Notes under the pieces: model-generated
The model's database searches: none
What the model saw: the letters and a program-made list of their open reading frames with translations, nothing else
Told to the model about the DNA's origin: nothing
Shown here: one piece after another, positions 1 to 64,000 of the stretch
How positions within the stretch are numbered: the first letter of the stretch is position 1
How the letters are laid out: each line of letters begins with the position of its first letter
Position numbers and translations under genes: made by a program
DNA from: a virus
Reading direction: 5' to 3' (one strand)
Virus record (IMG/VR): IMGVR_UViG_3300028423_000861
Coordinates: 64,001 to 128,000 of that record
Length of the DNA: 64,000 nt

Positions 1-36
1 TACCATTTGAAAGTCTTGATGTTTCATATTGTTCCT

Positions 37-576
37 TTATTTTTTTAGGAAATTTTGTATGAGCGGCACAGCTTTTTCAATATGATCAAAGCAGTGGCTG
101 CCGCCAGTAAACTTGTGAAACTCGTAACTGTCCTCAACTATGCTCTCGGTTTTATGAGCGCTTACGATATCGTCACCCATTTCAGATATAACGATACCAT
201 TCCCTTCCATGCTCATGTCAGGATATTTTTCGACAATATTATCACTAAGATAGTGATCTCGTCCTTCACGATCGGTAAAACTACCTAACCAACGCTCTAA
301 TGTTTTACTTGGTTGAGTGATAGGATTAAATGCAACGAAAGGAATATCGTATTTTTCACTCACAAAGGCAGCAATGTAACCGCCCATACTCGTTCCGATA
401 ATTAGATCAATTTCGTGTTCTTCAACACTCCAGGATACAGTTTTAAAAACATTTTCGTATCCTTTACAAAACTCTACGTCGACACCGTAAACCTTGCCCA
501 ACTGTTCTAGTTGTTTGACTTTTTCATGTTCGGGGTCGAATCGACTCCCGAATCCATGGACATATAGTATCTTCAT
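37..576 (-). CDS. YqiA/YcfP-like alpha/beta-fold esterase
   Basis: LYVHGFGS N-terminus, GTSMGG nucleophile elbow, GGSH near C-terminus. Confidence 0.85.
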   Translation of the reverse strand: MKILYVHGFGSRFDPEHEKVKQLEQLGKVYGVDVEFCKGYENVFKTVSWSVEEHEIDLIIGTSMGGYIAAFVSEKYDIPFVAFNPITQPSKTLERWLGSFTDREGRDHYLSDNIVEKYPDMSMEGNGIVISEMGDDIVSAHKTESIVEDSYEFHKFTGGSHCFDHIEKAVPLIQNFLKK

Positions 577-895
577 TATTCGTTCCGTATAATGATCTCA
601 CTACCGTCTTTGAAGCTCATCCAGGCTCCAATGTAGTAATCACATCCTCCGTCAACTTTTTCGAAGGCACCATATTCGTCTTCAAGTGCTTCATACGCAA
701 CTACCGGAATAGACGTATCATAACGTTTAGCGTTATCGGGATCAAATTCCACATACATTGCAAGATCAGCAATGGAAACTGTGTTGTCATTTTCTGTTTT
801 GGAAACTTTTACTTGAGCATTTCCCAATTCGGCAATTTTTATCATGTCACTCTCCTTTGCTTACATTATCAATATAAGCAAAAACGATTGGATTG

Positions 896-1549
896 TCAAT
901 CATCTTTTGGGCGCCGATGACCGATCTTTTTAGCCCAATCACGCATACGCTTGAACAAACGGGTAACTTGTGTTTCAGTATCGCTGCCTTCACTATTGTC
1001 AATTACATACATGTCATTGCCGAAATAATGTTGAAACTTGCCGATATTGTCTTGAACTGCATTCCACATCTTTTCAACTTCTTCGTCTGGAAGCTGACGG
1101 TTGCGCATCCTGTTTCTTTTCAATGCAGTTTCTAGATTGGTGTTGACAAAGATCATCGCGGTATCGTATCCCAACTCTTCTAGCTTTTCGGCTTGACGAG
1201 AGATCTTATCATAATCTTTACCAGTGCCATCGATTACAAGACCCAACGCACCTTTGAGATAATTCTGCATTTGCTTGTTAGTTATAGATTTGGCGTGGAC
1301 ACGTATTTCCTGTCCACGCCTGCTATAAATGTCATCTGGAGTAGTGGTTAACCCAGCGTCTTTTAAATATTTTTCAAATGCTGCATCGTTATTGACAACT
1401 TTAAATCCAAGAGATCTCAATGCCGAACGATCTACAATGTAGCTTTTTCCACTTCCAGGACCGCCTGCGAGGAAAACAGCTTTATATATGGAAGGATCGT
1501 TCGGTCCTTCCTCGAGAGTATTTTCCAGGATAATATCTTCTATCAACAT
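896..1549 (-). CDS. P-loop kinase (zeta-toxin/AAA_33-like)
   Basis: Walker A GGPGSGKS, LVIDGT, RNRMR lid motif. Confidence 0.8.
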   Translation of the reverse strand: MLIEDIILENTLEEGPNDPSIYKAVFLAGGPGSGKSYIVDRSALRSLGFKVVNNDAAFEKYLKDAGLTTTPDDIYSRRGQEIRVHAKSITNKQMQNYLKGALGLVIDGTGKDYDKISRQAEKLEELGYDTAMIFVNTNLETALKRNRMRNRQLPDEEVEKMWNAVQDNIGKFQHYFGNDMYVIDNSEGSDTETQVTRLFKRMRDWAKKIGHRRPKDD

Positions 1550-1568
1550 ACATTTATTTATTTAGATT

Positions 1569-1653
1569 TGGTAGGGATGGAGGGACTTGAACCCCCACGC
1601 CTTGCGGCATCAGAACCTAAATCTGACGTGTCTGCCTATTCCACCACATCCCC
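1569..1653 (-). tRNA. tRNA-Leu(UAG)
   Basis: cloverleaf, TCAGA-TTTAGGT-TCTGA, long V-arm, CCA. Confidence 0.93.
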
Positions 1654-1658
1654 ACATG

Positions 1659-1997
1659 TCAATTTTTATCTTTAGGGTGATCAACATGCCTAAGTTTTTT
1701 ACGTGTATTGCGAGCTGCCTTGTTCATCGCTTCTTGTTGTTTTCTTGCATGACGAAACACAATGCATGTAATAAAAATACCACCAACAATCAAGAAATGA
1801 ATCACAACCCCAGCACCAAAAGCAAAAAAACTTCCTGTAATCCAACCAAAAATTATTGCCCACATGATGCCTAGCATTTGAAACGCTGTGTGTGACTCGT
1901 GAAATCCTAGATGACGTAGAGGTGATTTTTCTACTGCCAAAAACGTTTCTAGACATTCACCTATCCAGATAAAAAACTTTTTAAAAGGCTTACGCAC
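1659..1997 (-). CDS. hypothetical membrane protein
   Basis: two hydrophobic segments, basic tail. Confidence 0.55.
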   Translation of the reverse strand: MRKPFKKFFIWIGECLETFLAVEKSPLRHLGFHESHTAFQMLGIMWAIIFGWITGSFFAFGAGVVIHFLIVGGIFITCIVFRHARKQQEAMNKAARNTRKKLRHVDHPKDKN

Positions 1998-2028
1998 AAC
2001 ATGTTTCCTGGTAGTCGTTTATTTATAT

Positions 2029-2218
2029 GATAGAACATTCTCGGTTATTGCTAAGAGGCGAGGTGAAACGCTCTTTTATCGGCTTTGCCAGCAATTCTGG
2101 CCTGCACACATTACCCCCTCTACAGTTTGGATATGAAAGGTATGAGCTTTCATAAGTAATATGTGCTTTCTGACGGCCCCGTTAAGAAGGTCCTCATCTC
2201 CTTCATAGAAGTTCTATC
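2029..2218 (-). ncRNA. unclassified structured RNA (~190 nt)
   Basis: ORF-free; closing stem GATAGAAC/GTTCTATC; internal stems GCACATATTAC/GTAATGTGTGC, TATGAAAG/CTTTCATA, GCCAG/CTGGC; promoter-like sequence upstream (~2265-2292). Confidence 0.6.
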
Positions 2219-3399
2219 TCCAAATGCCTGGGTTGATCATTCCCTGTGCACTTGATATTTCATCAATATAACAAATTTGTATATAATATCAAGACTTTAC
2301 ATGTATTGAGCTAGCATGAGTTTCGCAATAAGCAACTCATGATCGTCAAGATCAGCAACTTGATCATCAATATGTTGCAAATGCATGAGCTCAATGAGTG
2401 TATCAATTTGTTGGCGCCTGAATAGTGGTAATTGACTACGGAATTCTTCCAGTTCGGTTCTTGTATCAAATGACCAGATCATGTCGAGCATCTCGACTTG
2501 TTCAAGAGTCAGGTTTGATATTTCCATTTTCAAGATCCTCGATTGCTTGGTTAACGGCAGTAGTAAAGTTTAACGCAGCTTGACGGCGTAAAAGCAGACT
2601 ATGGTGGCGAACGCTGTTGCCGCCCCAAATAACACGCCAGGCATCTGCAAGACGCTGGTGAAACTTCCTCCAACCTTGTAGGTCTGTTTGAACATAGAAT
2701 GTTACTTCAACATCATCAATATCAGGATCTTGAGATACCTCAATCCACGCCGTGATAGAATGATCTGGATCTGAACATTCACAATCTACATTGTAAACCA
2801 TAGCATCGTGCCATGAATTACTTCTTGAAATCCCAAGTGCAGGTTTTTCAGCTTTCATATTTTTTCCTTATGCAATAATCATGCTCATTAACAGCAAAAC
2901 AACACCAGTTACACCAAAAACAGGATTGGTTTGCGCGACTTTGGTAAAAAATTCAATAAGGTTTGGCGGCGCGTTTGTAATAAAGTTTTCAACTAGTTGA
3001 TCACTGTCAACATCGCTTTCTCGCCAATTGGGCGTAAACTTTACGATCTGCCAAAACATCCACATCCAATTGAGGACCCAAATTAAAACCAATCCTGTAC
3101 CAAATTCAAAAAACATCATTGTGACATACTCCCAATGTTTTTTCCAAGTTCTTGCATTTCACGAGCATGTTGACGATTAATCTCACGAATATTTTCTCGT
3201 TGTTCTTCTGTCAAATCTTCCCAATCAGGACCTTCTCGTTGATAGAATTCTAAAGAAAGATAATATTCTTTTTTATGCCCGTCTTCTACAGCACAATTAA
3301 CGAACCTGATCTTGTCTTGTTCGGAAAGGCCCATATACCCTTCTTTCTCGAGTAATTTTTGCCATTCTTGTGATTTATAGAACGGTGTGAAAAATTTAT

Positions 3400-3930
3400 T
3401 CATGAATCTCTCCATGCAGATTTGTCTTGATAGTAACTGTTAATCGAACCAATCGTAATATTACCATCAGGACCGCGCCAGCCCGGATTCGCTCTCCACG
3501 CCCGAGAGCCTTTATGATAAACGATGAGCTCGTCTGTAATTGGTCGTCCGTTAGTCTTGAGTCGGAAAAATTTACCTGGCGCAGCTTGCATGAAACCCAG
3601 CGCAACCGAACCATCATATTTCCAAGCCTTAAGGTATTTGTGATATACATCCAATTGCTCTTCTGGTTTCATGTTGAGAACAAGCTCAGTATCAAGATTC
3701 ATACCATACACTCGATTGAGCCATTCAAGCGTAGATGGAATTAATTGAAATGCACCTGCCGCTCGTGATCCACGATTGTAGGAAGCAAAATTCCATTTAG
3801 GAACCGTCTCGCCATAAATGACGTCATAAAAATCACCGGGATTGATACCGTATTTCCTGGACATATACTCGAGTAATGATGTCCATCTTTTATTTCGTGC
3901 GAGGTCTTCTGGCGTTTGAATATTTGTCAT
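3400..3930 (-). CDS. lysozyme-fold/lytic transglycosylase-like protein
   Basis: GET...AAGAFQLIPST...EEQLD motifs. Confidence 0.7.
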   Translation of the reverse strand: MTNIQTPEDLARNKRWTSLLEYMSRKYGINPGDFYDVIYGETVPKWNFASYNRGSRAAGAFQLIPSTLEWLNRVYGMNLDTELVLNMKPEEQLDVYHKYLKAWKYDGSVALGFMQAAPGKFFRLKTNGRPITDELIVYHKGSRAWRANPGWRGPDGNITIGSINSYYQDKSAWRDS

Positions 3931-3937
3931 CTTTTTA

Positions 3938-5125
3938 TTAAACCATTTTGAGAAGCTCTTGTTTCGTGAGCTTGAATCCCGAAGTTTCCCACTCCGCCCT
4001 CAGTTGTGCCAGCTTGCGGCCCATCTCAGGACCAGGCGAATGTCCAGCAGAGATAAGATCGCTTCCGCTAAGAGGAAATTCAGGAGGTGACCAGGCCTTG
4101 AGTGCAGGAATTCGGTTCCCTTGACCAACACTGTTTAGCAATGCAAAGACATTTTCTGACTTGATTTTTGGGTCGGCAAGCATACGCTTGATGTCTTCGT
4201 CAGTGAGATCTTGATCACGATTATCGATAATAAATTTGGCGCGATTAAAGACCTCGTTGGAGAATTTCCATTTATTGCGGAGAGTCTGGAGTCCAGCGGT
4301 GTTATTTAGTGCCGCAGCAAGAGCGGCTACTGGATCGTCACCAGTGACCTGCCGCACCATACCAACACGATTATTCGGCATATCAATAGCTTCTAGAACA
4401 TCTGTTTGATCCATGCGCTTGAGAACTTCTGCACGGCTGTTAGGACGGCTGAGAATCTTTTCCATTTCCATCCAAACACGTTCTCCGCTTATATTAGCAA
4501 GTCCTTGGGCATTGCGGGCAACTGCATCCATGGTTTCTTGATCCCATGAAGGACCGTTCAAACGTCCCTGGAAACGAAAGAACCGGAGAATGCGCAAGTA
4601 ATCTTCTTGCATACGTTCATCAGGATTGCCTACAAAACGTGCAACGCCGTTTTCAAGATCTTCAACACCGTCAAAGTAATCATGCAACGTGCCATCCATT
4701 TCCATGCTCATTGCATTAAAAGTCAAATCACGACGTTCAGCATCTTTGCGCCAGTCATTTGTAAACTCTACATCGGCATGACGGCCATCGGTTTCAGAAT
4801 CGATTCTCAACGTTGTAATTTCAATAGGCTCGCCATCCAATATTGCCGTGATAGTCCCATGGTCGAGACCAGTCGGCTCGTGGCGTATTCCTGCCCGATC
4901 TAATATTTCCATCATTTGTTCAGGACGAGCGTCAGTTGCCATGTCAATGTCCTTGGGATCTTTGCCAAGAACAAGATCACGCACAGCACCACCCACAATA
5001 CGAACCTCAAAGCCAGCGGCACGGGCAGCTCGATCCAACGTTCGCACTGCCGGAGTAAGAAGATGATCAAAACGATCATGTTCAAGCTTCATTGTAGCTT
5101 CATTAAGGATATTATGTAGGCGCAT
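3938..5125 (-). CDS. cca: CCA-adding tRNA nucleotidyltransferase
   Basis: VGGAVRD, DIDMAT, EITTLR, RRDLTFNA, EDYLRILRFFRF, ERVWME. Confidence 0.95.
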   Translation of the reverse strand: MRLHNILNEATMKLEHDRFDHLLTPAVRTLDRAARAAGFEVRIVGGAVRDLVLGKDPKDIDMATDARPEQMMEILDRAGIRHEPTGLDHGTITAILDGEPIEITTLRIDSETDGRHADVEFTNDWRKDAERRDLTFNAMSMEMDGTLHDYFDGVEDLENGVARFVGNPDERMQEDYLRILRFFRFQGRLNGPSWDQETMDAVARNAQGLANISGERVWMEMEKILSRPNSRAEVLKRMDQTDVLEAIDMPNNRVGMVRQVTGDDPVAALAAALNNTAGLQTLRNKWKFSNEVFNRAKFIIDNRDQDLTDEDIKRMLADPKIKSENVFALLNSVGQGNRIPALKAWSPPEFPLSGSDLISAGHSPGPEMGRKLAQLRAEWETSGFKLTKQELLKMV

Positions 5126-5180
5126 GTGTTCTCCCTTTCTCAACCTTTATTATGGCCAAGAAACTTCGGTATGTCAAACA

Positions 5181-5579
5181 CTATTTACCAAAGGGAAAGA
5201 ACTTTGGTTCAACTTCTACATCAAAAGGATCGACCGCTTGCCAATTACGGCTATCTTTGATTAGATCATTACTATCAACAGGCTTTGCTCCTGCAGAACG
5301 ATCAATACTCACAGTGATATGATAAAAACTACCATCGTCTCGCTGTGTCGTGCCATTAACCTTTACGATAGCTGCTTGAACACGGTCATTACTAGCTACC
5401 GCAGTTACACGAACAGAGTGTGTCTCGGGCGGGAGACTCTCGTAAACCCCAAATTCGTTAGTGACATGATGTGCAATAACATCCGGGTGCACAGGATCTA
5501 TATGAGCAAGTAGATGCTCCCGACCACGGGGCGTAAGGAGGTATCCATTATACCCTTTACGGAGTTTCTTTTCATCCAT
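5181..5579 (-). CDS. 2H phosphoesterase (cyclic phosphodiesterase)
   Basis: two HxT motifs: HHVT and YHIT. Confidence 0.75.
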   Translation of the reverse strand: MDEKKLRKGYNGYLLTPRGREHLLAHIDPVHPDVIAHHVTNEFGVYESLPPETHSVRVTAVASNDRVQAAIVKVNGTTQRDDGSFYHITVSIDRSAGAKPVDSNDLIKDSRNWQAVDPFDVEVEPKFFPFGK

Positions 5580-5815
5580 GCAGATCTTCCTCCTTGACGC
5601 CTAATTGATCCAACACCTTACCGCGATAGTAAAGATGCACAAGTAATACTGGTATTCCAGGAATAGCAGTATAATCAACCCACCATGTCCAATATCCATA
5701 TACCAAATAGGAAACCGGCAAAGATAGCGCAGTGACCAATAAAAGGACCAGAAATATTAAAAAACTGGCCACAAACCATTTCTTGTCGTTTTTATTGACT
5801 CGTGACCAGTCTAGC

Positions 5816-6358
5816 TCATTCCTCTTCAAAGACAATGTCCTTCTTTTCCAGTGCCTTTGTCAGCATCCTGATGCTTTTGTCGTAACGACGATTTAGGCGC
5901 TCGGCTCTATTTCCGGGCATCTTGCTTTTATCGCCTCGACGATTGACAATGTTATCAGCAAGCTTGACCATCATAGCACCAGTGTTGTCGCTATCAATAA
6001 TACGTTGGATATTAACATGGTAATCGTCACTTGTTTTAAGTGTGAGAAGCATTACCATCTCGACAACTTCGTCGCTGTATCGCTGCGTTAGATCATTGCG
6101 TGTATACGCAGTGTCTTCTACAACATCATGGAGCAGAGCAGCGAGTGTGAGGTTGATTTGTTCAGCCGCCGTGAGCTTTGTTCCTTGTCCTGATTTAAGA
6201 ATCAGGTGGTTAACTTCCTGTGCAACTTCCACAGGATGCATAAAATACGGCATGTCATCGTATTTCTGTCCCTGGTGCGCTTCTTGGATAAAGGCAACCG
6301 TTGCTGTAATAGCAAGGTTTTTGGAGGCGGGATCATTGTATGCGTTGAGCTTCATCAT
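5816..6358 (-). CDS. HD-domain (p)ppGpp hydrolase-like protein (SpoT/Mesh1 type)
   Basis: AH.GQ, PY..HP.EVA, ALLHDVVEDT, VKLAD. Confidence 0.85.
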   Translation of the reverse strand: MMKLNAYNDPASKNLAITATVAFIQEAHQGQKYDDMPYFMHPVEVAQEVNHLILKSGQGTKLTAAEQINLTLAALLHDVVEDTAYTRNDLTQRYSDEVVEMVMLLTLKTSDDYHVNIQRIIDSDNTGAMMVKLADNIVNRRGDKSKMPGNRAERLNRRYDKSIRMLTKALEKKDIVFEEE

Positions 6359-7927
6359 ATTTTTATATTAAGCTAAATTAGTTATAGAGTCAATCACTAT
6401 CTGTCTCTTCACGTGCAAGAAAAAATCTAGGATCACGATTTCGCATAAGTTGATCAATAGTGAACTCGACTCGGTTGGTTTCAACAGTTTGAACAACTTC
6501 GTTCATCCTGCGATCAATCAGAGATACTTTGGCCATGACATGTATTCCTTTTAAAGCCTGATTAATTCATGTGGTTCAAAATTAAAACGATCGCCATTGG
6601 CGAATTCAACTCGTATGAGAATTCTATCACGCTCTCTAACAAATCCTACCACGTGTCCAGGGTTCGGATCCCAGTATTGGTCTCGTTCAGCCACGACGCG
6701 GCCCCGCCAAAATTCACCTAGTTCTTCAAGATTAAACATTACACATCTCCCTGATATATTTATTTAGAGGCTGGGATACCCTCCTAATACAAGAACAAAT
6801 GCAGCAGTGATTGCTTTAACACAAACAAGACCGCCTACAATTGCAAGAATATCCAAGATCATTTTTAACTCCAAACAACTTACTTTACGAGCGGAATGCT
6901 TCAGCAAGTGCGGCGATGCGCTTGCGTTCTTGCTCTTTGCGGAATTCTTCGGCCTCACGAGCAAGCTTTTGTTCGAGTTCTTGTGCTTTTTCAGACATAA
7001 GCGACCTCCTCAAAGTCTTCAAGTTTCATTTCCGGATAGAACACAACACCACGGGGCAGATTTGCACCCGGGCGTTTCATCCCAATATGTGTATTGTGTC
7101 GATACGGATGAGCTTCATACCAGCGACCCAAAATTTGACGTGGAGTCACGCGATAAATGGTATACAGCAAACCGTTTTTTCTGTAGCGGAAGAGTGTCAT
7201 TGTTTCACCTCTCATCAATGAAAGTGACATGTCGCGCTTTGCGATATTCTCTCGCCTGGGGATGATCCCATAGAAGATCAGGATTATCACCTGGCCCTAC
7301 CTTTTGACCATCAAGACGATACGGCTGAGCAAGAAACATCACTTCGTTTCCGATAACATTTACCAAAGTAATACGCGCCCGCCGACCTTTGAATTTTCCA
7401 TAATTCAAAATCACATCTTGTCCAAGAAGCTGAGATTCAGCTGAATCAAGAACACTCTTGTGAACTTCGGCAATTTCTTGATTGAGTTGTTCTAGAAGAT
7501 TTTTCACGGTTCAAGAACCCTATCAATTTCCCATTGCAGGTCGCGAACACCATCAATAAGATCATCAAGTTCGCGACGTTCCCACGTGCTATCTGAATTT
7601 TCCTTGATGTCTTGAAGCCTACTTATGGCTTCATCAAGAACATCACGTCCTTTTTCGAGTTTGGATTTCATCTGATTCTCCTTTACTGGATTACCGCGGT
7701 GGACTGGTGAGTGGGCTCGGGCATCACAGCCGCGTATTTGGGCTGGCCCGCTCCATCTACACCATTTTGAACAATGAGTCCTCGCCGCTTGGCAGCACGA
7801 ACCGCCGCGCTAACAGTAGCACAACCGTGACTCTGGAAAAACATAGGAATAATGTCGTTACCTTCACGGGCAAATTCAACCATGTCGTTCATACATTGTT
7901 CAGTCTTGGGATTCATGCCGTATCTCC

Positions 7928-7970
7928 TTGCTTACATGACCAATATAACCGAAGTGTCTTGGTCTGTCAA
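7928..7970 (-). promoter_or_regulatory. sigma70-type promoter/leader, identical 43-bp copy at 9067-9109
   Basis: TTGACA-17bp-TATATT...GTAAGCAA then RBS; related copies near 857-898, 20844-20886, 52076-52116. Confidence 0.8.
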
Positions 7971-9066
7971 CCAAAATTAGAGGTTAATTTGGAGATCCTT
8001 GGTAACTCCAGCACCGCCTTTGTAAAGTTCGCTACCATCCAGCAGAACACTATCACGCCGATGACCGCGGACTTCAATCGGTTGGTCCAGCATAACAGTT
8101 ACAGCAAGGTCGTTGCCGTAACGACTGCGAACTTCAGCAATGACACCGGTAAAGGGCGAATCCCAATAAGTGCCAACTACAGCTTTGCCAACACCGTTGC
8201 TGTAAAGCTTGCCCATAAAGTCGTTGAATTTCATTGCGGAGTCTTTCTATTTGATTTCGCTTGCGTATCCCTTGAGGGTGGCACTGTTGGCAACCCAATC
8301 AGGAATATTGTCGTTTTTGAGGATGTATTGCTTGGCTCGCTCAACGCCTTGTTGGATAGCTTGGGCGCGGGTTTCAGCTTCGATGATGTATTGTTTGCCA
8401 CCAAAGTAGCCCGCACGCCATTCAACAAGAACGCTAAAACGTTTCATCACGCAGTCTCCATCATTTTAGCGCGGACGAAGGCCATGATAGCTGCATCGCG
8501 GCTGTTAAAACCATCAAGCGGCTGGCGGTTATCGCCAAAGATAACAAACCAGGTCTTGTCGACCAGATTCTGGTCGATAATACCGCCATCATCGTTGGGA
8601 TTAACCAGCATCCCGTTTTCATTTTCTTTCCATTGGTTGTCAAGAAGGTCTTTCATTATACTGTCTCCAGCCTTGCAGAGGTGATATGGCGAGCTTTCAT
8701 GCAGTATCCGTAGAAGAACCCTTTGGCAGCTTTTTCAGTCTCAAAGGATTTTTCCTTCTGGATACGACCATAAACTTTCCAAGTAACCTTAAACATAGTG
8801 GAATACCTCCAGTATAGGTGTTAAACGGCTCAGGCGCGGCGGAGCTCTTCCCAGTTATCAAGCATGTATTCGGCACTGACCTTTGCTTCACGCTTGGTGG
8901 GCAGGGGATCACTATGCAAGTCAAGTATACCAACAGCTGACGCAACCCACTCAGTGCCGTAACCATAGTCGGCGCTATATACTTCAACTTCATTGATACC
9001 ATCAGTAACAATGTAATATCCAGCACAGCTCTTGTGGGTTGCGAAACGTGTCATTGTGGTCTTCCT

Positions 9067-9109
9067 TTGCTTACATGACCAATATAACCGAAGTGTCTTG
9101 GTCTGTCAA
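9067..9109 (-). repeat. second copy of 43-bp promoter repeat
   Basis: identical to 7928-7970. Confidence 0.85.
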
Positions 9110-9114
9110 GCACA

Positions 9115-9558
9115 TTATCGAATTTCTTCACGAATTTCCATAATTATCCTGCCGAGCCAATTTAAACCATTGCCATCTGTTGTAACTCCCCAGAAGCGAT
9201 CACCCCATGTATTTTCTTCAATTAGCTCTTGATCACCAGTGTCGATCAATCGTTGCTTGAGCTCCGGGTTATCCTGGCTATATTTAAATCTAGTCAAATC
9301 TTTCATGACCTCAATACGGATGTCTTCCCAGTCTGGACGCAAATCGACCATTTTCCCCACCCGCTTGATTTCAGCAGGTGTCCTCTCTAAAAACCATGTT
9401 AGGTTTTCAGAAGACAGAAGTCCTTGCAATGCCATGGGATACATTTTAGACGCCACGTATGCATGTTCGACAGTGGGCCAAACGATACCATAAGCGTCAA
9501 TTTTGGCTGGATAAAAATTCGAAAGCCAGCGATACTCGCCCTGAAATCCACTAATCAT
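9115..9558 (-). CDS. NADAR (YbiA-like) family protein
   Basis: LSNFY, TVEHAY.A.K, KY.Q, LIEENTWGDRFWG, G.N.LG.I.M. Confidence 0.9.
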   Translation of the reverse strand: MISGFQGEYRWLSNFYPAKIDAYGIVWPTVEHAYVASKMYPMALQGLLSSENLTWFLERTPAEIKRVGKMVDLRPDWEDIRIEVMKDLTRFKYSQDNPELKQRLIDTGDQELIEENTWGDRFWGVTTDGNGLNWLGRIIMEIREEIR

Positions 9559-9779
9559 GCAGGTTCCTTGATAAATCCTTCGCCAATTGAACGAGTGTGT
9601 TTGCAACGGCCATGCATTTGCATCCCAACGCAATCACAGGTAAAGCCGCGGTTAGTAAATTCCACGGTGTAAACATTGTCTTTGCTTCCAGGAACAACCC
9701 ACTGTGTTCCTACAGCCCAGTGGTCATTGAAATTGATTTCCTCAGGAGTATAATAGCGAGGTCCAAATTTACGTGCCAT
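9555..9779 (-). CDS. SWIM zinc-finger protein
   Basis: CDC...CKH. Confidence 0.75.
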   Translation of the reverse strand: MARKFGPRYYTPEEINFNDHWAVGTQWVVPGSKDNVYTVEFTNRGFTCDCVGMQMHGRCKHTRSIGEGFIKEPA

Positions 9780-9780
9780 G

Positions 9781-10443
9781 TTATACCTCTTGACTGTTGG
9801 TGTTATCGGCAGCCAATTCGTTCTGAATAATCTGTTGATGCATCCAGTGTTGGTTGGACTGAACGTGGTCAGCTCTTACGTATTTTGCAACATGTAACTC
9901 AAATTTGTCAATAGGAAATTCTCGTGTGGTTCTAACCACATAACCTTCCACGGGTTCTTCAGACTGTTCAATTTTGTCTATAACGCTTTTTGTGGTATGA
10001 AGTAGCCATGGACCGCGATATAGAACACGCGGTGTCGGATAATTAAATTGATCAAGTATTTCAACAGTTCGATCCCAGGAAAGACACATGTCGTCTTGGA
10101 ATACAGCAAACCCATAAAAATAGCTGAGCAAATTTTTGTAATGAATAGAATGCTGTGCAAACAAATTCTCGCCTACAATACGCATATTGTCAGGGAGGTT
10201 ATGTGCTTTGCTAGCCCAGTCGGCTTTTATCCATGTTCTGCTCTCATGATATTTGCTATCAGTGCTGCGAGCATGAGTATAACCATCAGGATACAGTGTG
10301 GTATTTTCGCCATCCATTTTTTCAGTGATAACAACTTCACCTATAAAAAGTTGGTGATAGACCTTCATGACACGATCATCATTGGTCAGACCCGGACTCC
10401 AATTCAAATGTGGAGTTCTTGGATATTTGTAACGATCAGTCAT
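9781..10443 (-). CDS. RNA ligase family protein
   Basis: KYPRTPHL, TEKMDGEN (motif I), EGYVVR, AKYVR. Confidence 0.88.
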   Translation of the reverse strand: MTDRYKYPRTPHLNWSPGLTNDDRVMKVYHQLFIGEVVITEKMDGENTTLYPDGYTHARSTDSKYHESRTWIKADWASKAHNLPDNMRIVGENLFAQHSIHYKNLLSYFYGFAVFQDDMCLSWDRTVEILDQFNYPTPRVLYRGPWLLHTTKSVIDKIEQSEEPVEGYVVRTTREFPIDKFELHVAKYVRADHVQSNQHWMHQQIIQNELAADNTNSQEV

Positions 10444-10932
10444 AATTTTGAAACAATTCTTCATTGCGTGAAAGGTCACTCTGGACAAATCGAACAAACC
10501 CTTCATCTTCACCACCATCGCCTAGGAACCGCTGGTAAAGTTCCCATTGATAGTTTACCCAGAGCAAATAGTCTATCACTTTTGTGTCTTCTGTGGCTTC
10601 TCGTTCAAGAAAAATATCACGCAATATTGCACCTTGGGCTTCACACTCACGCTGATACATTTTTTGTAACTCTGTCTTTACTTTAAACCAACGTTCATGC
10701 AAAGGCTTCCCGCCACGATCAAGAGTGGGTTTGAAATATTTGCTATAACGATCACGATCTAACCAGAAGAGAGGCGTTGGCCGTCTCAAATTGAGAAAGG
10801 GGACAAATGGGAAATCCACTGGTTCTGTGTGTTCAAGATATCGTTTTTTCATATGGCTATAATAGCAATACCCATAGAAAAAAGCAAGCCAAAAGGCTTG
10901 CTTTTTATAATTATAGATTGATTGATCTATTT

Positions 10933-11553
10933 TTAGAACTGAAACTCGAGTTCGATATTTGCATAAGCATCATCATTTGCAGTGTCAAATGGCTTAACAA
11001 CGCTTGGACGAATTGCAAGATTGTCATTTAGTGACACATCAACACCCAATTCTCCGTATCCGCCTGTTGCGGTAAAATCTTCACTCGCATTCCACGAGTA
11101 GCCAACTTCACCGAACATGTCAAGTTGATCAGTTACCATGAACTCAAGACCAACACGTGGCGTGACAAATACATCGCCGTTACCAAAGTCGCTTGTGTCG
11201 GCAGTATATGCAACTTGTCCAGCAAGTTCAAGGGTAGCGCCTTCACGGGTTTCTGTGTAGATGTATTCTGCACCTAGTGTTCCGACACCCTGATCGTTTA
11301 CTTCAGTGTATTCACCAAAAACAAAAACTTCGCTTGTGCCTGCTCCGAGTTCGTATTCTAGAACATAAGCACCAGCACCAAGTGTCCAAACATCACCAAT
11401 GCCGTTAAAATCACTTCCTACATTTGTTGTAGCGGTGAATTCAAGAGTTCCGTCGGTGACGGTTGTAGTGAGACGATTTGTGTCAAAATCACCTGCTGAA
11501 GCGACAGATGATAGACCAAGAGCCATAGCGGCTGAAATAACAAGTGTTTTCAT
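10933..11553 (-). CDS. outer-membrane beta-barrel (porin-like) protein
   Basis: signal peptide, amphipathic beta strands, terminal ELEFQF. Confidence 0.75.
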   Translation of the reverse strand: MKTLVISAAMALGLSSVASAGDFDTNRLTTTVTDGTLEFTATTNVGSDFNGIGDVWTLGAGAYVLEYELGAGTSEVFVFGEYTEVNDQGVGTLGAEYIYTETREGATLELAGQVAYTADTSDFGNGDVFVTPRVGLEFMVTDQLDMFGEVGYSWNASEDFTATGGYGELGVDVSLNDNLAIRPSVVKPFDTANDDAYANIELEFQF

Positions 11554-11656
11554 AATAATTAATCCTTTTATTGTTATGTTTCAATAACTTACATTAGTTA
11601 TCACTTTTTGTCTATTATCTGATGACTTATCTTGGCAATGATTTCAAAATGTTGCT

Positions 11657-12331
11657 TTAGTGCAACAAATCAAAACGCCCCTTCATCACTTTGCTACATT
11701 TTGCAGATTTGCCAGTCTGGTGGTCTTTCACTTGGTCATCCTGAAAGCGATAGGTCCTTACCTTGTCTGCTCGCATACCGGTACCCGTTAATTCGCTACG
11801 TAGAGAGCTTGTCTCTGACAGAGATCGGGTTTCATAATAATCACGAACCCGACGTTCAAGTTCATTCCAAGCTTCCGTGTAACTCTGATTTCTTTTTCGG
11901 CACTGACTTGTCGTAACAATTCCAGTAGGTAAGTGTTTTATACGACATGAATTTTGATGGCGATTGCGGTGCTGGCCTCCTTTTCCTGTGCCACTAAACC
12001 ATTCAATGGTTACATCCTCCATCAAGACGTTCACGTCTTTCGCAGCTACCGTCGCACTGGGTAGAACCGCAACGGTGACAGTAGAGGTGTGAACTCTTCC
12101 TTTTCGTTCTGTTGGGGGTATTCGTTGAATACGGTGTCCGCCCGACTCCAACTTTAACTCTGCCTCCTCCGCATGAACTACAACCTTTGCTGTTCCATCT
12201 GACTGTTCTAGACTTTGCCACTTTCAACCTTGCTTTTCAAACCATTTGATATACGCATTCATGAGTTCACCCACGAAGATTTTTGCGTCATCACCGCCTT
12301 CACCGGCACGAATTTCTATTTGATATGGCAT
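11657..12331 (-). CDS. RF1-like peptide chain release factor lacking domain 1, with in-frame TGA at codon 36 (12224-12226)
   Basis: IEIRAGEGGDDA upstream of the TGA, in frame with ESGGHRIQRIPPT..GRVHTS, GGQ and RTY downstream; AGGAG upstream of the ATG at 12331. Confidence 0.85.
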
Positions 12332-12402
12332 ATCTTTTCTCCTGGTTTGATACGTTGATATTTATCAGCTGAATAAATACATTACAATCCAAAGGACATT
12401 CT

Positions 12403-13638
12403 ATGAAAACATTTATCGTCAGAGTTGACAATCCCACCGTTCGTGACACACTTGCCAATCATGGACAAGTTGGTGATCCACAAACACTCAAAAAGATTAT
12501 TATTTTTAAAACTGATCTAACACAAGATGAGGTAGCTGATCTTCCTGGAGTATTGGAGGTTGAAGAAGAAAGTCTTGATACCCCTTTTGATATTGACGCT
12601 TATCCGTATCGAATGGATGGCGATACATCTGAAGAATCCGTTAAACAAGAACGAGAAGTTCAAGTGCAGAGTCGTCCAAGGAGTTGGTTCCTTCCCAGTG
12701 CAAGCAATACTCAGCCAGATTATACCTATACAAGAACTGGTCGTGGGATAGCAATTTATATCATGGATTCGGGCGTTCGCTTAGACCATCGAGACTTTAA
12801 TGGACGCCATATAGAAACTGTTTTTACATATGATGGTCGTGATTATGGTGGTGACGTTCGTGGCGCTGAACACGGAACCATGTGTGCTAGCTGTGCGGCA
12901 GGTAATATTTACGGTATCGCAAAAGAAGCTTCTATTTTTAATGCTCGTTATAATTGGACAAGTTCTGAAGGTATCAAAGCACTTGATACTATACTTGCGC
13001 ATCACCGCACTCATAACATGCCAAGTGTTCTTAGCATGAGCTTTAGCTCATCTAGTAACATTTATGATCAAGCTCTCACAGAATTAGCACATGATGGTGT
13101 TGTTCTTGTATCATCTGCAGGAAATTATGACGAGTCACGTCCGCGTTTCCCTGCTGTTCGTGATGATGTCATCGCTGTTGCAGCCTGTAACGAAAACTTG
13201 TATCCTAGTCGTTGGGGAGGCACTACTCCTGGAACAAACTATGGCAAAGAGGTTGATATTTGGGCTGGTGGCTCGGGTGGTCGTGCAGCAAGCATGGCAT
13301 CTACAACGTCTGAACAAAGTGCTGGGGGGACAAGTTCAGCTTGCCCATTGATTGCAGGCACCGTGGCACTCGTTCTTGAAGACAGTCCTAAACTCAAAAG
13401 CTACGCAGATGTTCTCAATGCAAAAGATATTTTGATTAAAAATTCACGCAAAGGTGTTATCAAATACAACGACGCAAAATATAATGAAACACCAAATCGT
13501 TACATTTATACTCTGATTGACGATGAAATGCCTGAACCATTACCAGTTCCAAAATCCAAGGGTGGAAATATGAAAAAAGCAGCCCTTGTTATCGGGGCTG
13601 CTCTAATACTTGGTATTGTGATATTTGGTATTTTGTAA
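12403..13638 (+). CDS. S8 subtilisin-like serine protease with C-terminal membrane anchor
   Basis: DSG, HGT, SAGN, GTSSACP. Confidence 0.92.
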   Translation: MKTFIVRVDNPTVRDTLANHGQVGDPQTLKKIIIFKTDLTQDEVADLPGVLEVEEESLDTPFDIDAYPYRMDGDTSEESVKQEREVQVQSRPRSWFLPSASNTQPDYTYTRTGRGIAIYIMDSGVRLDHRDFNGRHIETVFTYDGRDYGGDVRGAEHGTMCASCAAGNIYGIAKEASIFNARYNWTSSEGIKALDTILAHHRTHNMPSVLSMSFSSSSNIYDQALTELAHDGVVLVSSAGNYDESRPRFPAVRDDVIAVAACNENLYPSRWGGTTPGTNYGKEVDIWAGGSGGRAASMASTTSEQSAGGTSSACPLIAGTVALVLEDSPKLKSYADVLNAKDILIKNSRKGVIKYNDAKYNETPNRYIYTLIDDEMPEPLPVPKSKGGNMKKAALVIGAALILGIVIFGIL

Positions 13639-14232
13639 TTATCCCCAACGCTCTTCTGGTGATGGCGGAGTTTTTCCTGTGAATGGATTAGGCTTCATGT
13701 AGTCATCACCAGGATCTGTTCCCATATTACCAATAGCATAGTCAGCCCAAATTTGGTCTAGATAATCGTGATAATCTTTTGCATCCAAATGCTTTTTTGC
13801 AGCGCGATCAAGCCAGTCGATTAGGTTATCCATTGGAACACCAATTTTACGAGCTCTTGGTGCTACGTAATCAAATGGGTCACCATCTGGAAAGGAATTA
13901 CTGACCCCGTCCTGAATCCATCTTGCTATTTTTTCTAGTGCTATATTCACTCTTTCGCGTTTTGCATCCTGACGACTTGTATCACGACGCTTGTTGACTT
14001 TCGCCTCAACGTCTTTCATGAAATCTTTACGAGCACGTTCACTACCGCGCATTTCAACTTGGTTACCGCCATGCTTTTTGATAGCTGCTGGAAGTTCACG
14101 TTTGGTAATTCCGTCCTTGTATTCACTATTAATTTTGTCAGCAACTTGTTGAACACGATCATCATATCCTTCAGTAATTGTATTTGCTTTTTCAATTGAT
14201 TCTAAAAGATTACGCATATATTCACTTGACAT
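13639..14232 (-). CDS. hypothetical, probable virion internal protein
   Basis: MRNLLESIE...ITE N-terminus, TAAATA upstream. Confidence 0.5.
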   Translation of the reverse strand: MSSEYMRNLLESIEKANTITEGYDDRVQQVADKINSEYKDGITKRELPAAIKKHGGNQVEMRGSERARKDFMKDVEAKVNKRRDTSRQDAKRERVNIALEKIARWIQDGVSNSFPDGDPFDYVAPRARKIGVPMDNLIDWLDRAAKKHLDAKDYHDYLDQIWADYAIGNMGTDPGDDYMKPNPFTGKTPPSPEERWG

Positions 14233-14314
14233 AGAGTTTCTCCATTTTCAATTATTTATGATTTAATTAGAGAAAAAGCGCCGTGTTTCCACGGCGCTTT
14301 CTAGTGTCATTGTA

Positions 14315-14908
14315 TTACTTGTTATGTCCAGGGGCGCTGCCGCTTTTTCCACGATTGCCGCCCTTGTCATTTCCCTTGCCCTTGCCTTTGCCTCCGTGCG
14401 CAGCGGATCCTTTGCCGCTGTTGCTGTCTCCATTTGCAGTGCCGTCGGTTTGGCCTCCGCCATGGTTTTCGGCATTGTTATTTGGGCCACTGTTACCAGG
14501 ACTATCCTGGTTTCCATTGCCCCAACCGTTATTTCCTTTTGGCCCACGGTCCTTGGGAGGATCTTTCGGATCTGGGTCTTTCGGATCGGGATCTTTCGGA
14601 TCTGGGTCTTTCGGATCGGGATTATCAGGATAATCAGGATCGCCAGGACTAACCGGAGTATCCAGGACTCCATCGCCATCACTATCAATCACAACAGTCC
14701 TGGATTTCTTACAAGGACCGTCAGTATACCAATAAATTAGATCTGGATGAACTAGCCAGTGTTTGCAACGAACAGTCACAGGCCCATCTGCACCATACGG
14801 CACAACTACTGGATCTTCAAGAGCTGGATTAAAATTACCAGCTGTGGCACTGCCGGTCATTGCTACAGAAGCACCAACAAGTGCAGTAACATAAAGCATT
14901 TTACGCAT
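14315..14908 (-). CDS. secreted low-complexity protein with (PDPKD)n and Gly/Asn-rich tail
   Basis: signal peptide; 15-bp tandem repeat at ~14558-14620. Confidence 0.7.
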   Translation of the reverse strand: MRKMLYVTALVGASVAMTGSATAGNFNPALEDPVVVPYGADGPVTVRCKHWLVHPDLIYWYTDGPCKKSRTVVIDSDGDGVLDTPVSPGDPDYPDNPDPKDPDPKDPDPKDPDPKDPPKDRGPKGNNGWGNGNQDSPGNSGPNNNAENHGGGQTDGTANGDSNSGKGSAAHGGKGKGKGNDKGGNRGKSGSAPGHNK

Positions 14909-14938
14909 GATATTTCCTTAAAGGTTAAAGTTTGTTTG

Positions 14939-15030
14939 TGGCGGACAGGGTGGGATTCGAACCCACGGTTGATGTCACCACCAACGCCGGTTTTCAAGAC
15001 CGGAGCATTCGACCGCTCTGCCACCTGTCC
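14939..15030 (-). tRNA. tRNA-Ser(UGA)
   Basis: CCGGT-CTTGAAA-ACCGG, long V-arm, GCCA. Confidence 0.93.
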
Positions 15031-15057
15031 AATTTACTATTTTAAGTATATACTGTT

Positions 15058-15786
15058 TTATTCTGGATTGTCAACCTGTTTTTTTAATTTTGTGTTGATT
15101 TCATCTTGATTTAGTCGATACAAATATGCACCACCATCTTCGTGATTCGACAAATCATCTAAAAACTCAGATTCACTTTCAAACCTGAATTTATTAAGGT
15201 CTTTTTCATCATCAAACACAACATATATTCTATCATCACTGTTGCTTGCGACTGTGTGATAAAATATCATTTTCCATTCATTTTCAAACAAGTAATCAAC
15301 CATGGCTATTGTCAGTTCAACGGTTGATTGGCTAATGTCATAAAGCGAGTCGCTAACAGAATAATTTGAGAAGAATGGAAGATGGAACGCTAGAAGACCA
15401 TCAATACTAATATCCTTACTAGATAATGCTAGATATGCACATGCGCTAATGCAAGCATCTCCAGCTCTAATTTTTATTGGTATTCCATATTTGCTAATTG
15501 ATTTGGCAGGGTCACGAATTTCTACCATATTTCCACCAGGAGATGCAAGTTCTATGTGATTTAAACTCTTATGATATTTTGTAATAAATGAATCCAACGC
15601 ATATCCAGACATATATCCAATTTGACCTGAATAGCGAATAAACGTTGTTTGGTCGTCGATTTGGTATACAACAATCTGATAGGAATTCGGCATAACAATT
15701 TGTTCGATTATTTCTGGTTCATTTGCTTTTGAAATGCCAGAAGCAAATAATAGAAACAACGTAATATAGATGATGTTAATTCGCAT
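15058..15786 (-). CDS. secreted ClpP/crotonase-like fold protein
   Basis: signal peptide, LASPGG, CISAC, AFH. Confidence 0.55.
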   Translation of the reverse strand: MRINIIYITLFLLFASGISKANEPEIIEQIVMPNSYQIVVYQIDDQTTFIRYSGQIGYMSGYALDSFITKYHKSLNHIELASPGGNMVEIRDPAKSISKYGIPIKIRAGDACISACAYLALSSKDISIDGLLAFHLPFFSNYSVSDSLYDISQSTVELTIAMVDYLFENEWKMIFYHTVASNSDDRIYVVFDDEKDLNKFRFESESEFLDDLSNHEDGGAYLYRLNQDEINTKLKKQVDNPE

Positions 15787-15819
15787 ACAACTATTTATAA
15801 TATCAAAATATGGGTTTTA

Positions 15820-16025
15820 AATTCAGGCCTTCCACCTGATTGCCGGGTTTGGTGTGTATGCGCCCACACAGGTCTGATGCTGTTACCAGCTTGGTAGCCT
15901 AAAACCGGACTATTGCGTCAGAGTCTTGACCGCCCTCTAATAACTAGGAATTATGCACATGTGCGCCTAGCCGTTTCTAACAGGGTTGGCATTCGGGCTC
16001 TGAGGCTCAATGCAAATTTCAGAGT
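15820..16025 (-). ncRNA. unclassified structured RNA downstream of ectA
   Basis: intergenic, GC-richer; hairpins GCTG-GTAA-CAGC, GTGTG/CACAC, TCAGG/CCTGA. Confidence 0.45.
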
Positions 16026-16029
16026 GTTA

Positions 16030-16524
16030 TTAATCCTGTTCTTCTTCACTAAAGTAACGTTCGTGGTCGATGGGTCCTACTTTGATCATTTCTTCTGATC
16101 CATGATCGTCTGGAAAATGATCTTCTTCGAATCCATCTGTCTTCCAGAACTTGGTGTCAAACTTGTCAGCAAGACTTTCAAACAGACCAAAGCTCGCCTC
16201 ATTGACTTCTTCAATTGTTGCCTGCACATAATGAGAGCCAGTATCTTCAATCAGATGATACAGCATTTTTTGTGCAAGCTTTTCCTTGCGGTATTCTGGC
16301 TGCACAGCAATCTGCCATACAAAGAGTGTATCTGGTGCTTTCTTGAATTCGAATCCAGTGACAAAGGCAACAATTTCACCACCATCTTCTACAACCATAC
16401 ACGTTTCCGAAAACAATTCAGCCATCATGAGATAGCTATAGCTTGAATTGAGATCAAGGCTGGTTTCTTTGGCGATGCGCCACATTTCACCAGCATCTTC
16501 AATAGTCGGATGTCTAAAATCCAT
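16030..16524 (-). CDS. ectA: L-2,4-diaminobutyrate acetyltransferase
   Basis: LDLNSSYSY, FSETC, PDTLFVWQIAV, N.AS..LF, HFPD.H..E. Confidence 0.9.
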   Translation of the reverse strand: MDFRHPTIEDAGEMWRIAKETSLDLNSSYSYLMMAELFSETCMVVEDGGEIVAFVTGFEFKKAPDTLFVWQIAVQPEYRKEKLAQKMLYHLIEDTGSHYVQATIEEVNEASFGLFESLADKFDTKFWKTDGFEEDHFPDDHGSEEMIKVGPIDHERYFSEEEQD

Positions 16525-17076
16525 TAGTCTTCTATCTCCAAGTTTTCATGAAGTTTATCCATTACCTTTTGCCACCTTGTTCTTCGAGCGTGCTCGGTAA
16601 GATAGAACCGGTGACAAATTTCATAGACAACAGGGCCTTTAAAATCTTCGGGATTGTCAATATGCGCGCCAATAAAATTTTCATTACGCGGACAATATGT
16701 AGATTGGAACCATCTACAAATATAGCAGTTATCATATTCAGTTGGTTCAACAGTTGGAAAAGTTCTATTCACCAAAATCCAAACCTCGTTCTGTTTTTTC
16801 TCTGGTATCACTGGTTCCATCTAGCTTGCGCATAGTTAATATTTGCAAAGCTTCGTCTGCTTGTTCATCAGGAGTCCATTCATCACAAGCACTCATTGAA
16901 CTCCAGGGATGACAGTTGTATTTGTCCCCAGGCTCTGGTGCTTTAGGACAATCATACGTTTGAAACTTTATACAGTGACGACAGATCCGTGTCGACAAAA
17001 ACATGAGTTCATAATCGCGTTTATCATTTAGATCCATTGTATTAGTATATATGATCAATTTTGGAAGGTCAATCAT

Positions 17077-17103
17077 AAAAAAACCCTGCACGATTGGCAG
17101 GGC
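17077..17103 (-). terminator. intrinsic terminator ending the giant RNA unit
   Basis: CCCTGC-CAATCGT-GCAGGG-TTTTTT. Confidence 0.75.
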
Positions 17104-17117
17104 ATTTGTGTTGAAAA

Positions 17118-17370
17118 TTAGCAGACCATATTTCGAATTGCCCTATCCGGCCAGCACAAGTTGCTATCTTGTGCCTGGGCATGGCGGGTAACAAGTGTCT
17201 TCTGACAACCTTTATTAGCTAGATAAAAGTTATGCCTGTCAGTGCTAACCATCCGGGACAATAATAAATTTTCGACGCATTGGCCCCCTCCCGCCATGTC
17301 GTCCGACACGCTCCAAATGATCCCCAGCCCTCAGGCGGTCACCAAGTGTGGCGCTGTCTTTCCTGTGTTG
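17118..17370 (-). ncRNA. structured 3' trailer of the giant RNA precursor
   Basis: local stems CATGGCGGG/CCCGCCATG and GCACAAG/CTTGTGC; three segments complementary to 19310-19377. Confidence 0.65.
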
Positions 17371-17371
17371 G

Positions 17372-18115
17372 TTATTTTCTTCCCCGAACCCAACCATTCG
17401 GTATATCACTATCTTTCTGTATTCGTTTATTTTTAACACCATCTGTTATCCAAACAGAGCCATACGAATAATTATTTGCACCAGTCATTGCGTTCGAAAT
17501 TTTTTGCTTTGTTTCAGTAGACAATTTATTGCCTTTTCTTGATTCACTCATCTTTTGTCGGGTTGCAGTCGATTTCTTTTTACCTACCAACGCTTCTGAC
17601 AATTTCTTACGATGCTCTTGAGTAATAACCCTTGGCTTTGGCTTCACTGATTTGTTATAGTATGGAATTCCTTGGCATCTTTTTGACATATAATGTTGCT
17701 CAAATGCCGAAACACTTATCTCATTCTGACATTTTAAGCAACATATTCTGTTATGCTTTTTTCCTTTAAATCCTGATGGTCGTTGTTTAGCTTTTTTACT
17801 TATTTTATCTCGAACTTCTGTAGTAAACAAGATTCCTGTATTAATTGAATTATTGTAAAAGGTATTTCCTTCAAATATTTCTTTTTTGTGTTCAGTTAAT
17901 AACTGTCTTTCTAAATTTATTGCTTCATAAGCATTGTCAAAGACTTGAATGATCTCACGTTTCCATTTAATATCAGGATCTTTCCAGTCTTTCCAAAATT
18001 CCTCTGAGCTACTTGATGAAATATATCCATCGTCAGTAGTTCCTTTGTGATACCCTATATATCGTTTGCCTAGTGTATTAGACCATTCATACACAAAATA
18101 TTCAACACGTTTCAT
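17372..18115 (-). CDS. GIY-YIG homing endonuclease with NUMOD3-like repeats
   Basis: FVYEW..YIGYH..DDGYISSS, E..LL, FYN; ETKQKIS-type repeats. Confidence 0.85.
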   Translation of the reverse strand: MKRVEYFVYEWSNTLGKRYIGYHKGTTDDGYISSSSSEEFWKDWKDPDIKWKREIIQVFDNAYEAINLERQLLTEHKKEIFEGNTFYNNSINTGILFTTEVRDKISKKAKQRPSGFKGKKHNRICCLKCQNEISVSAFEQHYMSKRCQGIPYYNKSVKPKPRVITQEHRKKLSEALVGKKKSTATRQKMSESRKGNKLSTETKQKISNAMTGANNYSYGSVWITDGVKNKRIQKDSDIPNGWVRGRK

Positions 18116-18162
18116 AAATAAGCCTTTTAACTGTATACTTATTTATGTTAATAAGATGGAAA

Positions 18163-19040
18163 TAGTGAGATTACCTAAATTTCCGCGGTTGCCTTTGGAC
18201 CGTACCGTAAACCTTGCGAGTCTACGTTAATCCGTTATCCACTAAGCGCCTTTCAGCTGACTTAGTATCAACCAGTGCTGCCTAGTTTAAAGTGGTGGCA
18301 TTTCCACTATCGTTACACGCTACTCGTCCTTTGATCTTCCGCCTGCCTTGCGAGCAGTTCAGAGTCGCTAAACCCTTACGTCTTCTCTCCGAACAAACAC
18401 TTCCGCCTTGCGAGCTTCCATGCACGACATTCACCGTAGTGTGTCGTATTAAGCACCTTTAACGTGCAACTGAGGCAGTCTTTGCGTTTTTGCTATAATG
18501 CATCTGCAGGATTTGAACCCACACATTCAGTTCCTAAAGACTGACGCTCTACCATTGAGCTAAGTTGCTAACCTACCAAGACGTGCTGCCTCTTGTTGCT
18601 TCGCATCCTTTTGGGAAACGAAATACAACACGCCTAAATGCCTTTCTCCTTGCGGGATACTAAACGTCTTTTCAAGTATCCAGCTACCTCACTAGTCGGT
18701 AACTCTCAACTTTAAAGATAACAAGTTGCCCTCCTGCGCGAACAGTCGGACTATTTGTTTACCCGTTAACATTCTGTCTTCGCTAGATTGGAGTGCATAG
18801 CTTTGGCTCCCACCAAATTGTAACCTCGCCGGTTGGCCCTGGTTACTATCCTTTCGGGCATTTGCTCTAGCTTAGGACTTACCTCGCTCTTCACAAGGGG
18901 TGCGCTACGGCTTATAGGAATACATCCGTCTGCCACCTAGTCCGGGCTTGCGTAAATGGACCATTGCTGGCGCAAGTGCGTAGGCTTCCTTGCTTTGGCA
19001 GTGTTACCACTGTTATCCTCCTGGACGTCACGCCGCCCAT
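18163..19040 (-). ncRNA. GOLLD-like giant structured RNA
   Basis: ~880 nt without a long ORF; repeated CTCGCAAGG loops; GTGTTGTATTTCG..CCAAAAGG..GAAGCAAC, AAAGGTGCTTAA and 3' GTAATCTCA, recognised from memory of GOLLD; 5' end uncertain. Confidence 0.75.
18500..18568 (-). ncRNA. degenerate tRNA-like domain embedded in the giant RNA
   Basis: TAGCTCAATGGTAGAGC D-arm, TCAGT/ACTGA stem with 8-nt loop, GGTTCAAATCC, no CCA. Confidence 0.7.
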
Positions 19041-19375
19041 GTTCTTGTCTTAGATGATGAGTGTGCAGACATGTTGGGATTTAACCAACGAGTCGATTGC
19101 CTGGACATTTGTGTAAGCAAAGGGAAAGGAAATTGACAATCAACACCATCACCTTTGTCTGCACACACGACATCTAAGACCATTTTACAATAATCGGCTT
19201 CTATGTTTTTATATACACACCACTCGCATTTTGATATTATCTCAACGTTTTGACTGCATGGATCTTCCATCGCGGCGCAGGAAATTTCCTTTCAGGCCCG
19301 ACGCAGCGGATTGTCCCGCGATTCCATGACCAGGCAGTGTGCATGTAAAAACATAGTTGCCTATGTTGGTCTGCT

Positions 19376-19448
19376 AAATTTTTAAAGAGCGTGTTGAGCT
19401 TTGCTCAACTTGTTTTACCAATATAGTGGTTTTATTTATGTTCGTCAA
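19376..19448 (-). promoter_or_regulatory. promoter, boxB-like hairpin and boxA antitermination site
   Basis: TTGACG-17-TATATT, GTTGAGC-AAA-GCTCAAC, CGCTCTTTAAAAATTT. Confidence 0.7.
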
Positions 19449-19828
19449 CCACTTTTTTCAACTTTTTTAGTTAAGCTTGCGATTTTTGCTTTCGCCAGTC
19501 AGCTTTTCGAAAAAGAGCCCGACAAGCTCTTCATCACTCATTTCTTCAACAACATCTTCATCAAGATGGCTGAGGTCTTCAAGCATTTCGTTCAACGCTT
19601 GGAGTTCACGATCAGACATGTCATCCGGATCCAGCTTGTAAGGTTCAGCCTTTTCAAGGAGCGAACCATCATTGGCCATTTGTTCAAGCTCTGCAATGAA
19701 CTCGTCAAGTTCTTCCTGGGTGCCATCAAATTCATCAAGAGCACCCGGTGCAAACGTAATCTTTATTTTATCTTCTTTGTCATCTGTCATTGTTTAATCA
19801 ATCTATACAAAAATCTCTAAAGAGTCAA

Positions 19829-20287
19829 TTATTGTGTTTTATCCAAGACGTTTTGATTATTTTGGATATTCCATGCAGGTTGGATATAATTGATGAGGAA
19901 ATTTTCTTCAACATCAATTAAACTCATCGTCTGAGACACGGCCCCAGAAAACAAATCAATATGTCTGACCTCACTGTTACAACCATAAATCATCACTCGA
20001 TCGTTTTCAAGGGTTTCGCGCAATTTATAGGCTTTGGTAATACCTGTAACGCTGTTGCCGCGCCACCCACCACGATGTTGTTTAAACCTCTGCTCAAGTC
20101 CTTTTCCGGCCTTGCCCACATAAATTACTTCATCATGGGCTACCCAAAGATAAACCTGTGGAATCTTTTGTTTGAATTTGTCTTCTTGGATAACAAAATC
20201 AACAAGATCTCGATCATTGATAAAGATTTCACCAGCATATTCAAAATATAATTTTTTTATTATTTCAGAAGCAGATTTTTGATTCAT
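19829..20287 (-). CDS. GIY-YIG nuclease family protein
   Basis: VYLW...IYVGKA...RFKQH...EE...PAWN. Confidence 0.75.
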   Translation of the reverse strand: MNQKSASEIIKKLYFEYAGEIFINDRDLVDFVIQEDKFKQKIPQVYLWVAHDEVIYVGKAGKGLEQRFKQHRGGWRGNSVTGITKAYKLRETLENDRVMIYGCNSEVRHIDLFSGAVSQTMSLIDVEENFLINYIQPAWNIQNNQNVLDKTQ

Positions 20288-21124
20288 TTGTTTTTCAGTT
20301 TAACAACAGGAAAACTCCAACCCCGGCTGGGATTTTCGTTCATGCCAACAGCATAACCATTAGCCAATTCAACCCAGTAGTGAACATTCTTTTGCGGTCC
20401 AGGCCATGCCCGGGCATCGCCGCCAAAGAAGTTATACTGATTAATTACTTCAACATCAGCATATTTAAACGCCCGGCAATTACTATGCTCGGTGGAAAAT
20501 TCATGCGGCATGATATCAGCAAGAGTGGACATTTCAGGTTCCATTTTAGTCATAGTAGCGTTCTTCAAGGACTTCGCTCGTCTTCATATCAACAACAAGT
20601 CGAACACATGAAAAATCATAATCTTTAAAACGGAAAATAGCGCCGCCACCGATGCCCCAAAGATCACCACCAATGCCATACGGCGTGCTGGTTTTAAAAC
20701 TGTTTTCAATGTCTGAGGAGATATCACGCTGCATCACTTCGCACTCGTATGGGCTAGTCAAGGGGCCGACACGAGTTACTTCTTCTCCATTGAGTGAAAT
20801 GGCAACGAAAAAGGCAACTGTGGTCTTGAGCATTAGTATCTCCTTTGCTTACATTATCAATATAAGCAATATGCCTTGGTTTGTCAAGTGATTTCTAGGA
20901 TTGTTGTATTTTTCCTGTAATTTTTTTGGTTTCTGGTTCTGTCGTGTTTTTCCTGTGGATTTTTCTAGCATCCTTTAGCTGACCTATTGCAAAATCCAAG
21001 AGGTAACCACTTTGGTCAAGTCCTCTAGTAAAGTCTTCCTCATACAGCCGCAAATTAACTCTTGCAGCATTAATCAGATCAATAACATCGTCATCATTCT
21101 TAGGAATACTAAATTTGCCCATGA

Positions 21125-21664
21125 TTATACCTCAATTTCTGGAAATCTGCTGCGAACTTCTTCAAATTCAATCGGGCCGCAGTCTGTATGCTCGATTGAA
21201 ACGTTTTCGTATCTAGTATCACGCTCATCATTAGGCAGTCTGACCAAATTACTGTGTGTATGGCCGTGAATAATGCCGCGACACCAGACCGGAATACTTT
21301 CGGGATGCAATGGATAATGTGAGAGAATAACGTCGGCTAGCTTGTGTGTCCCGCGAATATCATCAAAATATTCAGCATAGTCTTTCATTTTAAAAATGTC
21401 GTGATTGCCCCTAATCAAGACCTTTCTTCCGTGCAATCCTTCCATGCATTTGAGGCCGCGGCGGGGGATCGCAACATCGCCAAGATGATACACCTTGTCT
21501 CCAGGCCTTACACGGGCATTCCAGGTCTCTTGCATGATCTCGTCGCCTTCTCGGGCTGATTGAGCCCAGGGGCGGATTGGTTCTCCAGTTCGAGAATCTA
21601 CAAATTTAGTATAGCAGCTTTCATGACCAAAATGCGTGTCACTTATTAACCAGGTCTTTGTCAT
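21125..21664 (-). CDS. calcineurin-like metallophosphoesterase
   Basis: SDTHFGH, LGD, GNHD, SHYP, HGHTH. Confidence 0.92.
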   Translation of the reverse strand: MTKTWLISDTHFGHESCYTKFVDSRTGEPIRPWAQSAREGDEIMQETWNARVRPGDKVYHLGDVAIPRRGLKCMEGLHGRKVLIRGNHDIFKMKDYAEYFDDIRGTHKLADVILSHYPLHPESIPVWCRGIIHGHTHSNLVRLPNDERDTRYENVSIEHTDCGPIEFEEVRSRFPEIEV

Positions 21665-22143
21665 AATAATCGATCTTTATCCCAAATTTTTCAAAATTTT
21701 CATGAACATGCTTGTTATGAATCCACTTGTGATCTGGTGCCCCGTATATAGTTCTTCGGTCTGAACCGCGTATCTTGAGAATTTCTCTAAACCTGTGCGA
21801 GTATCTTTCTTTGAATTGCAAGCGGGGATTATTTTTATAATGATGGCGTTCTTTATATGGAATATTCGAATCGACAGGCAACCATATTTTGTTATGGACA
21901 TTGCATTCAGAACATATGAATTCTGATTCTTCACATTCATAATGATAGTCACCCTCGGTGCAGCCACGAGGAGGTTCATATAGAAGTTCTTGAATGTAGA
22001 CTAGATCACAAATCTGAAGAATTTCACCACAGTGAGCACACGGAATTGTTTGTTGGCCCATCGTCTTGTTTTTTTCTTCTATTAGAAAATCTAAAACAAG
22101 ACGATGCTCTTGTATTTTTGATTCAAGCTGATCTAGTTGCTCT

Positions 22144-22518
22144 TCAATTGTCAACATCGACTTCTGTTAATCCATGCTCTCTATCAAGATACTTGTATTC
22201 AATTTTTACTGGATCAAATTGTTCAAGTTGTTTGAATACCACTTGGGGATCGAAAGGACCACAAGTATATACATCAAGTTGCATTAGACCAGGCTGTGCT
22301 TCGTCCCAGACATGAAGGGCGATATGACTGGTCTCGATAATTACGACTCCTGTGACACCACGATTTCCTGGCACTTCAACGTAATCAGCAAATGGACCTT
22401 TTAACGCTTTCATGCCAATTTGATCAACAAGATTACTGAGCCAATCCTCAACAAAAACAGTGTCTGCAGGAGGCGAATTAACTTCAGCACGAACAATCAA
22501 GTGTTTGTGAACAATCAT
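22144..22518 (-). CDS. speD: S-adenosylmethionine decarboxylase-like proenzyme
   Basis: KHL, GVTGVVIIETSHIALHVW, DVYTCG. Confidence 0.8.
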   Translation of the reverse strand: MIVHKHLIVRAEVNSPPADTVFVEDWLSNLVDQIGMKALKGPFADYVEVPGNRGVTGVVIIETSHIALHVWDEAQPGLMQLDVYTCGPFDPQVVFKQLEQFDPVKIEYKYLDREHGLTEVDVDN

Positions 22519-23090
22519 ATTTTTTCCTTTTATTTTTTGTTGTCGTGAATTTTACGAGCAGTGTTATGACTAATACGCTGGAAAACTCTTCCAAGGCTTT
22601 TGTAGGCATTATTCCAGACCCAGATGGCCGGCTTGCGTGAAACTTCCCAAGTTAAGCTAAATGGCCAGAGGCCAACCCATGTGCCTAGACGCTCTTTGTG
22701 ATCTGATGCATTGAAATCATATGCTGAACTTTCAAGAAAGGCATCAAAACTATTATCTTGATTTGAGCCGCGTTGCATTGACCATTGTTGATACGCAGAC
22801 ATAATTTTTTCCTGATTCTTGCGAATAAACTCTGGCCAGCGCCAGATCCCAGTATATGCGGCGCCAATGCCTACGTAAAAAACCAACATTCCCACCGCCC
22901 ATAATGGATTCGCTGCAATAACTGAAAAAACAGAAATTTTCAAAACAAATTCTAACAGTGCGAACCCACCAATAAATGTGAATGCAGATGCAAAAGCACT
23001 ATCGACTTCAGCTGAAATGAATCCTGCAATTAGAAACAAGATCACAGCAATAATTTCGATAAATCCAAATCCTAGCATTGTTTTAACTCC

Positions 23091-24218
23091 TTAAAATGCA
23101 TCAGGGTGGTATCTCCACCTATCAATAGGATCGTTCCGAGTGACATGCAGTTCAGCTTCCTCGCCATTTCGCTCGATACGATAAACAAAGCAATTGTTCG
23201 TTTGATCAAATTGCTTGATATGAGTAGGATTGAACACAAGGCATTCATCTCCAAACTCATTAGATCCCGCAACTTGTTCAATGGCATTCTTAACCGAATC
23301 TTCTTTGGCAAGATCTTTGGGCATGTCATCATCTGCCCAAATAAGATATTCAAAGTTATTGGGTTGGAAACGATCATAGGTACGATCGACAACAAGTTTC
23401 TTACCACCAGCAACGATTTCAACTTTGTAAGTATCAGTGCTGCGATTTTCTGGCTTGATGTTAAGAACTTCAAGAACTTCGGCAAGGCTTTCCCCATAAC
23501 GATTCATTTCTTCAACTGCGGCATTAAGCATGTCAAAATTAAAGAAACTGAATACCTTGGTATACTTGAGAATATCTTCGATCTGGCTCTGATCCTCAAG
23601 ACGATCTTCAAGAAATTCACGAATAAAATCTTGACCAAGCGTATCAAAGGAGAAGTTGTAATAGATACGGCCCGGACGATTTTGCATGAATTCTGAAACA
23701 TCACGCTCGGTATTCGTAGTCACGAGGAAAAGCTTGCGGCTAGGGAATACTCCATCAAAAAGAGTAAGAATTTTGCGTTGCGTCCCCCAATCATAAATCT
23801 TTTCAAACTCGTCAAACATCACGATTGCAGGCATGTTAATGCTCTGAATAAATGCATTAAACTCATCACCGTGCCAATCTCGATTGATTACGATGGTAGG
23901 GATCTTCATATCACGTCCGCGCACTGCAACTTGCTTCGCAAGAAGAGTTTTCCCTGCGCCCTTGATGCCGCTAAGAAGAACACCCGTGCTGCCAGAACGA
24001 TCCTCAAAGGTTTTTAGGATACGGTCGGCGTAATTATTATTCTTTCCATAGATTTTATCCGGAAGATCGAAATTTTCAATCTGTTCAAGGAAAAACTCGC
24101 CTGCACGTTCATCAAACTTTACCGTGTAAGTTTCAGGAGGCAGATGATCATACGGCTTGATTTCTCCATCGTCACGAATTCGAATCGTGTTACCGCTCTT
24201 AAGGAAAACTTTTTTCAT
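23091..24218 (-). CDS. AAA+ ATPase
   Basis: GIKGAGKT, FDEFEK, TTN, NRPGRI. Confidence 0.9.
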   Translation of the reverse strand: MKKVFLKSGNTIRIRDDGEIKPYDHLPPETYTVKFDERAGEFFLEQIENFDLPDKIYGKNNNYADRILKTFEDRSGSTGVLLSGIKGAGKTLLAKQVAVRGRDMKIPTIVINRDWHGDEFNAFIQSINMPAIVMFDEFEKIYDWGTQRKILTLFDGVFPSRKLFLVTTNTERDVSEFMQNRPGRIYYNFSFDTLGQDFIREFLEDRLEDQSQIEDILKYTKVFSFFNFDMLNAAVEEMNRYGESLAEVLEVLNIKPENRSTDTYKVEIVAGGKKLVVDRTYDRFQPNNFEYLIWADDDMPKDLAKEDSVKNAIEQVAGSNEFGDECLVFNPTHIKQFDQTNNCFVYRIERNGEEAELHVTRNDPIDRWRYHPDAF

Positions 24219-25356
24219 TATTCATTCTCGCTTTGGTTTTTAAAGTTACAAGTCCATGACTCTTTTTCAAAATACTTTGATACTTCTTGTTTGCATACAA
24301 TAGCAGGCGGTTGTTCTGAAGTCAATAACAGATAAAGATATTCTGACTCCAAGTCTTCCAGTGATCGTTGATGTTCGCCACATAGTGCCACAGCACCTTG
24401 TATTACAGTCCCGTCTTCTTTTTCGAGACCAAGAACAACTTTGCACTCATCATTAAATTTTTCAGTCTGAACATCCATTATTGCATAAAACCCGAACTGG
24501 ACAAGAATGACAACGACTGATGATACAGTAATAATTACTTGAGTAGGCATGGGAACCATTAGGTAATGATACCATCGTTCTTCTGGTTGTATCATTTTTC
24601 ATCTACCTCTAGGACAGGACAAACACGGGTTTTAATTGACACGGCATATTCTTTAATTAATTTCCAAAATCCATGTGAATTTTCTTGATTCTCGTCTCCT
24701 GTGATATTGGATTTGTTTTTGTTCGAATAACGATATTTTTCATACAATTCAACCATAATAATGAAGACAGCTACAAAAAACATGAGTAATAATATACCAC
24801 CAAATGTCCACATGATACCTATTGAACCATTCAAGCTCGCTGGCACTACTATAAGTGCAAGGTATAATCCTCCAAATGGAATAATATTGCTGATAATCGC
24901 CAATGGCCCCCAGACCAAAATAGTCCTCATATAAGGACATAGACCTATGCGTTTATTCTCGGGCTGTCCTGCATTGATATAATTATAGTCTCTTAACCAA
25001 ACTGCGAACCATTGTGACATAAAAACATAGAGTTTATAATGCCAACTGTTAGAACTAATCTGCATATTCAACTCTTTCAATTATAGGCATGTCATAGTGG
25101 ACAACTTCAAGTTTTTTAAGCCCGGCAAGTGGTAGGTAACGGTTGCGGCCTTCCACACTCACGCGGTAGTAACGCTGGCCCGGTTTGAGGTTGAGCCAAC
25201 GGCTCGTTCTGTGAGTAAACATGGCGGGATGGGCTGTAAGCATCTTGAGCTCACGCAACACACCACCGATTTTGATCGAAAACAATTTTTCTTTCTTTAC
25301 GTCCCAGAAATAACCAGGACAGTTTGGAACAGGCGTTAGGGTGTCAGGAAAATAGA

Positions 25357-25998
25357 TCATTTGAGTCTCTCGTATGTTTCAAGAACAGCTTGAGCAATAT
25401 AACTTACATCTTCACAACCACTACGAATGTCACGCCAAACGCCATATTGTAAGTCTCTTTCAATATTGTATTCAGCAACTTTATAGAATTCTTCCATGAA
25501 GTCAATAGTATTTTTTGCTGCTTGGATAAAATCAATACCATACAATTCTTTAGCTTCATCTACTATCAACCAAAAATTTTCATATCTTTGCTGTGTGTAA
25601 GAAAGATCTGTTGTATCTAGTCGAATTAGCCAAGGATCAATTTGTGGAATGTATTTGTGATTGATTGTGTTGAGAATCATCTCGTTTGCTGAGGAAACGA
25701 TGACCCCTTCAAACCATTCAGGATATTCTTGTGCAGTTTCTTTGAGTAATTCTGCAGATCTAATTTCTTTATCTGGATGCTCGTCATAAACAACATCGTG
25801 CCATAGTATAGCAAGATCAAGCTTTGAATAATACGGAATATTAAGCAGATTGGCAATCTCATATAGTCTACGAACATGATTGATATTGTGATATTTCCGT
25901 CGAGGATCATCCATGTATTCAGCTACGAACTCTCCCATTTCACTATGAAGCAATTTACTCCAACTAGCATCAATATCATGATTTTGTTCAATGTTCAT
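25357..25998 (-). CDS. HD-superfamily phosphohydrolase
   Basis: RKYHN..H, AILWHDVVY, E..SA. Confidence 0.75.
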   Translation of the reverse strand: MNIEQNHDIDASWSKLLHSEMGEFVAEYMDDPRRKYHNINHVRRLYEIANLLNIPYYSKLDLAILWHDVVYDEHPDKEIRSAELLKETAQEYPEWFEGVIVSSANEMILNTINHKYIPQIDPWLIRLDTTDLSYTQQRYENFWLIVDEAKELYGIDFIQAAKNTIDFMEEFYKVAEYNIERDLQYGVWRDIRSGCEDVSYIAQAVLETYERLK

Positions 25999-26532
25999 TC
26001 CTGAACTCCTGCATTTTCTTTCGATGCACTTCAATTTCATGAATTCTGTTTTTCCAGGCTGTAACTTTTGTTTTATCCTCATCATCAAGACGATCAAAAT
26101 CCAAAATTGAAAGGCCTAGCTTTTCATCAAATTCAAGAAGTTCAAGGCAATTGATACACAGTGTAACATCGCCAGGCTCAGGAACATGGGTCACATCTTC
26201 CAATCCTGTAGCTGCATCAAGCACATGACTACAAGCAGGGCATTTAGATTTTTTGACACGATAAGTCATTTTCCTCCAACTGAGTATCTTCTCGGGCTTC
26301 CTGGAAACTCATTTCATCGATTAGGTTAAGATCAGCATGTGTTTCAATCCAAGCACGGGCACCACAGCGCAGTTGACGTCCATCGTAGACCATTTTACTA
26401 GGGCCCAGGATTTCTACTTCACGTGCATAGCGTGTGGTGCCGTTATTCAATTTGATGGTATAAACAGGACGATTGCCGCCGTCGCTGGCATTCATACTGA
26501 TATGTTGCCTGTTTACGTGTATAATGTGAGGT

Positions 26533-27792
26533 TTATTTTTCATTTAAAATCTCAAGAACAGATTGTTCAACAATATCAAGACCATCATACAACGATGGAT
26601 ATGTAATTGTCAATGGTGCAAGAACCTTTACAACTTCGTCATCAGCACCTGATGTTTCGATAATCAAGCCCTTTTCAAAACAACGTGCGCAAATGCGTTC
26701 TGCTAGTTCTCCAGATCCTACGTCAATACCTTTCATCATATCACGACCTTTTACTTGGGCGCCAGGAATTAGGTCTGCAATTTCTTCTAGACGTTTGCCA
26801 AGTATTTCGCCTTTTCCACGAACCATTCGTGCAAACTTGTCATCAGACCAAAACTTTTCCAGTGCTACACGAGCAGTTACAAAGGCATGTGTGTTGCCGC
26901 GAAATGTTCCATTGTGTTCGGCGGGCTTCCAAATATCAAGTTTTGAATCCAGAAGAACCATAGCAAACGGAAGTCCATACCCACTTAGCGATTTTGCCAG
27001 TGTGATAATATCAGGTTGGACACCCATGTAATCAAACGAAAAGAAGTTCCCAGTTCTTCCTACGCCTGCTTGAATGTCGTCAACAATTAGCAGAGCTCCG
27101 TGCTGTTTTGCTAGCTGCTGAATACCTTGTAGCCATTCCTGTGATGCAGCGTTAAGTCCGCCTTCGCCTTGCACAGTCTCGACGATAAACGCAGCCGGAG
27201 CATCAACGCCGCTGCTGGTGTTGTCGAGCATTGCCCGAGCAACTTCAAGTTCGCCGCCGCCTAGTGCACCATCGTAAGGCAAGTGTGCGACATCACTAAA
27301 CGACACAGGTCCGGCACCACCGCGCTTGCTGGCGTTGCCTGTGAGTGCTAGCGAGCCCATTGTCATGCCGTGGAAGGCGTTGGTAAATGCAACAATGTTA
27401 CGGCGCCCTGTAACCTTGCGAGCAAGCTTTACAGCCGCTTCTACAGCATTAGTTCCAGTAGGTCCAGTCATCATAATTTTGTGATTCATACCGCGCGGTT
27501 CGAGAATCAAACGTTCGAAGGTTTCAATAAACTGGGCTTTTTGTGTAGTATACATGTCGAGCCCGTGCGCAATACCATCATTTGAAATATGTTCAACAAG
27601 CGCCGCTTTCATGTCTTTGTCATTATGACCATAATTGAGTGTTGAGCAGCCCGACAGAAAATCAAAATATTCATTGCCGTCTTCATCAAACAAAAATGTT
27701 CCATAAGCACTGGAAAAGACCTTGTCAAAATTACGGCAATAGCTGCGAACTTCTGATTCACGACTGGCAAAAATCTTTTTATCGGTTTTCAT
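26533..27792 (-). CDS. ectB: diaminobutyrate-2-oxoglutarate transaminase
   Basis: ESEVRSYCR, LNYGHN, GPTGTNAVEAA, DDIQAGVGRTG, AKSLSG, PAEHNGTFRG. Confidence 0.95.
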   Translation of the reverse strand: MKTDKKIFASRESEVRSYCRNFDKVFSSAYGTFLFDEDGNEYFDFLSGCSTLNYGHNDKDMKAALVEHISNDGIAHGLDMYTTQKAQFIETFERLILEPRGMNHKIMMTGPTGTNAVEAAVKLARKVTGRRNIVAFTNAFHGMTMGSLALTGNASKRGGAGPVSFSDVAHLPYDGALGGGELEVARAMLDNTSSGVDAPAAFIVETVQGEGGLNAASQEWLQGIQQLAKQHGALLIVDDIQAGVGRTGNFFSFDYMGVQPDIITLAKSLSGYGLPFAMVLLDSKLDIWKPAEHNGTFRGNTHAFVTARVALEKFWSDDKFARMVRGKGEILGKRLEEIADLIPGAQVKGRDMMKGIDVGSGELAERICARCFEKGLIIETSGADDEVVKVLAPLTITYPSLYDGLDIVEQSVLEILNEK

Positions 27793-28152
27793 TTCGTAAA
27801 AGTTCCTCATATTCTTTTATTTGTTGTTCTATTTCTTTGTCGCTTTCCCAACGACCTTCTTCGTAATTCCAATGCCGAACATCGTAGATATTGAAGTCAA
27901 AGAAATACCCAAACAGTTCAAGACTAATTCCTGGACCAGCGTGGTCATGTCCCCGCCAAGAGAGATCCAGATCAAATCTTAGAATGCTTGGTGTTGCTGC
28001 TTTTGATAACTGAATGCACATTGCTTTACGACGAGAAATTTTCGGTTCTCGCCAAAAGTAATCGTGCTGAACTCTCCCGGGATCTTTAGCCCAGGGGCTT
28101 TCAAACTTGAAAGAAAAATAAATCATAATTTCTTTTCGTGTTTGATGGAAAT

Positions 28153-28255
28153 TGGCGGACCGTTAGCCCGATAAGGTTGGACTCTTGTCTGTGGACCCAT
28201 GCATTGCACGACTTTTTCGGCTCTCTTGTTCTAATAGCAAACTCCGCTACGGTCC
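28153..28255 (-). ncRNA. tRNA-like RNA with perfect acceptor stem and unrecognisable body
   Basis: GGACCGT/ACGGTCC-GCCA. Confidence 0.55.
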
Positions 28256-28305
28256 TAGAGCGGTTCACCTATCAAATTATATGACAGGCTGCTGTCGAAA
28301 TTAAA

Positions 28306-28382
28306 TGGTCTCGGTGGTAGGATTCGAACCTACGGTCTCCTGGACCCAAACCAGGCGCTTTACCAGACTAAGCTACACCGAG
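28306..28382 (-). tRNA. tRNA-Pro(UGG)
   Basis: canonical cloverleaf. Confidence 0.93.
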
Positions 28383-29180
28383 TTAATTATTTATAGATCT
28401 ACTATAACACGTTTCAATCTAACAGTCGAGTCCCAGTGTCCTATTTCAAATAATTGCTCAATGTCTTTTTCAAAAGCCAAGACGTCATCTTCATTATTGG
28501 GATTGAATTGTTCACTAAATTCATCTCCACTGTCTTCGAGGGTCACTTCAAATACATAGCTCTGTGTCATGTTTGTTGTTCTCCTTCAACTAATTCCATG
28601 ATAGGAATGACACGTGGCCTCCCCAAATGATCAAAACCCATGACAACGCCTTGAACATTCTTGAGCATATGATCTGTAATGTAGCCTTCTTTTATAGACT
28701 CATAAGTGATTTCATGATTGCCTGGGTCGCGGCGTCGAATATAACGAACATGACGACCTGTAAGGCTGTTACCATTAACCTGTTCAATTTCACGAAACTT
28801 AGTGGCACTACTAGCCTTAACTTTGACGATCATTCCGGGCTTGAGATTTTCCTGGCACCACTTGGGAATAACTTGATCGCGATATTCCTTTCGTGACCGA
28901 GCGTTTTTTCGACGGGCGGCTGCTTGTGCCGCTTGAATCTCTTTTTGCTTTTGTTGCATCTGATTGTATTTTTCTTCAATCAAGGACACAACCGAAATCA
29001 ATTGCATTTGTTGTGCTGTATCAAGACTGTCAAAATTCTTACAACGATCGACGATAACATCGAAAGCTTCGTCAAGAGACATTTCTGTATTTTGATCACT
29101 CATCTTTGTAAGGCCGTTGTTCAGTGTGCATACGACTTTGCATTACACGAAGAGCTCGATAATAGACATGACGAACTTCG

Positions 29181-29408
29181 TTAGAGTCCATTCTTTCGAT
29201 CATGTCTATTAGATCTTCTCCGCTGGGTTTTGGGTTGGAGGTAGTTGCCATTTTTTACCCTTTCTGGGTCTGATAATGAGTCTAGAATAAACTTTTTTTC
29301 AGAGTCTGTCAATCGCGACCAAGCAGCGATTTCGTAAAGAGTTCTCCCACACCCAATACAGATGTCGTCTTGTATGCGACATATGTTTTGGCATGGCGAC
29401 TCAACCAC
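29181..29408 (-). CDS. DUF1289 family protein
   Basis: SPC..IC....C.GCGRT..EI..W. Confidence 0.8.
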   Translation of the reverse strand: MVESPCQNICRIQDDICIGCGRTLYEIAAWSRLTDSEKKFILDSLSDPERVKNGNYLQPKTQRRRSNRHDRKNGL

Positions 29409-29626
29409 GCTGCCGACCTTTTAAGTTGCCCAGGTTCAATCGACAGACTCCTTGTTAGACAGCCTTGCAAGTTCACGTTCAATTCGCTTTTTTTCTTGTA
29501 TAAGAACAGCGAGCTTTATACGATAACTTGGCAAGTGCTTCTTTTCCTCAAATTGAGCTAACAGTTTTGACAATTTTTTCTCTATTTGTTCCAAATATGT
29601 CATAGCTGTTACTCCTCTTTTGGCCT

Positions 29627-29824
29627 TTATTCGATTATGAAATTAAAGGACTCTAGTTCTTCTCGTAGAACAAAATCATCAGGCAACGCTCTTGGTGTTC
29701 CTTCAAGAACGTCGTCTACTATTTTTTTACTCTCTTTTAAGCCAATCCCGGAATGTTTGTTGATTGCTTGAGTAGCATCAATTTTTCTAGCGCCGGGTCG
29801 CCATCCACTGATAATCATTACCAT
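29627..29824 (-). CDS. small protein resembling the ribosomal L7/L12 C-terminal domain
   Basis: KI.A...I....GIGLKESKKIVD. Confidence 0.55.
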   Translation of the reverse strand: MVMIISGWRPGARKIDATQAINKHSGIGLKESKKIVDDVLEGTPRALPDDFVLREELESFNFIIE

Positions 29825-29870
29825 CTCCTCAAGACAAAAATACTGGCTTCATGCCAGTATTTAACGTATT

Positions 29871-29947
29871 TGGTACGGGTGGTCGGATTCGAACCGACAC
29901 TGAACAGGGTTTGAATCTGGTGCCTCTGCCAATTGGGCTACACCCGC
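29871..29947 (-). tRNA. tRNA-Leu(CAA), short V-arm, weak anticodon stem
   Basis: same scaffold as 43394-43470; loop TTCAAAC. Confidence 0.7.
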
Positions 29948-29953
29948 ATATTT

Positions 29954-30044
29954 TGGTGGTAGACCTGGGTAACGATCCCAGCCGTGCACCCTAATCTGGG
30001 GCTACAAGTTTATAAATCTCGCCTGCACACCTGTGCTATCTACC
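29954..30044 (-). tRNA. atypical tRNA-Ile(UAU) with long V-arm
   Basis: GGTAGAT/GTCTACC-ACCA, loop TTTATAA, altered T-loop. Confidence 0.65.
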
Positions 30045-30064
30045 AAATAAAAAAATTTTTAATA

Positions 30065-30152
30065 TGGCACCCCCTGGAGGAATTGAACCCCTTGGCTTCC
30101 ATCCCACTATTTTACGCCGAGAGTTTAGAAGACTCTTGTGGGGTCAGGAGGC
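30065..30152 (-). tRNA. atypical tRNA with UCU anticodon, no D-arm, 8/4 fold
   Basis: GCCTCCTG/CAGGGGGT-GCCA, AGAGT-CTTCTAA-ACTCT. Confidence 0.65.
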
Positions 30153-30827
30153 AGAAATTACTTTTTTTGCCCATCTATACCAATGACTCACAGCACCAGG
30201 ATAACCCATTTCTTTTAGTGCTGCGTTTAAGCTACCTTTCTTTTTATAGAACTCTAATAGCTCTTGCTCTCTGCCATAGTATGAGGCTGTTTTTGTTCTT
30301 CTATCTTTACATTTTTTACTACATATACGCTCGTTCTTTTGAGGTCGAAAACTACCCCCACACTCTAAACATTTTACCTTTTCTTTAGGAACGTATCTGC
30401 CTTTAATCCATCCAATTTTAATATATACTTCTAATTCAGTTTTTGCAATCTTTTTATTTTGTAGAGTTATTGGATCGTATATCCAACAAGACCCGTATTG
30501 TGAATTTCTTACACCAAAAGAGTTGATCTTTGCCGCATTCTGATGCTGACGCTTGATCCATCCATAGCGTTTATTGCTTCGAATTGCCTTACTTCCAGAC
30601 ACTGTCATCATATTAAGCGCAAAGATTAACTTGGCATTATCAGGATACATTTTAACTAACAGTTGGTGTGCTACATAATGTTCTTCTGGTGTTAGATTTA
30701 CAATATTATTTTTACTATTATCCCCTCCCAAACAACGTGGAATAATGTGATGTTTTTCAAAATATCCTTCAAGTATCCGATTTTTAGCCTTTGACATAAG
30801 GCTGTTATAGTGAAAATAATAATCCAT
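30144..30827 (-). CDS. HNH homing endonuclease
   Basis: EKHHIIPRCLGG...NIVNLTPEEHYVAH. Confidence 0.9.
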   Translation of the reverse strand: MDYYFHYNSLMSKAKNRILEGYFEKHHIIPRCLGGDNSKNNIVNLTPEEHYVAHQLLVKMYPDNAKLIFALNMMTVSGSKAIRSNKRYGWIKRQHQNAAKINSFGVRNSQYGSCWIYDPITLQNKKIAKTELEVYIKIGWIKGRYVPKEKVKCLECGGSFRPQKNERICSKKCKDRRTKTASYYGREQELLEFYKKKGSLNAALKEMGYPGAVSHWYRWAKKVISAS

Positions 30828-30854
30828 GCTTATATTTATAGAGGCATGTATTAA

Positions 30855-30944
30855 TGGCGGAGGGCCCGAGAATCGAACTCGATGCGCTTTCACGCACAAT
30901 CGGTTTAGCAAACCGTTCCAGGCACCAGCCTGATTGTACCCTCC
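30855..30944 (-). tRNA. tRNA-Ser(GCU)
   Basis: loop TTGCTAA, long V-arm. Confidence 0.88.
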
Positions 30945-30962
30945 AGGTATTCATATTTATTT

Positions 30963-31052
30963 TGGCGGATAGGGTGGGAGTCGAACCCACACGACGCTTT
31001 AAGTCCTAACTGATTTCAAATCAGCGGCCACCTCCAATTGGCTTGCCTATCC
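30963..31052 (-). tRNA. tRNA-Ser(UGA)
   Basis: GCTGA-TTTGAAA-TCAGT. Confidence 0.9.
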
Positions 31053-31062
31053 ATATGTTGTG

Positions 31063-31143
31063 CGGAAGGTGGAGTAATCGAAACCCGAACCTTTCGGTCC
31101 CCCTGGAGTTCGAATCCAGTTTGCCACCTTGACGGCACCTTCC
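31063..31143 (-). tRNA. tRNA-Ser(CGA), 8/4 fold, no encoded CCA
   Basis: GGAAGGTG/CACCTTCC-G, CTGGA-TTCGAAC-TCCAG. Confidence 0.75.
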
Positions 31144-32127
31144 CCATATTCAAAATGCTGGTAGTCATACATGCATTCTCTTAGCTTGCCCGCCCTATGT
31201 CTTTGTATTTGACTTTGGCAAGTGCCAGCAATTTTATGGTCTCGGGATTGAAAATTGAACATCTTGAATGTTCTTGATGTCTTGGATTATCTGGTTACGC
31301 TCCATAGGTGTAGTTGTGGCAAAGAAACCTATTACCACACCAGCAACAACAATATAAGGAATCATTCCAATCATTCCAATCTCCTTACTGTATGTTGGCA
31401 ATATACACTACTGCCAACATTGTTGTCAACGGAAACGTCGATGCAAATAATTTTTTCGTCGAATCTGTATACATCAATACCTCCTTATATGTGCATTTTT
31501 GAACGTATATTACTCACCCATTGACTTACGATCCACTCATCTGGGTCATCTTCATACCAGTCATCTTCGTCAATGTAACTTTCTTCTCGATGTTTGAATT
31601 TCTCATACATCTTATAATATTCTTCATTGGGCTTGAGCTCACGAAGATCATTTGCAGTGCAGCGAAGCTTGAACATTGTAAATTCTTCATCACTATTAAA
31701 TTCAGTAATGTAGAAGGTTGTGCTACATGCGCCGCCCACCGTTTTAATGCCTACATGTTTTAATCCATCACATGCCTCTCGTAGCTGTTTTCCATAAATT
31801 GTGATAACACGGATAACAACTTCTGGTTTATCAAGCCGTTGCTTGATTTCAGGCGTAAGTTCATTCAAGTGTGCAACATTATCATCATCAATTACGAGAT
31901 GACAATTCTTGATCTTGATGCTGCCTTTTGTGTGTGAATTTTTCGGGGTTTCCTTTGTAGACCATGGAACACTACATTCAACGTGTTCGACATAATAGCT
32001 TTCGCCTTTGGCCTTGATAACCCACATAGGAATCGTGGGGTCTTCCAAATGTTTTTTATTGAAGTGGAAAACTGCTTCTTTACATGCTAATTCAAAGTTC
32101 TAAGACATAATTAACTCCTTGATTGTC

Positions 32128-32532
32128 TTATGGAATATACTGCATATCGACTCCATTGTCAATATCATTATCGTTAGATTCAATTTCGAATCCTAACTTT
32201 TGATACCAGTTGACAAGTTGCTCAGTGCTCATCATGTCATCACGATATGCTTTTGCTGTGAGTTTAAGAGTGACACCATGTTCTTTTGCGAGCTTTTGTA
32301 GCAACCTCATTGCTGCTGATGCATGTCCTTTTCGTGGATCAAGTGAAGTAATATCACTTATTCTTACGTTGCCGCCTTGGCGACTTGCTTCAACGGCAGC
32401 GCCTCCAATAATACGAACACGATCATTGAAAGGGTGCTCTTCACTCATATCCAAGAAATCTTCCAAAAAGTCCTCAGCTGGACCTTTGTTAACACTTCCT
32501 AGTTTGACACGGGCTACTTCTTTAACTCTCAT
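32128..32532 (-). CDS. GNAT acetyltransferase
   Basis: PRKGHASAAM, L.LTA, LVNWYQKLGF. Confidence 0.8.
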   Translation of the reverse strand: MRVKEVARVKLGSVNKGPAEDFLEDFLDMSEEHPFNDRVRIIGGAAVEASRQGGNVRISDITSLDPRKGHASAAMRLLQKLAKEHGVTLKLTAKAYRDDMMSTEQLVNWYQKLGFEIESNDNDIDNGVDMQYIP

Positions 32533-32545
32533 AAAAATATTTATC

Positions 32546-32624
32546 TGGTAGCCCCAGCGGGGTTCGAACCCGCACCCTCTGGCTTGAGAGGCCAGCGTCC
32601 AGATGCCACTTAGACCGTGGGGCC
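32546..32624 (-). tRNA. tRNA-Glu(CUC)
   Basis: CTGGC-CTCTCAA-GCCAG. Confidence 0.9.
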
Positions 32625-32732
32625 ATTCGACATGAAAATTTTTTCATGTCTTATACAGGACTGTTTGTCCATCTGATGCACTGTTGGAGTCACCGGAGTG
32701 AACACGCTCGCTCGTTGCTCTCGTGGGGAAAT

Positions 32733-32812
32733 TGGTCGGCCAAGCCAGGACGCCACTTCCTGCATCTCACCCCCTTTCACCGGGGCTACTCGCGATTTTG
32801 AGTTATTGGCCT
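32733..32812 (-). ncRNA. tRNA-shaped RNA with non-canonical loops
   Basis: GGCCAA/TTGGCC, three hairpin arms, ACCA. Confidence 0.55.
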
Positions 32813-32851
32813 CTCTAATGCCTACGTATGGTAGCTACGTGGCAAGCTTTT

Positions 32852-32937
32852 TGGTAGGGCAAACTGGTATCCACCCAGTATCTACGGGCCCAGCGCCCGG
32901 TGTCCTGATTTTCTAAAGTTTATTAGACGATCGCCCC
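32852..32937 (-). ncRNA. degenerate tRNA-like RNA (possible CUG anticodon)
   Basis: acceptor stem and ACCA, enlarged D-loop, T-loop GTGGATA. Confidence 0.55.
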
Positions 32938-32943
32938 GAAATT

Positions 32944-33020
32944 TGGTGCCCAGGAGAGGACTCGAACCTCCAACACCTACGCCCTCAACGTAGTGCGTCT
33001 GCCAATTGCGCCACCTGGGC
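32944..33020 (-). tRNA. tRNA-Leu(GAG), short V-arm
   Basis: CTACG-TTGAGGG-CGTAG. Confidence 0.88.
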
Positions 33021-33316
33021 ATAAACACTTAACTTCATCCCTGGATTCATAGTCCAGGCCGGCTCCAAGACCGCATTCTGATTTAGATACTTCGTTATTG
33101 TGTTTGTTTACATTCAATCTTTATTTCAAGAACATCTGGGGAAATATACCTATATTCCTGAAATGGAAAAATTTGATTTAAAGTAGTTCTTCCACTCAAA
33201 TAGCAACCAGTTAGGGATCTAAAAGTATAGTTATCAACTTCAATACGTTGAGCCCTTTGTTCTCCAGATTGCATTGTAAGAATGAGGATGATTGCTAATT
33301 TGAACATGTATATCCT

Positions 33317-33391
33317 TGGTGGGCAAGGAGGGATTCGAACCCCCAACCTAATGCGTGTAAAGCACCCGCGCTACCGTTGCGCCACTCGCCC
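33317..33391 (-). tRNA. tRNA-Val(UAC)
   Basis: loop TTTACAC. Confidence 0.88.
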
Positions 33392-33570
33392 TTTTAATAA
33401 TCTTCATCAATATCAAAAATATGAACTAAAGGAATCTTTTTAACTGGATAGTCTTTGCCACGAAAAATACAATAAAGAGGCCCTTTCGTGTATGTTGACA
33501 CTACGTTGTCAAATTCAAGTGCTTGGCTGTTTTCATATAACCTTACTTTGACTTTCATTGTGTATCCTTT

Positions 33571-33645
33571 TGGTGGGTCCTACTAGGATCGAACTAGTGA
33601 CCTCCACGATGTCAACGTGATGCTCTACCTCTGAGCTAAGGACCC
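33571..33645 (-). tRNA. tRNA-Val(GAC)
   Basis: canonical cloverleaf. Confidence 0.92.
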
Positions 33646-33652
33646 AAAAACA

Positions 33653-33728
33653 TGGAGGCGTAGGAAGGACTCGAACCTTCATAAAACCGGGTTGCAGCCG
33701 GTGACGTCGCCGTTCCGCCCACTACGCC
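33653..33728 (-). tRNA. tRNA-Cys(GCA)
   Basis: ACCGG-CTGCAAC-CCGGT, U73. Confidence 0.9.
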
Positions 33729-33738
33729 AATAATTTTA

Positions 33739-33813
33739 TGGAGCGGGCGAGGAGGGTCGAACTCCCGACCTTCTGGATGGCAACCAGACGCTCTACCACT
33801 GAGCTACACCCGC
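33739..33813 (-). tRNA. tRNA-Gly(GCC)
   Basis: canonical, U73. Confidence 0.93.
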
Positions 33814-33845
33814 ATTATAAATATTTATATAGGAGTTTTTATTTA

Positions 33846-34649
33846 ATGTTCAAATATATTACTATAATTTTGCTATTTCTGTCAACCAGTGTTTATGCTG
33901 GTGACCCAAGTATTTTACGTGTTGATGATCACCGCGGACCTTGGATGGATACAATTGACGAAGATGCAAGAGACTATGCATATCAACGTGTCAATAATCA
34001 TACATATCGTGGACCAACTGCACTTCGTTTTGAATTGCGCGATGGTGATTGCTACACTGCATATCCAGAATCGCCTTCAAGTGGCTGGGATGATTGCACC
34101 CGTGACCGTGAAAGATCTGAAGTGCGCGAGCGTTGGTCTGCACCACTAGATACTAGCATGTGGTATCAAATCAGCATGTTTATTCCTGAAGATTATGAAC
34201 CAATGTATCCCAAGCAAATCTTTTGGCAATGGCACAATGGTGACTGGGGACCAAATCTATATTTCCATTTAAACGAAAATAAATTTCATATCGACATCCT
34301 AACAAGACGTCATCAAACAACTACACAATATACCTTTGGGCGTGAGATTTTAAAATTGGGCTATTGGCATGAAATCACAGTAAATGCTGTATGGTCTGCA
34401 GATCCTGAACGTGGACGTCTGTTGGTTTTCGTAGACAACCAACTAATAGTTGAACATTTTGGACCAACGCTTGATCTAGAAACATATTTTTCAGGAACAG
34501 GACCACATGTAAAATATGGAATATACCGCAGTCACTTATACCGTTATAATGAGCCAGGCCCACATCCTACACATGTATTATTCTTTGATGAGTATCGTCG
34601 TGGATTTGATTTTGAATCAGTAGATGTTGGAAATTATCCAGGAGATTAA
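33846..34649 (+). CDS. secreted polysaccharide lyase-like protein
   Basis: signal peptide, RFELRDGD, RERSE, QWH, KYGIYR. Confidence 0.7.
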   Translation: MFKYITIILLFLSTSVYAGDPSILRVDDHRGPWMDTIDEDARDYAYQRVNNHTYRGPTALRFELRDGDCYTAYPESPSSGWDDCTRDRERSEVRERWSAPLDTSMWYQISMFIPEDYEPMYPKQIFWQWHNGDWGPNLYFHLNENKFHIDILTRRHQTTTQYTFGREILKLGYWHEITVNAVWSADPERGRLLVFVDNQLIVEHFGPTLDLETYFSGTGPHVKYGIYRSHLYRYNEPGPHPTHVLFFDEYRRGFDFESVDVGNYPGD

Positions 34650-35086
34650 TTTTTTCTTGAATCATAGAATGCTGATCGTGTTTCCCACAACCAACCACCA
34701 TAACAGTCGTGGTAAACAAATGCCTTGCTGTCTTCAATTACTAATCTTGGGTCTTCAATGTTTACAGCTAGCCTATTGAATTCATGATAACCTTCATCAC
34801 GAATTTCAGGTTTATCTTCAAAACGGGCAAGGACAGGAACACGTTCTACTTCCGTGGCTGGATCTAAAATGAACCATTCAATTCCTTTATAAACACAATT
34901 TCTTTTCTTGTGAAAAGATCCACTAAGATGAAGCCAACCTGAAGTTCTTTCATCATGAATTCTAATATCATTCTGTTCAATTTTTGCTATCTCAGTGACC
35001 GGGAATACCTTGCCATCATAACGATAAGCAAGCGCGGTTAGAATTAATAGCAACCATGGCAGGACAAAAAACAAAAAATATCTCAT
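34646..35086 (-). CDS. membrane-anchored hypothetical, paralog of 35675-36196
   Basis: shared G.F.K.RNC...I.W and A.VYH.C.G.WLW.T.S.FY.S. Confidence 0.65.
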   Translation of the reverse strand: MRYFLFFVLPWLLLILTALAYRYDGKVFPVTEIAKIEQNDIRIHDERTSGWLHLSGSFHKKRNCVYKGIEWFILDPATEVERVPVLARFEDKPEIRDEGYHEFNRLAVNIEDPRLVIEDSKAFVYHDCYGGWLWETRSAFYDSRKN

Positions 35087-35116
35087 ATGCTTATTTATAT
35101 AACTGTCAAATGATCA

Positions 35117-35204
35117 TGGCGGATAGCGGGTGAATCGAACACCACGGATTTCTCCGCGCACCGCTTTCCAGGCGGCCGTCTGCACCAGCTAGACATCACT
35201 ATCC
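35117..35204 (-). tRNA. tRNA-Ser(GGA), 8/4 fold
   Basis: GGATAGTG/CGCTATCC, 4-bp T stem. Confidence 0.82.
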
Positions 35205-35678
35205 ACAACTTTTATACCCGTGACTTTTTACAAGGTCTTTTCCTGAAAGTATGGCCCATTGATCTTCCTGTGTATCTCGCCATACTTTTTCAAACCATTC
35301 AGCAAGTGAGTCACTGTAATGACTCTTCAGGGTATATACTGCAAACAGCTTGGTAACATAAAGTTCTGGCACTTTTGAATCTTTTGCTTTTCTCGGTGCG
35401 TGAAAATAAAAATCAACACCAGGATCCACACACTCTGCAACCTTCAAATACATCGTGCAGGCACTATAACATGTCTGATCTAAAATAATGGTTTCGTTGT
35501 TTTCCTGCATTTTTGATATATTTGCACGGTGTGAATAAATTTCACCACCAAACCAAGAAAATTTTGCCGGATCAACCATGATATCGGATCCCGAATAAAT
35601 CATAAACATCGTTGTAAGAAAGGTTATTGCTGGCGAAGCAGCCAGAGCCAATAACACTATTCTTAAAATTTTAATCAC
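35199..35678 (-). CDS. membrane-anchored ClpP/crotonase-like protein
   Basis: GG, CYSACT, FH; resembles 15058-15786. Confidence 0.5.
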   Translation of the reverse strand: MIKILRIVLLALAASPAITFLTTMFMIYSGSDIMVDPAKFSWFGGEIYSHRANISKMQENNETIILDQTCYSACTMYLKVAECVDPGVDFYFHAPRKAKDSKVPELYVTKLFAVYTLKSHYSDSLAEWFEKVWRDTQEDQWAILSGKDLVKSHGYKSCG

Positions 35679-36196
35679 GGGTGTGGATTCCTGGTTTTCT
35701 TTAACCTCGTTTTTTGTATCTCACTGCTATAAAACAGGCTCTTCGTTTTCCACAGCCATTCCCCATGGCATTTGTGATACACATATGCGTAACTTTCAGT
35801 TACAATTAAATCTGGACTTAACCTTACTCTTAAGTAACTAGATTTTTGGTGGCCTGGTTCACGTACAATTGGCATTTTTTCTTTTAAAGATGGATCTGGA
35901 CCAAGTAAAACCGGAACATTTACTGAATCAAGTTTTGAAAAAGATCTGCGCGTTCCATAATACCATCTTATTTCTTCTAATGAACAATTCCTGAGCTTAT
36001 CAAACTCACCTACAACTCTTGTCCAATCGTCAGTTCGATCTAGTCGCATCGACGTTATTTCTGGAGGTGTGACTACAGGATTTAATCTACCATCAAGCAA
36101 TGCATATAGCATGGTTCCGATAGTTAATGACCAGACCAAAATGCCAAGATAGATAGCATTTTTGAATCTGTTCAATTTTTTTTCATTCCATGCCAT
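35675..36196 (-). CDS. membrane-anchored hypothetical, paralog of 34646-35086
   Basis: motifs shared with 34646-35086. Confidence 0.65.
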   Translation of the reverse strand: MAWNEKKLNRFKNAIYLGILVWSLTIGTMLYALLDGRLNPVVTPPEITSMRLDRTDDWTRVVGEFDKLRNCSLEEIRWYYGTRRSFSKLDSVNVPVLLGPDPSLKEKMPIVREPGHQKSSYLRVRLSPDLIVTESYAYVYHKCHGEWLWKTKSLFYSSEIQKTRLKKTRNPHP

Positions 36197-36304
36197 GACA
36201 ATCTCCTTAATGAATATTTATTCATACTGGAGATTTTTTTATGTAGCATGTTAATAAAATTGTTACCCCTGATCGTATTCAAACCGACACTGGAAAAGTA
36301 ACTT

Positions 36305-36387
36305 TGGTGGGCACGGCGGGACTCGAACCCGCAAGCCGAAGCAGAAGATTTTAAGTCTCCCGTGTATACCAATTCCACCACGTGCCC
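36305..36387 (-). tRNA. tRNA-Leu(UAA)
   Basis: loop CTTAAAA. Confidence 0.92.
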
Positions 36388-36835
36388 AAATTTCTAAATT
36401 ATGTTATTTCGTCAAAGTCTACGCTTCATAAAATATCCCATACTGGTTATGCCAGCAAGATATGCCCTAAACAGTGCTTCTTCGGCATCGGTTTTTAATA
36501 GTTCAGCAAGTTCGTCTTGATTCTCGCGGAACCAGGCCTTCCAAGTTGTGTCGTCGTCAGTCATGTGTCGGATATACCCTTGTTATTTTCCAGTCACTGA
36601 ATTCGTGATATAAGTTGTGCTTAGATTTACACTGCTTCAATACTACTAGTATAGACTCAAAATCTTCTCCGGACAATATTGCCGGCACTTCGCGGCAATC
36701 CTGATAATGCAACATTTGAAAATGTCTTCCATCATCAGTATGAAAATTGATCACTGTTCGATCAATATTAAAATTAACATCTTCCAATGTCATGCCAATT
36801 AAATCAGAAACATGTGTCATTTTTTCACTTTAATT

Positions 36836-36922
36836 TGGTGCTAGCTGAAGGATTCGAACCTTCGACGGGCAATCGCCAACGGCTTACAAGACCGTTCCCT
36901 TCGTCCACTCGGGCAAGCTAGC
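36836..36922 (-). tRNA. tRNA-Thr(UGU), long V-arm
   Basis: ACGGT-CTTGTAA-GCCGT. Confidence 0.85.
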
Positions 36923-36939
36923 ATATATATTCAAACAGT

Positions 36940-37025
36940 ATTTACGACGGGACTCGAACCCGCACCTCCGGATTTCCAAAACGCTGCAATGCTGTTCCGG
37001 TGAACTACCACTTATTCTACGCGCC
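36940..37025 (-). pseudogene. tRNA relic with expanded anticodon loop
   Basis: D- and T-arms present, 3' acceptor strand lost. Confidence 0.55.
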
Positions 37026-37261
37026 TACTGCTCGGTCCGCTCCTACGTCAAGTTCTTATAGCATCGTCTCCCTGTAGTGTCAACACTTCTGATCAGTTTT
37101 CACTTCGCTTTCGCATTGTGCCTGTCTGGCCCTTCCCCAGCTCACGGTTTTTATAGCTTTGCAACGTGTTACACAATGTTTCCGCTCCGTTTCCACATCA
37201 CCTCCGTGATGTCTTACAGTTTGGCTCAACTATCGCCCCGTGACGCGGTGGCTTGCGATTC

Positions 37262-37348
37262 TGGTGCTAACTGAAGGATTTGAACCTTCGATGGGCTTGT
37301 GCCAACGGCTTACGAAACCGTTCCCTTCGTCCGCTCGGGCAAGCTAGC
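37262..37348 (-). tRNA. tRNA-Thr(CGU), long V-arm, duplicate of 36836-36922
   Basis: near-identical body, loop TTCGTAA. Confidence 0.85.
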
Positions 37349-37354
37349 AATTTT

Positions 37355-37430
37355 TGGTGGAACCCCGCGGAATCGAACCGCAGTCTCCTGGGCTTCAACC
37401 AGGCGTGAGCACCAGCCTCACCAGAGTTCC
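37355..37430 (-). tRNA. tRNA-Phe(GAA)
   Basis: CCTGG-TTGAAGC-CCAGG. Confidence 0.88.
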
Positions 37431-37801
37431 AATTGTTCAAAATCTAGGTTCTCAACTATCAAGAACCTTTTATCTGTATGTTGATTGATAACAGCATTCA
37501 TTTTCTGTCTGTCATTACCCCCTGTCGCTCTACCAGTGATCTACAGAAGCGTTATTCTTACTCGCCTGGATCCTGGTCTCCTGGAAAATCCCAAGAAGGC
37601 AAATCTCCGATTTCTTTTAGTGTAACCGTTGCTTCATGAAGATCAATTACTTCAATTCCTGACTCATTATCAAAAATATCCGGACGATCTCGTCTTGCTG
37701 AACGTTCTGCATGTGCAGGATTTTCTGCAACAATTACAAACTGTTGATCATAATAATTTTCGGTTTGAACTAAAAATATTTTCATCTTACACCTAAAATC
37801 T

Positions 37802-37877
37802 TGGTGGCCTATCATGGACTCGAACCATGTAACCCTTCCTTATGAGAGAAGTGCGTGAACCCTTTCGCCTATAGGCC
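37802..37877 (-). tRNA. tRNA-CAU (Met or Ile2)
   Basis: loop CTCATAA. Confidence 0.85.
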
Positions 37878-38053
37878 GTAAATCTTTACTATCAAAAATA
37901 CCTTTTCGTATCTTGTTTATTTCTTCTTCAGTAATAATGCAGATATTGTCCTTTACAGTAATCCATTTAGCAATATCTCGTTCTTGTATATAACCTTTTA
38001 CTTCAACATACATTCCATTTGTTATAGAATGACATATTTTGTCATAATGTCAA

Positions 38054-38127
38054 TGGTGGAGCACCGGGGAATCGAACCCCGTGACGCCGATCTTGCAAGG
38101 ATCAGCCGTGACCCATCAACGTGCCCC
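38054..38127 (-). tRNA. tRNA-Ala(UGC)
   Basis: G3:U70, loop CTTGCAA. Confidence 0.88.
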
Positions 38128-38342
38128 AAAAATCTTGTTAGGCAGTTTAACAACAACAATTCTGAATGCCTAGGTTGGGCGTGTTAAGAGCTCGTCCCCT
38201 TCTCACATACAGTATTTAACGTTTCGCTTTCAACGTTTGGGGATGCATGTTCACCCGCTGCCTATTTCTGCCCGCCTGGGATTCGAACCCATATTCATTT
38301 TTTCTAAGGCGCAGACCACGCTACCGGCCAGCAGATTAACTT

Positions 38343-38462
38343 TGGTGGGCTGTCCAGGATTCGAACCCGTTTTCTAAAGACTCACGCTATTCCACTCATT
38401 GACTACGGGGTGTGTAGTATGTTGGACGTGTAGCAGCATAACCAATACCACAAAAACAGCCC
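38343..38462 (-). ncRNA. 120-nt tRNA-like RNA (acceptor stem and T-arm, novel body)
   Basis: GGGCTGT/ACAGCCC-ACCA, GGTTCGAATCC. Confidence 0.6.
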
Positions 38463-39020
38463 GAAAAAATTTGATACTATCGCTTGCCTTACCGGTGTAT
38501 CAAACCGGCGCCAGTTTAAGGTACGGCGCTGCATACCACGTGCCTTTTCTCACGCTATCGTGGAGTTACCTATCAGTTAGTTGTATAGTTTATGAACCAT
38601 TTCTAACAATTCTTGGTTATCATCTATACATCCGGTATAAATTTCATCAACCTCACAGTCTGTGCAATCAAGACTGTCGATAATAAACTGTGCTGGAATT
38701 TTGCGATCATTACAAAACTCTTCGAATTCCGCAGTAGCAAGTTCGCCACCACTATCACTCACAACAACCAATTTTTTATTATCAACATCAAAAACGTTTG
38801 TTATGGTTCCTGATTCACAGTATTCATCTACATCTGGTTCCATGCAGATAGATTCAAATTGTTTGACCCATTCATTGAGTTGTTCATCATTCATGACAGC
38901 AACAACACTATCGCAACATTCAAGCAGCGATTCGGCTGTGCTATAATCATCAAAAACAAAATATTTAGAATAGCTTGGTTGGATTTTCATTCTATTACCA
39001 TGTTAAGTTAAAATTAATTT

Positions 39021-39088
39021 TGGCAGGGGGTAAAGGAGTCGAACCTTTTATGTTCTGATTTGGACCCAGCCCATTTGACAACCCCCCT
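39021..39088 (-). tRNA. tRNA-Trp(CCA), 68 nt, truncated D-arm
   Basis: AGGGGG/CCCCCT-GCCA, loop GTCCAAA. Confidence 0.65.
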
Positions 39089-39094
39089 ATATTC

Positions 39095-39168
39095 TGGCGA
39101 CCCATGGGAGAATCGAACTCCCGACCTCGGATAGACAATCCGGTATGATACCACTTCATCAATGGGCC
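39095..39168 (-). tRNA. tRNA-Asp(GUC)
   Basis: loop TTGTCTA, G73. Confidence 0.88.
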
Positions 39169-39174
39169 ATAATC

Positions 39175-39250
39175 TGGTCCTGCGCTGAGGAATCGAACCT
39201 CATCCTCCCGGGCCACAACCGAGCGTGACAACCTTTTTCACCTACGCAGG
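39175..39250 (-). tRNA. tRNA-His(GUG), A73, no G-1
   Basis: loop TTGTGGC. Confidence 0.88.
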
Positions 39251-39408
39251 ATATTCGTATAACCTGAAGACATCTGGATATTTTTTTATCCTCTCACTCG
39301 TCATTTAATAAAACATGCTTCTTTGAAAGGTGGACTCCATCATCAAGATAATTTACAATATCTTACCGCTACTGAAAACAGAGCCAAAGGTGATAAATTA
39401 ATTTAGCT

Positions 39409-39484
39409 TGGCGGTTTTATCTTGACTTGAACAAGAAACTCTGGTTTAGGAGACCAGTGTGATATCCAGTTTCACCATAAAACC
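39409..39484 (-). tRNA. tRNA-Arg(CCU)
   Basis: CTGGT-CTCCTAA-ACCAG. Confidence 0.85.
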
Positions 39485-39659
39485 AATCCAGTCGGACAGG
39501 ACATTTATTCTCGTGGTTCTTGTGGTGCTGTCCACTACCACCATCGGCTCCTGATACTTTTTACGGAGGTTGTGTCCCTCGGACAAATTTAACCACGGCG
39601 ATCTTTTAAAGTTGAGTATTTTATACTACAAATCTCTAAACGTAGATCGCACAACGTAT

Positions 39660-39734
39660 TGGCGCCCCTAGTAGGATTCGAACCCACAACACACGGTTTC
39701 GAAGACCGTTGCTCTTCCGTTGAGCTATAGAGGC
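39660..39734 (-). tRNA. tRNA-Arg(UCG)
   Basis: ACGGT-CTTCGAA-ACCGT. Confidence 0.9.
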
Positions 39735-39765
39735 ATATATGGACCTCCGGGTTGGGTTCGAACCT

Positions 39766-40476
39766 TTAAAAGTTGGATGCGCGACTAGGACTCGAACCTA
39801 GATTAGCTGGCTCAGAACCAGTTTTCCTACCATTAGAAGACCGCGCAGCATTTGTTTTGCAATTATCAAAATGCCATCTTTTCATGTTATTCGGAGACCC
39901 TTCTTTCTCGCAATGCGGACATGTTATCTTAGGTTTAGGCTTTCCTTTTGGCCAGCCACCTTCATTGGAATTAAGGGCATAATATTCTTTCATCACTTTA
40001 GAATGATTTTGTTTATATTTTTCGCTCTTCTCTCTTCCTTTAAGAGCTGCAGAACGCTTCTTTCTTTCTACATCAGGCATAGGGCCGATTAACTTACCTT
40101 TATTCCAAGGAGTGCGACTAGATGTCGCTATACCAATTTTTTCTTTTGCCTCTGGTGAATGTTGTCTTCCGAGAAACGCCGTTTTTGCTTTAACCGGATC
40201 CCAACCGCCATTGCCACCAACACAAAGGTTGTAATTGGTTTCTTGCAGCACAAATTCTTCAGTTACTAATTCAGCTTCTTTAGCATTCATGTCATCTTCA
40301 TTATCAAATATGTGTAGTATTTCCTTTTGAAAATTCTCTATACCATATTTGTTAATTGCGCGTTGAATCAATAATCCTGATCCTAAATATCCGTCATCTA
40401 AATTTGAAGTTTTATGCTTACCAATATAAATCATATTGGTAATTTGGTTAGTAATTTTATAAACAGTGTGAAACAT
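39766..40476 (-). CDS. GIY-YIG (Seg-like) homing endonuclease
   Basis: VYKITN...IYIGKH...DDGYLGSG, YNL..GG.GG, C-terminal CPHC...WHFDNCK. Confidence 0.9.
   Translation of the reverse strand: MFHTVYKITNQITNMIYIGKHKTSNLDDGYLGSGLLIQRAINKYGIENFQKEILHIFDNEDDMNAKEAELVTEEFVLQETNYNLCVGGNGGWDPVKAKTAFLGRQHSPEAKEKIGIATSSRTPWNKGKLIGPMPDVERKKRSAALKGREKSEKYKQNHSKVMKEYYALNSNEGGWPKGKPKPKITCPHCEKEGSPNNMKRWHFDNCKTNAARSSNGRKTGSEPANLGSSPSRASNF
39774..39847 (-). tRNA. tRNA-Gln(CUG), inside the 3' end of the endonuclease ORF
   Basis: loop TTCTGAG, TCCA. Confidence 0.88.
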
Positions 40477-40525
40477 ATTCTTATTTATCAGACGTCCAAC
40501 CAATTAGACCGCCGGAGGATTATTC

Positions 40526-40600
40526 TGGTGCTCCCAAGAGGAATCGAACCTCTAACTGATCCGTACCAAGGATCTGTGTTCCCGTTATCACCATAGGAGC
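40526..40600 (-). tRNA. tRNA-Thr(GGU)
   Basis: GATCC-TTGGTAC-GGATC. Confidence 0.9.
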
Positions 40601-40602
40601 AA

Positions 40603-40685
40603 TGGAGCGGATAGGCGGAATCGAACCGCTTGCTCACAGCTTGGAAGGCTGCTGATAACACCAGTTACCATGAAGCTCTACCCGC
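40603..40685 (-). tRNA. tRNA-Gly(UCC), altered D region
   Basis: loop CTTCCAA, U73. Confidence 0.8.
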
Positions 40686-41476
40686 TCAGTTATAAATGTA
40701 GACAATACGAGATGTATAACCAAACTCATTGTCTAGTATTCTTTGCATGAGTTCTGCTTTTTGTGTTGCAGCTTGCTCTGTTCTAGCATCAACATAATCT
40801 CGCCCTAGCGAGAAGCTCTTAAGCAGCCTCTGACGTAATTTAGTTAGTATTTGATCACTGTAACTACGACGGACTTCATATCTTATACGATACTTTTCGT
40901 TCTCGCCCTGTGCGTATATAATAAAATCTGTATCTGCTGTAACAACCATGATTATCTGCTTACATAAAAGCCCGCACCGCCCCAGGATGTGCCACTAACT
41001 TTACCGTAAAATACTCGAACACCATCGCTGGTCATGAAAGAATGACTGTCTGTGACGTCTATTTGTCCATCCGTATATACGCTTATTGTTTCTTCAAAAT
41101 CACTGATAATATCACGACGTGTGCTGAGATCAATATCTGATCCGATCTTGAGAAAAGCAATATAACGACGATCGAATTGTCCTTGAGGAATGTCGATATT
41201 GTATTCTGGTTCGATCATGCTATAGCTACGAGCGATGAATTTTCCAGTATCCGGGCCACTTGGACGTTCTTTATAGCCGGCTCCAGCTTCGCTTTCCCAA
41301 GTTCGAGCAACGTCCGCCGTTACTCTCATTAAACGACTTTCAAGACTGTCAAAGTTCATGTCGATTTCTTGTATATTATTCACAGCCTCAATCAATGACA
41401 TGATCTCTCTCATCTCTCGCCCATCTGACATTATCAATACTCCTACATTATCAGTATTTATATGTCAACATAATAA

Positions 41477-41551
41477 TGGAGGACCGTCTGGGGTTCGAAC
41501 CCAGGACACGAGGATTAAAAGTCCCCTGCTCTACCACTGAGCTAACGGTCC
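41477..41551 (-). tRNA. tRNA-Lys(UUU)
   Basis: loop CTTTTAA. Confidence 0.92.
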
Positions 41552-41569
41552 ACCGTTGTTTCATGATAT

Positions 41570-41647
41570 TGGTAGACCGGGTGGGGTTCGAACCCACGTT
41601 GACAGGGATTAAGAGTCCCTCGCTAAACCAAACTCAGCTACCGGTCC
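41570..41647 (-). tRNA. tRNA-Lys(CUU)
   Basis: loop CTCTTAA. Confidence 0.92.
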
Positions 41648-41667
41648 ACGAATATCACGAAAGTATA

Positions 41668-41755
41668 TGGAGGACCGGGTGGGATTCGAACCCACGATGG
41701 GCTTGCGCCACTGGATTAAAAGTCCAGTCTCTTCGACCGCTCGAGTCACCGGTCC
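41668..41755 (-). tRNA. tRNA-Lys(UUU), long V-arm
   Basis: CTGGA-CTTTTAA-TCCAG, V-arm TGGCGCAAGCCCAT. Confidence 0.87.
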
Positions 41756-41812
41756 AGGTGAAATGCAACTATATTGTCATCCCATCCTGGACCGCTGCGT
41801 TGTCCAGGACAG

Positions 41813-41839
41813 TTAGGTTTTCTTGGCCTTGCGTTTCAT
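41813..41839 (-). CDS. Lys-rich leader peptide MKRKAKKT upstream of three tRNA-Lys genes
   Basis: AAGGA RBS, ATG AAA CGC AAG GCC AAG AAA ACC TAA, hairpin 41782-41812 follows. Confidence 0.6.
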   Translation of the reverse strand: MKRKAKKT

Positions 41840-41861
41840 TGCTCTGTCCTTTCTGTTTCAA

Positions 41862-42578
41862 TTAGAGCTGAACCTTACTGGTTCGATTAATCATAAAAGC
41901 GGCTTCGCCGTTTTCTTCAAGTAGTTTGCCCATGTCTTCAAATGTGATATAGCAATCTCCATCTATACCCCATGTTCGACCCCATGAATTGCGCAATGTA
42001 AAGTATCCTTTCTTTACATTCACCGCGCGGGCCAGGAGTGCATGGCCTCCCATAATACTTCCAGATGGTTGGATAAATCCATTTTCATCTGGCTTATACA
42101 TTCCTTCATACCATCTAACACCCAACACTGCTGGACCGTTGTAACCTACACCCAAAACTAGATCTTCAAGTCCAAATGCCCAGCGATATGATTTAAAGAA
42201 CCCAATCTTTTTCATAACTTTGATCCCAGCCAGAACACTTGTTCCTTCATACTGTGGATCTCCGCCTGGATAAACGCCACCTGGCCACGGGTCTATTTTT
42301 TGAGCTTCATGGTATACATTTTCAACCAAATAGTCAAATGTTAAACCTTTAAATTCAGCTGGTCTTGACGCTGCCTCATGTCCAAGTGCAAATCCAACAC
42401 ATGCGCCCTCGCGGCCTTGGTCAAACCATTCATTGCAACGCCAGGTATATGATCTTGGAAACTTATCAGAAACAAGTTCACTAATTGGATATTCACGGCT
42501 TCTTTCATCGAAGTTTTCTAGTCTTGTCAGTCGTGAATCCTGTGTTACGGTGCCATTTTTTAATTTTACGGATGTCAT
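41862..42578 (-). CDS. papain-like (C1A) cysteine peptidase
   Basis: DQGREGACVGFA, GGHA, RNSWG..WG..G. Confidence 0.9.
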   Translation of the reverse strand: MTSVKLKNGTVTQDSRLTRLENFDERSREYPISELVSDKFPRSYTWRCNEWFDQGREGACVGFALGHEAASRPAEFKGLTFDYLVENVYHEAQKIDPWPGGVYPGGDPQYEGTSVLAGIKVMKKIGFFKSYRWAFGLEDLVLGVGYNGPAVLGVRWYEGMYKPDENGFIQPSGSIMGGHALLARAVNVKKGYFTLRNSWGRTWGIDGDCYITFEDMGKLLEENGEAAFMINRTSKVQL

Positions 42579-42606
42579 ATCAAATCTCCCTTTACGGAGA
42601 TATTTA

Positions 42607-42682
42607 TGGTCAGGGTGGAGGGTCTCGAACCCCCGTTCTCCTGGCTCCAAACCAGGCGACTTACCAACTAGCCCACACCCTG
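42607..42682 (-). tRNA. tRNA-Pro(UGG)
   Basis: loop TTTGGAG. Confidence 0.9.
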
Positions 42683-42688
42683 AAAAAC

Positions 42689-42743
42689 TGGAGCAAAGAT
42701 TCGGACTGTTTACCGCCAGACAATTCTGATTAATACTCTTTGC
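42689..42743 (-). ncRNA. 55-nt minihelix ending in UCCA
   Basis: GCAAAGA/TCTTTGC-TCCA. Confidence 0.45.
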
Positions 42744-42766
42744 CAATATTATCTGGATATTATATT

Positions 42767-42843
42767 TGGTAGGCGGTGGCGGAATTGAACCCCAAACCGA
42801 CGCGATCTTGTAAGGATCGCCGACTACACCATAGCTGCCGCCT
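42767..42843 (-). tRNA. tRNA-Val(UAC), atypical
   Basis: GCGATC-CTTACAA-GATCGC. Confidence 0.75.
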
Positions 42844-42852
42844 ATAAAAACT

Positions 42853-42928
42853 TGGTCTGGATGGCTGGATTCGAACCAGCGTTCAATCCTTCCGAGGGAT
42901 TGCGATGCGTCCACTCTCTTACACCCAG
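42853..42928 (-). tRNA. tRNA-Pro(CGG)
   Basis: AATCC-CTCGGAA-GGATT. Confidence 0.82.
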
Positions 42929-42933
42929 TAATA

Positions 42934-43010
42934 TGGTGGGCCTCCTTGGATTCGAACCAAGACTCTCAACCGTTATGAGCGGCGCGTGTTAACCGTTACA
43001 CCAGAAGCCC
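42934..43010 (-). tRNA. tRNA-CAU (probably Ile2)
   Basis: GGGCTT acceptor, loop CTCATAA. Confidence 0.85.
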
Positions 43011-43024
43011 GAAAACATTCATAT

Positions 43025-43099
43025 TGGATCTCCCTGCTGGATTCGAACCCGCAACTCCGGAACCAAACTCCGACGTCCTGCCAATTAGACCAAGGGAGA
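43025..43099 (-). tRNA. tRNA-Gln(UUG)
   Basis: loop GTTTGGT. Confidence 0.85.
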
Positions 43100-43193
43100 A
43101 CAAATTATTAACATAGCTAGCCCCTCCACTCCTTCCGGCACCCCGTGTGCGCTGCTATGTTGAACGACTTTCTCGTTCTTAACCACGGATCTT

Positions 43194-43281
43194 TGGTTGG
43201 GGAGGTGGGATTCGAACCCACTCACCGTTTCCGGAACGGGGTTACAGCCCGCCGCAGCTCTCCAAACTCTACCGCTCCCCA
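43194..43281 (-). tRNA. tRNA-Tyr(GUA)
   Basis: loop CTGTAAC, long V-arm. Confidence 0.88.
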
Positions 43282-43303
43282 ATGAAACTTTATATTTGAC
43301 TTT

Positions 43304-43383
43304 TGGTGGAGATAGGGAAGGCGTGTAGTCTCTCCTAGGCGGCCCCAACTGGCCCCGCAGTTATACACTCTGCGCATATCCCC
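43304..43383 (-). ncRNA. tRNA mimic with Ala-type acceptor stem
   Basis: GGGGATA/TATCTCC-ACCA with G3:U70, three non-canonical arms. Confidence 0.65.
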
Positions 43384-43393
43384 ATACTTGATT

Positions 43394-43470
43394 TGGTATC
43401 CGAGGTGAGATTCGAACTCACACTGTATAGGTTCTAAGCCTACTGCCTCTGCCAGTTGGGCTACTCGGAC
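43394..43470 (-). tRNA. tRNA-Leu(UAG), short V-arm
   Basis: GTAGG-CTTAGAA-CCTAT. Confidence 0.88.
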
Positions 43471-43476
43471 ACATAT

Positions 43477-43552
43477 TGGTAGCGGGTGCCGGATTCGAAC
43501 CGACGACCTAGTGGTTATGAGCCACTCGAGCTGCCCACTGCTCCAACCCGCA
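43477..43552 (-). tRNA. tRNA-Met(CAU), initiator-like
   Basis: 1:72 mismatch, GCGGG acceptor. Confidence 0.88.
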
Positions 43553-43639
43553 ACTGTTTGCTGGACTCTTTGTAAGGTTGCGAACCTTTTATTTGTTTAC
43601 GCATCTATCATAACAACCCAGATGCAACCAGCTAATTCA

Positions 43640-43724
43640 TGGTGGGAGAGTGTGGAATCGAACCACGCGCTTTTACACTCCAGTTTTACAGACCTTCTGT
43701 AGGGACCACCTACTGAACTCTCCC
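43640..43724 (-). tRNA. tRNA-Tyr(GUA), 8/4 fold, weak anticodon stem
   Basis: GGGAGAGT/ACTCTCCC, loop CTGTAAA. Confidence 0.7.
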
Positions 43725-43733
43725 ATGTATTTT

Positions 43734-43810
43734 TGGTAGTCGAGGAAGGAATCGAACCTTCATAAGACGGTTATCGGCCGCCCGCAATTGACCAACTCTG
43801 CCACACGACT
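43734..43810 (-). tRNA. tRNA-Ile(GAU)
   Basis: loop CCGATAA. Confidence 0.82.
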
Positions 43811-43816
43811 ATATTC

Positions 43817-43895
43817 TGGTGCCTCTGGGAAGAGTCGAACTTCCGACAGACAAGCCTTATCAGGACTCCGCTCTAACCAACTGAGCTACAGAGGC
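43817..43895 (-). tRNA. tRNA-Ile(GAU)
   Basis: loop CTGATAA. Confidence 0.9.
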
Positions 43896-43901
43896 AAATA
43901 T

Positions 43902-43979
43902 TGGTAGCGGGAGTGGGATTTGCACCCACGTCGATCGGCTTATGAGACCGATGCTGGCAACTACTCCAGTCCATCCCGA
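43902..43979 (-). tRNA. tRNA-Met(CAU), atypical
   Basis: loop CTCATAA, T-loop TGCAAAT. Confidence 0.75.
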
Positions 43980-44090
43980 CATGATTCTTTAAAACGGGCA
44001 GCGAGGGGATTTGCACCAGGTCCCTAAACCCTCTCCTCTTTTTCACTGACTAGGGAATCAGCTACTCTAGCGCCTTGCACTGCCACTAAC

Positions 44091-44166
44091 TGGCGGATGT
44101 GAAGGGATTCGAACCCTCGCATGGCGGATCGACAATCCGCTGTGTTAACCACTTCACCACACATCC
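44091..44166 (-). tRNA. tRNA-Asp(GUC)
   Basis: GCGGA-TTGTCGA-TCCGC. Confidence 0.92.
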
Positions 44167-44188
44167 AAATCTTCTTGCTCAACGACAA

Positions 44189-44259
44189 TTTACATACAGG
44201 AATCGAACCTGTGTCCCCCGGTTTTTGGCCGGGCGGCATATCCACTAGCCCAATGTAGC
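44189..44259 (-). pseudogene. tRNA relic (AAA at anticodon position, frayed acceptor, no CCA)
   Basis: intact D and T arms. Confidence 0.6.
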
Positions 44260-44438
44260 ACAAACATGTTCCGTGTTGCAGAACAGAACACATAAGGGTC
44301 TTTGAGCAAAGGTGCTGCAACACACCTATTCAAATTCAGCCGGAAGTTTCTTTTAACGTGCTGCCGGATCAGACACACAATTGCAATGGATGTGTAGTAT
44401 TCGTTGGCGCCCCACCCATCTTATTGCAAAATGGTATT

Positions 44439-44511
44439 TGGCACCCTCGAGAAGAATCGAACTTCTGTAAGCTGGCTTCGTAGACCTGCCACCGGATCCA
44501 CCGGCGAGGGT
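44439..44511 (-). tRNA. tRNA-Arg(ACG)
   Basis: loop CTACGAA. Confidence 0.8.
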
Positions 44512-44701
44512 GTTATAGTAATTCTTTACTCTGGAATATTTCGTAATTTACTTGTTCATCTAAACGATCACTCACTAAATTTTTAGGTTGGTTACGCTCG
44601 GCCTCTTCCCGCGTTTCGAACGGGCCATGAACTCGACTGTAATACCATCCGTTTTCTTTTACATACCACAACATCAAGCTCTCCTTTCTTTATAAAATTT
44701 T

Positions 44702-44778
44702 TGGCAAGGGTGGAGGGAATCGAACCCCCGTCGCAAGGTTTTGGAGACCCGCAGCTTATCCAATTAGAACACACCCCC
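44702..44778 (-). tRNA. tRNA-Trp(CCA)
   Basis: loop CTCCAAA, G73. Confidence 0.85.
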
Positions 44779-44785
44779 ATTATTT

Positions 44786-44863
44786 TGGCTGGCAGAGTGG
44801 GACTCGAACCCACCTTATTCTCGGTTAACAGCCGAGCGCGATCACCTGGATTGCTTTCTGCCA
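44786..44863 (-). tRNA. tRNA-Asn(GUU)
   Basis: CTCGG-CTGTTAA-CCGAG. Confidence 0.85.
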
Positions 44864-44977
44864 ATAATCTCTAGGTCCAGTATGGCCGTTACCACGTGGG
44901 TCTGCCGCCACTTGAATACTGGACTTCTGGCCCTTGCAGAACAAGCTATCCACTAGAGGGCATGTTGGTTTATAATT

Positions 44978-45074
44978 TGGCTGAGCCTAGCCCGGATTCG
45001 AACCGTGCTTCCTATGCTCGAGATACTGTGCACCTCTCTCAAGTTTGCTTTACCCTGTCTAAGCTATAAGCCCA
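44978..45074 (-). ncRNA. tRNA-like RNA with elongated anticodon arm
   Basis: acceptor stem, D-arm, T-loop and GCCA present; CTTGAGA/TCTCGAG extended arm. Confidence 0.65.
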
Positions 45075-45154
45075 TAATTATTATGTGATTGGCTCTTGAC
45101 CCTTCATCGGGCGACTTAGCCTTGCGGTGTCTTATAGACTACAAGGCACCATGT

Positions 45155-45229
45155 TGGCTGCGCAGGTAGGATTCGAACCTACGACCAAGTGATTAACAGT
45201 CACCTGCTCTGCCACTGAGCTACTGCGCA
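45155..45229 (-). tRNA. tRNA-Asn(GUU)
   Basis: canonical cloverleaf. Confidence 0.93.
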
Positions 45230-45269
45230 ATAATTTCTTGCGACTTACGGGTTCTTCACCCTGCGCTAG

Positions 45270-45765
45270 TATTCTGATCACAACTGCTATAAAGTGCTCT
45301 GCCTGGTTTCGAACCTTCGGCCAGCATCAGGCCTACAACCTACCGCACTGCTGTATGGGAAGCAGGAGATTTATAGCATGTGAAATCAGAATAGCTTTTT
45401 AGTTAATGTATAAGATATCATCGCCGTTTTGTCTCTGTACAGGCGTAATCCTGCACAGAGGAACTTAGATATCTTATACAATAACCAACTCTACTTTCAG
45501 CTGCACTATTTGTCAAAGGCGGTCTCGAACCGTCCCGACAACAGTGACAATCTGCCATCGGTGCTCCATATGCAATCCTATAGTGCATGTGAAAGTAAAC
45601 TCTACTTTCATCTGCTGATACATGATGGAGTCGAACCATCTCGGCGGGCCGTCGCCCTATTCGCTACACCGCGTATAAAGAAGGAATCGAACCTTCGCAC
45701 AGTCACCAAGACCCTAGTCCGGAATCGAACCGGATTACCTTACCACGTGCATCAGCATATGAAAA
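45270..45765 (-). ncRNA. three tandem long-stem RNAs with T-loop hairpins (45270-45393, 45493-45596, 45604-45765)
   Basis: each closed by a long stem with TTCAYATGC/GCAGNTG; 1, 1 and 3 GGTTCGA hairpins inside. Confidence 0.65.
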
Positions 45766-46013
45766 CAGAATCAGTCTTCACTACCATTCGGTCTTCTGCG
45801 GGCATTTCAGCCGACATTCTCTCGTGCTAGAAGGAAGTCCTGGGCAACTGGGCCCTCTAGCAGTTGAAAGGAGCACTCCCGGGGTGGTTAGTCCCATTAT
45901 GGCGAGCTGATATGTCGCTACTTGGCGACGCTCCTGTGTTTCGTAACAACCAACTGTGTCGCTTGCTACATGTTCTAAAGTAAGACATCTTGGTTTAAAT
46001 GTCAACTACTTTT

Positions 46014-46181
46014 TTAAAAAATTTCTTCTTTTTTTGAAACTTTATAAAACAGTAGTTTGGTATCCCCGACTGGATTCGAACCAGCACCCTCCAGAGTGAA
46101 AATCTGGCGTCCAAGACCATTTAGACCGCGGGGACATCTTTCTTCGTCTTCTTCGTCTTCTTCTTCGTGTTCGTCTTCCAT
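46014..46181 (-). CDS. Glu(GAA)-rich leader ORF reading through tRNA-Glu(UUC)
   Basis: AGGAG 7 nt before ATG; MEDEHEEEDEEDEER...; 55 codons. Confidence 0.6.
   Translation of the reverse strand: MEDEHEEEDEEDEERCPRGLNGLGRQIFTLEGAGSNPVGDTKLLFYKVSKKEEIF
46058..46135 (-). tRNA. tRNA-Glu(UUC)
   Basis: CCAGA-TTTTCAC-TCTGG. Confidence 0.92.
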
Positions 46182-46198
46182 TACATTGCTCCTAGACT

Positions 46199-46232
46199 AA
46201 AAAACCCTCCTAAGCTTTTTGCTTGGAGGGTT
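46199..46232 (-). terminator. intrinsic terminator of putative attenuator
   Basis: AACCCTCC-AAGC-AAAAA-GCTT-A-GGAGGG-TTTTTT. Confidence 0.85.
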
Positions 46233-46261
46233 GCTTGAGTATACTATCTGATCTAGTTCAG

Positions 46262-46411
46262 CTAGTCTCTTGCACCCTCCCCAATAGGCTCAAAGCGATC
46301 TCCATCGAGGCGTGACTGCATAATGCCATAATTCAACGCCCAGCTTTGTTCGCTGGTATTCAGACCTTTGACGGCCTTGTTGAATATGATATGTGACATT
46401 GTTGTTTGCAT
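46262..46411 (-). CDS. 49-aa attenuator leader peptide
   Basis: ATG..TAG between promoter (TTGACG-17-TATGTT, 46471-46499) and terminator; last codons GGAGGGTGC complementary to the terminator 5' arm. Confidence 0.7.
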   Translation of the reverse strand: MQTTMSHIIFNKAVKGLNTSEQSWALNYGIMQSRLDGDRFEPIGEGARD

Positions 46412-46605
46412 TACTATCTCTGTTTGATGTAGCAGCTTTTGCTGTTACGTTTATTTATCTCTTGTTAATCAACATACGCTAAAAAATCTAACTCGTCAAC
46501 AACTTTTTTTGTTTTTTTTGACGGCAACATGTCGTCGCCGCCATGTTCTTCAATATAGTGCTTGGTGACACAAAGGTCAAGAACTTTTTTAAAATAATTT
46601 TTGCT

Positions 46606-47757
46606 TCACATATAATTGCTGTTAATCATTTTACGAACACGCTCGGAATCAATGGGTTGTGTCTCGCACAGGCCATCAATGATCCGCACACACGATGTTT
46701 TCCACATAGTGTTGTAATCTACTCCCTGCCGCCGCCAGTCATGATAACCTTCTTTCCTAGCAGCTTCCATCGCTAGATCGTTTTGTTTGATAAATTCTTG
46801 GAGTGGGTACAGAACACCGTTTTGATCATAGTATCTTGCTGAGTCGGGACCCACAAGAAAATATTTGTCTTTGCCGATCTTGGGTAGTGATTCCCCCCTT
46901 GCAATGATTTTTTTCACTTGCATCTTGCTTTTACGGAAATCAATTTCATTATCAACATTAACATATTTTGCAAATCTCTCTTCAAGACTCACTTGTTTGT
47001 AGATATGCATTGGTCCTACGTTTCGGCCTTCGAGATGATCCGGAACAATCTTATAAAATTCACGTTCAACATGTTTCTCAAAATCTTCAGGATTATCCGA
47101 GAAAAAACTAAGGAAACCATTACGCGGAACGCTTATTGTGCCGCGTTCGGCCGTTAGTTTTTCGTCAATTACACGCTCACCAATTGGAATGATATATTCA
47201 ACATTATAATATCCAATATACAACCAATCTCCCCACGTATTGGAAACCACATCACCAGGTTGATGATCTAGTGTGGTTTTTTGCTTTTTCTTGTCATGTT
47301 TTTTGACTTCACTCTTGGCTTTTTCAAATGCTTTATCTGCTGAACGAATCAAACGGTTATTCGCACCATCTCGAATCCAGACCAATTCGTCTTTGATTTT
47401 TCCGTGATTGATTTCACAGTTAAGAATTAGATCAACAAGATTGGGAATATAAATTTCCAGTTCAAACCCACGAGGATCAACTACTCTTACAACTTTATTA
47501 TCAGTTACATAACGACCAGACCACCCAACAATTTCAAACCCGGTCATAGGCTTGTTATCATAAACCTTTCCTTCTCGTCCAGCCCAACGACGAGCCGTAG
47601 CTTTTCTTTTCTTAGCACCGCTATCGTCACCATCTGGGACAGCAAATGCTAGAGGTTTTCCACTACAGGTATCTGATTTACCGGTAGTGATATAATATTT
47701 GTCAAAATATTTAGGATTCGAGAGCTTCATCACCAGACTCCAGGTCTTTGTTGCCAT
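46606..47757 (-). CDS. hypothetical phage protein
   Basis: long ORF, DPRGFELEI motif. Confidence 0.7.
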   Translation of the reverse strand: MATKTWSLVMKLSNPKYFDKYYITTGKSDTCSGKPLAFAVPDGDDSGAKKRKATARRWAGREGKVYDNKPMTGFEIVGWSGRYVTDNKVVRVVDPRGFELEIYIPNLVDLILNCEINHGKIKDELVWIRDGANNRLIRSADKAFEKAKSEVKKHDKKKQKTTLDHQPGDVVSNTWGDWLYIGYYNVEYIIPIGERVIDEKLTAERGTISVPRNGFLSFFSDNPEDFEKHVEREFYKIVPDHLEGRNVGPMHIYKQVSLEERFAKYVNVDNEIDFRKSKMQVKKIIARGESLPKIGKDKYFLVGPDSARYYDQNGVLYPLQEFIKQNDLAMEAARKEGYHDWRRQGVDYNTMWKTSCVRIIDGLCETQPIDSERVRKMINSNYM

Positions 47758-48062
47758 TCAATCTATCTTGAATTTCTGATACTGGAACAATACTATGAGC
47801 ACTGTGCACTGATGATTGCTGTTGCTCATAAAGCCACTCGGTAACCTTGTGGGTGGGCCAGAGTGCTATTTGTCCAATCGTGTCTGCAACATGAACAATG
47901 CCGATCATAATCAAACCAAACAGCACGAATGGTAAGAACAAAACAAATGTCATGATCGAAGCCAATTTGATTAGATAAACTTGTCTAACATATTGACGAA
48001 TTTCAGGACATTTACGATAAACTTCGATGTCTTTAAATATTTTTTTCATGATATACCTGCAA

Positions 48063-48148
48063 TGGAGTTGCGGGCGAGAGTCGAACTCGCTAGGTGTTAG
48101 CCTGCCTTGGATTTGCAATCCAGCCCCTTACCGTCCGGGCCCCGCAAC
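48063..48148 (-). tRNA. tRNA-Cys(GCA), long V-arm
   Basis: loop TTGCAAA, U73. Confidence 0.85.
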
Positions 48149-48184
48149 ATCTGCCAGGAGTTAAAACTCCTGGCATTTGGGTGT

Positions 48185-48301
48185 TTAACCGCCCCAACCT
48201 TCAATGGCGCTTTCGCGACATGAACAGTCAGGACCACATTTGCATGATTCACCACATGGGCAAACATCAAGCAAACTGTCTCTATAACCTTCTCTAAACA
48301 T
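48185..48301 (-). CDS. 38-aa Cys-rich (metallothionein-like or leader) peptide upstream of tRNA-Cys
   Basis: AGGAG RBS, CPCGESCKCGPDCSC, hairpin 48152-48175 before the tRNA. Confidence 0.7.
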   Translation of the reverse strand: MFREGYRDSLLDVCPCGESCKCGPDCSCRESAIEGWGG

Positions 48302-49103
48302 GTTAGTCTCCTGTTGCTGGCTATTTATCAGCAACATCATTATGATGCATTTTGATATGATGCATTTTGATAAAGAATTTGTCAACTGTTATTTGTTATA
48401 CTCGGTAAGTTCTTGATCACCAAATGCTAGCTTGAACATAGTGGCATGTTCAGGGTTGCTAAATCCCAAGGTAAAATCATTACCGAACTTGCTGAAAATT
48501 TGATATTCATGGCTACTGGTATTATCTTGTAACCATTCAATGGTCTTTGCAAAATTAAGTTCATTCAACAAAAACAAATCTCTAGGAACGCGAGTCCAGA
48601 GTATTTGTTTTGCAATGCGACGCGGGTTGAGTGAACTAATATTTTTAAGCCCCAAGGCATGTTTTTCGATTTTAGTTGCTGTCATGTATCCAAGAGACTG
48701 CGACTTACATTTAACTTCAATAACATATTTGGATAAACATTTGTTCGTCGGAGACAAAGGACTCGGTTTAAAAACGACCTTGATACTAGGAACACTTTCC
48801 GAAAAATCAAATGGATTATCAGTCAGTCCATACATATCACAATACATTTTTTCGATAAACCGTGATGTTTTTTTATAATACATTTTGAGTGGTGGATAAC
48901 CACTACCAAAAATAGAATCTAGGCGTTTTGTAGGAATCCGGATTTCATAAGACATGTTATTATCAGATGTTACTCTTTTTCTTGGATTTCGCTTTTTCGG
49001 AAAATTTTTCTTTTTTATACTAGAGGACCTTGTAAAAAGATCCTCTAGTTGTTTTTCACGCTCACGTGCTCTTTTGAGAGCGTTGTGAACCCACTGTTTT
49101 CGA

Positions 49104-49592
49104 TTAGCTTCGTTCAAACCGACCATGCGCTGCCGCATCTGCTCCAAAACTAGCTGCAAAACTTTCAGGCTTGAGCTTGATCTGTTCTTCAGGAAGACCT
49201 GTTACACCAAGAACATATCCAGCCGCTTCGCTAGCAGCACAGTTTGAACCGTGCTTGGGATCAGTGTTGATATCCAAGTGAACTTCGATATCAAACTCAT
49301 CAATAAATGGAATTAGCTGTGTGTAAAGTTCACATACCTTTTGAACTTCTTTCATCATCCGCATCTTGGGACGGTTGATTTTAAGATCATAATCGGGTTC
49401 TGTGCTGATGTGACTGAACAAGCGGCATCCATTCTTTCCATTCATATGGATAATGAATACTGTCGCATAGTTTGCATACCAGCGACCATTCTTGCGTGTT
49501 CTCACACTGTCACAACCGAAATATATTTTGGTGTTTGTATCTAACGTAGACAGCAATTCTACGATTTCTTCAACTTGATCCTGACTGAACAT
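49104..49592 (-). CDS. RNase H-like YkuK family protein
   Basis: IYFGCDS, YATV, RM..EV, EVHLDIN, KP.SFAAS..AD. Confidence 0.85.
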   Translation of the reverse strand: MFSQDQVEEIVELLSTLDTNTKIYFGCDSVRTRKNGRWYANYATVFIIHMNGKNGCRLFSHISTEPDYDLKINRPKMRMMKEVQKVCELYTQLIPFIDEFDIEVHLDINTDPKHGSNCAASEAAGYVLGVTGLPEEQIKLKPESFAASFGADAAAHGRFERS

Positions 49593-50991
49593 TTTCTATC
49601 TCATTTCTACTTTTCCTGTTGTGCGTTTTAGAAAATAATTTTACAATTGTTACATACTCTGAATGTTTGTCAACACATTTTTATTTAGTGTGTAATCCCA
49701 AGGTTATCTAAAGAATGTTGTTTTTTATAAACTCTCGCTCGTCTTCAGTGAGAACTACGTAACAATATGTTTGGAGACGTTGTGGTGTTTGCCACCATTT
49801 ATCAGGATAGGTATAATCCCCAAGTGGCAACGCGCCAATTTTTCCATTACCTTCATGTCCGTCAAACTTCCCAATGTTCTTTGGTCCGATACTTGCATTG
49901 TGTGACCAAGACCAAATCCAGTCATCCGTTGCAAGATTGTCAGGAGGTAAAGTATCCCAAACGAGACGTTCGCGCATGGTGTCACGATATTCTTTTGACC
50001 ACATCCACTTCCCGTCTTTACGTTGTGTAAATTTTTCCATTAGTAGATCTTGACCTTATTTGGTTTAAATTTACGATCAAAGCGGTTGGTGGTTCCCATG
50101 AGGGCAAAGTGATCATTCTCATCAACTGCATAGACCATTGCTGCTCTGACACGTGGAAGATGTTGATCATCATACACGGTCTCAGCAAAATTTACAACTT
50201 CTTCAAAATTTTCGTTAGAATAGTAAACACGGCTGTTCTTTTGAGGAACGTGCAAAACCACATTGTAATACACTGCGTTCTTACGAACTACCTCGTCAGC
50301 TGCATCTTGATCACTCATCTGTCCTTTGCGCGGCATGGCTCAAGTTCTCCCTATGGAATTTGTTTGCACACTCAACACCACAAAAATAAACATCAGCATT
50401 CATGGGCTCTGTTGGTTTTGCACCAAAATAGTATAGTGGCCATTCGCCCAGGAATTCTCCTTTATGTCCGATATAACTTCCTGTTTCACGGATGTCAAGT
50501 GTTCCGCACTGTGCACATTGAATATCTCTCATAACCATCTCAATTTAAAAATCACTGCATCTTCTTGATCTCTGAATGCAAAAACATCTCCTGCCCAGCT
50601 ATAATTGTCGATACCAATTTTTTCACGACACCATCTATGAATTTCCTGCCATGATGACTGTTTGCGGCTCATGTCCAAATTAACAAGATAACACAGATTC
50701 CTACTCCAGAAAACGGCAGATGCAGGATGACCAAGATTGAATCTTTTTACATCGTTGTTGTATTGTTCTCTTGTTATCATTATCTCGTTGTATTAAATAC
50801 CAAGAATACGCGAGACACGCTCATCGAGCCCTTTCTCTGGGTGTCTTTGGAGGTGTTCAGCTAACTGTTCGAAATAAAACGCGGCTGACTCGTCGCCGCC
50901 TTCTTCTAGTAGACGAGCGGCTTCTGATGCAAACTCTTTCAGCCTTTGAACGTTGATTGATCCTTCACCAGGCATTGCCGCACGGTATGTC

Positions 50992-51195
50992 TTAGCTGGA
51001 CGTTGATTCATTACAGTTTCCTTTGTATCTCATATTCCATTGTTTGCCGTGATCAAATGTTTCACCGGTTTCTAGAATGCACCCACACCAGAGGCAAGCA
51101 TATATCGTGCTTTGACGTCTGTCGCCATATCGTTGGATTTCGGCCTCACCACCACAGAAAGGACAAGGGTCAAGTTCTATCACGACGTTCACCAA
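50992..51195 (-). CDS. Lar-family restriction alleviation-like zinc finger
   Basis: L.PCPFCGGEA...C..C...WN.R. Confidence 0.75.
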   Translation of the reverse strand: MVNVVIELDPCPFCGGEAEIQRYGDRRQSTIYACLWCGCILETGETFDHGKQWNMRYKGNCNESTSS

Positions 51196-52097
51196 CTAGT
51201 ATCTTGGCTTGTTCTTGCCAGGAAAAACAAGAAATTGGGTGACATGGGTCAATCAAATGCTGTGCTTGCTTGACAAGATCTTCAAGCAAGAAAATCCTGA
51301 ATTTTAATTCTTCAAGATCGTCTTCTGCACTTACCGGTTCTTCCTTAGCCATTCTGGCACATCCTCATGTGTTCCATTCAACATACGTTCAAGGTCACTT
51401 TCTGGGCGACTATTGAATTCATTGAGTTTGCTAATAAAGAATTCTTGCCTATTGCTGTTTACTGCGTCAATAGCTTCAGACGAAAGCTTTGCCAGACGAA
51501 TATAAGCAGCGGCCCTGACAGGGTCACTGTCCTTATAACGTCCAGCCATATAAGCTTGTTTAAATCCAAAAAGCATTAGTCTTGCTTTTTGGAACGGGAC
51601 TTTGCGTAACTTCATTCTACCTCCTATGCGGCGTATTCATTCAGCCCATATTCTTCACACACAAGGACAAGGAAACGCTCGTATTCCGACATGGGGATTT
51701 CCTGCTTCCACAGGTAAAACTCGATCTCTTGCTTGGCAGTGCCATACTCCGCAAGGGCTTTCTGGACATCTACATCGAAAGATTCCATGTCCCAGCGAAG
51801 AGCAGTAGCAAGCGAGATTCCATATTCTTCAACCATGCCATTTAGGCGGGCTTCGAATTCCTCAAGTGCAATGTTCTCGTAACGCTGACGACGGGCTTCA
51901 CGATCCTCAAGCTCTTCGCAAAGGTTATTCCAGGTTTCTTGCTTCTGGGCTTGGGTCATATCATGGAACATCATCATGAAACCCTCGGTCGGCTTGACAC
52001 CGCGAGCGTCTTTGTGAAGTTCGGAAATAAGTTCAAAACCACGAGCCATTGCTGAATCCTTTCATCAAAGCGTCTTGCTTACAATATCAATATAGTA

Positions 52098-52802
52098 TTA
52101 ATGATGCTGTTTGTCAACGTTTGATTGATATTTTTCCGAGGCTCTGAGGAAATTCTTTCCAATTGAATGTATAAGATCTGTGCTCATTACAATTTCATAG
52201 TGGGTAGCTTGAATATATTTGGTATATAGGTCTTTGCGGGCAGTCATGCTAGATACAGTGAGAACACAGTCATTGTTTTCTCCCATTCCTGGAGCACCGC
52301 CTCGTGTGCTTACATAATTGGTCCATCGACCTGGAAGATCAAATGTTCTTGCTGCTTGGATAATTTCTGATCGGGTTCCCACTTCACGGTATAGCCTATG
52401 ATTCGGAACCATATATTTGGCCCAGTCTGCTGCTTTGCTCCCGCCCCAAGGCGAAGCAATGGTTGCTCCCCCAATACACTCAACCATTTGTGACATGTGT
52501 GCAGCATAAATCCCGCCCATGCTATGACCGACAATATAAAGTGGCCCGCGCTTTTTAACCGCTGAAACCATTTCTTCAAGGTTATTGTGGAATCCTCCAT
52601 CAACACTCCATTCGATATTGATATATTCAAATCCTGGCAAAGCATGACGGAGATATTCAAATGTAACGTTTGACTGGTAGGCACCGTGTATTAGGACAAT
52701 ACTAGGAAGCGGCGCATGTTCTTCATGGACATGCGGGTGATCAATTTCGACCTGAACCGGGGCTCTGTTGAACCATTTCCAAGGACGCAAGTTCATATAC
52801 AT
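52098..52802 (-). CDS. alpha/beta hydrolase
   Basis: VLIHG, GHSMGG, SPWGGS, ND, HYE. Confidence 0.85.
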   Translation of the reverse strand: MYMNLRPWKWFNRAPVQVEIDHPHVHEEHAPLPSIVLIHGAYQSNVTFEYLRHALPGFEYINIEWSVDGGFHNNLEEMVSAVKKRGPLYIVGHSMGGIYAAHMSQMVECIGGATIASPWGGSKAADWAKYMVPNHRLYREVGTRSEIIQAARTFDLPGRWTNYVSTRGGAPGMGENNDCVLTVSSMTARKDLYTKYIQATHYEIVMSTDLIHSIGKNFLRASEKYQSNVDKQHH

Positions 52803-52864
52803 ACCATCATTATTTATAGTTGTATTGGACTAACCATGGTCCAATACGGAGTTATTTCTGGCTC

Positions 52865-53263
52865 TCACCCCCCTCTAATATCCTGTAACAATTCATGCGA
52901 CTGTATTACAGGTATTTCTCTTTTTTCTGCTTGTTCACACATGTTAGCAGTTCCGTCGCCTCCAGGAAATGCTAGAACCAGGTCGACAACTAACAAATCA
53001 ATCATCAATTGATTGCGTATAGGACCGGCTGCCCGATTGTATTTTGTCCAGTTGGCAGGTATTTTAACTTGGTCTATTCCTACTTCTTTACAAACTTTAT
53101 TGGCTGTGGTGTCTGCGCCTGGTGCATCACCATGAACTACAACCAAGTGATCGTATTCAGTATCAAGATACACGAGACAGTCAAAAACCGATGCAACATC
53201 ACAGAATGTTCTACCCCCGGTCACCAGAACTATAGTCGAGGAGTTGTGCGATTTCCTGTGCAA
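52865..53263 (-). CDS. SLOG family (DUF2493/YspA-like) protein
   Basis: VLVTGGR, HGDAPGAD, AGPIRN..M, AFPGG.GT. Confidence 0.85.
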   Translation of the reverse strand: MHRKSHNSSTIVLVTGGRTFCDVASVFDCLVYLDTEYDHLVVVHGDAPGADTTANKVCKEVGIDQVKIPANWTKYNRAAGPIRNQLMIDLLVVDLVLAFPGGDGTANMCEQAEKREIPVIQSHELLQDIRGG

Positions 53264-53698
53264 GTATCTGTCTCACTTCTTGTGGTGTAATGTGTGTCTG
53301 GAAATCATTAATTCTTCGAAAGAGTTTTAATTTCAATTCTTTCAAATCATCGTCAATCCAAACAAAAAATCTGGCATTTTCATTATCTTGCCATGTCATT
53401 GATATGGTGTATTCAACACCATCCACTTCAACGCGCATATATCACCCGCTAATGTAAGGACCTGATTTGGGTCTATACCAAGATTTTTGGTTATGAAGAC
53501 GACCCAGGAGTTCATTTAACTCCTGGATCTCTTGGTCAATTTCTTTCACACGAGGAAGATCACTAACAGGTTTTATAGTGCTTTCCACATGTGTTAGACG
53601 CAATTTAGATAGACGACTTACTTTGTCGTGAAGTGCATTTTCTATGAGTTCGATGTCTTTAATGTCTAATTCGAAATTCTTATTATAGCTCATTTACA

Positions 53699-54091
53699 CT
53701 AGTGTTTCCATCTGTTGCGTTTTTGCCAGTATTGTTTCCATTTACGATAACCACCTTTGCGATCGAAAGAAAGATTGTATTCTGCTTTTTTAATACGCTC
53801 TTCCAGTCTGTCTATCGCATCTTTTATCAGTTGTTGTTCATACGAAACTTCTGGCTTGTAGGCGAGTTTACTACCTTTTTTATTGTTACATTCAAAACAT
53901 GCTACAACACAATTACTTGATGTATGATATCCACTTGTATGACTTCGAGGTATCACATGATCCATTGTAGCTGTTTTTTTAGTAAGTAGGCGTTTACAAT
54001 AGTAACACCTATAATTTTGTTTTTGGAGAATTCGTTCTCGATCTAGTTTATAAAAAGCTCTAGCGAGTCTTTTCTTGTTTTTTCTTTTCAT
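53699..54091 (-). CDS. HNH endonuclease
   Basis: CYYC, TMDHVIPRS, NCVVACFECNNKKG. Confidence 0.88.
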   Translation of the reverse strand: MKRKNKKRLARAFYKLDRERILQKQNYRCYYCKRLLTKKTATMDHVIPRSHTSGYHTSSNCVVACFECNNKKGSKLAYKPEVSYEQQLIKDAIDRLEERIKKAEYNLSFDRKGGYRKWKQYWQKRNRWKH

Positions 54092-54138
54092 GAAAGGTGT
54101 CCTTCTGTTTCGAGGACTGCCCCAATTTTTATTGTTAT

Positions 54139-54425
54139 TATGGAGGGATTCTGTTTCTAGGCTCCCTCCGGGCCCAGCTGATTATGCCGCTAGGGCAACC
54201 TCAGCAGGTGCTGCGTTTGTGTTTGCAGTTATTAAGATGCGACTATTTCGCGTTCGCCTCCGACTAACTCCACTTCCCTACAACGTGCATCGATCCTATG
54301 TCGCCCCCATCAAAACATTACTTGCTGTTACACTATGGCCATTAACCTATTTGGTCACAAGTAACGTTATGGTGGAGGCGTCCGGTACTGCCCCGGAGTC
54401 TACTACGCTTTCAAGTTGCTTCCTC
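54139..54425 (-). ncRNA. ssrA: circularly permuted two-piece tmRNA; tag ANTNAAPAEVALAA (54182-54226)
   Basis: acceptor piece ends CGCCTCCACCA at 54370; hairpin spacer; coding piece starts GGGGGCGA at 54308. Confidence 0.92.
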
Positions 54426-54750
54426 GTTAGCATGTTTATTTATACAGAAATCCCAGGGCATTGTCAACTGATTTGCAAACGGAAGTAGACAAGAACCACA
54501 GTCATAATCATCTTGTACAAGTCTTTCAAGTAATTCCTCTTCAGTTGCATAATCTTTTGTGCTAATGCCCCTGCATTGACATATTATCATTTATTGAATC
54601 CATTCAACTTCAACGTTAGTGCTGCCACCACCACGCAAAAATCTCTCACTGCTTGATCCGGTCGCATAAAATTCAGGTTTATAAGGAAGTCTAGAAATAA
54701 CGTTGGCACCCATGCCATTAATTCTCCGTTATTGTTGTATTTATATGGTT

Positions 54751-55626
54751 TCAAGCAATCCATTCAACTTCAAAAGTGGTGTTACTGTAACCACTGTTCA
54801 GTGTTCTGTCACCACTGTCACCGTTCGCATACCATTCAGATACCATGCTAGCAACACCATCAAGAGGAAAGACGTTGCTTGTTTTGCACGACTGCCAGCG
54901 GTTATCGCCATTGTTAACCCAGGACTGGTGTTCGTATCTAATAAGAGTTCCACCGCTGTCATACAGGGCGACACGGGCTCTACCGAGCGTCGTCTGTCGG
55001 TTAGGACAATCTCCACTTGTTCTCACAACTGCGGCGTTTGCATCAGCTGGAACGTCTACACGTTTGGTTGTTGAATTGTATGCACTCAGTGTATCAAAAT
55101 CAACGTCCCAATTTGGTAGTTCAGTCCAAGTGCTTGAAGGCACAGTATATCTAGATGATAGATGTATATGCAAGAAGCCTATGCGTCCTAATGTTGCAAA
55201 GCCAAGTGATGTATAATCCGGATCCCATTGCATATCCGAACCGAATGTTCTACGACTTGTCATAAAGATTTCGTCACCCAAATTTGCTATAAAAGGACGT
55301 GTTCTGAATCCAAATGCGGCGCGGCCATCGTAACGGTCAAACGTTCCTTCTAGCATTTCAACTCCGCTTCCGTCCGTTGGATCACGTTTAACCTGTATGT
55401 CATAATCCACAGAATAGTTTGAGGAATTGAAAAATGTAGTCCCAAATACCTGTATGGGTTTTCCGTCTGCTGATGGAGGGAGAACCATTCTTGTCCCTCC
55501 AGCATCCAAAATAGCATTACTGTTAATGTTTGAAGAAGATCCAAAATATCTCCATGCAAGTTCTTGTGTGGAGGTTGTATGTGTGTTTAATGGTGAATTT
55601 TGTGCTCTAAGATATGCCCAGGTCAT
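54751..55626 (-). CDS. beta-rich putative virion/tail-associated protein
   Basis: composition; cluster of four similar genes. Confidence 0.5.
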   Translation of the reverse strand: MTWAYLRAQNSPLNTHTTSTQELAWRYFGSSSNINSNAILDAGGTRMVLPPSADGKPIQVFGTTFFNSSNYSVDYDIQVKRDPTDGSGVEMLEGTFDRYDGRAAFGFRTRPFIANLGDEIFMTSRRTFGSDMQWDPDYTSLGFATLGRIGFLHIHLSSRYTVPSSTWTELPNWDVDFDTLSAYNSTTKRVDVPADANAAVVRTSGDCPNRQTTLGRARVALYDSGGTLIRYEHQSWVNNGDNRWQSCKTSNVFPLDGVASMVSEWYANGDSGDRTLNSGYSNTTFEVEWIA

Positions 55627-55635
55627 GTTTTGTCC

Positions 55636-56133
55636 TTATGAATAGTCGTAACCCACTGCGCTCATGAATGTGTTGCTCAATCCGGGTTGCACGTATTTGG
55701 TTCTTGCATGATAAATTCTTATCTCAAGATAGTCATCTTGTACAACAGGTATGATGTTGGTCGTTCCCACAGCACCTTTTTCTTCCTTGTATTCACCAGG
55801 CTGGTCAGCAACAATGCCACCTGACCTAAAGATCTGTAGGCGGTGATATCCATCGCCCGTGTAGTTACTCGGAAACATAGCCCATGTTAAAGTAACATAG
55901 TTAATACCCGAAGGAACGTATAGTCGTCTTGAACTGAGATCTGGACGGAACCAGGGTTCTGTCGACGAAGTGTCTTCATGCAATGTATTAAAAGCTAGCC
56001 ATGTGTATGCACGACCACTTAATGTTTGTGAGCTTCCGGAACGATAAATTGTTGCATATGAAACAACATTTATTGAATCACTAAACTGACTTCCACTTCC
56101 ACTAGCAATTGAACCAGGTATAGGCATGATCAT
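55636..56133 (-). CDS. beta-rich putative virion protein
   Basis: MPIPGSIASG N-terminus; context. Confidence 0.45.
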   Translation of the reverse strand: MIMPIPGSIASGSGSQFSDSINVVSYATIYRSGSSQTLSGRAYTWLAFNTLHEDTSSTEPWFRPDLSSRRLYVPSGINYVTLTWAMFPSNYTGDGYHRLQIFRSGGIVADQPGEYKEEKGAVGTTNIIPVVQDDYLEIRIYHARTKYVQPGLSNTFMSAVGYDYS

Positions 56134-56145
56134 GGTGGATTCTCC

Positions 56146-57138
56146 TTATGACGACTCTACGCCAATTTCGGCCGCTTTGGCTTCTGCTACTGTCCATGCT
56201 ACACCAGTTGCTGGATTTACGTCCCAATAATCACGAAATTGTTGATATGCAATTGTTAGCGTATTTGAAGTTTTTACATCATCAGTGGTGCCAGAACGGA
56301 TCATTAGACTTATGCTTTGGACTGGTTCTGCTGCTTTTTTCGCTCTGACCGATAGACCATAACCAATTACGTCCCAGCCAGTATCAAAGTCGGTTGTAAG
56401 AGTTGCCGGTGTAAAAGTTGCCTTGTTTCCAGCACTCTGGGTTTCAATAGTGTCAGTATCATTACGTCCATTTTCATCTACATCTGTATAAGCGCCGGTC
56501 CATGCTGTATAATTTCCAGCGCCGCCGGGTTTTGTTTGGACATATTCCATTGAAGTAGTAAGTTCATCACAAACAAAAACTCCTGAAAATGTTGTTTGTT
56601 TATCAAAAAATCTTCTTCCACCTAAACGAAATGATTTAATCTGACTTCCTGTTCGAAAAATAGTATCGCCACTGTAAGTATAAACAGAAACGCCGTCCTT
56701 CCAAAATTCAATTGAACCACTTACATCATCCAAAACAAATTTCATGTCCCAGCGATTTTTTATGCCTGAGCCTGTAAATTCAAAAGTACTTCCTGCTTGT
56801 ATCCAAGATGTTCCATCATTATACTCGACAGTGGTTGTATTGTCATCTTGTGGTTTATTAACACGCCATATTGCTTCGTCATTTTCATTATAAAGCAAAA
56901 CAGTATTTGCTGAGTTCATATCCCAGTTATCCAAGTAAACATTAAAAGCCAAATATATAGTTGCTGAGGGAGTTGCGAGGTCAAGAATGTCTGTCAATCC
57001 ATCTACCCCAGCACCCTCCGTAACATAAGGTGCAATTTCACTTGCGGCTGTAACAGAAGAACTTTCACTTGATGGTGTACCTTCCCAAAAGTCGTTGATA
57101 GATGTTCCTGTAAAAAGCAAAGCCATTTTTATCTCCAT
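56146..57138 (-). CDS. putative virion/tail protein
   Basis: C-terminal NPATGVAWT..E....EIG; Thr/Gly rich. Confidence 0.55.
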   Translation of the reverse strand: MEIKMALLFTGTSINDFWEGTPSSESSSVTAASEIAPYVTEGAGVDGLTDILDLATPSATIYLAFNVYLDNWDMNSANTVLLYNENDEAIWRVNKPQDDNTTTVEYNDGTSWIQAGSTFEFTGSGIKNRWDMKFVLDDVSGSIEFWKDGVSVYTYSGDTIFRTGSQIKSFRLGGRRFFDKQTTFSGVFVCDELTTSMEYVQTKPGGAGNYTAWTGAYTDVDENGRNDTDTIETQSAGNKATFTPATLTTDFDTGWDVIGYGLSVRAKKAAEPVQSISLMIRSGTTDDVKTSNTLTIAYQQFRDYWDVNPATGVAWTVAEAKAAEIGVESS

Positions 57139-57150
57139 TAAATTTTAAAT

Positions 57151-57585
57151 TTATGCAAGCCCACCAACCAAAGTATAGGTATCAGACCCCTTGGGTACCA
57201 CAGTAGCAACTGAATACTGGTCTGTTAGTGTTAGAACACCATTCCTTGCATTTACTGTTGATGTGCCATCACCTTGGAAAGTTACAACATTTGATCCTGT
57301 ATTTTCGAAAGATGGTGGAATTCCGTCAAGGCCAACGGGCACAGTAATTGTGATATTACCACCACTTGTGTCAACATCTTTGTAAACACCACCCGCAAAG
57401 TCTGCTGAAGTAAGTGTATAATTTGAGCTTATGGTAGTGCCGCGAGTGAACAGTGTATCGTTTGTTGCCCCTGATTCAATACCTGATAATTTGGTTTTTT
57501 CTGCATCAGTGTAGGCGTTTGTATCTGATTCACCCTCGTATGCAGTTTTAATTACTGAACCTAATGTGCTTAGTTCTACGCTCAT
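57151..57585 (-). CDS. tail-fibre-like domain protein
   Basis: AEKTKLSGIESGA repeat; YTL...D, ITITVP, QYS.A C-terminal module. Confidence 0.65.
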   Translation of the reverse strand: MSVELSTLGSVIKTAYEGESDTNAYTDAEKTKLSGIESGATNDTLFTRGTTISSNYTLTSADFAGGVYKDVDTSGGNITITVPVGLDGIPPSFENTGSNVVTFQGDGTSTVNARNGVLTLTDQYSVATVVPKGSDTYTLVGGLA

Positions 57586-58838
57586 TATCCTATTCCAATC
57601 CTGTTTAGCGATATGCTATTTTAATTTACAGTATTTATAGGATTTTAGGAGTGATCGTCAAAATCACCCAAGCGCATTTCAAGAACAAAATTGGCTACCA
57701 CGAGATTAATCGCAGTAGCCAACAGAATAAGTTCTCGAGACTCGCTCGAATCAGATGACTGAATGCGTTCTAAAACACTCATAGCAAGCATGTTATAAAC
57801 AGCATCACGGTCAAGATTAAGACCATCCCATTTGATTGGATCGTCTTTTTCAATCTCTTTTGCTAGATCTATAAGTTGTTTTGAATCTATCATTATTTGA
57901 AAATGTCAAGCGCCTGGAGTATTACAATTCCGAAAACCAAGAATACTGCTCCAACCGCAATCAACCCAGCCAATGTCAACCGAGCCAACTCCTATGCAAA
58001 AAGGGCCAATCCTGTTAGCAATATACCAAACACGATGGCCCAAAATATCAATTGCCCAAGCTCATGCTTGAGTTTTTTGTATGTGCCTGGTTTAGGCATC
58101 GCTGCCTTTAAACCAGCTCACTACACGATCATAAATTGCTTTGACCCAAGCTGGTTGTGGAAGTAGATTCCAACCAATAATGAGTCCTACACCAATCCAA
58201 AATAAAATGTCCAACATGATACATCTCCTTTATGTCTTTAAGACTGAGTATTTATCATGCTTTTCTGAAACCACGTTTCTAGATCAGCCTGAAAAACCTG
58301 CTTAACTTTTTCTTGATTCAATTTTTGATCATGAACTCTTGTTCTATCTTTAACATATATTATTTTATTTTTTTCAAGTCTCACGATTATGTTTGCAGAA
58401 ATTATTAATTCAAACGGTAAAGTTTTATTTCTTGAGCGGGTGCTGAGTAAAACAAGATTTTCAGATTTACAAAAATTAGCACTCAAACGCAATGATTCAC
58501 ATCTATCAATAAGAAGCTTTCGCGGTCGTGTGTCTTGGTTAACAAAGGTTTTATAAAATTCATCTTGATACATCAAGATAACAAAATCTGGTTGCCAGGG
58601 AATATATCCTCCATATTCCCTGGCTAGAACCAACTCTTTATTATGCAATGGCATCTTCAACCATTTCATTAATTTCTACATATTGTGTGTTTTCTTCTTT
58701 TCGCGCACGGAAGAAGATGCACTCTGCCTGCATTTCACTCAATGCATCATATGTTTCTGTAGTTCCGTCAGATTTGATAATAACAACTTCAAACATCATT
58801 TCCTCCTTGTTAATTGAAAACGACATGTAACATGCTGT

Positions 58839-59387
58839 TTATAAACTGTCAACTGTATCTAAAAGCTTATCTGTTTTATGCTGTGCGGCAAGATGTATTG
58901 CAAATTCCCAATAAGCTTCACGATCAAGTTCTTGAAAAAGGAAATCACTCTCGAAATCCACAACAGTCCACATGCCGGCTTTGACTTCTTTTTTCAATTG
59001 TCCTGGCTGCCATGAACAATATCCAGTTACTAATAGATATTGATTGGGACCAACACCACGATTGATGTCACTTACAATATATTTTCCACCTGTATAAGCA
59101 ATACTGTCATTCAAAACAATGCTAGTTTCTCTTGCATAGTCAGCGGTGTGAAGAACATACCCAAGGTGGCGATCAACAGGACCTCCCATGTGAATACGCT
59201 CTGGATACGGCCATCCAATTTCTTCAGACCACTTACTAGCAATATCATAATCCATTGGAACATTCAAAATAACACCAATTGCACCAGCGGTGTCATCTGT
59301 GTGAACATAGATCACTGTTTGCCGAAATGTATCTGTATTCAGTTTGGGCGTTGCGATTAAAATCTGGCCCTCAATATTATTTGACAT
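58839..59387 (-). CDS. YqgE/AlgH family protein
   Basis: LIATP, GVILN.P, GGPV, GYCSWQPGQL..E...G.W. Confidence 0.9.
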   Translation of the reverse strand: MSNNIEGQILIATPKLNTDTFRQTVIYVHTDDTAGAIGVILNVPMDYDIASKWSEEIGWPYPERIHMGGPVDRHLGYVLHTADYARETSIVLNDSIAYTGGKYIVSDINRGVGPNQYLLVTGYCSWQPGQLKKEVKAGMWTVVDFESDFLFQELDREAYWEFAIHLAAQHKTDKLLDTVDSL

Positions 59388-59436
59388 ACCATCCTCGTTT
59401 GTTACGACAAATATACTTATCTATTTGAGGTTTGTC

Positions 59437-59467
59437 AAAAAAAGAGTGAGCAATTAACGCTCACTCT
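59437..59467 (-). terminator. intrinsic terminator
   Basis: AGAGTGAGC-loop-GCTCACTCT-TTTTTT. Confidence 0.8.
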
Positions 59468-59700
59468 CTAGTTCTTTTGCTTGCTTATATAAAGTATCAG
59501 CTAGGTCGGGGTAGCCCATTCGCTGCATTTCGCTTGCGGCGCGCAAGTAGCCCAAGCGTTCAAAAGTTTTCAAAATGATTTTCATTATATCACTCCTGCT
59601 TGTTTTAGTTCTTTGATGCGTTTTTGGATCTCATCAGGATCTCTAACGCCTTCAAGATAACGTGAAGCAGTAACAGCATTTGAAAATGCACTGACAATGT

Positions 59701-59868
59701 TTACCATTTGAAATATCCCATGCGCTCTAGTTCACGTTCACGACGCTCTAGATCGCAACGATCGACACTCTGCGCGAGATAATCTTCAATTTCTCGCTGG
59801 CGTCGAGTCATAATACGTTGGTTATCTTTATCATTGAAGTTGAAAAAATCAACTACTGAATTAAACAT
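59701..59868 (-). CDS. DUF3563-like small protein (55 aa), missed by the ORF track
   Basis: EDYLAQSVDRCDLERREREL. Confidence 0.6.
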   Translation of the reverse strand: MFNSVVDFFNFNDKDNQRIMTRRQREIEDYLAQSVDRCDLERRERELERMGYFKW

Positions 59869-60131
59869 ATTGATCATAGTCCTGCCTCCTTGAGTAGGCG
59901 ATCATAAGCCTGTTCACGGTCTTCGATCCCATATTCCATTTCTACATAACGACGTAGACCTTTACGGTATTCGTTTCTATAAAATAAATTTTTAATAAAT
60001 TTTTTCATTACAAAGCCCTCTCGAATCAAGAAAAATGCAGGTACTTGCTGCACCTGCACAATAATATTTACAATATTTCGGGGCTGATCACAACTGCATT
60101 CTACGTAATCACGTCATGCATTGAATGCATA

Positions 60132-61517
60132 TCATTTTTCCATTTTGAAACCAATGCGTCCTTTGTTGCCGGTTGCAAAATAAGTTTTGTTATAGACAAA
60201 TGGTTTGTTGTTGTCTGGAAGTTTTGCATAATATGTGAACGTTACATTATTACCCTGCAAACCAACTTTGGTCAAGATTTGTATGTAACCAGTTTCGCGC
60301 AGTGTTGCATTAATAACATCTACAAATTCTTCCTCTGCATTGATTCGTGCCACCAAACGGTTGATAATAGCACTGAGCAAATGATTATGAAGTGAATATT
60401 CAGGTCTTTCAAGTGTTCCTTGATCAACGTTCTGATTTGTGATTAATTGTTTTAAGTTATCGCTTTTAAGAACTTCAGGATTCTGTTCGTTACGATCCAG
60501 TGATTCCATCTCTTCAATATCTTGCTGGTTGATAATTTTCATTCTTCTTGCAAGAACTACTGGGCCGAGTTCGCCTGCTCGTCTGGGATCACTGGAATAC
60601 GCAGGAAGAGTTGCTAGGTCTTTGACAATAGTTGCACCCTTGGGATAACGACGTGCTACATCCTGGGGCATTTCTTTGTAGATACCAAGCAAACTACTTG
60701 CTGCGCCACCTGCTTTATACATCTTGCTTGAAACACCAATGCGATTGTCTTCTGGAGTTACTACGTAACTATCAACCAACATAGCTGCTGTGTCTTGTGG
60801 GAAAATCACCTTGCTTCTTGACAAATCACTCGTATTGTATCTTTCCTGGATTTCTTCAATGTTGATATTTTGAATGTTGTCACTCATCAAAGCAATTACG
60901 CCAGCATATTCACCTGCGTATTTGGCAATAATACCTGCTTGAGATCTTTTTTCAAAATGAATTGGTTCGTTATTTCCAGCGGCGGACTGTATAACCTGCT
61001 CGATAAGTTCGCCTACGTGTTCATATTGCGTGCCTTCAAGAGATTTTGATAGATTGCTATGTATTGTTTTGATCAGTTCTTGGATCGTTCTTGGGTTTTC
61101 ATCTGGAATGAGGTCGCTGGGTTTGATTGGCAGGCTCTCTGATTCAATGGCAGCTTGGAATTTATAACCGTCAAAGGTCTTCCATTTATTATGGATTCCT
61201 TTAAGATCTTGAACGTAGCGAACCCAGTATTCTCTTTTGCCACGTGAAGTTTCAACTTCTGCGACAATTGCTGCTCGGCTTGCTGATGTTGGAGTATTAT
61301 CTTCTATGCGACGACCTATCTTGGGAATTACTTGATCAAGAGCAAGTTGCAATTCTTCAAGGTTGTCAAAGGCATAATCGTCTTGTGGACGAACAAATTT
61401 AATATCAATAATGGTGAGAGTATCTTCTGGATTGTTTACACTAACATAAACATCACCAGGTTGACGGGCGCTAACGCCTCTTGATTCATTCAAAAAGATT
61501 AATTCATTGGCTCGCAT
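60132..61517 (-). CDS. hypothetical, probable virion internal protein
   Basis: MRANELIFLNE N-terminus, TAAATA upstream. Confidence 0.6.
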   Translation of the reverse strand: MRANELIFLNESRGVSARQPGDVYVSVNNPEDTLTIIDIKFVRPQDDYAFDNLEELQLALDQVIPKIGRRIEDNTPTSASRAAIVAEVETSRGKREYWVRYVQDLKGIHNKWKTFDGYKFQAAIESESLPIKPSDLIPDENPRTIQELIKTIHSNLSKSLEGTQYEHVGELIEQVIQSAAGNNEPIHFEKRSQAGIIAKYAGEYAGVIALMSDNIQNINIEEIQERYNTSDLSRSKVIFPQDTAAMLVDSYVVTPEDNRIGVSSKMYKAGGAASSLLGIYKEMPQDVARRYPKGATIVKDLATLPAYSSDPRRAGELGPVVLARRMKIINQQDIEEMESLDRNEQNPEVLKSDNLKQLITNQNVDQGTLERPEYSLHNHLLSAIINRLVARINAEEEFVDVINATLRETGYIQILTKVGLQGNNVTFTYYAKLPDNNKPFVYNKTYFATGNKGRIGFKMEK

Positions 61518-61538
61518 AGTAATATTTATGCGATTAAA

Positions 61539-61838
61539 TTATTCTTCTTCAAGCGTGATCTTTAGTGCCATTCCAGACAACCGTATAAGAACTTGTGCTT
61601 CGGAAAATTTTTGTTCGGCAATTTCGTAAGGATAAACACCTGCAATGCCTTTGCCTTGAAAATGCACAAGCATCGTGATCTCTGTAGCTTCTTCCTGGCT
61701 CTTTCCAAAAACATAATGAAGCAATTCAATTACAAAGTCCATTGGCGTTACATCGTCATTGTGCAACACCACAGCCCATTTTTTAGGCTCTTTGATTTCA
61801 ACTTCTTCTTTTTCGATTGTATCTGGGTTTGTAGACAT
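61539..61838 (-). CDS. clpS: Clp protease adaptor ClpS
   Basis: VVLHNDDVTPMDFV, VH..GKG, EIAEQK. Confidence 0.93.
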   Translation of the reverse strand: MSTNPDTIEKEEVEIKEPKKWAVVLHNDDVTPMDFVIELLHYVFGKSQEEATEITMLVHFQGKGIAGVYPYEIAEQKFSEAQVLIRLSGMALKITLEEE

Positions 61839-61883
61839 GAAATCCTCTTGTAATAAGGGAGGGTAACCCCTCCCTTATTTTCT

Positions 61884-62324
61884 TTAGCTTTGTGTGATTT
61901 CGATCTTTTTGGGCTGTAGTTCTTCAGGAACCACGTTTACACACTTGATAGAAAGCATACCTTGCTTCAAGGATACACCTTCGACCTCAACGGTGTCAGC
62001 AAGTGTAAACTTGCGTTCAAAGTTGCGTGTTGCAATGCCTTTATAAAGATAATGTGTGTTGTCATCTGATTCACCGATGTCTGCACGAACAGTGAGAATA
62101 CCTTTGTGCAGTTCGATTTCAAAATCATCTTCATCAAAACCGGCAACAGCAATTTCAATCATGAACGTGTTGTCGTCGAGTTTGATAATATTGTATGGGG
62201 GATAACCGTGCGATGTTGTATTCTGAAAAACCTGTTCCATATCTTTGAACAGTCTGTCAAAACCGATTCCACGCTCGGTAAGAAATGTAGGTAGATTTGT
62301 TGTGTTAATTGTGCTTTTGTTCAT
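61884..62324 (-). CDS. small heat-shock protein Hsp20 (IbpA-like)
   Basis: GFDRLF, YPPYNI, IEIAVAGF, GIA.R.F.R.F.LA. Confidence 0.95.
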   Translation of the reverse strand: MNKSTINTTNLPTFLTERGIGFDRLFKDMEQVFQNTTSHGYPPYNIIKLDDNTFMIEIAVAGFDEDDFEIELHKGILTVRADIGESDDNTHYLYKGIATRNFERKFTLADTVEVEGVSLKQGMLSIKCVNVVPEELQPKKIEITQS

Positions 62325-62392
62325 TTTGATCTCCTTTTAAAGCAAGATTAATGTGGATCCCGTTATGGCAATCCACTCCTATTTATGACAAC

Positions 62393-62629
62393 TCAATCAA
62401 GATTTTTAGACTTGTCTTTGAGATGTCTCTTACGTGCCGCCGCTTTTGCCTTTTTGCGTTTTTCGCTAGGCTTTTCATAATAGCGACGTTCACGCAATTC
62501 CTTGAACACGCCTTCGCCCTGCATGATTTTCTTTAGGCGGCGCATTGCTTGATTCACATTGTTATCTCTAACTTCTACTCGTGTGCCACGAGGTCCTTCT
62601 TTTTTCTCGTTAGGGTTCTTACGAGCCAT
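62393..62629 (-). CDS. rpsU: 30S ribosomal protein S21
   Basis: [25 protein letters not shown]. Confidence 0.92.
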
Positions 62630-63140
62630 CTTTTTTACCTCTTAAATTTGCTGTAATTCGGTTGCCACTGAACTGTGGCTTGCCGTCAAGTTCAGACATT
62701 TCAACAGTATCAAGAACACGATTTATAATATCATATCCGATATCTGTATGCTGCCTCTCACGTCCGCGAAACTGGACTAGAATTTTAACCTTGTTTCCTT
62801 TTTTTAGAAAACGTTCAATATTTCGGCATTTGGTTTCAAAGTCATGATCGTCAATATTGGGCTTGAACTGAACTTCCTTTGTCGTTACACGGCTTTCTCT
62901 TTGTGCACGTTCGGCTTCTTTTTGTTTTTGTTTTTGCTCATAACGATATTTGCCGAGCTCTAAAATTTTACAAATAGGAGGATCAGTTTGCTCATTGATC
63001 ATGACCAAATCTAATCCAGCCGCTTCTGCTTGATCCAATGCCTTTTTTGTAGGAAGCACCGAAGCCCCTGATTCAGTTACAAGACGCACATTTGGATGGC
63101 GTATGTCCTGATTGGCCAAAATACGTGACCCTTTTTTCAT
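62619..63140 (-). CDS. infC: translation initiation factor IF3
   Basis: NQDIR..VRLV, GLDLV, PPICKI, KEVQF.P.I..HD, FRGRE. Confidence 0.95.
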
Positions 63141-64000
63141 GCTGATATGTTTGAACCTTTCATGTGGATATATTTAGTCAATATATTATGATTTTTCAAG
63201 TTCGTCAACCAAGAATTTTTCAATACTTTCAAGTGAATCAAATATCTGTATTTGATAACTGTTAAGCAAAGAAATCATAGCAGTGCAGTTTTTGCTTTCT
63301 GATACCCAGAACACAAGAGAACGATTGTTGTATTCAACTTGCATTGCAAGAAACACCTCCTCAATGGTAACACGATCAAGATTAACAATAACCGTGCTGG
63401 CAATATCAGTCACAGCTCTATACCAAGCCGCATCTGGTTCAGTAAACCCATTTTCACCAACAAAGAATGTAATTTCCACTTCAGGAAAAAGTTTTTCATA
63501 CATATCAATGTAATGTTCAGAATCTTCCAATCCCATTCCAAGTAGTAAAACACTCGGTCCGATCGTGGTAAGTCGCAGGTCAGGCGGAGTGACCGTGTAA
63601 ACAGTGTTTTTGTCTGTCATTCAATAACCTTTAAGAATTGTTTTTTCCTGGGCGGCGGCCAGGAATTGTTGCAACACCAGCTGCCGGTCGTTGAACAGGC
63701 TGTTCTGTTTTGTCTTCGGTGTTATCAGAAATTTCTTTTTCTACAGTTATATCATCCGAATCATCATCGGATGAGTTTTCGGGCTCAACTGCATCGGTCT
63801 CTTCAACCGTCTGATCTTTGCTAATTGTTTGTTCATTATGAGTATTTTCATCTTGATTGTCAACGTTTTCTTCACAATGCAACAGACGAATACCTGCAAG
63901 AACTAGAACAACAGCAAGCGGATCAAACACAAACACGAGAATGATAATAACCCAACGAACTGCCTTTTCAAGCAATTCAGTATTGGTTTCACCATATACA

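Follow-up and report, generated by a model that had tools for sequence, protein, structure and literature searches.

Organization of the locus

The window, the whole stretch of 64,000 nucleotides analysed here, corresponds to bases 64001-128000 of a 142-kb uncultured virus record with an estimated completeness of 60%, and has a G+C content of 41.6%. Its minus strand carries nearly all of the genes and at least 44 tRNA genes, and all features of the unit described here lie on that strand. The unit is composed of a sigma-70-type promoter-like site overlapped by a tandem repeat, a hairpin in the 5' untranslated region (UTR), a gene encoding a 38-residue cysteine-rich peptide, a second, perfect hairpin and a tRNA-Cys gene with a long variable arm, and it is flanked by genes for a 256-aa protein and a predicted membrane protein (Table 1). 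The stop codon of the peptide is followed by 9 nt, the perfect hairpin, 3 nt and the tRNA-Cys. No promoter-like site separates the ORF from the tRNA in the window or in the related loci L003 and L010. The ORF, hairpin, tRNA and tandem repeat all lie where the original prediction had placed them, including the perfect hairpin that it described 3 nt before a long-arm tRNA-Cys.

Table 1. Positions of the features of the peptide/tRNA-Cys unit, of features elsewhere in the window and of equivalent hairpins in related loci.
Feature	Position	Strand	Remarks
256-aa protein gene	ends at 48389	-	5' neighbour of the unit
Promoter-like site, sigma-70-type, TTGACA-17 nt-CATCAT	48385..48357	-	10/12 matches
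15-mer, perfect tandem duplication over the -10 region	48341-48355 and 48356-48370		100% identity
5'-UTR hairpin, 8 bp	48336..48312	-	inverted repeat; GTTG..CAAC stem, ATAAATA in loop
Shine-Dalgarno sequence AGGAGA	48312..48307	-	5 nt before ATG; 3' arm of the UTR hairpin runs into AGGAGA
Cys-rich peptide gene P0001, 38 aa	48301..48188, stop 48187-48185	-	core CPCGExCKCGPxCxC
Perfect hairpin	48175..48152	-	11-nt arms, 100% complementary; sense strand without U tract
tRNA-Cys(GCA)	48148..48063	-	U73, encoded CCA, long variable arm; Rfam tRNA 39.9 bits
Predicted membrane protein gene, 112 aa	47711..48049	-	conserved, synteny anchor; 13-nt gap after tRNA-Cys
49-codon leader ORF	46411..46262	-	~2 kb from the unit
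Canonical tRNA-Cys	33653-33728		ARAGORN
UTR hairpin in relatives	L003 3963-3988; L015 1785-1812; L018 262-283
Stop-codon hairpin in relatives	L003 4119-4151; L010 5089-5120; L018 377-416; L020 271-317		last codons and 3' UTR

Conservation of the unit in related phages

The peptide and the neighbouring membrane protein served as queries in searches for relatives, and the contigs that were then fetched yielded six further lineages. The search for peptide homologues used a 66-aa reading of the ORF and an alignment headed by the 44-aa peptide. The lineages have a gene order in common, in which an RNaseH-like gene and an unknown gene precede the unit and the membrane protein and a 330-380-aa gene follow it. 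Peptide homologues comprise P0002, P0003 and unannotated ORFs in L018, L015 and L020, and the six peptide-bearing lineages, which are related uncultured jumbo phages, share the layout of promoter, UTR hairpin and Shine-Dalgarno sequence. Loci L003/L009 (a 332-kb contig), L010 and L018/L019 contain a promoter, a UTR hairpin, a peptide gene of 44, 33 or 31 aa and a hairpin with a U tract, followed by a long-arm tRNA-Cys, a canonical tRNA-Cys a few nucleotides further on and a fresh TTGACA promoter for the membrane protein gene. L020 encodes a 39-aa peptide with nine cysteines, followed by a hairpin and a long-arm tRNA-Cys. In L015/L016 the peptide has 24 aa and five cysteines, and a canonical tRNA-Cys of 75 nt lies 13 nt from the end of its ORF (8 nt past the stop codon); the locus has neither a hairpin nor a long-arm tRNA. 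The closest relative, L014, whose membrane protein is 70% identical to that of the window, carries the long-arm tRNA-Cys (96% identical) directly after a promoter-like site and is devoid of the ~230 nt that span the repeat, the UTR hairpin, the ORF and the perfect hairpin. Separate losses of the ORF, of the hairpin and of the long-arm tRNA have occurred among the relatives.

The check that accompanied the original prediction, namely synteny in relatives, was run, and tRNA-Cys adjoins the peptide gene in 6 of 6 peptide-bearing lineages, lying directly 3' of every demonstrable homologue found. Homologous peptides unlinked to tRNA-Cys were sought as well, and there were none among the demonstrable homologues. 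The proposal that ORF, hairpin and tRNA-Cys form a separate unit is thus upheld by synteny that is kept in six related phage lineages, but all of the peptide/tRNA-Cys pairs sit in one syntenic block and are therefore not independent events. Searches of cultured phages with megablast and blastn returned no relative of the region or of a tRNA-Cys of the window type, a search for related loci with the 256-aa neighbour protein found nothing, a profile of the membrane protein had the L003 lineage as its sole match in viral and metagenome collections, and a strict back-translated pattern of the peptide core gave no additional viral contigs. A second tRNA-like stretch with a CCA end and a GCA-containing loop lies just 5' of the membrane protein gene in L020 (686-757); neither ARAGORN nor Rfam gave a match to it.

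Promoter region and 5' UTR

Promoters in the relatives combine TTGACA with TATATA, TATAGT or TATAAA and occupy the same place as the site in the window, and TTGACA occurs 105 times on the coding strand of the genome, where 44 occurrences would be expected. The original prediction had noted that a tandem 15-mer overlaps the promoter region and had suggested that it may be an operator. The repeat and its overlap with the TTGACA-17-CATCAT site are both borne out, but the 15-mer is absent from L003, L010, L015, L018, L020 and L014, so an operator role draws no support from conservation; judging by these loci, the duplication is a lineage-specific event. An equivalent of the UTR hairpin, with different inner stem pairs, is present in five of the six peptide-bearing lineages, and the hairpin has a single occurrence in the genome of the window phage. 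It could stabilize the 5' end of the mRNA or hold a late promoter of the T4 type. A T4-type late promoter (TATAAATA) in the loop was considered and could not be confirmed, the motif being mildly enriched (13 versus 8.5 expected), which is not decisive.

In the relatives, stretches that score below threshold against bacterial RNase P RNA (26.9 and 37.9 bits) are located in the intergenic space just 5' of the peptide promoter (L003 3621-3841, L010 4508-4713 and the start of L020). An RNase P-like RNA at this position was rejected as a candidate feature: the matches are below threshold, were not reproduced on a shorter stretch and are absent from the window phage fragment.

The cysteine-rich peptide

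Cysteines occupy residues 14, 16, 20, 22, 26 and 28 of the 38-aa peptide and are encoded by both TGC and TGT, in agreement with the six in 15 codons that had been reported initially. With a mean Cys content of 0.98% in the ORFs of the phage, such a cluster has a probability of ~4e-9 per position and is far from chance; Cys codons make up 16% of the whole peptide message. The peptide gene is conserved, and selection acts on its protein product. Six peptides have the core CPCGExCKCG(P)xCxC in common, some of them also share end motifs, and across 11-13 core codons pS is 0.46-1.03, near saturation, versus a pN of 0.07-0.23. The non-Cys core residues P, G, E, K, G and P are conserved despite synonymous change, and this purifying selection is not needed by a sensor that relies on Cys codons alone. 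It is extremely improbable that the ORF is a chance open frame in the leader of the tRNA. Such a frame would be short and would match no family library, as is the case here, but it would not be expected to have homologues with a strong Shine-Dalgarno sequence in six lineages, a pN far below pS or the observed density of cysteines.

The original prediction offered a phage metallothionein as its alternative reading, and this is now the best fit, given the selection at the protein level, the spacing of the cysteines and the occurrence of the same module in a secreted bacterial protein. The cysteines form three CxC pairs, and their CxC-x3-CxC-x3-CxC spacing is identical to that of residues 6-24 of a sea-urchin metallothionein domain (1QJL), which was also the sole match in the PDB, with a non-significant E value of 2.3. 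In ESM embedding space, the named clusters closest to the peptide are four metallothionein families (scores of 0.76-0.78), a proximity that is a lead only. Among the features that define metallothioneins, the peptide has the small size, the high Cys content and the CxC motifs, and departs from them in its aromatic residues and in the absence of a Pfam profile match. The aromatics (F2, Y6 and W36), atypical of classical metallothioneins, all lie outside the Cys core. Pfam gave no match to the peptide at E values up to 1, no PHROGs family matches it, and the phage homologue P0003 was the single match in a phmmer search of 1.84 billion representatives. An AlphaFold model calculated without metals has a pLDDT of 54, in keeping with a fold that depends on metal.

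The Cys module is also found outside the unit. A 74-aa secreted bacterial protein (L021 220-444), encoded immediately 5' of an ECF sigma factor gene, contains two copies of it; 13 of 19 residues are identical to the peptide module (pairwise E of 4e-8, database-level E of 0.64), and no tRNA was found near the gene. A relaxed core pattern, CPCGExCxC, occurs on 33 contigs in unrelated viral proteins, none of them beside a tRNA-Cys; their homology is unproven and they are therefore not counted as unlinked homologues. The secreted bacterial and unrelated viral cases show that the Cys module works at the protein level, but do not prove homology. One of the viral cases, a 53-aa peptide with 15 cysteines that includes the sequence CPCGEECKC, is encoded on a 436-kb IMG/VR contig (L027 4701-4862), with no tRNA-Cys within the 12-kb locus.

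Hairpins between the peptide and the tRNA

The perfect hairpin of the window has a predicted stability of -17.9 kcal/mol and is the most stable fold among the upstream regions of the 44 tRNAs in the window, in which nine perfect hairpins of at least 10 bp occur versus 0.37 in simulations. On the sense strand it is followed by GAU and then by the tRNA, and the lack of a U tract sets it apart from canonical intrinsic terminators. Another perfect hairpin that likewise has no U tract (32629-32650, minus strand) lies 4 nt before a tRNA-Glu (CUC) at 32624, and in view of the 3-4 nt gap and the absence of a U tract in both cases the design looks generic rather than Cys-specific. Bacterial RNase P prefers U at position -1 of its substrates, and this base is found at -1 in 37 of the 44 tRNA leaders of the window and in all seven tRNA-Cys leaders.

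Hairpins with U tracts lie between peptide and tRNA in L003, L010, L018 and L020. The tRNAs in these four loci are placed between a terminator-like hairpin and the next promoter, so that they would be made by read-through only. This placement, as far as it can be judged from sequence, has the anatomy of a regulated unit; it is the one feature that still argues for regulation and counts against the interpretation that we prefer below.

The same four loci have a further hairpin at the stop codon, involving the last codons and the 3' UTR, which is more stable than in shuffled sequences in L003 (z = -3.45) and L010 (z = -2.6) and weakly so in L018 and L020 (z = -1.8 each). Its arms change along with the C-terminal codons between L010 and L018. 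It can be asked whether the peptide has a dual use, binding metal while its translation also tunes the output of tRNA-Cys, or the fate of its own mRNA, through structures at the stop codon. Such a role would accommodate both the selection on the protein and the terminator anatomy of the relatives, as well as the stop-codon hairpins themselves. We hold it to be unlikely, as the stop-codon hairpin is absent from the window (z = -0.5) and no switching logic is visible, there being no overlap between the stop-codon hairpin and the arms of the terminator.

Test of the attenuator reading

In the original prediction the Cys-rich ORF was read as a Cys-sensing leader. Scarcity of Cys-tRNA, caused for example by a host nuclease, would slow ribosomes at the six Cys codons, alter the hairpin or terminator and raise read-through into the tRNA-Cys. 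The order of promoter, Cys-rich ORF, hairpin and tRNA-Cys with no promoter in between is that of such a system, as are the U-tract terminators at the same place in L003, L010, L018 and L020 and the linkage that is kept in every peptide-bearing lineage. Polycysteine uORF attenuators are known in mycobacteria (10.1101/834739), and the main tRNA array of the same phage is headed by an antiterminator-bearing leader, the 49-codon ORF of Table 1.

Antiterminator pairing was assessed in five lineages by comparing the best duplex of the ORF and spacer with the 5' arm of the terminator against 500 codon-shuffled versions. No complementarity beyond chance was found, with the fraction of shuffles that were as good being 0.71, 0.27, 0.31, 0.16 and 0.73. 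The 49-codon leader served as a positive control, giving -15.9 kcal/mol versus -9.2 +/- 2.0 and a fraction of 0.002, so that the test has power and the Cys unit is without an antiterminator. In addition, the last Cys codon lies 30 nt before the stop codon, from where a stalled ribosome cannot reach the hairpin. Thus, in the window, the unit lacks three of the four features by which a leader-peptide attenuator is defined: it has a codon-rich ORF with a strong Shine-Dalgarno sequence, but neither a U-tract terminator, nor an antiterminator, nor conservation restricted to the regulatory codons. The relatives point the same way, as the same tRNA would be expressed without the ORF in L014, where it stands behind a promoter-like site with neither ORF nor hairpin, and L015 has no hairpin of any kind. 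Leader-peptide control is therefore an improbable account of the locus, also in view of the purifying selection on non-Cys residues. That Cys is the only amino acid missing from the 49-codon leader, as the original prediction had noted, is correct (the other 19 are present) but carries no information, since with 0.98% Cys a 49-aa protein would be free of it with a probability of ~0.62.

There is a variant that dispenses with a classical antiterminator, in which the ORF and the hairpin or terminator would act as a ribosome-based gauge of Cys-tRNA that gates read-through into an altered, possibly nuclease-resistant class-II tRNA-Cys. We see this as decidedly unlikely; if it were true, the phage would replace an attacked host tRNA only when decoding slows.

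The long-arm tRNA-Cys

ARAGORN missed the tRNA-Cys of the unit, which exceeds the Rfam gathering score of 29. It has the anticodon GCA, a U discriminator, an encoded CCA end and a 16-nt variable region with a 3-bp stem. Among the six long-arm copies the variable regions are 12-16 nt in length with stems of 2-4 bp and differ in sequence by lineage, two of them being capped by GAAA; a variable region of more than 10 nt that forms a stem-loop is the hallmark of class II tRNAs. The cloverleaf fold is conserved, with 96.7% of stem cells paired in the six copies and compensatory changes in 11 of 20 pairs, distributed over four stems; pair 28:42, for example, is U:A, G:C or C:G. None of the shuffled controls reached the observed pairing, which falls to 37-53% in slid controls. 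No copy deviates in the anticodon loop, U73 or CCA, and the acceptor, D and T arms are identical in the window, L014 and L003, in which the neighbouring proteins are just 45-70% identical.

The copies all pair fully in the 7/5 acceptor/T fold. For the alternative 8/4 fold, G8 could pair with C65 only in the type found in the window, L014 and L003, while the U8 of L010, L018 and L020 cannot. The D stem has 3 bp and is not Sec-like. Except for the inserted arm, the L010 copy can be aligned over its full length with ordinary phage tRNA-Cys genes of 75 nt, and the long arm is accordingly an insertion into a tRNA-Cys body. The main determinants for CysRS are U73 and GCA (PMC5389517), and SerRS needs G73 together with its long arm (PMC7609411), so that charging with cysteine is likely from the tRNA sequence. 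No CysRS gene was found in the phage fragments examined.

It could be argued that the long-arm tRNA-Cys is itself the selected element, for example an isoacceptor that escapes host tRNA-targeting nucleases, and that the peptide gene is an unrelated neighbour. The tRNA is nearly unchanged between phages whose proteins have diverged, and in L014 it persists where the ORF has been lost; the window phage carries Thr and Lys tRNAs with long arms next to canonical ones, and evasion of tRNA-targeting defences by phage tRNAs is known (PMC10264068, PMC11555353). As an explanation of the whole unit we give this very little weight, as it accounts neither for the conservation of the peptide gene itself nor for its constant adjacency, and it is compatible with, rather than exclusive of, the interpretation that we prefer.

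Other unusual RNA genes are present on the minus strand of the window. Long variable arms also occur in two copies of tRNA-Thr and in a tRNA-Lys, 87-88 nt in length (36836-36922, 37262-37348 and 41668-41755), with isoacceptors of normal length adjoining them. Matches to the tRNA-Sec model are located at 30859-30944, 30967-31052 and 40607-40685, the first with 53.4 bits versus a gathering score of 47. Allo-tRNAs and 8/4-type tRNAs have been described in alphaproteobacterial phages (PMC5389517), and the matches may represent tRNAs of these kinds. A GOLLD RNA at 18162-18636 (Rfam 181.9 bits, above gathering) contains a tRNA-like gene (18498-18569) in which ARAGORN reads a four-base anticodon. A two-piece tmRNA (54139-54488, 105.8 bits) is of the permuted, alpha-proteobacterial type, a hint of an alphaproteobacterial host.

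Proposed function of the unit

We consider it probable that the unit is a gene for a metallothionein-like peptide that is co-transcribed with a class-II-type tRNA-Cys, that RNase P frees the tRNA and that the hairpin marks or protects the 3' end of the mRNA. An early promoter would drive the small Cys-rich gene, and the six cysteines of its product most likely hold a metal-thiolate cluster. The peptide mRNA and the tRNA-Cys would form one early transcript, from which a cut by RNase P at the 5' end of the tRNA would release the tRNA-Cys and leave an mRNA ending in a hairpin of 10 bp plus 3 nt, which would protect it from 3' exonucleases. In the relatives, the U-tract hairpin would double as a leaky terminator, halting transcription in part. 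That peptide and tRNA-Cys are adjacent would then reflect an inherited gene order with at most a supply benefit, in that Cys-tRNA would be made beside a message with 16% Cys codons in a phage whose Cys usage is otherwise 1%.

Several points count against this proposal. The protein subunit of RNase P contacts leader positions -4 to -8, and a hairpin just 3 nt from the cleavage site could hinder the enzyme. The peptide has no Pfam or PHROGs match, its AlphaFold model is uninformative and three aromatics lie outside its core.

The peptide adds a conserved, unannotated metallothionein-like micro-gene to the repertoire of jumbo phages and prompts one to ask what use a phage would have for the buffering of metals or thiols. 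The tRNA is a cysteine tRNA that fits the standard (7/5) fold, with a class-II-type arm that is strongly constrained across a phage clade, which bears on the rules of tRNA identity and on the evasion of tRNA-targeting defences by phages. The literature covered by our search contains no description of a phage metallothionein or of a 7/5 long-arm tRNA-Cys. The locus also illustrates that a codon-rich mini-ORF 5' of its cognate tRNA is not sufficient to call an attenuator, as a simple antiterminator test separates the Cys unit from a true leader 2 kb away.

Comparison with known systems

Attenuators of the trpL, hisL and pheL type, and the mycobacterial polycysteine uORF (10.1101/834739), likewise place a short codon-rich ORF 5' of a gene of the same pathway, and in four relatives of the Cys unit a terminator lies in between. 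The unit differs from them in having neither an alternative antiterminator pairing nor, in the window, a U tract, in the selection on the peptide sequence itself and in its downstream gene, which is a tRNA and, judging by L014, one that would be expressed without the ORF.

The selC* tRNA-Cys of anaerobic bacteria (PMC5389517) has in common with the phage tRNA U73, the GCA anticodon and a long variable arm. The phage tRNA, in contrast, fits the standard 7/5 fold, an 8/4 alternative being possible only in the type found in the window, L014 and L003; it has a normal D arm and is phage-borne, and neither a selB*/cysS* partner nor a CysRS gene was found in the phage fragments examined.

Metallothioneins such as the sea-urchin MTA domain (1QJL) and the small fungal Cu-thioneins are similar to the phage peptide in their small size and in their high Cys content, 16% in the phage peptide; the CxC-x3-CxC-x3-CxC spacing forms part of 1QJL, and the named clusters closest to the peptide in embedding space are those of metallothionein families. 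No sequence match reaches significance, however, and the putative metal-binding peptide is phage-encoded and has conserved non-Cys termini with aromatics.

Transcripts containing both an mRNA and a tRNA that are cut by RNase P, with a 3' stem-loop stabilizing the upstream message, are found in bacterial mixed operons and in the tRNA region of phage T4. Compared with them, the 3-nt distance between hairpin and cleavage site is unusually short. The Cys unit resembles these transcripts in the common orientation of gene, hairpin and tRNA, in the lack of an internal promoter and in the U at position -1, and by analogy it may be processed in the same way.
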